This document shows, piece by piece, positions 1 to 40,000 of a stretch of DNA of 40,000 nucleotides. The position numbers were made by a program, and so were the translations under genes. The stretch comes from Pasteurellaceae bacterium LFhippo2. Lineage in GTDB: Bacteria; Pseudomonadota; Gammaproteobacteria; Enterobacterales; Pasteurellaceae. Where the stretch lies: contig LEKJ01000061.1 in assembly GCA_029852775.1 (NCBI GenBank), forward strand, positions 1-40,000, read 5' to 3'. The notes below the pieces were generated by a model, which had not been told where the DNA came from, did not search any database, and saw nothing but the letters and a program-made list of their open reading frames with translations. Positions within the stretch are counted from its first letter, which is position 1, and each line of letters opens with the position of its first letter.

Positions 1-24
1 TGAGAGACAGTATCTACATTGGTT

Positions 25-51
25 AAAAAAACCTGCCATCAGGCAGGTTTT
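25..51 (-). terminator. Rho-independent terminator downstream of ackA
   Basis: Stem CCTGCC (32-37) / GGCAGG (42-47) with a 4-nt loop. The A-run 25-31 reads as a U-run on the minus-strand transcript. It begins a few nt after the ackA stop (57-59). Confidence 0.7.
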
Positions 52-56
52 GGATA

Positions 57-1256
57 TTATAACGCTAATTTAGCTGCGTCTTGCGCAATCACTAACTCTT
101 CGTTAGTTGGGATTACAAATGCACGGAATGCTGAATCTGCTGTTGTAATTTCGCCTGATTTGCCGAAACGTGCTGCAGTATTTTTCTCTGCATCTACTTT
201 AATACCGAATAGTTTTAAGTAGTTTAACGTTAATTCACGTACTGGACCTGCGTTTTCACCGATACCACCAGTGAATACGATAGCGTCTAAACGGTCACCG
301 ATTACAGCCATGTATGAACCGATATATTTTGCTAAACGGTAGCAGAAGTTGTCCATTGCACGTTTTGCTTCTGGGTGAGTAGAGTAGTTATCTTCTGCAA
401 AACGGCAGTCGCTAGTTACTTCAGTTAAACCCAATAAACCAGATTTTTTCACTAAAGTATCTTCGATATCTTTAACAGACATACCTAAAGTATTGTGCAT
501 GAAGAAGATGATCGCAGGATCGATATCACCTGAACGAGTACCCATTACTAAACCTTCTAATGGAGTGAAACCCATTGAAGTATCGATACATTTACCATCA
601 CGGATTGCAGCAACAGAACCACCGTTACCTAAGTGGCAAGTGATTACGTTTACTTTATCAGCATCAACACCAACAACTTTAGCAGCTTCACGGCTTACAT
701 AGTAGTGGCTAGTACCGTGGAAACCGTAACGACGAACACCGTGCTCTTTGTATAAAGAGTATGGTAATGCATATAAGTATGCTTCTTCAGGCATTGTTTG
801 GTGGAATGCTGTATCGAATACTGCTACGTTTTTCTCTTTTAATTCAGGGAATGCTTTGAATGCTTCTTGAATACCGATTAAGTGAGCAGGGTTGTGAAGT
901 GGAGCGTATGCCGCTGCATCTTCGATACCTTTTAATACTTCTGGTGTGATCACTGTAGAAGAAGTGTATTTTTCACCGCCGTGAACGATACGGTGACCGA
1001 TAGCGCCGATACTGTCTTTTAATTCTGCGCTTAAGATATTTGACACGATGTAGTTAAGTGCTTGACTGTGAGCTGCGCCTGCGCCTAAATTTGCAGCGCC
1101 TTTCTCGCCGTTTAATTTCCATTTGATGCGCGCATCTTCAAGGTTGAAGTTCTCAGCAAGACCAGATAATTTCTCGTCGCCTGATACAGGATCTAAGATA
1201 GCGAATTTTAATGAAGAGCTACCACAGTTAAGAATAAATACAAGATTTTTTGACAT
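57..1256 (-). CDS. ackA: Acetate kinase
   Basis: The translation from the internal ATG (1254-1256) begins [23 protein letters not shown], the classic AckA N-terminus. Family similarity runs full length ([43 protein letters not shown]). The 21 upstream codons in the ORF track look like an in-frame artefact. Confidence 0.95.
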
Positions 1257-1511
1257 TGTCGAAACACCTATTATGTTAATAAATAAAGAACACGTTTTTA
1301 CGAACGTGGAAACTCGCATATGATACGCTTTTCTGAAATGAAAATAAATTGTTATTGAAATGAAAAGAGCAGAAAAGTTAATTAAATTTCTAATAGTTGC
1401 ATTTATTAGTTTATATTATTTAACATAATCTACGTTATGCGAATTTTTATTATGGAAGTGTCGAAGCTTTTAAGTTATAATTCAAATCCCATTTTTCCTA
1501 TGAGAGTTACT

Positions 1512-2123
1512 ATGTTTAAGCGAATTATCAATCTCATTAATAAGCCATTTCGCCAATCTATCAATAAACGTAATCAGCTGAAGTTAACAAATAGCAATTT
1601 CTCAGTGATTTCTAGCAATTGTAATGGCGCATTGATACTACACGATTTAGGGCAAAAATTTAATTCGCCTTTTGTGAATCTCTATCTTGAGCCGAAAGAT
1701 TTTATTAAATACTTAAAAAATCTTTCTCATTATATGCAAGCAGAATTAAGGTTTATTGAAACAAATCGTTCTTACCCTGTTGCTAAACTCGATGATATTA
1801 CGATTTACTTTATGCATTATCATTCAGAACAGGAAGCTCGTGAAAAATGGCAAGAGCGTACAAAACGAATCAATTTAAATAACCTTTTTATTATCTTTAC
1901 AGATAGGGACGGTTGTACTTACCAAGATTTGGTCGATTTTGATAACCTTACATATGAAAATAAAATTGTATTCACCCATAAGCCGTATCCAGAATTAAAA
2001 TCTACGTTTTATATTCAAGGTTTTGAGCAAAGCCACCAAGTTGGCGATTTGTTCGATTATTCAGGATTGTTCGGTAACAAATATTATGACCAGTTTGATT
2101 ATGTAAGTTGGTTTAATAGATAA
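1512..2123 (+). CDS. DUF1919-family protein (family usually found in exopolysaccharide/LPS loci)
   Basis: The motif SVISSNCNGALILHDLGQKFNSPFVNLYL matches my recollection of the DUF1919 N-terminal signature. Start chosen at ATG 1512 (MFKRIINL). Composition is AT-rich. Confidence 0.5.
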   Translation: MFKRIINLINKPFRQSINKRNQLKLTNSNFSVISSNCNGALILHDLGQKFNSPFVNLYLEPKDFIKYLKNLSHYMQAELRFIETNRSYPVAKLDDITIYFMHYHSEQEAREKWQERTKRINLNNLFIIFTDRDGCTYQDLVDFDNLTYENKIVFTHKPYPELKSTFYIQGFEQSHQVGDLFDYSGLFGNKYYDQFDYVSWFNR

Positions 2124-2129
2124 AAATAA

Positions 2130-2164
2130 AGAGAAGTTAGCGGATATATTCAACTAACTTCTCT
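2130..2164. terminator. Hairpin between the convergent DUF1919 gene and hypE (probable bidirectional terminator)
   Basis: Perfect 11-bp stem AGAGAAGTTAG (2130-2140) / CTAACTTCTCT (2154-2164) with a 13-nt loop and A/T-rich flanks on both sides. Confidence 0.5.
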
Positions 2165-2217
2165 TATAAATAAAAAATTACAACCGGTTATTTTTCTTTG
2201 ATTTTTTGCAAAAATAA

Positions 2218-3231
2218 TTAACAAATTCTCGGCAAAGGTTCATTCGTTGGTAAATCTAATAAACGACTTTGCCCAAAGATTCCAATTACTCTGACACTCT
2301 TATCTGCAGTTACCTCGCCTATGATTGCAGCATTTTCCCCTAGTTTGTGAGATCTTAAGGCCTCTAAGGCTTGCTTTGCACAATCCGCTTTTACTGCAAC
2401 AACTAGTTTTCCTTCATTTGCAAAGTTTAGGGCATCTAGTCCAAGCAATTCACAAATACCTCTAACTTCTTTGCGTAAAGGTAATGATTCCTCGTTGATA
2501 GTAATTCCTAGTTTCTGAGCGGCTGAAAATTCGTGTAATACAGCATTTACTCCACCTCTTGTCGCATCTCGAACTGCTTTAATACCTTCAACCTCTCGTA
2601 ATTTTTCAATAAGGGGGGTTAATACTGCGCAATCACTTTGCAAATCTGTTTGTATTCCTAGGTTTTCACGAGTATTTAGGATTGCTGTACCGTGATCCCC
2701 AATAGTGCCACTGACAATTATTTTATCCCCGACTTCAATTTTGTGAGTTCCCCAGTCGATATTTTTGGGGATAACACCAATTCCACTGGTATTGATAAAT
2801 ATTTTATCTACAGAGCCTTTTTGAACAACTTTTGTATCTCCAGTAACAATTTGAATATTATTTTCTTGGCACGTTTGTGCCATTGCGCGAATTACCAGTT
2901 TTAAATCATCTAATGGAAATCCTTCTTCTAAGATAAACCCACAGGATAAATATTTAGGGATGGCGCCACTTACGGCAATATCATTCGCTGTACCACAAAC
3001 TGCTAATTTACCGATATTCCCTCCAGGGAAAAAAATGGGGTCAATAACAAAACTATCTGTAGAAAACGCTAATTTATCCCCTGTTTTAATTAACTCATCT
3101 AAGGGTAATCGGGCTTGATCTTCGCCTTGAGTAAGAAACGGATTATCAAAGGCTTCTACAAAATAAAGATTGATTAATTGTTGCATTGCAGCCCCACCGT
3201 TACCGTGTGACATCATAATTACGCCAGACAT
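2218..3231 (-). CDS. hypE: [NiFe]-hydrogenase maturation protein HypE (carbamoyl dehydratase)
   Basis: N-terminal HGNGG motif, strong full-length HypE similarity (GNIGKLAVCGTANDIAVSGA, DATRGGV), and the diagnostic C-terminal PRIC. GGAG RBS lies upstream of ATG 3231. Confidence 0.95.
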   Translation of the reverse strand: MSGVIMMSHGNGGAAMQQLINLYFVEAFDNPFLTQGEDQARLPLDELIKTGDKLAFSTDSFVIDPIFFPGGNIGKLAVCGTANDIAVSGAIPKYLSCGFILEEGFPLDDLKLVIRAMAQTCQENNIQIVTGDTKVVQKGSVDKIFINTSGIGVIPKNIDWGTHKIEVGDKIIVSGTIGDHGTAILNTRENLGIQTDLQSDCAVLTPLIEKLREVEGIKAVRDATRGGVNAVLHEFSAAQKLGITINEESLPLRKEVRGICELLGLDALNFANEGKLVVAVKADCAKQALEALRSHKLGENAAIIGEVTADKSVRVIGIFGQSRLLDLPTNEPLPRIC

Positions 3232-3239
3232 ACTCTCTC

Positions 3240-4352
3240 CTACTCTCTACGATATTGGTAATAGGCTGCACACGCGCCTTCGCTTGAAACCATTAATGCA
3301 CCATAAGCATTATCTGGATTACAACTTGTTGCAAACAATGGGCAATCTGATGGGTGGCATTTTCCAGTTAGAACATCACCACAGCGGGAATTTGGGTCAT
3401 CCGCCACTTTATGTGCTTTGCTTTGGAAATGAATTTCAGCATCAAATTGGCGATATGCTTCGGTGAGTTCCACTCCCGAATTTTCAATTTCGCCTAAACC
3501 ACGCCATTCACTGCTACTTTTTAGTTGGAATACCTCACTTAGTGCGTTTTGTGCTAGAAGATTTCCACCTTCTAACACAATCCGTTTATACTGATTTTCC
3601 ACTTCACATCGTCCATCAACAAATTGCTCTACGAGCATAACGATAGATTGTAAAATATCCAATGGTTCAAACCCTGTAACAACAAAAGGTTTATGATAAT
3701 CTTGGCACAAAGTTTGGTAAGGATAGGTTCCAATAATCATACTGACGTGACCAGGTGCAATAAAGCCATCAATTTTTACTTGATCATCTGATAAAAGCTG
3801 TTTAAGCGTTGGGATAATGGTGATGTTTTGGCAAACAATCCAAAAATTATTCACATTTTGAGCCTTTGCTTGCTGTAATGTTACTGCTGTACTTGGCATT
3901 GTTGTTTCAAATCCTAAACTAAAAAAGACAACTTTTTTATCGGGATTCTCTTTAGCAAGAGATAATGCATCAATTGGCGAGTAAACAATTCGTACATCTG
4001 CCCCTTTAGACTTCGCTTCAAGTAATGAACCTAACCGCCCTTTCACTCGCATAGCATCACCGAATGTACAAAAAATAACATCTGGTTTATGTGCTATTTC
4101 AATGCAAACATCAATGCGCCCCATTGGAAGAACACACACAGGGCAACCTGGGCCGTGTATAAAAGAGATTGATTTAGGTAAAAGACGATCTAAGCCAAAT
4201 TTAAAAATAGTATGTGTATGACCGCCACATACTTCCATTAAATAAAGCGGTCGTTTTTCATTAAAATTTTGCAACTTATCCATTAATGTATTGAGTCGCT
4301 CTACTAAACTTTTTGCAAGTTTGGGATCGCGAAATTCATCGACAAACTTCAT
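3240..4352 (-). CDS. hypD: [NiFe]-hydrogenase maturation protein HypD
   Basis: MKFVDEFRD start, with the EVCGGHTH, GPGCPVCV, FETT and PGHVS motifs typical of HypD. Confidence 0.95.
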   Translation of the reverse strand: MKFVDEFRDPKLAKSLVERLNTLMDKLQNFNEKRPLYLMEVCGGHTHTIFKFGLDRLLPKSISFIHGPGCPVCVLPMGRIDVCIEIAHKPDVIFCTFGDAMRVKGRLGSLLEAKSKGADVRIVYSPIDALSLAKENPDKKVVFFSLGFETTMPSTAVTLQQAKAQNVNNFWIVCQNITIIPTLKQLLSDDQVKIDGFIAPGHVSMIIGTYPYQTLCQDYHKPFVVTGFEPLDILQSIVMLVEQFVDGRCEVENQYKRIVLEGGNLLAQNALSEVFQLKSSSEWRGLGEIENSGVELTEAYRQFDAEIHFQSKAHKVADDPNSRCGDVLTGKCHPSDCPLFATSCNPDNAYGALMVSSEGACAAYYQYRRE

Positions 4353-4375
4353 AACTTGTCCTCACATCCTTGAAT

Positions 4376-5167
4376 TTACATTTTTAGCCAATCAAGCCAC
4401 GCTTTCAGCCCTTCACCTGTTGTCGCTGAAATTGGAATCACTTTAATATTTGGATTCACTTGTTTCGCATTGGCGATACATTTTTCGACATCAAATTTTA
4501 AATAAGGCAATAGATCGATTTTATTGAGTAACATTAATTGTGACGCGGCAAACATATGCGGATATTTCAATGGTTTATCCTCCCCTTCTGTTACAGAGAG
4601 AATCACCACTTTTGCTTTTTCACCCAAATCAAATTCCGATGGGCAAACTAAATTCCCCACGTTTTCAATAAACAGTAGGCTGTCTGCTTGTGGACGGAGA
4701 TTGACCAATGCTTCTGCAATCATTTGAGCATCTAAATGACAACCTTTGCCAGTGTTGACTTGAATCGCTGGTACGCCTGTTGCACGGATACGTTCGGCAT
4801 CGTTTTCTGTTTGTTGATCGCCCTCTATCACATAACACTCTCTCTCATTTTTAATCGCATCTAGCGTTGTAGTTAGTAATGTTGTTTTGCCAGAACCTGG
4901 GCTTGAAACAAGATTTAACGCTAAAATGCCATTTTTTTCAAAGAGTTCCCGATTTACATCGGCAATTTTGTTGTTTTTGCCTAACACATCTTGTTCAACT
5001 TTTAATAGGCGCTTTTGATGTGCTAGTTGCTCTTCTGGGGAATGAATCATCGAGTGAGAAAATTGAGACATTTTAATTGATAGTGTCTCATTAGAGTGGT
5101 GATGGGAATGAGGTAATGTACCGATTTTTATTTGGTCAGGATGACCACAACCACATGTGCTACACAT
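4376..5167 (-). CDS. hypB: Hydrogenase nickel-insertion GTPase HypB
   Basis: N-terminal MCSTCGCG (high-affinity Ni site CxxCGC), a short His cluster HSHHH, P-loop SSPGSGKTT, and the ENVGNLVCP and NKIDL GTPase motifs. Confidence 0.95.
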
Positions 5168-5224
5168 ATTGTATCTCCCTATAAAATATACGGAAGCAAC
5201 ATAACATTAACAGAAAAATTTGAT

Positions 5225-5238
5225 TTGATAGAGATCAT
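5225..5238. promoter_or_regulatory. FNR-like box in the hypB/hypA divergent region
   Basis: TTGAT-AGAG-ATCAT matches 9/10 of the FNR consensus TTGAT-N4-ATCAA. It lies in the 127-bp hypB-hypA intergenic region. Confidence 0.45.
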
Positions 5239-5294
5239 CAAATCCGAAAATTATGCTAAATTAATGCAAGTTTATGGTTTTCATCGGAGGAGCT

Positions 5295-5639
5295 ATGCAC
5301 GAACTTTCACTTGCTCAAAATATTATGGATATTGTTGAAGAGCAATGCCGTAAAAATAATGTCAATAAAGTAACAGCTTTATGGTTAGAATTGGGAGTGC
5401 TGTCTTGTGTAGAACAAAGTGCATTGGAGTTTTGTTTTGAAATGATTACAAAAGATACCGTTGCTGAAAACTGCCAAATCCATTTTATTCCCATACCTGC
5501 CCTAGCTTACTGTTGGCAATGTCAAAAACAGGTTGAGATTCAAATCAACCACAACGCCTGTCCACATTGTAATAGCACACATCTGCAACACCGTATGGGT
5601 AATGAATTGAGAATTCGAGAAATTGAAGTTAAAGTGTAG
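5295..5639 (+). CDS. hypA: Hydrogenase nickel-insertion protein HypA
   Basis: MHELSLAQNIMD start (the MHE N-terminus is the Ni site), zinc site CWQC...CPHC, and GGAGG RBS at 5286-5290. The upstream 7 codons in the ORF track were discarded. Confidence 0.9.
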   Translation: MHELSLAQNIMDIVEEQCRKNNVNKVTALWLELGVLSCVEQSALEFCFEMITKDTVAENCQIHFIPIPALAYCWQCQKQVEIQINHNACPHCNSTHLQHRMGNELRIREIEVKV

Positions 5640-5655
5640 AGATTCTACACTCGCT

Positions 5656-5677
5656 TGTAGGGTGACTTTAGCCCACC
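5656..5677 (+). repeat. Degenerate copy of a REP-like element (TGTAGGGTG.CTTTAGCCCACC)
   Basis: Near-identical to the reverse complement of 5801-5823, with one base missing or changed in the left stem arm. Confidence 0.5.
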
Positions 5678-5692
5678 GATATTTATTAGATT

Positions 5693-5701
5693 ACAAGCGG
5701 T
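5693..5701 (+). repeat. Apl-type DNA uptake signal sequence (ACAAGCGGT)
   Basis: Exact 9-mer. Confidence 0.7.
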
Positions 5702-5749
5702 ATGATTTCAAGAAAAATTTGCAAATTTATTGATAAATCATACCGCTTG
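5694..5749. repeat. Inverted USS pair forming a 15-bp hairpin downstream of hypA
   Basis: CAAGCGGTATGATTT (5694-5708) is the perfect reverse complement of AAATCATACCGCTTG (5735-5749), with a 26-nt loop. The right arm is an 8/9 USS on the minus strand. Confidence 0.6.
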
Positions 5750-5788
5750 ATCAGTATATGGGGGTAAATTATATGCTAATGAGAAATA

Positions 5789-5823
5789 TAAAAAAAATAA
5801 GGTGGGCTAAAGCCCACCCTACG
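5789..5823 (-). terminator. REP-like hairpin acting as a rho-independent terminator of fdhF
   Basis: Stem GGTGGGC (5801-5807) / GCCCACC (5812-5818) with a 4-nt loop. On the minus strand it is followed by TTATTTTTTTT and starts about 15 nt after the fdhF stop. The CGTAGGG head (minus strand) is shared with the element at 26793-26814. Confidence 0.7.
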
Positions 5824-5837
5824 TTTTATTGCGAGCA

Positions 5838-7991
5838 TTATGCTGCTAATGCCGTTTCTTTTAATCGAGCTTTTAGTTTCGTATATTCTGTTACAACATA
5901 CTGCTCTGCCCAATTTTGATCTTCAATTTTATCGATACGCACCGCGCTGTACTTGTACTCTGGTGTTCTTGAACCAGGATTTAAGTGCTCAGCGGTAAGT
6001 TCGTTACATTTACCGATCCACCATTGATACGTCATATAGCAAGCTCCCCTATTGGTTCGCGTGCTTACATCCGCACGAGAGATAACTTTACCGCGAGAAG
6101 ATGAAATCCAAACCAAATCATTATTTTTAATGCCTAATTCTTTGGCGTCTTGGTCATTCATTTGAACAAATCCTGGTTCATCAGCAAGCGCTGCTAATGC
6201 ACGGCAGTTACCTGTCATTGAACGACAAGAATAGTGTCCAACTTCACGTACGGTTGAAAGCACAAGAGGGAACTCTTCAGAGACTTCTTCCATTGGGGGC
6301 TCCCAATCGCAAGCAAAGAATTCTGCTTTGCCGTTTGGACGGTCAAAAATTTGACCTTTATACAAGTATTGTGTACCTTGATCCTCTTCACCTTCGTCAT
6401 AGCAAGGCCATTGGATATAACCTAAACCTTCCATTTTTTCGTAGGTTGCACCTTTATAGATATCACAGAGTGAGCGCAATTCATCCCAAATTTCTTTGGT
6501 GTTATTGTAGTGCATTGGGTAGCCAAGAGCAGTTGCCAATTCACTGATGATTTGCCAGTCATCTTTTACATTTCCGGTTGGTTCCACCGCTTTATAGAAA
6601 CGTTGGAAACCACGGTCTGCAGCACTATAAACCCCTTCATGTTCTGCACATGAGGTTGCTGGGAAAATAACATCTGCTTCCGCAGCTGTTTGAGTCATAA
6701 AGATGTCTTGAACAATGATGAATTCTAAATCTTTGAAAGTTTGTTTCATTGCATTTAGATCTGGTTCTGTTTGAAGAGTATCTTCCCCCATAATATAAAA
6801 TGCTTTGATTTTTCCTTCATGCACTGCATGTGGCACTTCACTGAGTGGTACACCCGGTTTGGTATTTAAAGATTCAACGCCCCACGCTTTCGCAAATTTT
6901 GCCATTGCAACAGGATCATTTAAACTTTGGTAACCAGGAAGCGTATTATATAAAGCTCCCATATCGCAAGCACCTTGAACGTTGTTTTGACCACGTACAG
7001 GGTTAACCCCCACATTTGGTTTACCAAGGTTACCTGTAAGCATTGCAAGACTCGCTAAAGCTCGAACAGTTTCAACACCTTGTTTGAATTGACATACGCC
7101 CATTCCCCAAAGGATTGTTGCTGTTTCTGCTTTTGCATAAGTACGAGCGATATCTCGTAACATATCAGGTTCTATACCAGTGATATGCTGTGTACTTTCA
7201 GGTGTATAAGCTTTGACAGTTTCATAGAAAGCATCAAAATTTTCTGTATGCTCATCAATGAATTTTTGATCTTGGAGACCTTCTTCCAAGATAACATTCA
7301 TCATCGCATTTAAGAAAGCAACGTTACTACCGTTTGCAAGCGGTGCGTAAATGTCCGCAATTCGCGCTGTTTCAATTTTACGCGGGTCACAAACAATAAT
7401 TTTTGCCCCTTTCGCTTTTGCGTGATTAATTCGACGCGCGACAATAGGATGAGAAGTTGAGGCATTATAGCCAAAGATAAAGACGCATTTTGTATCTTCA
7501 ATCTCAACGATTGAGTTAGACATCGCACCATTACCGACCGATTTGAGCAGACCTGCTACTGATGGGCCGTGTCAGACGCGAGCACAACAATCGACGTTGT
7601 TATTGCCTAACACTGCGCGTGCAAATTTTTGCATCACGTAGTTTACTTCATTACCTGGTCCTCGGGATGAACCCGTTACCATAATGGATTCATTACCGTA
7701 TTTATCTTTAATTTCTTTTAAGCGTTTAGCTGAATAAGAAATTGCTTCTTCCCAAGATACTGGGGTGAAAGCCTCACCACGATTGTAACGAATCATTGGT
7801 TGGGTTAGGCGTGGGGTAAGAATTTTTGTGTCATGGACGAAATCCCATCCATAATACCCTTTCAGGCAAAGTTCGCCCTCATTGGTTTTTCCGTTTGCAC
7901 CTTCAGCTCCCACAATTTTGTTGTTTTCAACCAAAAGATTGATTTTACAACCTGAAGCGCAATACGGACAGACAGTTACTACTTTTTTCAT
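5838..7991 (-). CDS. fdhF: Formate dehydrogenase H, selenocysteine-containing (717 aa, Sec at codon 140)
   Basis: ORFs 7572-7991 and 5838-7523 are in the same frame, separated only by TGA (7572-7574). Read-through gives ...NNVDCCARV-U-HGPSVAGLLKSVGNGAMSN..., the conserved FdhF active-site context with Sec at the same position (140) as in E. coli FdhF. N-terminal CPYCASGC 4Fe-4S motif is present. Confidence 0.9.
7533..7571 (-). other. Bacterial SECIS element immediately 3' of the fdhF UGA
   Basis: The mRNA reads UGA CAC GGC CCA UCA GUA GCA GGU CUG CUC AAA UCG GUC GGU. The apical hairpin is G-(U bulge)-AGCA [GGUC] UGCU-C. It has the same GGUC loop and bulged U as I remember for the E. coli fdhF SECIS, at the same distance from the UGA. 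Confidence 0.75.
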
Positions 7992-8113
7992 AATCTTGTC
8001 CTTATGTTACAAATTAAGATCAACTGACATAAGATAATCACTAGAAATAATTAACTTACACAATTATCATACGCTTGTTTGTGAAATATTGTTCAATAAC
8101 TCGCGTTCCCTTT

Positions 8114-8127
8114 TTGATATAACTCAA
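8114..8127. promoter_or_regulatory. FNR-like box upstream of fdhF
   Basis: TTGAT-ATAA-CTCAA matches 9/10 of TTGAT-N4-ATCAA, about 130 nt upstream of the fdhF ATG (7991), in the 141-bp hycI-fdhF spacer. Confidence 0.4.
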
Positions 8128-8132
8128 AATCT

Positions 8133-8588
8133 TTATAATTTCTCGATTTGACTAATATCTCCACGTTTAATCAAATCATATAAATGTTCTACTCCATTTT
8201 TAACTTTATCCGCCAGTGGAAACATAAAAGACACAACATCAGGCTGAATACCTACAAACACAACCTCTTCAATATCCGTTTCCAGTTGCTCAATCAGAAA
8301 ATTCAATGGCATATTATGTGTGCTCATAAAGAACATTTCTGCAATTAAGTCTTTATCGACGGTTCTCAATGCTCCTACCTCCTGTCCCATTTCTGTTGCA
8401 TCCACAATCAGCAGTTGTTTTGGCTTCATTTCTCGAATGAGATGAGAAACATTCTCTGGCGTAGAGCCACCGTCGACTGCACTCCAGGTTTCGATAGGCT
8501 TCTCTTGCATTAGTTGGAAGAGATAGGGGCCAGCCCCATCATCTCCCATCATCGCATTACCTACCGTTAAAACAACGTTTTCACTCAT
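8133..8588 (-). CDS. hycI: Hydrogenase large-subunit C-terminal maturation endopeptidase (HycI type)
   Basis: N-terminus VLTVGNAMMGDDGAGPYL matches the HycI signature (GNxMMGDDGAGP). Size is about 150 aa. Confidence 0.9.
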   Translation of the reverse strand: MSENVVLTVGNAMMGDDGAGPYLFQLMQEKPIETWSAVDGGSTPENVSHLIREMKPKQLLIVDATEMGQEVGALRTVDKDLIAEMFFMSTHNMPLNFLIEQLETDIEEVVFVGIQPDVVSFMFPLADKVKNGVEHLYDLIKRGDISQIEKL

Positions 8589-8597
8589 ACAATATCC

Positions 8598-9005
8598 TTA
8601 TTCATCACGACGTTTCACCATAATATACATCACAGGCTCTTTTTGAATTGACGCAAGTGTATCTAACAAAATCTCCGCCCATTCCCGATGAAGCTCAGTC
8701 ATATTTGGCTTATTTTCATCAAGTGCTCGGGCTAATAAATTGACATGGCTACTGTCAATGACAATCTCTCCAAATCGAATTAATCCTGCCAATTTACGGC
8801 GAGCATCACCTTCAGGAAAACTCTGAACAAATGCTTGATACTCTTCATAATCCGCTACGATAATTTTCTTAAAACAATCAATAACTCCCGTGTGATGGCC
8901 TATTGCTAAAGAGTAATACATAACCTCTTTAGCAGCCTCTGGGATTTGATCATCGTTATCGACAAAGCGCTGATTTAATAAATAAAAGATAACATTAGTT
9001 GCCAT
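8598..9005 (-). CDS. hyfJ: Formate hydrogenlyase maturation protein HyfJ/HycH
   Basis: 135 aa. YYSLAIGHHTGVIDC and FGEIVIDSSHV match remembered HycH/HyfJ motifs. Confidence 0.85.
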   Translation of the reverse strand: MATNVIFYLLNQRFVDNDDQIPEAAKEVMYYSLAIGHHTGVIDCFKKIIVADYEEYQAFVQSFPEGDARRKLAGLIRFGEIVIDSSHVNLLARALDENKPNMTELHREWAEILLDTLASIQKEPVMYIMVKRRDE

Positions 9006-9053
9006 ACTTACTCCTTAGTGGCTTGCAAAATCCATAGATTATCCTACCGCTTG

Positions 9054-9830
9054 CTAACCTGAAAATGGATGACTGATATTGTGCAAGCGAGTAATAATTT
9101 CCGCTAAACGAGGATCTTTCTCTCGTTCTAAGAAACTTCCCAAGCGCACACCAAATGGCTCTGCATTTTGTTCACTCATCATCGCCATAAATTTATCTGC
9201 AATATCTCCACCTTGACGATAGCCAGCCAAGCGTCTTGCTTCACGTTCGAGAGCAACTCTCAAATCATAAGGAATATTTGGGAAGCGTACATTAACATCC
9301 GCACTTGGATCAGCAATTTCATTTTTACCCTTCAATTTTTGATCGAGTAAACCTAATGCCATTGCAAATCCGTAAATAGTCGCTGCAGGTGTTGGTGGAC
9401 AGCCTGGGATATATACATCTATAGGTACGATTTGGTCAGAACCACCCCATACACAGTAGAGATCATGGAAGATCCCGCCGCTACAACCACATGCTCCGTA
9501 AGAAATACAGATTTTCGGGTCTGGAGCTGCTTGGTAAGCTCGCATTGCAGGTGTACGCATTGAGCGTGTTACCGCGCCAGTGAACAGTAAAATATCCGCA
9601 TGGCGAGGTGAAGCAACAACTTTGATACCAAAACGTTCTGCGTCAAAAATAGGGGTGATGGTACTGAAAATTTCGATTTCACAACCATTACAGCCACCAC
9701 AGTCCACGCGGTAAACATAGGCTGAGCGCTGAATATCTTTCAGCAACGTCTGTTTCATTTTGGCAATACTTTCGTCGGTAGAAAATGGTGTAGAGATTCC
9801 GTTTACAGGCATTGGAATTTGTGTGTTCAT
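9054..9830 (-). CDS. hyfI: Hydrogenase-4 small subunit (NuoB-like) HyfI/HycG
   Basis: [39 protein letters not shown] and YIPGCPPTP are NuoB/HycG 4Fe-4S cluster motifs. Confidence 0.9.
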
Positions 9831-9842
9831 ATCAGTTTCTCC

Positions 9843-10481
9843 CTATCCTTTATGTTCCTGCACAAATGCCTGTGAAAGTGCTTTCTGTCCCTGTTCAAAG
9901 AGCGCAGAATCTAGCTCTACATTTTTCTCATCATAAGCAATGAGTTTCACCTGCATTTTTTCTTCCATATTTGCGGTTTTATCAAGGCTGTTTTGACGCT
10001 TACATTCAGGGCAAGTATGTAATACTTCTAACCTTTGATTAACCGCATTCGGATCATTTGATTGTAATTTCAGTAGCTCAATTGCATAATTTAATTCTTT
10101 ATAAGAAGTAAACGGCTTATGGCACTGCTGACAAGTGGTTGTTGAAAATGTGGTTTCTTGAAATAAATCCTGTTTGTTTTTCACGGAAAGCTCAAAATCT
10201 TGACTGAGACGAATCGCTTTTGTTGGGCAAACTTCTTCACAACGACCACAGAAAATACAACGACCAAGAAATAACGACCAAGTACGATCACCTTTTTCTG
10301 TGTCTGTGCGTAAAGTCAATGCGTTGGAAGGACAAGCCATTGTACAAGCCCCACAGACAATACACTGCTCTGAATTAAGTTCAGGTTTACCACGGAAATC
10401 AGGATCCACTTCATAAGGCTTGAAAGGATATTTAGTCGTTACATCGCCTTGTTTAAAGACTGTTTTTAATAACTTAAACAT
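9843..10481 (-). CDS. hyfH: Hydrogenase-4 2x[4Fe-4S] ferredoxin subunit (NuoI-like) HyfH/HycF
   Basis: CIVCGACTMACP and CIFCGRCEEVCP motifs. Start placed at the second ATG (10481, MFKLLKTVFK) because the AGGGA SD is better spaced from it. ATG 10487 is possible. Confidence 0.85.
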   Translation of the reverse strand: MFKLLKTVFKQGDVTTKYPFKPYEVDPDFRGKPELNSEQCIVCGACTMACPSNALTLRTDTEKGDRTWSLFLGRCIFCGRCEEVCPTKAIRLSQDFELSVKNKQDLFQETTFSTTTCQQCHKPFTSYKELNYAIELLKLQSNDPNAVNQRLEVLHTCPECKRQNSLDKTANMEEKMQVKLIAYDEKNVELDSALFEQGQKALSQAFVQEHKG

Positions 10482-10492
10482 AATCATATTCC

Positions 10493-12223
10493 CTATTTCA
10501 ACGGCGAATTTTTACGCTCAATACCGTAACGTTCAATTTCTTTGTATTCAACGGTTTTTGATTTACCTTTACGTACATCAACAACGGTTACACGGTCGGT
10601 ACAAGAATAGCAAGGGTCAAGACTACCGATAATTAATGGTGCGTCAGACACCGTATTACCACGTAGCATATATCGTAAGATTGGCCAGTTAGCATAAGTA
10701 GCAGCTCGGCAACGCCAACGGTAAAGTTTTTGGTTATTTCCTAGCATTGACCAGTGAATATCTTCTCCTCTTGGAGCTTCTGTAATTCCCAGTGCAAAAC
10801 GGCCAGGTGTGTAATTGAAACCTTCAACAAGCAGATCTCCATTTGGTAAATTATCTACCATATAATCAATAATGTTCATTGTTTCAAAAACTTCATTAAT
10901 CCTTACAGCTACGCGCCCATATACATCTCCAGTATCTGTCCAATGAGCACTAAATGGCACATCACCATAACCAGAGAAAGGATGGACTTTACGCACATCT
11001 CGGCTAAAGCCACTTGCTCTAATTAATGGGCCTACTGGACTATGATCTCTTGCAATTTGGTGATCTAAGATACCAATGTCTCTAGTTCGTTGGTCGATAT
11101 TTGGGGTATTAAGTAGAATATCCGTTAAGACTTTAACTTCCTCACGAATCTCACCAATTAACTTCATACACTGTTCGCGTTGATGTTTCAAAATATCGCG
11201 GCGTACACCACCAATAAGGTTGATACCATAAGTTTTACGCGCACCAGTAAGAACTTCAGCAAGAGTCATCGATTTTTCACGTACTCGGAAAAATTGCATA
11301 AAACCTGTATCAAATCCAGTAAAGTGACTCGATAAACCTAAATTTAGTAAATGGCTATGTAAGCGTTCTACTTCAAGTAAAATTGCACGAATCCACTCTG
11401 CTCGTTTTGGAATTTTAATTCCAAGGGCATTTTCGACTGAATTTGCGTATGCTACGCTGTGTGTGAAACCACAGATCCCACAGATACGGTCAGCTAAGAA
11501 GGTTACTTGGTCGTAGTCCATTCTTGTTTCTGCAAGTTTTTCCATACCGCGATGAACATAAAACAGACGATAGTCAGCGTCAATAATGTCCTCTCCGTCT
11601 ACAAATAGACGGAAGTGACCTGGTTCGTCAGAAGTGATGTGCAGTGGACCTAGGGGGACTACTCTCGCATCACCTTTATCATTGATAAATTCGTAAGTTT
11701 CGGTTGCTGTTGTTGGATCAGGACGTAAACGATAATCCATTGCGTCTTTGCGTAATGGGTGAAGATCGTCTGGCCAATCGTCAGGTAATACTAAACGACG
11801 TTGATCTGGCAAACCCACTGCTTTTAAGCCGAACATATCAAACATTTCACGCTCAGCCCAAACAGCAGCTTTTACTTTTGGAGTTACAGAAGGAAACTCT
11901 TGAGAAACTGGATCAACTAACGCTTTTACAATTACGAAAGATTTCACAATACCTTCCATTGAAAGTACGTAGTACACGGCAAAGTTGCCATTAATACTGC
12001 GTTCATCATTAGCAAAGGCAAGTGGTAAAAAACCTTCATGTTGGTAATAAAGATACTCCACTACGTCAGGCAACATATTGGTTTTTATCGTAATGGTTAC
12101 CTGATTTTCCGTGGACCACTCTTCATCAAGAATAGTCTCTGGAAACTTCTGATTAACGGCCTCAATGTAGTTTCGACCTAAAGCACGGCTCAAATCAACC
12201 GATGTATTTTTTGTGAATTCCAT
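10493..12223 (-). CDS. hyfG: Hydrogenase-4 [NiFe] large subunit (NuoC-NuoD fusion) HyfG/HycE
   Basis: N-terminal NuoC-like and C-terminal NuoD-like halves. Ni-binding RICGICGFTHS near the middle and C-terminal DPCYSCTDRV, followed by about 30 aa that are the expected HycI-cleaved extension. Start at ATG 12223 (MEFTKN) has a GGAGGA SD. Confidence 0.92.
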   Translation of the reverse strand: MEFTKNTSVDLSRALGRNYIEAVNQKFPETILDEEWSTENQVTITIKTNMLPDVVEYLYYQHEGFLPLAFANDERSINGNFAVYYVLSMEGIVKSFVIVKALVDPVSQEFPSVTPKVKAAVWAEREMFDMFGLKAVGLPDQRRLVLPDDWPDDLHPLRKDAMDYRLRPDPTTATETYEFINDKGDARVVPLGPLHITSDEPGHFRLFVDGEDIIDADYRLFYVHRGMEKLAETRMDYDQVTFLADRICGICGFTHSVAYANSVENALGIKIPKRAEWIRAILLEVERLHSHLLNLGLSSHFTGFDTGFMQFFRVREKSMTLAEVLTGARKTYGINLIGGVRRDILKHQREQCMKLIGEIREEVKVLTDILLNTPNIDQRTRDIGILDHQIARDHSPVGPLIRASGFSRDVRKVHPFSGYGDVPFSAHWTDTGDVYGRVAVRINEVFETMNIIDYMVDNLPNGDLLVEGFNYTPGRFALGITEAPRGEDIHWSMLGNNQKLYRWRCRAATYANWPILRYMLRGNTVSDAPLIIGSLDPCYSCTDRVTVVDVRKGKSKTVEYKEIERYGIERKNSPLK

Positions 12224-12240
12224 TTTTTCCTCCTGTCTGC

Positions 12241-13770
12241 CTATTGACCTACATTTTGCCAAGGCAATAACAACATATCGTGGAAAGACACATTATCTTG
12301 CCCTAAAATGATACCGACCGAATTTTGCAATAATTGCATAATAGGCTCTGAAATATATAAACCAATGCTTAATAACAAAATAAGGTAAATTGCGATCACA
12401 GCCACAGATGATTTACTGATTTCACCTGCTTCAATGCCTTCGGTTGGTTTGCCTAATACGGTTTTTAACAACATTGTCGTTAATCCAGCAAGGGCAATGG
12501 TTAAGAAAATTAAGCAAAGGATAGCAAGCCAAGGTTTATCTGCACTGATTGCAGCCACAATGATGGCAAACTCACTCACAAACATACCAAATGGCGGAAC
12601 GCCCCCTAGTGCTAGTGCACCACCTGCAAATAACACAGCGGTAAACGGCATTGTTTTCCACAAACCACGTACGTAAGTGATATCTCTACTGTGGTATTTC
12701 AATAAAATATTACCTGATACGCAGAACAATAATGCTTTGGCAAGACTGTGTGTAATTGTATGTAATAAACCTGCAAACATACCAATTGGTCCACCAAGCC
12801 CAAATGCGAAACTGATTAACCCCATATTTTCGATACTGTGGTAAGCCAATTTACGTTTAATATCGTGTTGCATAATGATAAAGAAAGAGGCAATTCCCGT
12901 TGATAATAATCCGAAGACCAATAGTAATACTTGGGGATAATCAAATCCAACAGCCTTGCTTGTCAGAATAAAGTAACGTACAACAATTAGCATTGCACAA
13001 TTTAAAAGCACTGCGGAGAGAATCGCACTGGCAGGACTAGGAGCCTCACTATGCGCATCTGGTAACCAAGTATGCATTGGGAATAAACCACATTTTGTAC
13101 CAAAGCCAATTACAATAAATGCAAATGCAAGATACATAAGATTATGATTGAGGTTTACTGCTTGTTCATTGATGACTGACCAGAAGATAGCTTGAGACGG
13201 ATCCGCTAATACAGTATTTGCACTTGAGAATGTTAATACTGTTCCATATAAACCAAACGCTACACCTACAGAACAGATAATGATATATTTCCAAGCAGCT
13301 TCTAGAGATGTACGTCTACCGTATAAACCAACTAAGAAAGCTGGTGCTAATGTTGTTGCTTCAATCGCTACCCACATAAAAATAATATTGTTAGTTGTAG
13401 CTGCCAACATCATTGATCCAAAGAATAAGTGGAGAAAACCATGGTAAAAGCTAAAACTTCTTAAATCTATGTGTCCTTCTTTTAACTCAGTTTCCATATA
13501 TCCGATGGAATAAACACCTGCTAAAGTACCAACGATACCGATTAAGCCAACAAAAATTGCTGATAGGCTATCGATATAGACCCAATTACTCCAAGCAATT
13601 ACAACATTTTCATCAAGAACTTGATTAATCACAACAAAAGTCGCAAATGCCATCAATCCTAAACCAGTAATATGCAACGATTTGCAAAGTTGGAGATTTT
13701 GAAGTCTTGCTGCAACAAAGCAACCGATACCAACCACAAAGGGCATTAATAACAAAATATTAATCCACAT
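12241..13770 (-). CDS. hyfF: Hydrogenase-4 antiporter-like membrane subunit HyfF (NuoN/M-like)
   Basis: 509-aa polytopic protein with Mrp/NuoLMN-family motifs (WLPDAHSEAPSPASA, KRKLAYHSIENMG). Its position after hyfE matches the E. coli hyf order. Confidence 0.85.
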   Translation of the reverse strand: MWINILLLMPFVVGIGCFVAARLQNLQLCKSLHITGLGLMAFATFVVINQVLDENVVIAWSNWVYIDSLSAIFVGLIGIVGTLAGVYSIGYMETELKEGHIDLRSFSFYHGFLHLFFGSMMLAATTNNIIFMWVAIEATTLAPAFLVGLYGRRTSLEAAWKYIIICSVGVAFGLYGTVLTFSSANTVLADPSQAIFWSVINEQAVNLNHNLMYLAFAFIVIGFGTKCGLFPMHTWLPDAHSEAPSPASAILSAVLLNCAMLIVVRYFILTSKAVGFDYPQVLLLVFGLLSTGIASFFIIMQHDIKRKLAYHSIENMGLISFAFGLGGPIGMFAGLLHTITHSLAKALLFCVSGNILLKYHSRDITYVRGLWKTMPFTAVLFAGGALALGGVPPFGMFVSEFAIIVAAISADKPWLAILCLIFLTIALAGLTTMLLKTVLGKPTEGIEAGEISKSSVAVIAIYLILLLSIGLYISEPIMQLLQNSVGIILGQDNVSFHDMLLLPWQNVGQ

Positions 13771-13773
13771 AAA

Positions 13774-14412
13774 TTACCCCCGTAATTCCATTAATTGTTT
13801 CGCATCTAGCGTATGTAGGGCTCGGTAAATTTTATTTACAAGTACGACCATAATAATCACCGCAAAAACAGCATCTGTTGCAATACCAATCTCCACAAGT
13901 TCTGGAGCTTTATTAGCAAGCAATGCTAGGGTTAGATGTGAACCATTTTCCATTAAGCAGTAACCAAAAACTTGTTTCACAATATTACGTTGCGTCACAA
14001 TACAGGTTAAACCTAATAAGAAGTGCCCTAATGACACTGATAATGCAGGTTTGAGATTATCTGCAATCGGCAATTCTACTGAATCAGTCGCTAAGAAACT
14101 CACTACCACAATAGCTGCTACAATCGGAATCAACCACACATTATTCATCGTAGATGGTACAGTGCTTTCATCTAATTTACGCGTTGCATAAATCAAAAGT
14201 GCAGGTACTAATACCACTTTGGTAATAAAAGCTGAAACTGACCACATATAGAGTTCATGAGCGTCTAATGCACTAGCTAAATAGAAGAATAGCGATACCA
14301 GCACCAAAGATTGTAACGCATACAAACCTGCTGCACTTTTTGCAGTTTTCACTGCGATTACCGCAAGAGATGTGAGAATCAACAAGCCCGCTAAAGTATT
14401 AATCATTAACAT
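13774..14412 (-). CDS. hyfE: Hydrogenase-4 membrane subunit HyfE (NuoK-like repeat)
   Basis: 212 aa, hydrophobic. GYCLMENGSHL and PELVEIGIATDA match remembered HyfE. Confidence 0.85.
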   Translation of the reverse strand: MLMINTLAGLLILTSLAVIAVKTAKSAAGLYALQSLVLVSLFFYLASALDAHELYMWSVSAFITKVVLVPALLIYATRKLDESTVPSTMNNVWLIPIVAAIVVVSFLATDSVELPIADNLKPALSVSLGHFLLGLTCIVTQRNIVKQVFGYCLMENGSHLTLALLANKAPELVEIGIATDAVFAVIIMVVLVNKIYRALHTLDAKQLMELRG

Positions 14413-14424
14413 AATTCGTTCTCC

Positions 14425-15882
14425 CTACGCTAACCATGGCGTTTCAAGCCAATAAGCCGCGATAAAACTTGAACAAACGGACATAATCATCAAGATCACT
14501 AACACAATATTCATTGAAAGTGTCAGTGGCTGTGCATTTTCCACATCTTCTGATGGTTTACCTACCACACATTGTCCGAATTTATAGAGCAACCAAACAA
14601 AAGTTGCTGTACTTTCAATTAATGCGATTACCATCAACCATGTGATCCAACTATGCTGTTGGCCAAGCTCAAAACCTGCTGCAAAAAGTGGGAACTTACT
14701 AAAGAAACCATTAAATGGTGGCACACCAGAAATTGCGAGAGCTGCAACCCCAAAACCGGCCCCCAATAGTGGCATTTTACGCATAATGCCTTGTAATCTT
14801 GGCATTGAACGCGTACCCGTTGCATAAGCAAGAGAACCTGCAACTAAGAAGAATAGACTTTTCGCGAAAGCGTGGTTGAAGATATAGGCAATGGCAGCGA
14901 TCAATGCAAGTTTAGAGCCCATTGCAAAGAGAGATAAACCAATGAAGATATAAGCGAGTTGAGTAATGGTGGAATAAGCAAGTAACCGTTTAAGATCGGT
15001 TTGTGGCAAGTACATAAGGAAGCCATAAACTAAGGTTATCATTGCCATAATAATACCAACTTCACCGACAATTTCTGGTACTTCACCTGCTGATATAACT
15101 GCTCGAGCAAAGATATATACCCCAACTTTTACCATAGATGCTGCGTGTAGATACGCACTCACAGGGGTTGGTGCTTCCATCGCATTTGGTAGCCAAATTT
15201 GCATTGGGAATTGAGCCGATTTACCCCAAGCGGCAAACATAACTCCAAATAACACAATCATTTTTGAAGTTGGATCGAGTTTTTCTAATGCGGTTAACTC
15301 AAACGTACCTGATTGGCTAAATAAATACGCCGCAGCAAGATATAAACCAATGGCACCAACATGGGTGATAATCAATGCTTTCATTGCAGATGCTTGCGCT
15401 TTTGGTGTTTGATAATAGCTAATCAAAGACCAAGAACACGCCCCTGTAATTTCAAAGAACAGTAACTGCCCCACTAAGGTTGAGGAATATACCAAGCCAG
15501 CCATTGCCCCAACGAAAATGAGTAAAAATGCGTAGAAGCGTGGAAGTGGTAAGTGGGAATGTTCTTTATTTTTGGTTGTTAAATATCCTTCAGAATAAAG
15601 AATTATTAAAAAGCCAAGAGCCACTACAACAAAACCGATTAGGGTACTTACGGCGTCAAAGGTAAAGCTGAAGATCGTCGTGTTGCCAAATTGAACTAAA
15701 CTAAAGTTAAGTTGTGCTTGTCCGGATTGTTGCCACAAAAATGCTACAGCAACGGTTCCTAATGTGGCAACAGCAGCAATAATTGTCGCAATTTTTGGAA
15801 ACATCTCTTCGTTTTTCACAAACCCTACGAGAAACGCCCCCACAAACGGCAATATAATTGTAAATAGAGCTAAATTATCCAT
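14425..15882 (-). CDS. hyfD: Hydrogenase-4 antiporter-like membrane subunit HyfD (NuoM/N-like)
   Basis: MDNLALFTIILPFVGA start. WLPNAMEAPTPVSAYLHAASMVKVGVY and GVPPFNGFFSKFPLFAAGF match HyfD. Confidence 0.85.
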   Translation of the reverse strand: MDNLALFTIILPFVGAFLVGFVKNEEMFPKIATIIAAVATLGTVAVAFLWQQSGQAQLNFSLVQFGNTTIFSFTFDAVSTLIGFVVVALGFLIILYSEGYLTTKNKEHSHLPLPRFYAFLLIFVGAMAGLVYSSTLVGQLLFFEITGACSWSLISYYQTPKAQASAMKALIITHVGAIGLYLAAAYLFSQSGTFELTALEKLDPTSKMIVLFGVMFAAWGKSAQFPMQIWLPNAMEAPTPVSAYLHAASMVKVGVYIFARAVISAGEVPEIVGEVGIIMAMITLVYGFLMYLPQTDLKRLLAYSTITQLAYIFIGLSLFAMGSKLALIAAIAYIFNHAFAKSLFFLVAGSLAYATGTRSMPRLQGIMRKMPLLGAGFGVAALAISGVPPFNGFFSKFPLFAAGFELGQQHSWITWLMVIALIESTATFVWLLYKFGQCVVGKPSEDVENAQPLTLSMNIVLVILMIMSVCSSFIAAYWLETPWLA

Positions 15883-15892
15883 TTTTTCCTCC

Positions 15893-16855
15893 TTACAATC
15901 CGATTAAGTAAAAGACAAAGGCAAGTACAGACACACCGAAACCAACACTTGTTAAACGTCCTGCCAACATAAATCGGACACGAGAGAGAGTATTTTCAAA
16001 TACACAAGCTGCCACAAATACAATGAACAATTTAATGAAGAATGTAATAATTCCCCAAAGAATTGAACCAAATGTTAGTTCAGCTGCAGCACCAAACGGT
16101 AATAACACACTGACAAATACTGATGCGACAACCATTGATTTCAAGCTTAATCCAACTTTAATAAGTGCAAATGCTGGACCTGAATACTCTGTTAATGGGC
16201 CTTCTTGTAACTCTTGCTCTGCTTCTGCCAAGTCGAACGGAATTTTTCCCATTTCCACGAAAATAGCAAACATTGCGGCTACCATCGCAACGAGAGTTGC
16301 TACAGGGTAATTCCAAGATTGTGTTGCTAATGCACTTGAGATCATACCGAAGTTGGTTGAACCAGCAGCTAATGCGATAACAAGCAGAGAAAGCATTAAA
16401 ACAGGTTCCACTAATACCCCTAGAGTCACCTCACGGCTTGCCCCCAAACCTGAAAAAGAGCTGTTACTGTCAAGGCCTGCAATAGAGAAGAAGAAACGGA
16501 ATAAGGCGAAAAGATAAATTGCGGTAATCAAATCACCACCTGCACCGAATGGAGATGCCAAGGTGAACATTGGTAAGCTCATTGCCACAACAAGAACGGT
16601 GCTAATCAACACATAAGGCATCACTTTTGAGACAAAGCTCGCATTGTCAGGCAGAATGTTTTGGCGTTTCATTAATTTCGCAATATCGCGATAATCTTGT
16701 AAAACACCAGGTCCTCGACGAGATTGCACTCTCGCACGAATCATTCTTGAAATACCCGAAAATAAAGGAGCAAGAGCAAGCAGAATTAACGCCTGAATAA
16801 TCCCTAGTAAAAACATACCTGCTGATGTTGCAATTTCTGAAGGTAAATTAATCAT
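15893..16855 (-). CDS. hyfC: Hydrogenase-4 membrane subunit HyfC/HycD (NuoH-like)
   Basis: 320 aa. RMIRARVQSRRGPGVLQDYRDI and PFDLAEAEQELQEGPLTEYSG are NuoH/HycD signatures. Confidence 0.9.
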   Translation of the reverse strand: MINLPSEIATSAGMFLLGIIQALILLALAPLFSGISRMIRARVQSRRGPGVLQDYRDIAKLMKRQNILPDNASFVSKVMPYVLISTVLVVAMSLPMFTLASPFGAGGDLITAIYLFALFRFFFSIAGLDSNSSFSGLGASREVTLGVLVEPVLMLSLLVIALAAGSTNFGMISSALATQSWNYPVATLVAMVAAMFAIFVEMGKIPFDLAEAEQELQEGPLTEYSGPAFALIKVGLSLKSMVVASVFVSVLLPFGAAAELTFGSILWGIITFFIKLFIVFVAACVFENTLSRVRFMLAGRLTSVGFGVSVLAFVFYLIGL

Positions 16856-16864
16856 AACAGCCTC

Positions 16865-18883
16865 CTACATTGAACCAGCAACCGCTAATAACACAACAAG
16901 GGCAATCGCGAAATAAACGCAATACACTCGGAAATCACCACCTTGTAACCAGCTTAATTTCTCTGAAATCCAAGGGATAAAACGTGCTATTGGCATTGTT
17001 ACTTTATCTTCCCAAATCGGTTCGACTTCAGTTGCACCTTTAATTGTTTTATCAATCGCTTTATAGCTTAATGGTGCAGGGTCAAATGTTTTGCGGATGG
17101 TATAAAGTGGTTTGAACATAATACGAAGCGGTTTGGTAAAACTACCTGCGCTTGTAGCCATTTCAGGTTCATAAGCGTAACCACACGCCCATGGATTGCC
17201 TTTTGAATTTGCTTCGAGACGATTCGATTTCGTCATCACATAATAGCCAAATGGTACAGCGAAGAAGGCAATTAGCATAATTGCTACCATTGATGTAGAA
17301 AGCGCGGTATTTGGTTCTGAGTTTGCAACCACTACCCCGTTTTGTGCTAATTCAAAGCCTGCTAAACCAGAAAGAGACGTTGATACATTTGCAATAATTG
17401 GTGTGATAACTGTTGCGCCAATACCTAATAAAACACAACACACAGCAAGAATTGCCATTGCAGCGACCATTGGTTTTGGCACTTCTCTTGCATTGGCTGC
17501 TTTTTCACTACGTGGTGCACCGCCAAAACTAATACCATATACTTTCACAAAACAGAGTGCAGCTAACGCACCAGTTAAAGCAAGCATAATGATTGCAACG
17601 GCACCTAAAATTTTTAACGCAATGCCACCATCTTGAGTTAGGCTAAAGAGAGATTGATAGGTAAACCATTCACTCACAAATCCATTGAAAGGAGGAAGTG
17701 CAGAAATTGCCATGGTACCGATCAAGAAACACAAAGCGGTATATGGCATTAATTTACCAAGTCCCCCCATATGATCCATATCTTTGGTGTGTAAACGATA
17801 CATTACAGAACCAGCACCTAAGAATAACAATCCTTTGAACACGGCATGGTTAAGTAAGTGATATAAGCCACCAAGTAAACCAACAATAGCAAGCACTGGA
17901 TTTTTAATAGCAATACCAATCATGCCGCAGCCCACGCCCATCATAATAATGCCGATATTTTCAACGGTGTGGTAGGCTAACAAACGTTTAATGTCATGCT
18001 CTGCTAACGCATAAAGTACGCCAAGCACAGAAGATACTGCACCAAATCCAAGCACAACAACACCAAACCAAATACTATTTGCGCCTAAAAGATCGATCCC
18101 AACTTTAATGATCCCGAAAATACCAATTTTAACCATTACACCAGACATCAATGCAGAAGCATGAGACGGTGCCGCAGGGTGAGCTTTCGGAAGCCAGCCA
18201 TGTAATGGAATCATCCCTGCTTTAGCACCAAAGCCAAGGAATGCAAGAATAAATACAACAAAACTTAACGCTGGAGATAACTCTGTTTGGCGGTAGGCTG
18301 AAAATTCAAAGCTACCTGCGTAGCAGTAGAAAATGAAGAAAGAGATCATAATGAGCACAGAACCTGCGTGGGCAATAAAGAAATAAAGTAGCCCAGCGTT
18401 CGTTGCTTCATCATCTTGTTCGGTTAACACTAAGAAATAGGACGCCAAAGACATCATTTCAAAGAAAACCAGAAAATAAAATGCACTGTCAGTTGTTGCT
18501 AGAGCAACCATAGAGCCTATGAATAGATTCATAAAAAAGCCCATAGAGCCAGCACCTTTGCCTTTATACTCTTTAACATAGGCAAAGGAATAAATTGCAG
18601 TAACAACTACTAAGAGAGAAATTACGCAGACCATAAACGCGGCTAGTCCATCAATTCGCATAGAATATGGTGCAAATGAAAATGGGGTCTGAAATAATGC
18701 AGTCGCGGTTTCGTTGCTGATAAGGACAGGGGCGGCAGCTATAATGCCTAATGCTCCACCAAGGATACTGGTCACGCCAGATATATTGATTGAAAGCTGT
18801 TCATTCTTACTAATACAAAGCGAAAGAAATGCGCCGATGACATAAATCAACAAGGTCATAATGAGTAAGGGTATCGCACTCAT
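16865..18883 (-). CDS. hyfB: Hydrogenase-4 antiporter-like membrane subunit HyfB (NuoL-like)
   Basis: Start chosen at ATG 18883 (MSAIPLL) with GGAG 7 nt upstream, giving 672 aa (my recollection of the E. coli HyfB length). The track start at 18907 is a TTG. WLPKAHPAAPSHASALMSGVMVK and KRLLAYHTVENIG motifs are present. Confidence 0.88.
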   Translation of the reverse strand: MSAIPLLIMTLLIYVIGAFLSLCISKNEQLSINISGVTSILGGALGIIAAAPVLISNETATALFQTPFSFAPYSMRIDGLAAFMVCVISLLVVVTAIYSFAYVKEYKGKGAGSMGFFMNLFIGSMVALATTDSAFYFLVFFEMMSLASYFLVLTEQDDEATNAGLLYFFIAHAGSVLIMISFFIFYCYAGSFEFSAYRQTELSPALSFVVFILAFLGFGAKAGMIPLHGWLPKAHPAAPSHASALMSGVMVKIGIFGIIKVGIDLLGANSIWFGVVVLGFGAVSSVLGVLYALAEHDIKRLLAYHTVENIGIIMMGVGCGMIGIAIKNPVLAIVGLLGGLYHLLNHAVFKGLLFLGAGSVMYRLHTKDMDHMGGLGKLMPYTALCFLIGTMAISALPPFNGFVSEWFTYQSLFSLTQDGGIALKILGAVAIIMLALTGALAALCFVKVYGISFGGAPRSEKAANAREVPKPMVAAMAILAVCCVLLGIGATVITPIIANVSTSLSGLAGFELAQNGVVVANSEPNTALSTSMVAIMLIAFFAVPFGYYVMTKSNRLEANSKGNPWACGYAYEPEMATSAGSFTKPLRIMFKPLYTIRKTFDPAPLSYKAIDKTIKGATEVEPIWEDKVTMPIARFIPWISEKLSWLQGGDFRVYCVYFAIALVVLLAVAGSM

Positions 18884-18914
18884 AATGTACTCCATTTGAT
18901 TATTCAATTAAATT

Positions 18915-19514
18915 TTAGCGTGGAATTGCAGGAGAATTCATCATTGCCATCTCACGTTTTCGTTTATTTGCTTGTTCGATACTTTCATCACTAATGATAA
19001 ATAAGGTTTTCGTTGGACACGTTTGCACACAAGCAGGACCTTCAGGACGGAAGTAACATAAATCACATTTAATTGCTATTGCTTTGACACCTGGTTGCCA
19101 AGCTAGCATATCATTGAGATTACTATTATCAGGAGACACACGAACATCTCGACTTACAGCGTCGGTAAATGTGAAATGCTCATAATAAGTTGGAGAATCA
19201 ATAGGCCCACTACCATGTTGAGAGATTGCTCCGAATGGGCAAGCAATGCCACATAATTTGCAACCAATGCATAGGCTTTCATTAAGTTGAATAGTGTCAT
19301 CTTTATGCGTGATCGCATTGACTGGGCAAACAGTCGCACAAGGCGAATCATCACAGTGACGACAAAGAATCGGTACAGTAACATCGTCGTTACGCATTAC
19401 TTGTAACCGAGGAAAAGATTGTAATCCAAAGGCTTTATGTGTTTCACTACAAGCTGCCATACAAGTATTGCAGCCAATACAGTCTTTGGGATCACCTATA
19501 ACAAATCGGTTCAT
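18915..19514 (-). CDS. hyfA: Hydrogenase-4 multi-[4Fe-4S] ferredoxin subunit HyfA/HycB
   Basis: MNRFVIGDPKDCIGCNTCMAAC start, plus three further CxxCxxCxxxCP-type clusters (CRHCDDSPC...CP, CIGCKLCGIACP, CDLC...CVQTCP). Confidence 0.9.
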   Translation of the reverse strand: MNRFVIGDPKDCIGCNTCMAACSETHKAFGLQSFPRLQVMRNDDVTVPILCRHCDDSPCATVCPVNAITHKDDTIQLNESLCIGCKLCGIACPFGAISQHGSGPIDSPTYYEHFTFTDAVSRDVRVSPDNSNLNDMLAWQPGVKAIAIKCDLCYFRPEGPACVQTCPTKTLFIISDESIEQANKRKREMAMMNSPAIPR

Positions 19515-19626
19515 AACTAACCCCCACTAGAAATACTACTAATATAAGACATGAAAGAGATATCCTTTCGGGACGTAAGAATACTGCTAAATAAATGAAA
19601 CTTTAAAGACGTAAATTTGAACTTTT

Positions 19627-19640
19627 TTGATTGAGATCAG
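19627..19640. promoter_or_regulatory. FNR-like box centred in the hyfA/hypC divergent region
   Basis: TTGAT-TGAG-ATCAG matches 9/10 of TTGAT-N4-ATCAA, about 120 bp from both the hyfA ATG (19514) and the hypC ATG (19752). A TAAAGT -10-like hexamer (minus strand, 19600-19605) would place the box near -40.5 for hyfA. Confidence 0.5.
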
Positions 19641-19751
19641 CAAAAAATTTCTTTTTAGATTAATTTATTTAAAATTGGACTATTATCGGTGCCTGTAATT
19701 CCTTTGTAAAATCACATAGTTAAGAATAATTTTCATTTACAGGAGGTGGAT

Positions 19752-20021
19752 ATGTGTCTCGGTGTCCCTGGACAAATTGTCCAAATAAAAGATACAGCGA
19801 CAGCAATTGTTGATGTGTGTGGTGTGCAACGTGAAGTAAATATTTCACTTGTTCACGAAAATAACCCAGATAGCTTATTGCAAAAGTGGGTGTTGGTACA
19901 TGTTGGTTTTGCAATGAGTATTGTTGACGAAGCAGAAGCATTAGAAACAAAAGAAGCATTGATCGCTATGAGCCAGCTAGAACATGAAGTAGGAGATTTC
20001 TTGGGCTTAAATCAAAAATAA
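19752..20021 (+). CDS. hypC: Hydrogenase maturation chaperone HypC/HybG family
   Basis: Translation from ATG 19752 begins MCLGVPGQIV. The essential Cys2 requires this start, so the track's upstream GTG is rejected. AGGAGG SD at 19741-19746. 89 aa. Confidence 0.92.
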   Translation: MCLGVPGQIVQIKDTATAIVDVCGVQREVNISLVHENNPDSLLQKWVLVHVGFAMSIVDEAEALETKEALIAMSQLEHEVGDFLGLNQK

Positions 20022-20034
20022 GCTTAATATAAGG

Positions 20035-22323
20035 ATGGCAAGGATGAGATTTATCGAACTAAGAATCAAAGGTAAAGTTCAGGGAGTTGGATTTAGACCA
20101 TTTGTTTGGCTATTAGCAAAAGATCTGCAACTCAAAGGAGACGTCAATAATGATGGACAAGGTGTTTTAGTTCGCTTGCAGTCTCCAAGTGATACACAGC
20201 TTACTCAATTCCTTCTGGATTTAAATGCAAAGCTACCGCCACTTGCTAAAATTACTGATATTCAGCAATCTGAAACCTTTCTTACTGATTTTCCTACATT
20301 TAATGAATTTGTAATTCGTGAAAGCGAAAATAGTCTAATGGATACCCAAATCGTGCCAGATGCTGCAACTTGTCCAGCGTGCCTTGCAGAATTATTCACC
20401 CCGAGTAATCGCCGTTTCCACTACCCTTTTACAAATTGTACTCACTGTGGCCCTCGCTTTACCATTATTTATGCGATTCCCTATGATCGCAAAAATACGT
20501 CAATGGCAAATTTCAAATTCTGCCCCGAATGTCATAAAGAATATAAAGATCCTGCAGATCGTCGATTTCACGCACAGCCTAATGCTTGCCCAGTTTGTGG
20601 GCCTCACATTTGGTTACAAGATAAAACAAATCAACTTGCAACACTCGAAACCGCATTAACTCAAAGCGCACAGCTACTTGTTCAGGGCAATATAATTGCA
20701 GTGAAAGGATTAGGTGGATTTCATTTAGCGTGCGATGCAACAAATGCTAATTCTGTAAATTTATTACGTAAGCGAAAATACCGTCCCACAAAACCTCTTG
20801 CCGTAATGGTTCCTAATTTAACTTATTTGGTTGATTTAACAGAACAAGAAAAACAATTATTGACTAGTAGCGCAGCGCCAATAGTGTTATTAAAAAAGCA
20901 TAAAGCCCCAACATTGTGTGCTGAAATTGCCCCTAACTTATCAGAAATTGGTGTAATGTTACCTAGTAATCCATTGCAACATTTGCTACTAAATGAGATA
21001 AATCGACCGCTTGTAATGACTTCTGCAAATCCAAGTGGTGAGCCTCCCGTTTTAGATAACCAAACTGCTATGGATAAGCTACATTCTCTTGCGGATTTTT
21101 ACCTTTTCCATAATAGAGATATTTTGCAACGCGCTGATGATAGCTTAGTGCGAGCAGCTTTTGATGGCATAGAAACACTACGAAGAGCAAGGGGATATGT
21201 ACCTGATGAGATCAGCCTTGATCTTGATAACCAACAGCCAATTTTGGCATTAGGTTCTGATCTTAAAAATACATTTTGTCTACTCAAAGGTAATAATGCT
21301 GTCGTTAGCCAACATATTGGTGATACCTCAAACCTACAAGTACAAACACAATTACAGGATAATATCCAACTCTTTCAACAAATTTATCAATTTAAACCAA
21401 ATCATATTGTTGTGGATGCTCATTCAGGCTATTTTAGTTCTCAAGTTGGTAGACAACTTGCTATGCAACAGCAGTTACAGCTCCATCAAGTACTTCATCA
21501 TCATTCCCACATTGCAGCAGTCTTAGCAGAACATCATTGTGATGAAAAAGTAATTGGCATTGCATTAGATGGTATCGGAATGGGAGAAAATGGCCAACTT
21601 TGGGGGGGAGAATGTTTATTAATTAATAAATATCATTGCCAACATTTGGGGGGACTGCCTCCTGTAGCGTTGGCTGGCGGGGATTTAGCTGCTAAGCAAC
21701 CTTGGCGAAATTGGCTTGCGCATATTCAACAATTTGTTCCAAACTGGCAAGAGCTTGCGACAAAAACGTTAAAAGAATTTGAGTGGCAACTACTTGCTCG
21801 GGCAATTGAACAGAAGATAAATTCACCCGTAATCTCTTCTGCGGGTAGATTTTTTGATGCGGTTGCATATTCTTTGGGCATTACGCCAAAGCAGTTAAGC
21901 TGGGAAGGGGAAGCCGCCTGTCATTTAGAAACATTGGCTAGTCAATCTAAATGGGTAGAAAAAAATATCCAAGATATTCAGAAAGAGCTAGATGTAACAA
22001 TGCCGATCCATAATGATCAGTTTGATCTTGCTATTTTCTGGCAATCTTGGCTTAACCTAGATGACTCAATTGAGAATAAAGCATTCGCTTTTCACTTTAC
22101 TTTGGCTACAGCCTTTGCTGGAATGGCCAAAATCAATGCAAAAAAATACAACTGTCAGACAATTGTACTTTCAGGTGGGGTTATGCATAACCAATTATTA
22201 CGTCGATTATTGAAAGAAAGTCTTTCCGAATTTAACGTTCTAAGTGGTCAACAATATCCAATGAATGATGGCGGATTAAGTTTAGGACAAAGTTGGATTA
22301 TTGGACAATATCTAGAGATGTAA
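20035..22323 (+). CDS. hypF: Carbamoyltransferase HypF
   Basis: Acylphosphatase-like N-domain (KGKVQGVGFRPFVW), two zinc fingers (CPACLAEL...CTHCGPRF; CPECHKEY...CPVCGP), and YrdC-like and Kae1-like domains. The alternative start ATG 20044 has better SD spacing. Confidence 0.93.
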   Translation: MARMRFIELRIKGKVQGVGFRPFVWLLAKDLQLKGDVNNDGQGVLVRLQSPSDTQLTQFLLDLNAKLPPLAKITDIQQSETFLTDFPTFNEFVIRESENSLMDTQIVPDAATCPACLAELFTPSNRRFHYPFTNCTHCGPRFTIIYAIPYDRKNTSMANFKFCPECHKEYKDPADRRFHAQPNACPVCGPHIWLQDKTNQLATLETALTQSAQLLVQGNIIAVKGLGGFHLACDATNANSVNLLRKRKYRPTKPLAVMVPNLTYLVDLTEQEKQLLTSSAAPIVLLKKHKAPTLCAEIAPNLSEIGVMLPSNPLQHLLLNEINRPLVMTSANPSGEPPVLDNQTAMDKLHSLADFYLFHNRDILQRADDSLVRAAFDGIETLRRARGYVPDEISLDLDNQQPILALGSDLKNTFCLLKGNNAVVSQHIGDTSNLQVQTQLQDNIQLFQQIYQFKPNHIVVDAHSGYFSSQVGRQLAMQQQLQLHQVLHHHSHIAAVLAEHHCDEKVIGIALDGIGMGENGQLWGGECLLINKYHCQHLGGLPPVALAGGDLAAKQPWRNWLAHIQQFVPNWQELATKTLKEFEWQLLARAIEQKINSPVISSAGRFFDAVAYSLGITPKQLSWEGEAACHLETLASQSKWVEKNIQDIQKELDVTMPIHNDQFDLAIFWQSWLNLDDSIENKAFAFHFTLATAFAGMAKINAKKYNCQTIVLSGGVMHNQLLRRLLKESLSEFNVLSGQQYPMNDGGLSLGQSWIIGQYLEM
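21006..21014 (-). repeat. Apl-type USS (ACAAGCGGT, extended ACAAGCGGTC)
   Basis: Exact 9-mer on the minus strand, inside hypF. Confidence 0.7.
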
Positions 22324-22932
22324 TACATTATCAGCTAATTGATGGCAAAACCCGTCATCGTGAGAAGCAATCAACATTGGTAATGATAAATCTTTTAATA
22401 AGCTAACTAATTTGGTTTTATTCTTCGAATCAAGCCCATTAGTTGGCTCATCAAGTAGTAGCATTTTAGGTTGCATTGCTAATACGCCAGCAAGTGCTGT
22501 AAAATTTTTCTCACCCCCAGATAAAAGATTCACTGGCCGACTTTTCAAATGTTCAATACCTAGCTTTTGTAACTGTTCTAAAGCTATCTCGTAGGCTCGT
22601 TCTCTACTCTTCCCTTGGTTTAAACATCCAAAAGCGACATCATCTAATACTGTTGGGCCAAAAAGTTGATCTTCCGCATTTTGGAAACAAATCCCAACGG
22701 GACCTCGTAATTTTTCAAAGTCCTGTTCTGTTTTACATTGATTTCCAAACCATTCAATATTTCCAGTATGAATAGGAACAAAACCCAATAATGCTAATAA
22801 GAGAGTCGATTTCCCCGTACCAATATCTCCTTGCAAAAAAAAATGTTGTTGCTCAGAAATTGTAAAGTTTAAGTTAGAAATGACCGCTTGTTGGTTGCGG
22901 TATAAGGTTAAATCAGAAACGTTTAAAATCAT
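22312..22932 (-). CDS. cbiO: ECF-type Ni/Co transporter ATPase component (NikO/CbiO)
   Basis: Walker A GDIGTGKST, ABC signature LSGGEK, and Walker B LLLDEP. The 3' end overlaps the hypF 3' end by 12 nt (convergent). Confidence 0.85.
   Translation of the reverse strand: MILNVSDLTLYRNQQAVISNLNFTISEQQHFFLQGDIGTGKSTLLLALLGFVPIHTGNIEWFGNQCKTEQDFEKLRGPVGICFQNAEDQLFGPTVLDDVAFGCLNQGKSRERAYEIALEQLQKLGIEHLKSRPVNLLSGGEKNFTALAGVLAMQPKMLLLDEPTNGLDSKNKTKLVSLLKDLSLPMLIASHDDGFCHQLADNVLHL
22883..22891 (-). repeat. Apl-type USS (ACAAGCGGTC)
   Basis: Exact 9-mer on the minus strand, inside cbiO. Confidence 0.7.
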
Positions 22933-22933
22933 T

Positions 22934-23533
22934 TTAAAATCTAAAGCCTCTTGCTTTCATTGCTCTTTCTGCAGACTCTGCTTTTAACATAGCGTGAATC
23001 AACAATAATGCTACTCGTTGCGAATATACCTTCATTGTATAAAAATTACATTTAGGCTGAAAACCTCTAGCCTTCATTGCTATATCCATTTTATGGTTTA
23101 ACTCACCAAGCAGTGAAATATAGCGGACAGTTAAAATAAATAGGTGTTTGAGTTTTTTAGGTAATGGCAGTTCTGCTATAGCTTGGACCAGAATAGTATC
23201 TGTAACGTGATGCATAAACAGCCAAATCGACATTACAATTAAATTCATTCTTAGTGTAATAAGTAATGCGAGCTCAGCGCCATACATATTGAGTTCGATA
23301 CCATCAGACCCAATTTTCCAACTTAATGTTGCCCAGACCAAAACAGAAAAAATATTGAATTGAAACCAACGTTTCATCAAGTGTTTAGGTTGATGACTAT
23401 GCAGAAAAACAACCAACAACACGACTAATAAACTTAATCCCAATAGTAAAGCGATTGATTGGATATAACTGATTAGCAAACCCGATAAAAAAGCATAAAT
23501 CAAACGGTGATGCGGTTTAAGAAATCCTTTCAT
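22934..23533 (-). CDS. cbiQ: ECF transporter transmembrane (T) component NikQ/CbiQ
   Basis: 199-aa polytopic membrane protein with two ARG motifs near its C-terminus (AMKARGFQP, AMKARGFRF). Sits between cbiM and cbiO. Confidence 0.8.
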   Translation of the reverse strand: MKGFLKPHHRLIYAFLSGLLISYIQSIALLLGLSLLVVLLVVFLHSHQPKHLMKRWFQFNIFSVLVWATLSWKIGSDGIELNMYGAELALLITLRMNLIVMSIWLFMHHVTDTILVQAIAELPLPKKLKHLFILTVRYISLLGELNHKMDIAMKARGFQPKCNFYTMKVYSQRVALLLIHAMLKAESAERAMKARGFRF

Positions 23534-24134
23534 TTTTGCATAATACCTCTGGCAACATTTTAGATAATGTTAATAAAACACCAACACTGATCAGACTATC
23601 AATTACAAATACAGGTAGGTGTGAAACTAACAGCAAACCAATTAAATCGGTATAAGCTTCACCATTAAATATTAAGATTATTGACGCAATTAGGGCCGCT
23701 CCCCCGACACCAATAATTCCAGATAAAGTGCCCGCTAAAATTAATATAGGACGTTGTAAGCCTCGTTTTAAAATGGGAGAAACGATATAGTGAACCGCTA
23801 AGGCAGGAAGAGCCATAACACAAAGATTTATGCCCAATACAGAAAATCCACCAAAAGAAAATAACAACGCTTGAAGTATTAAAGCCACTAAAAATGCAGG
23901 AAACACTGACCAACCAAGTAACAATCCAGCTATTCCATTCAAAATTAGGTGCACACTACCAATACCAACTGGAATATGAATTGTACTTGCTACGAAAAAT
24001 GCGGATGCTAGCAATGCAGTAAGTGAAAGGTGCTCGTAATTCATTTTCTTTAGTCCAATAGCCACACCTACAACCGCAAATGTTGCTCCAACTAATAATG
24101 TTGAACTTTGTAATACGCCTTCCGACAAGTGCAT
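23517..24134 (-). CDS. cbiM: ECF transporter substrate-capture (S) component NikM/CbiM
   Basis: N-terminus MHLSEGVL is the conserved metal-binding Met-His N-terminus of CbiM/NikM. 205 aa, polytopic. Confidence 0.85.
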   Translation of the reverse strand: MHLSEGVLQSSTLLVGATFAVVGVAIGLKKMNYEHLSLTALLASAFFVASTIHIPVGIGSVHLILNGIAGLLLGWSVFPAFLVALILQALLFSFGGFSVLGINLCVMALPALAVHYIVSPILKRGLQRPILILAGTLSGIIGVGGAALIASIILIFNGEAYTDLIGLLLVSHLPVFVIDSLISVGVLLTLSKMLPEVLCKNERIS

Positions 24135-24595
24135 TATTTATCCCTTTTAGTTCTCAAAAACAATACAAGCCCAAAGATACCGAAGATGTAGCCAATACCG
24201 CCAATTACATCTCGAATGTATATTTTGTTCTTCAGTTGCTCAATCTCTTCGCGTAGTAATTGCAAATCCGTTGAAGTGCTACTTGCTGTCGCAATTTTAT
24301 GTACTTGCGTTTCTGCTCTATGCCCTTCCATACCTTCAATGATCACTGAAAAAGTACCATCTTGAGTCAAAGGTAAATGAAATCGGCCTTCCTTATCTGT
24401 TTTTCCATAAACTATAGGCTCACTTTCACCTTGTTTTACTACTTCAACGTAGGTTTCTACAGCAGGATGTTGATCTGAATAATAAGCTTTTCCTGAAACC
24501 TCATTACCGTCATACTGTGCGCTAATAAATAACCCGTGAGCCGATATATTTGCAGAAAAGAGGAGAAAAATGACCGCTTGTAATAATTTTTTCAT
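24134..24595 (-). CDS. NikL/CbiL-type accessory protein (signal peptide, periplasmic beta-rich domain, C-terminal TM anchor)
   Basis: Start at ATG 24595 (MKKLLQAVIFLLFSANISAHG), one nt after the nikK stop. C-terminal hydrophobic helix VIGGIGYIFGIFGLVLFL. Its position in the K-L-M-Q-O order matches the nikKLMQO/cbiKLMQO layout described for Actinobacillus. Confidence 0.65.
   Translation of the reverse strand: MKKLLQAVIFLLFSANISAHGLFISAQYDGNEVSGKAYYSDQHPAVETYVEVVKQGESEPIVYGKTDKEGRFHLPLTQDGTFSVIIEGMEGHRAETQVHKIATASSTSTDLQLLREEIEQLKNKIYIRDVIGGIGYIFGIFGLVLFLRTKRDK
24573..24581 (-). repeat. Apl-type USS (ACAAGCGGTC)
   Basis: Exact 9-mer on the minus strand, inside the nikL signal-peptide region. 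Confidence 0.7.
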
Positions 24596-24596
24596 A

Positions 24597-25301
24597 TCAT
24601 TTTGCTTCGAATGACAGGATATATTCATAAGAACGATCTGTATAGTCTGGATGATTATCTACCTTCTCTTCAAATTCTGCCCAGACTTTATTAATCCCTG
24701 CTTTTACAGCAAATTTTGCAATTCCTTGATCATTACTTAAAACAAACGGATCATCTTCACCAGTTCCAACTTTAATATCTTTGACTGGTTTATCATTATG
24801 CAGAACTAAAATATCCAATTGTTTTCCAGCTATAGGCATATCTAAAGGGACAAGCTCATAAGCTTGATTATGGGGTTGTGTTGATTCTTTATTCCAATGA
24901 ATAATTGCTTTACCTAGTTTCATCGGATTTATCGAAAATTCAGCAGAAGGGGCTTCTTTCTTTGTTTTTTCAACATATTTACCACTCGGTAATTTAGACC
25001 AAACACCATTATCAAATTCTAAAAAAACAATATCGCCATTTACTGTAATTTCAGCTTCACCTTTGCCATTTTCTAACTCTTTGAAATGTGGTTTGATAAT
25101 TTGAGTTGTCCCATTCACAAGTTCTTGTATTCGAATCAGTTTATGTTGAGAATAGGCTTCTGTCTCTTTATGACCGAACTTAACAATATAATAGGAAGAA
25201 GCTTGATTTTCAGTAGATTTTTCAAGCCACACATTGTGGGCTTGAGAACAAAATGAAATAAAAAGTAAGGAAAAGATAGAACCTATTTTGACTGTTTTCA
25301 T
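24597..25301 (-). CDS. NikK/CbiK-type periplasmic metal-binding component (DUF4198-like)
   Basis: Start at ATG 25301 (MKTVKIGSIFSLLFISFCSQAHNVWLE) with a signal peptide followed by mature HN..W, and a GAGGGA SD. It is the first gene of the five-gene transporter operon. Confidence 0.65.
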   Translation of the reverse strand: MKTVKIGSIFSLLFISFCSQAHNVWLEKSTENQASSYYIVKFGHKETEAYSQHKLIRIQELVNGTTQIIKPHFKELENGKGEAEITVNGDIVFLEFDNGVWSKLPSGKYVEKTKKEAPSAEFSINPMKLGKAIIHWNKESTQPHNQAYELVPLDMPIAGKQLDILVLHNDKPVKDIKVGTGEDDPFVLSNDQGIAKFAVKAGINKVWAEFEEKVDNHPDYTDRSYEYILSFEAK

Positions 25302-25358
25302 AATAATCCCTCTAAAGATAAATTCCGTACAGTATAAATGTCTCAATGAGTTAAAGTA

Positions 25359-25372
25359 TTGATATAAATCAC
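25359..25372. promoter_or_regulatory. FNR-like box with class II geometry upstream of nikK
   Basis: TTGAT-ATAA-ATCAC matches 9/10 of the consensus. Exactly 22 nt downstream on the minus strand lies TATACT (25336-25331, 5/6 of TATAAT). This places the box centre at -41.5 relative to a predicted TSS near 25324, giving a 23-nt leader that contains the SD. Confidence 0.55.
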
Positions 25373-25419
25373 AAAGAGTTAGTATCAGGGATACAGAGAA
25401 GCAAGAGATCTTATTTTAT

Positions 25420-25455
25420 ATAAAAACACCCTATCTGTTTATGCAGATAGGGTGT
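25420..25455 (-). terminator. Rho-independent terminator of folC
   Basis: Perfect 12-bp stem ACACCCTATCTG (25426-25437) / CAGATAGGGTGT (25444-25455) with a 6-nt loop, followed on the minus strand by TTTT. It lies 15 nt after the folC stop. Confidence 0.75.
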
Positions 25456-25470
25456 GTGATAAAACGTTAG

Positions 25471-26772
25471 CTAAGATTCAAGCCAAAGCATAAAATCAGC
25501 AACCGTATGGAATGAACCAAACACAAGAATAATATCTTCAGCGTTAGCTTGTTTAAACAGTTGCAGACTAGCTTGAGATACATTTTCATAAGTAAAACTT
25601 TTCGCAGTTGGTAACACTGCTTTTAGTTTTTTGGTTACCTGCTCACCACTCTGCCCACGGTAGCCAGCATCTAGCCCCGCACAATGCCATTCATCAATAA
25701 GATGATCTAAAGGCTCAACAATCCCAGAGAGATCTTTATCAACTAATGCACTGAATACTGTATAAATTTTTCGATTCGGCTGTTTTAATTCACTTAAACG
25801 GTTAGCAAGATAACGTGCTGCATGTGGATTGTGCCCTACGTCAACAATTACTTGTGCAAGCGGTCTATTTTGTGAGAATTTTGCAAAATCTTTATCTGTT
25901 AACTTTTGGAATCGACCGACCATTTGTGTTTCAGCTATCGCCTGCGCCATAATTTCTTCGCTAATATTAAAAGGTAATTGAGTTAATACCGCCAAAGCTG
26001 TCGCACTATTTGGAATTGGAATCTGTGGCATCGGCATTGTTAATCTTTGGTTTTGTGATTGCCAAATGAGCTGATTATTTTCGATTTTATAATGCCAGTC
26101 AGCTCCACGATAAAAAGCGTGACATTGCAACTCTTTCGTATATTCAATAATACTCTGTGGGCAATCTGGCTCACCAATGACTACGGGAATATTAGGACGG
26201 AAAATACCTGCTTTTTCATAACCAATCACTTCTCGGTTATCACCTAAAAATTCAATATGATCAATATCAATAGAAGTAATCACCGCAAAATCAGCATCAA
26301 TTAAGTTAGTTGCATCTAAACGACCGCCTAAGCCCACTTCTAAAATTGCTACATCTAGCTCTGCTCTGCGGAATAGATCAAAAGCGGCCAATGTGCCAAA
26401 TTCAAAATAGGTTAATGACGCCGTTTTATTTTGCTCGATGTAATCAAATGTCTGAATTAAATCTTCATCAGATACATTTTCCCCTTGAATACGTACTCGT
26501 TCATTATATTTGATTAAATGTGGCGATGAATAAACACCTACGCGCAATCCTGCCTTTAGCAATGCGGTTTCAAGTAGTTTACAAGTTGAACCTTTGCCAT
26601 TTGTACCGCCAACAGTAATCACATAAGGCGCTGGCTTGAGTAAATTGAGATTCTCTGCAACAACTCTAATTCGCTCTAAGCCCATATCAATAGGCTTAAA
26701 ATGGCTTTTTTCTAAAAAAGAAAGCCACGTATCCAAAGAATCCGTGGCTTTAGGTGATATTAAATTTGTCAT
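25471..26772 (-). CDS. folC: Bifunctional folylpolyglutamate synthase / dihydrofolate synthase
   Basis: P-loop-like VGGTNGKGST, SPHL..YNERV and Mur-ligase-family organisation. Sits downstream of accD, as in enterobacteria. Confidence 0.9.
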   Translation of the reverse strand: MTNLISPKATDSLDTWLSFLEKSHFKPIDMGLERIRVVAENLNLLKPAPYVITVGGTNGKGSTCKLLETALLKAGLRVGVYSSPHLIKYNERVRIQGENVSDEDLIQTFDYIEQNKTASLTYFEFGTLAAFDLFRRAELDVAILEVGLGGRLDATNLIDADFAVITSIDIDHIEFLGDNREVIGYEKAGIFRPNIPVVIGEPDCPQSIIEYTKELQCHAFYRGADWHYKIENNQLIWQSQNQRLTMPMPQIPIPNSATALAVLTQLPFNISEEIMAQAIAETQMVGRFQKLTDKDFAKFSQNRPLAQVIVDVGHNPHAARYLANRLSELKQPNRKIYTVFSALVDKDLSGIVEPLDHLIDEWHCAGLDAGYRGQSGEQVTKKLKAVLPTAKSFTYENVSQASLQLFKQANAEDIILVFGSFHTVADFMLWLES

Positions 26773-26792
26773 ATATTACAGTTTATATTAAT

Positions 26793-26814
26793 GGGGACAA
26801 GGATGTCCCCTACG
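26793..26814 (-). repeat. REP-like hairpin element (minus strand CGTAGGGGACATCCTTGTCCCC)
   Basis: 7-bp stem GGGGACA/TGTCCCC with a 4-nt loop and a CGTAGGG head, the same architecture as 5801-5823. Located in the accD-folC spacer. No U-run follows. Confidence 0.5.
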
Positions 26815-26821
26815 TTCTTAA

Positions 26822-27718
26822 TTATTCTTCAATAACTTCAACCAACTCGGCTTCTTTAAATGGCGTTGCTTGATGAGTTAATTTTGCCAAAATACGCGCT
26901 AAACTATCACGCATATCTTTACGGTGTACGATCATATCAATCGCCCCAGTTTCTAATAAAAATTCAGCGCGTTGGAAACCTTCAGGAAGTTTTTCACGTA
27001 CAGTTTGCTCAATAACACGTGGGCCTGCAAAACCGATTAATGCTTTTGGTTCAGCAATATTGATATCGCCTAGCATCGCTAAACTTGCTGACACACCACC
27101 TAAAGTCGGATCGGTTAATACAGAGATAAATGGCACACCTTTCTCACGCATTTTTGCTAAAATTGCACTGGTTTTTGCCATTTGCATTAATGAGAATAGC
27201 GCTTCTTGCATACGAGCACCACCAGAAGCAGAGAAGCATACAAACGGAATATTTTCGCTTAATGCACGCTCTGCTGCCTGAACGAATTTCGCCCCAACAA
27301 CTGAACCCATTGACCCGCCCATAAATTCAAAGTTAAATGATGCAACCACAACAGGCATATCAAATAATTTACCGTACATCACGATAAATGAATCTTTTTC
27401 GCCAGTCTGCTTTTGAGCAGCACTTAAACGATCTTTATATTTTTTTAGATCTTTAAATTTAAGTACATCTTGCGGTTCTAATTCTGCCGCCATTTCTTCT
27501 GCGCTATCTTGATCCAATAATGCCAATAAACGTGTACGAGCATCAATACGCATATGATGATCACATTTTGGACACACTTGCATATTACGTTTTAATTCTT
27601 CACTATATAGCACCTGTTCACAACTAGTACATTTTGTCCAAACGCCTTCAGGGATTTTCGACTTACTACTGCTCGATGTTGATGTCGTTTTTCCTAAAAT
27701 TCTTTCAATCCAGCTCAT
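26822..27718 (-). CDS. accD: Acetyl-CoA carboxylase carboxyltransferase beta subunit
   Basis: MSWIERI start, zinc ribbon CTSCEQV...CPKCDHH, and [13 protein letters not shown]. Confidence 0.95.
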
Positions 27719-27865
27719 TATTACACCTTATTTTGTGTTGAGAAAATTGGGCGTATTAAAACACAAAATCACAAGAATTTCTATCATAGAATGGTCTGTT
27801 CTGTTGACTCAGCGTTCAATAATCAGCAATTTGCAAATTTTTTGTGAAAAACAACCGGTTGCCCC

Positions 27866-27894
27866 TTGCTAAAAAAACTAATTAGACGTATAAA
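27866..27894 (+). promoter_or_regulatory. Sigma-70-type promoter candidate for aspC
   Basis: TTGCTA (27866-27871), a 17-nt spacer, then TATAAA (27889-27894), about 40 nt upstream of the aspC ATG. Confidence 0.45.
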
Positions 27895-27934
27895 TTATAC
27901 TTATTTCATAACAACTCTTTAGGAAGGAAACACA

Positions 27935-29131
27935 ATGTCGATGTTCAATCATATTCAAGCAGCTCCTGCAGACCCAATTTTAGGTTTAGGCGAAGCATTT
28001 AAAGCAGAAACTCGTGCTGAAAAAATCAATTTAGGTATCGGTGTCTATAAAGATGCAAATGGTCAAACCCCAATTGTTAAAGCAGTTAAAGAAGCAGAAA
28101 CACGCTTATTAGCAAAAGAAAATACTAAAAACTATTTAACGATTGATGGTATTGCGGATTTCAATGCGCAAACACAAGTTTTACTATTTGGTGAAGGCGC
28201 AGAAGTGATTTCATCAGGCCGTGCAAAAACAGCACAAAGCTTAGGTGGAACTGGTGCGCTACGTATTGCAGCTGAATTTATTAAACGCCAAACAAGCGCA
28301 CAAAATGTTTGGATTTCAACCCCAACTTGGCCAAACCACAATGCGATTTTCAATGCAGTTGGCTTAAATATTAAAGATTACCGTTACTACAATAAAGAAA
28401 CCAAAGCATTAGACTGGGATAATCTAATTGCAGATTTAAGCCAAGCTGGTAAAGGCGATGTGGTGTTATTCCACGGTTGCTGCCACAACCCGACAGGTAT
28501 CGACCCAACACCTGAACAGTGGGAAACTTTAGCGCAAATGTCTGCAGAAAAAGGTTGGTTACCGTTATTTGACTTTGCTTATCAAGGCTTTGCAAATGGT
28601 TTAGAAGAAGATGCTTACGGTTTACGTGCTTTTGTTAAAAATCATCGTGAAGTGTTAATCTCAAGCTCATATTCGAAAAACTTTGGTTTATACAATGAGC
28701 GTGTAGGGGCATTTACTTTAGTGGCAGATAACGCAGAAGTTGCTAATAATGCATTCAGCCAAGTGAAATCAATTATCCGTGTACTCTACTCTAACCCATC
28801 TTCACACGGGGCAAGTGCGGTTGCGACAGTGCTTGCGGATCCAGAGTTAAAAGCAAGCTGGGTAGCTGAATTAGCTGAAATGCGTGATCGTATCAAGGAA
28901 ATGCGTACTAAGTTTGTTGAAACATTAAAAGAGAAAGGTGCGACACAAAACTTCGACTTTATCATTGCGCAAAATGGTATGTTCTCATTTAGTGGTTTAA
29001 GCCCAGAACAAGTAGATCGCTTAAAAGATGAATTCGCAATTTATGCTGTTCGTTCTGGTCGTATTAATGTTGCGGGTATTACTAACGATAATATCGATGC
29101 ATTATGCTCTGCGATTGTGAAAGTACTATAA
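27935..29131 (+). CDS. aspC: Aspartate aminotransferase (class I, AspC/TyrB family)
   Basis: [32 protein letters not shown] and the [14 protein letters not shown] (PLP-lysine) motifs. Confidence 0.92.
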
Positions 29132-29154
29132 CTTAGTGTTTTTATTAATAATTT

Positions 29155-29178
29155 GCCCCGCTTTATGCGGGGCTTTTT
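29155..29178 (+). terminator. Rho-independent terminator of aspC
   Basis: GCCCCGC (29155-29161) / GCGGGGC (29167-29173) with a 5-nt loop, then TTTTT. Confidence 0.8.
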
Positions 29179-29197
29179 GTTAGGCTTCAGCGATACA

Positions 29198-30073
29198 TTA
29201 TTTCCATTTTTTCAGCAGAAAAGGTAAACGATAGATAATTAATGAACCGAGAATCAATAAACAACCAACCCCTTTTCCAATACTCAATGATTCTGAAAGT
29301 ATCCACAGACTAAGTAATAAGGTCCAAACAGGCTCAAGTAACATAATAAATGAGGCATTGACAATATTGCAGTGTTTTTGCCCTATCGTTTGCAATAAAA
29401 ATCGTAAATTAGTTGCAATCAATACACTCGCAATTAACCACCACAGTGCATCCATTTGAATATTGACTTGCCAATCTTCTATAAATAGAGAATAACAACC
29501 ACCCACAAATGCTACGATTAAAAATAGTATTGTTGTTAACGGTAAGGCTGGAATCTGCTTCGCATACTGATTAATAAGGACGAAATAAAAGGCTGCCATA
29601 AATGATGACACTAAAAAAGCGCCATCATTCATAGACAAACTAATACCTTTTCCATCTAATACTAAAAAATAAAGACCACTAATTGCCACTGGCAAAGCAA
29701 ACCAAAAACTATGGCTTGGTTTATTGCGGAAAATTAGCCACGAAATAAAAGGCGCAATTAATAGTGATAAGCTCATAATAAATGCGCCTTGCCCTAATTT
29801 TGCATTTCCTGTAATAGCAATAATCCAAGTTATGAGATTTAGAGAAAAGAATATGCCTACAATCCCTGCCATTTTAAGTTGAGTAAAACCTAATTTTGCC
29901 AAATGCTTATACGCAAAAGGTAAGAATATTATTGCAGCTAAAAAAAAGCGAATGGCAATAAAACCCACAGGAGGAAAATCTGCAATGGCATATTTAGAGA
30001 AAAACCACCCTGCTGAAGCTAAGATCGTTGTTAACAATAAAATTAATTCACCGCGATAGTGTTGTAAAAACAT
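29198..30073 (-). CDS. DMT-superfamily (EamA-like) transporter
   Basis: 291 aa, about 10 predicted hydrophobic helices, with two-repeat EamA-like organisation. Substrate unknown. Confidence 0.65.
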   Translation of the reverse strand: MFLQHYRGELILLLTTILASAGWFFSKYAIADFPPVGFIAIRFFLAAIIFLPFAYKHLAKLGFTQLKMAGIVGIFFSLNLITWIIAITGNAKLGQGAFIMSLSLLIAPFISWLIFRNKPSHSFWFALPVAISGLYFLVLDGKGISLSMNDGAFLVSSFMAAFYFVLINQYAKQIPALPLTTILFLIVAFVGGCYSLFIEDWQVNIQMDALWWLIASVLIATNLRFLLQTIGQKHCNIVNASFIMLLEPVWTLLLSLWILSESLSIGKGVGCLLILGSLIIYRLPFLLKKWK

Positions 30074-30091
30074 AGATTTTCCGATAATAAA

Positions 30092-31264
30092 TTAGTTTGA
30101 ATAGCGACATTTTACAGTAAGGAAAATAATTAGTCCCATTAAAGCTAATCCAGCGCCAATAAATCCAATATAAGGTAAACCTAAATGGATCATCACTTGG
30201 TTTCCTATTAAAGCACCACCGCCAATACCTATATTATAAATTCCTGAATAAATTGCTGTTGCCACATCTGTTGCGTCAGGGGCAAGTTGCAACACTCGCA
30301 TTTGCATAGCAAGACTCAGCGCAGAAATACAGATTCCCCATAAAAAAGCTAACAAAAACATTATGCTAATTTGTGAGCTTAGCGGTAGCAATAGTATTTG
30401 AGTTACGGCAATACCGATTATTGCACAAATTAAAAAGCAATTTGGATGATTTGGATGAAGTTTTCCAAATAGAAAACTTGCAACAACGCCAGATAAACCA
30501 AAAACAAGTAGTAAAGCCGTTGCCATTTGTGCAGGCATTTGGCTGATTTGAGTCACAAAAGGCTCAATATAACTATATCCTGTGAAATGGCCTGAAATAA
30601 TCACAGCAGTAAGAACATAAATACCAATAAGTAATGGGCGTTTGGCTAGTAATGGTAAACTTGCAAGTGAACCTGAGTTCTTACTCGGCAGATGTGGTAA
30701 TAATTTCCAAATCATCAACATCACGGCAAAAGCAACAATGCCAATTAATGCAAAAGTCGCTCGCCAACCAAGCGCTTGTCCAATAATTCGCCCAATCGGT
30801 AATCCTAGTACCATTGCCAATGCACTTCCTAGAGCAAATAATCCAAGAGCTTGTTGTTTTTTATCTTTAGGCGCAACTCTAATCACTAATGAGGCTGTGA
30901 TAGACCAAAAAATTGCGTGAGTTAAAGCTATACCGATACGAGAAATCAATAAAATCCAGAAATTCCACGCAAATACGGAGAGAATATGGCTTACTATAAA
31001 CACAATAAAGAGCTTAATTAGCAGGCTTTTTCGCTCTAATCTTGCGGTTAAGAGCATAAATGGTAACGACATCAATGATACTACCCACGCATAAGCAGTG
31101 ATCATCAAGCCTGTGTGAGATACGTCCATTTCAAAGCTATGGGCAATATCGGATAGCAATGCAACAGGGATAAACTCAGTGGTATTAAAAATAAATGCTG
31201 AAAGCGCAAATACAAAAACTCGCAATAATGCGAGTTTTCTATGTTTTAATCGTAAGGCTGTCAT
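30092..31264 (-). CDS. sotB: MFS sugar efflux transporter (SotB/YdeA-like)
   Basis: Close resemblance to remembered E. coli SotB: FIFNTTEFIPVALLSDIA, YAWVVSLMSLPFML, AIFWSITASL, LGLPIGRIIGQ, LAPDATDVA and GIGGGALIGN. Confidence 0.75.
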   Translation of the reverse strand: MTALRLKHRKLALLRVFVFALSAFIFNTTEFIPVALLSDIAHSFEMDVSHTGLMITAYAWVVSLMSLPFMLLTARLERKSLLIKLFIVFIVSHILSVFAWNFWILLISRIGIALTHAIFWSITASLVIRVAPKDKKQQALGLFALGSALAMVLGLPIGRIIGQALGWRATFALIGIVAFAVMLMIWKLLPHLPSKNSGSLASLPLLAKRPLLIGIYVLTAVIISGHFTGYSYIEPFVTQISQMPAQMATALLLVFGLSGVVASFLFGKLHPNHPNCFLICAIIGIAVTQILLLPLSSQISIMFLLAFLWGICISALSLAMQMRVLQLAPDATDVATAIYSGIYNIGIGGGALIGNQVMIHLGLPYIGFIGAGLALMGLIIFLTVKCRYSN

Positions 31265-31356
31265 AAAATAAAATATAAAAAAATTAAAGCGCTATTCTCG
31301 GTAGAAATTGCGCAATAATCAAATGGATTTACGTTGATTTGCGTCCTTCTACAATA

Positions 31357-33375
31357 TTATAACTCTAATAAATACGCCTTTAACTGCTGTAATTTATCTC
31401 TGGTTGCAGCTGCTTTTTCAAATTCCAGATCTTTCGCAAAATCACGCATTTGTTGTTCAAGCACCTTAAGCTCTTTTTCCAATTCCTTGCGTGATTTTGG
31501 TGTGTAAGCGGTCTGATTCTCTGAAATTTTTGCAGATTTCTTGCCACGTTTTGGCTTATCACTTTGTCCAATATCCAATAACTCACCGACTTTCTTATTC
31601 AATGCTTGTGGCACAATACCATTTTGACGGTTATATTCCATCTGTTTCTCACGACGGCGTTCTGTTTCGGTAATCGCTTTTTGCATTGAGTTAGTAATAC
31701 GATCCCCATATAAAATTGCCTTACCGTTTAAGTTACGCGCCGCACGGCCGATAGTCTGAATAAGTGAACGTTCCGAACGTAAAAAGCCCTCTTTGTCCGC
31801 ATCTAAGATAGCCACTAACGAAACCTCTGGCATATCCAAACCTTCACGCAATAAGTTGATACCGACTAATACATCAAACATCCCCATTCGCAGATCGTGG
31901 ATGATCTCAACACGTTCAACGGTATCAATATCACTGTGTAAATAGCGCACACGTACACCATGTTCATCTAAATAGTCGGTTAAATCTTCCGCCATCTTCT
32001 TGGTTAGCGTAGTCACAAGCACACGTTCTTCAACTTCCACACGCTTATGAATTTCAGACAGTAAATCATCTACTTGTGTCCCTACTGGGCGTACTTCTAT
32101 AATCGGATCTAATAAGCCTGTTGGACGCACCACTTGATCAATGACATCATCACCCGATTTCTCTAGTTCATAAGGGCCGGGAGTTGCCGAAACGTAGATC
32201 GTTTGTGGCGATAAACGCTCAAACTCTTCAAAACGTAATGGGCGGTTATCCAGTGCCGATGGTAGGCGGAAGCCATATTGTACTAAGGTTTCCTTACGTG
32301 CGCGGTCGCCACGATACATACCGCCAATTTGTGGCACAGTTACGTGCGACTCATCAATAATCAGCAAACCATCATCAGGCATATAGTCGAATAGGGTTGG
32401 TGGTGGCGCACCTGCTTCTCTGCCCGATAGGTAGCGAGAATAGTTTTCGATCCCCGAGCAGTAGCCTAACTCATTCATCATTTCAATATCGAATTGAGTA
32501 CGTTGTGCCAGACGTTGCTCTTCAACCAATTTATTCTCTTGAATAAAGTAGGTACGGCGTTCCGCAAGCTCTTCTTTGATATTCTCAATCGCATCTAAAA
32601 TACGTTCTCTAGGGGTAACATAGTGCGTTTTTGGATAGACCGTATAACGTGGTACACGCCCTAAACTATGCCCTGTTAAAGGATCGAATAATGACAAATT
32701 TTCGATTTCATCATCGAATAGCTCCACACGTAGGGCAATATCATCCGACTCGGCAGGAAAAATATCAATTACTTCACCACGCACACGGAAAGTACCTCGC
32801 TGGAATGCTTGATCATTACGGGTATATTGAATTTCGGCTAAACGAGATAGGATTTTGCGTTGGTCGATCATCTCCCCCACTTGCAAATGTAACATCATCT
32901 GCAAATAGGCATCCGCATCACCCAAACCATAAATGGCTGATACAGAAGCAACTACAATGGTATCTCGGCGTTCAAGGAAAGATTTGGTTGCAGAAAGACG
33001 CATCTGTTCAATCTGTTCATTGATTGATGCATCTTTTTCAATAAAGGTATCACTGCTTGGCACATAAGCTTCTGGTTGATAGTAATCATAGTAAGAAACG
33101 AAATATTCCACTGCATTTTCAGGGAAGAAGGCTTTCATCTCCGCATAAAGCTGTGCCGCCAACGTTTTATTTGGCGCAAGTAGCATTGCGGGACGGTTTA
33201 ATGTCGCAATGACATTGGCAATAGTAAAGGTTTTCCCCGAACCTGTTACCCCAAGAAGTGTTTGATGAGCCAAACCATCCTTTAAACCTTCGGTTAATTT
33301 AGCAATCGCTGTGGGCTGATCGCCCGAAGGTTTAAAAGGGGAATGAAGAATAAAAGGTTTGCCTTGTTTGCTCAT
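31357..33375 (-). CDS. uvrB: Excinuclease ABC subunit B
   Basis: [10 protein letters not shown] Walker [15 protein letters not shown], helicase motifs, and the C-terminal UVR domain ([11 protein letters not shown]). Confidence 0.97.
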
Positions 33376-33513
33376 TAAAAAATCCTATCCAAAATAATAA
33401 GGGACGAATTTTATCACAATTCGATAGCGATGACGACGAACCATTTGTCGATAAGGTCGATACAGTGTAGAATGTCGTGTTATTTTTATATTAAAACGAG
33501 AATATCAGAAACT

Positions 33514-35193
33514 ATGAGCAACGAGAATTTAGAAACAGCAGTTGCGCACGACGATGTACGTGCGAACTTTATTACCCATATTATTGATGAAGATTTAAAA
33601 AGCGGTAAACACAATAACGTTTACACTCGTTTCCCGCCTGAGCCAAACGGCTATTTACATATTGGCCACGCAAAATCAATCTGTTTAAACTTCGGTTTAG
33701 CGGAACAGTACAATGGCTTATGTAATCTACGTTTTGATGATACTAACCCTGTTAAAGAAGATGTGGAATATGTGGACTCAATCAAACAAGACGTTGAATG
33801 GTTAGGCTTCAAATGGGAAGGTGAGCCACGCTATGCATCTGACTATTTCGATCAACTTTATGGTTATGCCATTGAGTTAATCGAAAAAGGTTTAGCTTAT
33901 GTATGTGAATTAACGCCTGACGAAATGCGTGAATACCGTGGTACATTAACAGAACCAGGTAAAAACAGTCCATACCGTGATCGCACTGTAGAAGAGAACT
34001 TAGCGCTTTTCCAAAAAATGAAAAATGGTGAAGTGGAAGAAGGTAAAATGAGCCTTCGTGCAAAAATCGATATGGCTTCGCCATTTATGGTAATGCGCGA
34101 TCCAGTGATCTACCGTATCAAATTTGCGACTCACCACCAAACAGGCGATAAATGGTGTATCTACCCTATGTACGATTTCACTCACTGTATTTCAGATGCG
34201 ATTGAGCGTATTACTCACTCAATTTGTACATTAGAGTTCCAAGATAACCGTCGTTTATATGACTGGGTGTTAGAAAATATCTCGATTGAACGTCCATTAC
34301 CGCATCAGTACGAATTTTCTCGCTTAAATTTAGAAGGCACATTAACTTCTAAACGTAAGTTATTAAAATTAGTGGAAGACAAAATCGTTGATGGTTGGAA
34401 TGACCCACGTATGCCTACAATTTCTGGTTTACGTCGTCGTGGTTATACCCCTGAATCGTTACGTGAATTTGCACGTCGTATCGGTGTAACCAAACAAGAT
34501 AACGTTGTGGAATATAGCGCATTAGAAGCCTGTATCCGCGAAGATTTAAACACCAATGCACCACGTGCAATGGCGGTGTTAAACCCAGTTAAAGTGGTGA
34601 TTGAAAACTTTGAAGGCGAAGAGATCTTAACTGCGCCAAATCACCCAAATCGTGAAGATTTAGGTACTCGCGAGTTACCTTTCACTCGTGAACTCTATAT
34701 TGATGAAGCAGATTTCCGTGAAGAAGCAAACAAACAATATAAACGTTTAGTATTAGGTAAAGAAGTGCGTTTACGTAACGCTTATGTGATTAAAGCAGAA
34801 CGTGTTGAGAAAGATGCAAGCGGTAAGATTACTACAATTTTTTGCACATACGATCCTGAAACATTAGGTAAAAACCCTGCTGATGGTCGTAAGGTGAAAG
34901 GCGTTATTCATTGGGTTTCGGCAACGAATAACAAAGCTGCTGAATTTCGTGTTTATGACCGTTTATTCACTGTGCCAAATCCTGGTGCCGCTGAAGATAT
35001 TGCTGAAGTATTAAATCCAGCTTCTTTAGTCGTTAAACATGGTTTTGTTGAAGCAAGTTTAGTGAATGCAAAAGCAGAACAAGGTTACCAATTTGAGCGT
35101 GAAGGCTACTACTGCTTAGATAGCAAAGATGGTTCTAAAGATAACCTAGTGTTTAACTTAACGGTAAGTTTAAAAGAAGGCTTTACAGCTTAA
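33514..35193 (+). CDS. glnS: Glutamine--tRNA ligase
   Basis: Start at ATG 33514 (MSNENLE). HIGH motif ([13 protein letters not shown]), a KMSKS-equivalent region (LTSKRKL), and full-length GlnRS similarity. The track's 28 upstream codons were discarded. Confidence 0.95.
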
Positions 35194-35206
35194 CTGTATT
35201 ATTTAA

Positions 35207-35237
35207 AGGTATTGTTTTATCACAATACCTTTTTTTT
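35207..35237 (+). terminator. Rho-independent terminator of glnS
   Basis: Perfect 9-bp stem AGGTATTGT / ACAATACCT with a 6-nt loop, followed by a T-run of 7-8. Confidence 0.75.
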
Positions 35238-35262
35238 ATCTGTATTTTAGTAAGGAATCTAT

Positions 35263-36657
35263 ATGACTAATACTCAAAGACCTTATTGGTTTGTTGGCGC
35301 ATCTTATGGTGGAAATGATGACCAAACCGATCTATTTGTTACTCAAGGCATCTGGAATCATGGGAAAGATGATATAAATACTTGTAATAGTGTTTTAAAT
35401 ATGAAAGTCGGGGATAAAATAGCAATTAAGTCAGTTTTTACACAAAAATATGATTTACCTTTTGATAACCCCAAAAACCATACATACTCTGTTCTCAGAA
35501 TTAAAGCTATAGGTACGATAGTTGGAGAAAGTCTTGATAATGGCTACTCTATCAAGGTAGATTGGCAGAAAGATTTTGAACCTAAAAACTGGTATCACTA
35601 TGTATATCAAGGAACTATTTGGCTAGTTAATCCTAATCGAACAGATAGCGAATCTTGGAAAGCAAAAGCGTTAATTGATTTTACATTTAATAATAAACCG
35701 CAAGATTTTAGTTTATTTACTAATAATGGAAGTATAGCTGATAATGAAGATGTAGCTTTTACAACTACAGTAAAAACTATAGATTACACCATTGCAAATA
35801 TTCAACAAGATGGCTGCTTTTTAGAACAGAAGCAACTTGAAGATATTCTATTTCACCTGAAATTTAAAAAAAATCTTATTTTACAAGGAGCGCCAGGTAC
35901 AGGAAAAACTTGGCTTGCAAAAAGACTTGCTTATGCAATTATTCAGCAAAAGGACTCAAGTAAAGTCAAAGCAGTACAATTTCATCCTAATCTCTCTTAT
36001 GAAGATTTTGTTCGTGGCTGGCGACCAAACGGAGATGGTAAACTATCTCTTCAGGATGGCTCACTGATGGAAATAACTAAAAAGGCACTTAATGATCCTA
36101 ATACAAATTATGTTCTTGTTATTGAAGAAATTAATCGTGGCAATCCTGCTCAAATATTTGGCGAAATGCTAACATTATTAGAATCAGATAAGCGTAATCC
36201 TGAAAGCGCTCTGGAATTAGCATATAAAGTTAATGAATATGAACGTATCTACCTACCCAATAATTTATATATCATTGGCACAATGAATATTGCAGATCGC
36301 TCATTAGCTTTAGTAGACTTTGCATTGCGACGACGTTTTTCTTTTGTTGAATTGGAACCAAATTTTAGTAATAAATGGCAAAATTGGCTTAAAGAAAAAT
36401 TTCACTTTGATGATAATTTTATCAAGAAGATTCACTCAAGAATTCTTCAAGTAAATGAACAAATCTGTCAAGAATTAGGAGATCAATTTAGAATTGGGCA
36501 CAGCTATTTCACGCCGCCAGAAAATTGTGAAATTCAGCCTGAGATATGGTTTAAACAAGTGGTTCAGAATGAAATTATCCCTTTACTGAATGAATATTGG
36601 TTTGATAGTCCTGAGAAGGCTCAACAGGTCGCAAATTTATTAATAGAGAATAGATAA
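35263..36657 (+). CDS. mcrB: McrB-family AAA+ GTPase subunit of a type IV (modification-dependent) restriction system, with a non-canonical N-terminal domain
   Basis: Walker A GAPGTGKT (35887-35910), VLVIEEINRGNPAQIFGE, the McrB signature IIGTMNIADRSLALVDFALRRRFSF, and FRIGHSYF. Residues from about 173 onward align in my memory with the E. coli McrB GTPase module. Residues 1 to about 135 do not resemble the E. coli McrB N-domain. Confidence 0.88.
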   Translation: MTNTQRPYWFVGASYGGNDDQTDLFVTQGIWNHGKDDINTCNSVLNMKVGDKIAIKSVFTQKYDLPFDNPKNHTYSVLRIKAIGTIVGESLDNGYSIKVDWQKDFEPKNWYHYVYQGTIWLVNPNRTDSESWKAKALIDFTFNNKPQDFSLFTNNGSIADNEDVAFTTTVKTIDYTIANIQQDGCFLEQKQLEDILFHLKFKKNLILQGAPGTGKTWLAKRLAYAIIQQKDSSKVKAVQFHPNLSYEDFVRGWRPNGDGKLSLQDGSLMEITKKALNDPNTNYVLVIEEINRGNPAQIFGEMLTLLESDKRNPESALELAYKVNEYERIYLPNNLYIIGTMNIADRSLALVDFALRRRFSFVELEPNFSNKWQNWLKEKFHFDDNFIKKIHSRILQVNEQICQELGDQFRIGHSYFTPPENCEIQPEIWFKQVVQNEIIPLLNEYWFDSPEKAQQVANLLIENR

Positions 36658-37712
36658 TGTCTGCCCAAATTCCTGTTCAAAATATTTGGCTTTTGATGTT
36701 GTATGCATCAGAACTATTCCAAACGATACAAGAAAATCAAAATGTTACTATTGAAGATAATCCTGACAACATTCCTGATTTAGTTGCTGAAATTCTCTGT
36801 TACCAAGTAGAAAAACGTCTTAAACGTCAATTAAATTATGGGTATCAATATAAATCAGCACAACTAACAAGAGTTCGTGGGCGTATTAATTTACGAGAAA
36901 CAGAAACTAAAAAGTTACTCAGCAAAGGACGAATTGCTTGTAAATTTGAAGAACTGAATTGGAATACATCACGAAATTGTTTTGTAAAAATAGCTCTGGA
37001 GAAATTAAGTAAAATCGTTTCTAATCCGCTTTCTCACCGTTGTCGATTACTAACTAACAAATTTAATCAATTGGGTATTACTGGAGACATTCGAAATTAT
37101 AACCCAATGAGAGATACTTTCTGTCGCAATGATATCATTGATAAAGAAATGGTTATTACAGCTCACTTAGCCTTACAATTAGCATTACCGACTGAGCAAA
37201 ATGGCAAGTATTTATTATTAAAGCCTGATAATAATATTGATTGGTTACGTAAGTTGTATGAAAAGGCTATCGCAGGGTTTTATCAGGTACTACTGTCTTC
37301 ACAAGGTTGGGAAATAAAAACTGGAAAACGTTCAAGATGGCAAGTGTCGAAACAAAGTAGCGGAATCTTAGATATTTTACCGACAATGCAGACAGATATT
37401 GAATTAATCAATCTGAAGCAACAAAAGCACATTATTATTGATACTAAATTCAATGAAATCCTTATTTCGGGTAATTATAGAGAAAAAAGTTTACGCAGTG
37501 GCTATGTTTACCAAATGTATGCCTATTTACATTCTCAACAGAGAGACTGTTCAGCTATTGGAATTATTCTACATCCTATGTTTGGTGAACCACTAAGTGA
37601 ATATGCTATTATTCAACAGCATAAAATGCAATTTTCAACGGTTAACTTACAAGCTACAGCGATTGAAATCCGTCAACAGCTGTTAGATATTATTAACAAT
37701 GCCTTAAGCTAG
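36657..37712 (+). CDS. mcrC: McrC-family PD-(D/E)xK endonuclease subunit
   Basis: N-terminus IPVQNIWLLMLYA (compare E. coli McrC IPVRNIYYMLTYA), the catalytic region LPTMQTDIEL...IIIDTKF (D247, D262-x-K264; nt 37395-37448), and YVYQMYAYL. The ATG overlaps the mcrB TAA (TAATG). Confidence 0.88.
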   Translation: MSAQIPVQNIWLLMLYASELFQTIQENQNVTIEDNPDNIPDLVAEILCYQVEKRLKRQLNYGYQYKSAQLTRVRGRINLRETETKKLLSKGRIACKFEELNWNTSRNCFVKIALEKLSKIVSNPLSHRCRLLTNKFNQLGITGDIRNYNPMRDTFCRNDIIDKEMVITAHLALQLALPTEQNGKYLLLKPDNNIDWLRKLYEKAIAGFYQVLLSSQGWEIKTGKRSRWQVSKQSSGILDILPTMQTDIELINLKQQKHIIIDTKFNEILISGNYREKSLRSGYVYQMYAYLHSQQRDCSAIGIILHPMFGEPLSEYAIIQQHKMQFSTVNLQATAIEIRQQLLDIINNALS

Positions 37713-37727
37713 TTTGCAAAAGATATG

Positions 37728-37757
37728 AAAAAACCGACCGGTTGTGGTCGGTTTTTT
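37728..37757. terminator. Bidirectional rho-independent terminator between mcrC and argA
   Basis: A6, CCGACC (37734-37739), 6-nt loop, GGTCGG (37746-37751), T6. It serves both convergent genes. Confidence 0.8.
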
Positions 37758-37767
37758 GTTTCTTATT

Positions 37768-39075
37768 TTATAACGGTAGAATAAGTACCTTAGAGCGGCG
37801 CTGATAATTATAGTTATCACGTTTATACTTCGGTAAATCTTCTGCTTCTGCAAGCTCAAAGCCACGTTCTTGGAACCACTGTGTTGTACGAGTTGTTAAT
37901 ACAAATAGCTTTTCCATTCCTAAATTACGTGCACGCTTCTTAATTTCTGTAAGTAACACATCGCCGCGTGAAGAATCTCTATAATCAGGATGAACCGCAA
38001 CGCACGCCATTTCTGCCATTTTTTCATCGTCATAAGGATATAATGCAGCACAAGCAATGATGACACCGTCACGCTCTATAATCATATAGTGAGAGATTTC
38101 CATCTCTAACTGCTCTCTTGAACGGCGAACTAAAATACCCTGTTGTTCTAACGGTCGAATCAATTCTAATAAGCCAGGAATATCCTGAACAGTCGCAATG
38201 CGGTTTACTTCTGACTCTTCGATAGATACCTGTGTACCAATACCATCACGCGAGAATAGTTCTTGTAACAATGCTCCATCCTCTTGATAACTAATCAAAT
38301 GCGCACGTTTTACTCCTGAACGACACACATCGGCCGCCGCTTGCAAGAAACGTGATTTGGCAGTGTGGTACTCCCCTTTCTCAATAAATTGGTTAAGGTA
38401 GTTTTGTGCTTCTTGCGGTTGAAGATCGGCAATAACTTCACCATTTTCATTTAAAACACCTTGTTCAGCACAAAAACCGATTAATTTATCCGCTTTTAAA
38501 CGAATTGCGATTTGAGTCGCAATCTCTTCAAAAGGCAGATTAAACATTTCTCCTGTAACAGAAGGTGCTATCGGCCCCATTAATACCACTGCATTACGAT
38601 CTAATTGATCTTTAATTCCGTCAATATTGATTCTACGGATCTTCCCTGTTAACGCGTAATCTACACCATCAACCACACCGATAGGTTGCGCCAAAATAAA
38701 ATTACTACTAATTACATCCATAACAGGTGCATTTGAATGGCGTAGAGATAAGCGAGCAAATAGATCGTAATGAACACGACCAACGGCCTGTTTCACGATA
38801 TCTAGCGCTTCTGACGTTGTAATACGGATATTATTATAATATTCAGATTGGTGCTTATTTTGGGCGAGAAGTTGATTGATTTGTGGGCGAGCGCCGAAGA
38901 TGATAACAAGTTTGATCCCAAGGCTATGGAGAAGATTTATATCGTTGATGATATTACTTAGATTCGGACTTTCTACTACTTCGCCATCAAGCATAATGAC
39001 GAATGTTTTTTCCCTATGTAAATTAACATAAGGCGTAGATTGTCTAAACCATTGGACTAGTTCTGTGTTGCGCAT
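37768..39075 (-). CDS. argA: Amino-acid N-acetyltransferase (N-acetylglutamate synthase)
   Basis: [18 protein letters not shown] start, an amino-acid-kinase-like N-domain, and a C-terminal GNAT domain ([15 protein letters not shown]), typical of ArgA. Confidence 0.92.
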
Positions 39076-39106
39076 ATTGTTCTCTGTTTGCTAGTTATTT
39101 TTTATA

Positions 39107-39141
39107 ATAAAAAAGGCCTGCTACCCTTTGGGCAACAAACC
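39107..39141 (-). terminator. Rho-independent terminator of the acetyltransferase gene
   Basis: Minus-strand RNA GGUUUGUUGCCC AAA GGGUAGCAGGCC forms a 12-bp stem (including G-U pairs), followed by U6. Confidence 0.6.
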
Positions 39142-39200
39142 TTAATATAACTTTCACAGAAGAGCTTGGCAATACAATAATAAACTAATGAAATAAAAAT

Positions 39201-39770
39201 CTATCTATATGTTGCAAGGAGCTTATCTAATAATTTACTCGTTGGTGGGGTTGATAAATCGTGAGTGATTTCCTTGATAGTTTCTAACTCAAGTTCCCAC
39301 CACCTTAATTGTAATAATTTATCAATTATTTCCTGCTCAAATCTAAATTTAAGCGATTTTGCCGGATTTCCGCCTACAATCTCATATGGCTTCACATCTT
39401 TGACGATATGAGAATTGGCAGCTAATACAGCGCCATCACCAATTGTCACTCCAGACATAATCGTCACGCCACTTCCGATCCACACATCATTTCCAATAAT
39501 AATGTCACCATTAGAAGTGGGGTGCCCAACTATTCCTTGTCCACCTAACTCTTCTTGGAATATATGACCAAATGGATAAGTTGTAATCCAATCAATGCGA
39601 TGATTACCGCCTAGAAAAATAGAAATATTACGAGCAATCGAACAAAATGCGCCTATTTGTAATGTTGCGCCTTCATTCCATTGATGAATGGATAGGTTCT
39701 CAATACCGTATGTATATCGACCTATACTGACTTTGCTATTACCAACGACTCCTATTCGAATGCCCGACAT
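39201..39770 (-). CDS. Hexapeptide-repeat xenobiotic acetyltransferase family protein (CatB/Vat-like)
   Basis: IGAFCSIA, GGNHRIDWITTYPF (catalytic His context), IGNDVWIGSGVTIMSGVTIGDGAVLAANSHIVKDVKPYEIVGGNPAK, and the C-terminal LLQLRWWE, as in CatB/Vat-type XAT enzymes. Confidence 0.8.
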   Translation of the reverse strand: MSGIRIGVVGNSKVSIGRYTYGIENLSIHQWNEGATLQIGAFCSIARNISIFLGGNHRIDWITTYPFGHIFQEELGGQGIVGHPTSNGDIIIGNDVWIGSGVTIMSGVTIGDGAVLAANSHIVKDVKPYEIVGGNPAKSLKFRFEQEIIDKLLQLRWWELELETIKEITHDLSTPPTSKLLDKLLATYR

Positions 39771-39776
39771 AATACT

Positions 39777-40000
39777 TTACTCTACCGATTGTTGAATTCT
39801 ATCCGCAAACTTACCAATACTTACCGCAAAGTTGTTCGATTTATTCCAATCCATAATTGTACGGTAGTTATTGGATACTAAGAATGCTCTACCAGCTTCT
39901 TGATCGGGACGAACTAACCATAGCTTAGTTTTGCTTAATTGATTCGCTTTTGTTAACTCTTGTGCATTTGGATATGCAAGGTAAATACCCCAAGCCTGCC
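39777..40000 (-). CDS. 3' end of an unidentified gene (partial; continues beyond the window)
   Basis: My own translation of the minus strand (frame from 39998) gives 73 stop-free codons, ...QAWGIYLAYPNAQELTKANQLSKTKLWLVRPDQEAGRAFLVSNNYRTIMDWNKSNNFAVSIGKFADRIQQSVE, ending at TAA (39777-39779). That is 6 nt before the acetyltransferase ATG. No family recognised. Confidence 0.4.
   Translation of the reverse strand, partial: QAWGIYLAYPNAQELTKANQLSKTKLWLVRPDQEAGRAFLVSNNYRTIMDWNKSNNFAVSIGKFADRIQQSVE

Follow-up and report, generated by a model that had tools for sequence, protein, structure and literature searches.

McrBC-type restriction is the cutting of foreign DNA that carries chemically modified bases. 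The McrB protein of E. coli is specific for 5mC, 5hmC and 4mC, and for that of T. gammatolerans m6A and 5mC have been reported. Swapping of the sensor domain on a conserved McrBC core is an established pattern, and for this reason one more McrBC pair, such as the one described here, will not surprise specialists. In the E. coli protein it is the DUF3578/ADAM domain that flips out 5mC (PMC3424535). Fusions of EVE domains to McrB, accompanied by McrC and often located in defence islands, were catalogued by Bell, Wolf and Koonin, and McrB is the most common EVE fusion partner in prokaryotes (PMC7641849, PMC11090510). We have analysed a stretch of 40,000 nucleotides from Pasteurellaceae bacterium LFhippo2 (contig LEKJ01000061.1, hereafter the window), in which two genes very likely constitute an intact McrBC type IV restriction system.

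The mcrBC operon and its genomic setting

The mcrB-family gene (35263..36657, plus strand) encodes 464 amino acids, and its product is 100% identical to a GenBank entry from the same organism labelled 'hypothetical protein A1D22_02075', a name that should be changed to McrB-family GTPase. It lies directly 5' of mcrC (36657..37712, plus strand; 351 amino acids, with a McrB-binding region at the N-terminus and a PD-(D/E)xK nuclease after it) in one operon with terminators on both sides. The mcrB stop codon TAA (36655–36657) overlaps the mcrC ATG (36657–36659) in the plus-strand sequence TAATG (36655..36659), which implies translational coupling of the two genes, as had been claimed from the open reading frames. 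A Shine-Dalgarno-like AAGGA, read from the plus strand at 35252..35256, is found 6 nt 5' of the mcrB start codon.

The upstream neighbour is glnS (TIGR00440, 984 bits) and the downstream neighbour argA (NF003641, 655 bits), which is on the minus strand and thus convergent with mcrC. A terminator scan revealed the intrinsic terminator hairpin of glnS at 35205..35232 (plus strand), 30 nt upstream of the mcrB ATG, with an 11-bp stem whose arms are 100% complementary, a 6-nt loop and a following T-run (−11.7 kcal/mol, z = −5.1). Scan and folding also indicated a bidirectional intrinsic terminator at 37728..37757, common to mcrC and argA, with −18.3 and −17.3 kcal/mol and z = −4.7 and −5.6 on the two strands. 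For each of these three folds none of 200 shuffles folded as well; Rfam gave no match within the window. The description of the pair as lying between two housekeeping genes and bracketed by terminators was therefore correct. A three-gene system of the LlaJI/LlaI/BsuMI type was considered and dismissed, there being only two genes between the terminators and housekeeping genes beyond them.

The first-pass annotation had spoken of a module inserted between glnS and argA. Of this the adjacency is true, and the insertion event is putative. In a scan of genome contigs with GlnS, six other Pasteurellaceae loci were found (GlnS 82–89% identical), and within 8 kb of glnS none of them has argA, mcrB or mcrC. 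The glnS neighbours differ in each of the six, so that synteny around glnS is not conserved and a clean insertion could not be demonstrated. There are no flanking direct repeats and no integrase or transposase at mcrBC, and the DNA of the locus has no close plasmid relative, the best match showing 68% identity over 19% of the query. Because the six glnS loci are without mcrBC (0/6), the pair is considered accessory, and the alternative of conservation at this position is rejected. Other pointers to accessory status are the low GC content (0.328 and 0.330 for the two genes versus 0.386 ± 0.026 for the other window ORFs) and the distance to the nearest full-length relatives, which belong to unrelated taxa and share only about 52% identity. 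Most likely, the pair was acquired horizontally; for its insertion at glnS-argA we rely on composition and distribution.

The pair was also correctly described as the only recognisable defence system, since the ORFs of the window that were tested yielded no other defence gene; the hyc/hyf-like run at 8133–18895 lay outside that scan and was judged from its neighbours alone. It should be noted that PADLOC, which had been recommended for confirmation, would not call the system: McrC matches none of its models and McrB matches generic 'REase_II' models alone. For practical work it is of importance that the McrBC pair could impede transformation of the LFhippo2 isolate by methylated DNA.

The GTPase motor and the nuclease

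The AAA+ GTPase motor of McrB with its lid (aa 168–464; 35764..36654, plus strand) was delimited by alignment to E. coli McrB, by AAA_5 and by PF28529. Residues 168–461 match E. coli McrB (PDB 6hz4/6ut6) with E 1e-73, residues 204–359 match AAA_5 with E 3.1e-27, and the McrB_lid domain PF28529 is precomputed for the identical GenBank protein. The NCBIfam McrB profile (NF008457) matches with E 2.7e-76 over residues 167–461 only. With 257 bits versus the E. coli equivalog cut-off of 637 bits, and with no DUF3578 at its N-terminus at E ≤ 10, the protein is not an E. coli-type McrB equivalog; it stays below the cut-off because its sensor domain differs.

All the motifs named in the first-pass annotation were located, on the plus strand, and profiles and E. 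coli alignment agree on a McrB-family GTPase. Walker A is GAPGTGKT (aa 209–216; 35887..35910), aligned to GPPGVGKT of E. coli, and in the Walker B region VIEEINRGN (aa 286–294; 36118..36144) E288-E289 stand opposite the E. coli D-E. The stretch MNIADRS (aa 341–347; 36283–36303) is aligned to E. coli MNTADRS and contains the NxxD GTP-specificity signature N342-I-A-D345 (36286..36297; for the definition of the motif see PMC11090510), in which N342 and D345 do not vary across 15 homologs. In the arginine cluster ALRRRFSF (aa 354–361; 36322..36345) R356–R358 are invariant among homologs.

McrC matches the NCBIfam profile NF007277 over positions 5–351 of 353 with 345.6 bits (E 3e-103) and passes the equivalog cut-off of 338 bits. 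It also matches McrBC PF10117 (E 3.7e-20) and can be aligned over its whole length with E. coli McrC (6hz4_M, residues 4–348; E 5e-17). The PD-(D/E)xK-like motif that had been pointed out consists of TDIEL (aa 246–250) and IIIDTKF (aa 259–265), and by alignment to E. coli McrC its catalytic residues are D247 and D262-T-K264 (37392..37451, plus strand), opposite E. coli D244/D257/K259 as counted on the printed alignment. AAA_5, PF10117 and the NCBIfam McrB and McrC profiles were thus all significant, and the GTPase and nuclease cores are canonical in that their catalytic motifs stand opposite the catalytic residues of E. coli. A CoCoNuT-type McrBC was likewise considered and rejected: the signature is NxxD and not NxD, AAA_5 and McrBC domains alone were found, and the 351-aa McrC is colinear with that of E. 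coli.

In the interval from the glnS terminator to the mcrB start codon a plus-strand promoter scan revealed no sigma-70-like promoter, and expression of mcrBC may need read-through or an unrecognised promoter. This would fit a decayed, co-opted or silent remnant devoid of restriction activity, a reading for which one can also cite that McrB homologs have been co-opted elsewhere, e.g., as the cell-division factor PcdA of S. aureus (PMC10602043), and that IS-disrupted or truncated relatives with this sensor are frequent in databases. Such decay or co-option is nevertheless improbable here, where both ORFs are complete and match their homologs from one end to the other, all catalytic motifs of McrB and McrC are intact, the translationally coupled mcrC partner is kept and a good Shine-Dalgarno sequence precedes mcrB. 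An intact restriction system is the reading that we prefer.

The N-terminal sensor domain and its possible ligand

The sensor domain (aa 1–155; 35263..35727, plus strand) was delimited by conservation, an AlphaFold model and Foldseek, and is predicted to have an EVE/YTH-like PUA fold. It is followed by a flexible linker to the motor (aa 156–167; 35728..35763, plus strand) with pLDDT < 50 at 156–166 and gap-rich alignment columns, the length of which differs among homologs. Residues 1–166 have no meaningful sequence match in Pfam (E ≤ 10), in NCBIfam or, by phmmer, in the PDB; a DUF3048_C match with E 0.024 was below threshold and was dismissed. When a profile of the sensor family was compared with PDB sequences, no EVE or YTH entry was found, and among 53 family members the Pfam EVE profile (PF01878) matches only two, at best with E 0.055, and it does not match the window McrB at E ≤ 10. 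The expectation that any novelty would be confined to the sensor, motor and nuclease being E. coli-like, was thus borne out, and the swap of the sensor is the sole unusual part of an otherwise ordinary McrBC operon.

The AlphaFold (AF2) model of the sensor has a pLDDT of 86 and a beta-alpha-beta-alpha-beta5-alpha order, which is the EVE topology. In a Foldseek comparison with the PDB the best 16 matches were all EVE, YTH or THYN1 domains, with modest similarity (TM 0.3–0.48; best E 2e-4 for 2p5d). Among them are 2eve, 6p0g (N-terminal domain of T. gammatolerans McrB, with m5C DNA), 5j3e (THYN1, with 5mC DNA) and the m6A-RNA readers YTHDC1, YTHDC2 and CPSF30. From the model, an EVE/YTH-like sensor appears somewhat more probable than not. 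Residues W9, F25, W31, K56, P66, F67, W101 and W110 hardly vary in the family; for the four tryptophans, F25 and F67 this was seen across 53 diverse members, and our guess is that the tryptophans W9, W31, W101 and W110 line the predicted modified-base pocket.

By homology with McrBC from E. coli and T. gammatolerans, from which we infer assembly, translocation, mode of cleavage and ligand, the EVE/YTH-like domain would bind DNA with a modified base, probably held in the pocket of these conserved tryptophans. The AAA+ domains of McrB would form a hexamer in the GTP-bound state, the N-terminal region of McrC would insert into the ring and stimulate GTP hydrolysis, and the McrB motor would translocate the DNA. 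Stalling or collision of translocating complexes would then lead the PD-(D/E)xK site of McrC (D247, D262, K264) to cut both strands. With respect to the target, Pasteurellaceae usually carry Dam, and a reader of m6A in GATC would be toxic to its own host; a cytosine modification (of the 5mC, 5hmC or 4mC type) therefore seems more likely than Dam-type m6A.

It has to be considered that modified RNA is the ligand of many EVE and YTH domains, and that the sensor might read a modified RNA base within an RNA-directed system. The m6A-RNA readers among the best Foldseek matches would be in line with this, as would the prediction that CoCoNuT-type relatives target RNA (PMC11090510). However, the window GTPase has NxxD, whereas NxD is the signature of the CoCoNuT clade; the pair contains no coiled-coil, HEPN, CSD or other RNA-linked domains; its motor and nuclease are near to those of the DNA-cleaving E. 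coli McrBC; and the EVE-like domains of McrB (6p0g) and THYN1 (5j3e) bind modified DNA. An RNA target is therefore very improbable. We consider it just as unlikely that the enzyme is sequence-specific and modification-independent, as in the LlaJI/LlaI/BsuMI type, with a cognate methyltransferase shielding the host DNA. The ligand of the sensor is a prediction only, and there are non-canonical homologs of McrBC whose DNA-binding modules are site-specific (bioRxiv 10.64898/2026.08.31.748284, PMC1459862). Yet the locus consists of two genes rather than three, neither a methyltransferase nor a separate R1 gene is present within the terminator-bracketed unit or as its neighbours (glnS, argA), and the sensor fold resembles that of modified-base readers (EVE/YTH) and not other DNA-binding folds. 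Recognition of modified DNA by the sensor is thus the reading that we pursue.

Of the 150 best cluster representatives at 50% identity, 133 have the sensor domain; the profile with which this representative library was searched still included AAA+ columns (390 positions) and therefore retrieved mainly McrB motors. In a local hmmsearch for the sensor the domain was present in 260 of the 277 McrB relatives fetched. A search with a sensor-only profile yielded short McrB fragments alone and no fusion to another effector, and within the samples fetched the family was seen in McrB proteins only; modular reuse of the domain on other effectors is therefore not supported. In Methylovulum and Geobacter the same domain occurs with a McrC gene partner inside defence islands. 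IS-disrupted or truncated fragments of the McrB sensor family are common in databases. No curated profile exists for this widespread and well-conserved family, and to learn its specificity would be to gain a further reader for the toolbox of modification-dependent enzymes. One might go further and regard it as a large McrB-only family forming a divergent EVE-like clade with a ligand unlike the known McrB specificities, for example a hypermodified pyrimidine, a 7-deazaguanine derivative or m6A outside Dam sites, but we give this a rather low probability.

Comparison with known systems

With McrBC of E. coli K-12 (EcoKMcrBC; 6hz4, 6ut6, 7vsr) the window pair shares the gene order, mcrB then mcrC, and a motor that is homologous across its whole length, with Walker A, Walker B, NxxD and arginine cluster in common. 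The McrC proteins are colinear and have D/D/K in common, yet their pairwise similarity is distant (E 5e-17). The N-terminus differs: in E. coli it is DUF3578/ADAM, which is unrelated to the window sensor (aa 1–155, predicted to be EVE/YTH-like).

McrBC of T. gammatolerans (6p0g, 6ut3–6ut8), an archaeal system, likewise combines a PUA-like (EVE/YTH) reader with a McrB GTPase, as predicted in the window. Its motor is homologous (E 1.4e-39), although the window motor is much nearer to that of E. coli. The sensors have no detectable sequence similarity, and 6p0g was a weak fold match (rank 13, E 0.045, TM 0.31).

Some relatives of the window McrB are longer. The 735-aa proteins, for example those from Geobacter anodireducens (P0112) and Ectothiorhodospira (P0093), share the N-terminal domain (about 50% identity), have a motor 57–63% identical to that of the window McrB and likewise have a McrC partner, but between sensor and motor they have in addition DUF8425 (PF28527), a middle domain of some 270 aa that is absent from the window McrB and its 470–490-aa relatives (e.g., Methylovulum P0016). 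Should the sensor family indeed be a divergent clade with a ligand of its own, the 464-aa McrB lacking DUF8425 would be a handy minimal model for a new restriction specificity.

Unlike the catalogued EVE-McrB fusions, the window protein has a sensor matching neither Pfam EVE (PF01878) nor any other Pfam or NCBIfam entry and belonging to a separate family. It has in common with them the predicted architecture, which is an N-terminal reader of the EVE superfamily on McrB together with McrC.

The mcrBC pair and its surroundings

The mcrB (35263..36657, +; ORF call, 464 aa) and mcrC (36657..37712, +; ORF call, 351 aa) genes lie exactly where the first-pass annotation put them. The mcrB stop codon TAA (36655-36657) overlaps the mcrC ATG (36657-36659) by one base in TAATG, and each GTPase and nuclease motif that had been quoted is found in its place. 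A Shine-Dalgarno sequence (AAGGA) lies 6 nt 5' of the mcrB ATG. The flanking genes are likewise those named, glnS upstream of mcrB (TIGR00440, 984 bits) and argA downstream of mcrC on the opposite strand, convergent (NF003641, 655 bits). The spacers of 69 bp (glnS-mcrB) and 55 bp (mcrC-argA) each contain a terminator hairpin, as had been proposed: one at 35205-35232 (-11.7 kcal/mol, z -5.1) and a bidirectional one at 37728-37757 (-18.3 and -17.3 kcal/mol, z -4.7 and -5.6), both more stable than any of 200 shuffled sequences (0/200). The mcrB start follows the glnS terminator after only 30 nt (35233-35262, +), in which a simple promoter scan detected no sigma-70-like promoter; mcrBC may be transcribed by read-through of the AT-rich glnS terminator or from a promoter missed by such a scan. 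The mechanical glnS ORF begins at ATG 33430 (+). Because homologs and TIGR00440 align only from about residue 29-36, the true start is probably ATG 33514 (+), in which case 33430-33513 falls outside glnS and the divergent uvrB-glnS spacer is ~140 bp.

The GC content of mcrB (0.328) and mcrC (0.330) is lower than that of the other 34 window ORFs of at least 120 aa (0.386 +/- 0.026), and their GC3 is 0.21-0.24 versus 0.28-0.36 in neighbour genes, which is suggestive but not unique, since two other window ORFs are equally AT-rich. In six other Pasteurellaceae (Ursidibacter, Actinobacillus ureae, Mannheimia haemolytica, Haemophilus parainfluenzae, Aggregatibacter and strain Pebbles2; GlnS 82-89% identical) the neighbours of glnS differ at each locus, and none of mcrB, mcrC and argA occurs within 8 kb of it; the pair is thus not universally conserved at this position. 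Of the proposal that mcrBC was inserted between glnS and argA, the adjacency to both genes is observed and the insertion itself we infer. Neither flanking repeats nor mobility genes were found around mcrBC, nor was a close DNA relative on plasmids. Relatives of the same McrB family adjoin an McrC gene within defence islands. For example, in Methylovulum miyakonense the pair adjoins a type I S subunit and an AAA_15/AAA_21 protein near the F-type transfer genes TraN and TraU, and in Geobacter it stands beside Hachiman HamA and a helicase. A sequence-specific, methyltransferase-linked system like LlaJI, one of the known McrBC-like types, is unlikely here because methyltransferase and R1 genes were not found at the locus.

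The other window genes are of the housekeeping kind: ackA, a DUF1919 protein, hypE/D/B/A, selenocysteine fdhF, hypF, cbiM/Q/O, a Mur-ligase (folC-like), accD, an aminotransferase, EamA and MFS transporters, uvrB and a hexapeptide acetyltransferase. PADLOC gave no match in the other ORFs tested, among which mcrBC therefore stands, as claimed, as the only recognisable defence system; the ORF run 8133-18895, which resembles a hyc/hyf hydrogenase operon, lay outside that scan. The formate dehydrogenase H gene fdhF (5838-7991, -) appears as two ORFs divided by an in-frame TGA (7574-7572; context CCARV-[TGA]-HGPSVAG). Since this is a classical selenocysteine site, fdhF is a single selenoprotein gene rather than a pseudogene; in Rfam, at the gathering threshold, the window matched neither SECIS nor any further RNA family. 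The DUF1919 gene between ackA and the hyp genes (1437-2123, +; 228 aa, Pfam E 2e-84, no NCBIfam name) has the lowest GC of the window (0.313) and may be a further acquired gene. The segment 22312-25301 (-) codes for an ECF metal transporter of the cbiM/cbiQ/cbiO type and for a DUF4198 protein (GC 0.329); it adjoins hypF and the genes for hydrogenase and is probably a nickel uptake system for that enzyme. The hexapeptide-repeat acetyltransferase (39201-39770, -) is similar to the acetyltransferases Vat (streptogramin A) and CatB (E 4e-43); its score lies far under resistance-gene cut-offs (147 versus 300 bits), so annotation as a resistance gene is not warranted.

Motor and nuclease

That both catalytic cores are canonical is borne out by profiles and alignments. 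McrB matches Pfam AAA_5 (E 3e-27) and McrC matches McrBC PF10117 (E 3.7e-20). McrC also matches the NCBIfam E. coli McrC equivalog over its full length (345.6 bits, curated cut-off 338), and the match of McrB to the E. coli McrB model covers residues 167-461 only (257 bits, below the cut-off of 637). Among solved structures, E. coli McrB (6hz4, 6ut6, 7vsr) is matched by residues 168-461 of the window McrB at E 1e-73; T. gammatolerans McrB is a more distant match (E 1.4e-39). In the alignment GAPGTGKT (Walker A) stands opposite E. coli GPPGVGKT, VIEEINRGN opposite IIDEINRAN, ALRRRFSF opposite an identical ALRRRFSF, and MNIADRS opposite MNTADRS, so that N342-x-x-D345 is the NxxD signature, by which McrB clades that use GTP and target DNA are told apart from the NxD clade of the CoCoNuT systems (PMC11090510). 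An RNA-directed, CoCoNuT-like system is therefore improbable, the more so as neither coiled-coils nor RNA-linked domains were found.

McrC residues 4-348 align with E. coli McrC (E 5e-17), with D247, D262 and K264 opposite D244, D257 and K259 (positions counted on the printed alignment). Both ORFs are full length and every catalytic residue is intact, and for this reason the locus is unlikely to be a decayed or co-opted remnant.

The N-terminal sensor domain

The non-canonical part is indeed the sensor. McrB residues 1-166 match nothing in NCBIfam or, by sequence, in the PDB, and nothing in Pfam at E <= 10 except a sub-threshold DUF3048_C; the DUF3578/ADAM domain of E. coli was not found in this region. 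Its alignments nevertheless show the region to be a genuine conserved domain. Identity over the entire protein is 52-56% in fourteen relatives of full length (468-488 aa), and the invariant N-terminal residues include W9, F10, D20, Q21, W31, K56, P66, F67, W101, W110, W120 and W132. GenBank lists the window McrB (100% identity) as 'hypothetical protein A1D22_02075' from Pasteurellaceae bacterium LFhippo2; the protein has no close relatives, the next best being 52-53% identical over the full length. Of 277 McrB relatives retrieved, 260 contain the sensor according to a local HMM; these include 133 of the 150 top-ranking representatives of clusters at 50% identity. It occurs alone at the N-terminus, as in the window McrB; followed by a ~270-aa middle domain, DUF8425 (PF28527), in McrB proteins of ~735 aa; behind other domains, e.g., Mrr_N (PF14338) or a DpnI_C-like winged helix (PF17726); and occasionally as two tandem copies (varied combinations in relatives P0018, P0112, P0176, P0186 and P0328 and at loci L081 and L083). 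No sensor with a non-McrB effector was seen, a sensor-only profile search giving only McrB fragments and McrB-named proteins. Several database entries of sensor-bearing relatives are truncated, and one (P0127) is fused to an IS200-type transposase, which suggests that these genes are frequently inactivated.

AlphaFold2 modelled residues 1-166 with confidence (mean pLDDT 86.1, pTM 0.82) from an alignment of 58 sequences, with residues 156-166 disordered as a linker. The elements of the model are ordered beta(8-12), alpha(22-28), beta(30-32), alpha(38-45), five strands and a helix. The top 16 Foldseek matches in the PDB are all EVE, YTH or THYN1 domains. Among the 16 are MJECL36 (2p5d; E 2e-4, probability 1.0), PH1033, YTHDC1, YTHDC2, CPSF30, Rpa0253, Atu2648, the EVE-domain structure 2eve, the T. 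gammatolerans McrB N-terminal domain on m5C DNA (6p0g) and THYN1 on 5mC DNA (5j3e). On the strength of this model we lean towards an EVE/YTH-like, PUA-like domain.

Proposed mechanism and comparison with known systems

By homology to E. coli and T. gammatolerans McrBC, whose structures and biochemistry have been published (PMC7680126, PMC6344862), the sensor domains would hold a McrB hexamer, with GTP bound, on modified DNA. McrC would then enter the McrB ring and stimulate GTP hydrolysis, the complex would translocate DNA, and the PD-(D/E)xK site of McrC would cleave upon stalling or collision of complexes. Pasteurellaceae generally carry Dam, which would make cytosine modifications somewhat more likely sensor ligands than Dam-type m6A.

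Overall, the McrBC interpretation of the first-pass annotation is supported, in the form of a conventional McrBC core that probably carries one of the many alternative PUA-like sensors, its function being assigned by homology. A modest point of interest is that the sensor family is widespread and yet has no curated model or known specificity. In comparison with E. coli McrBC, the DUF3578/ADAM sensor of E. coli McrB is missing from the window McrB, whereas motor and nuclease are canonical.
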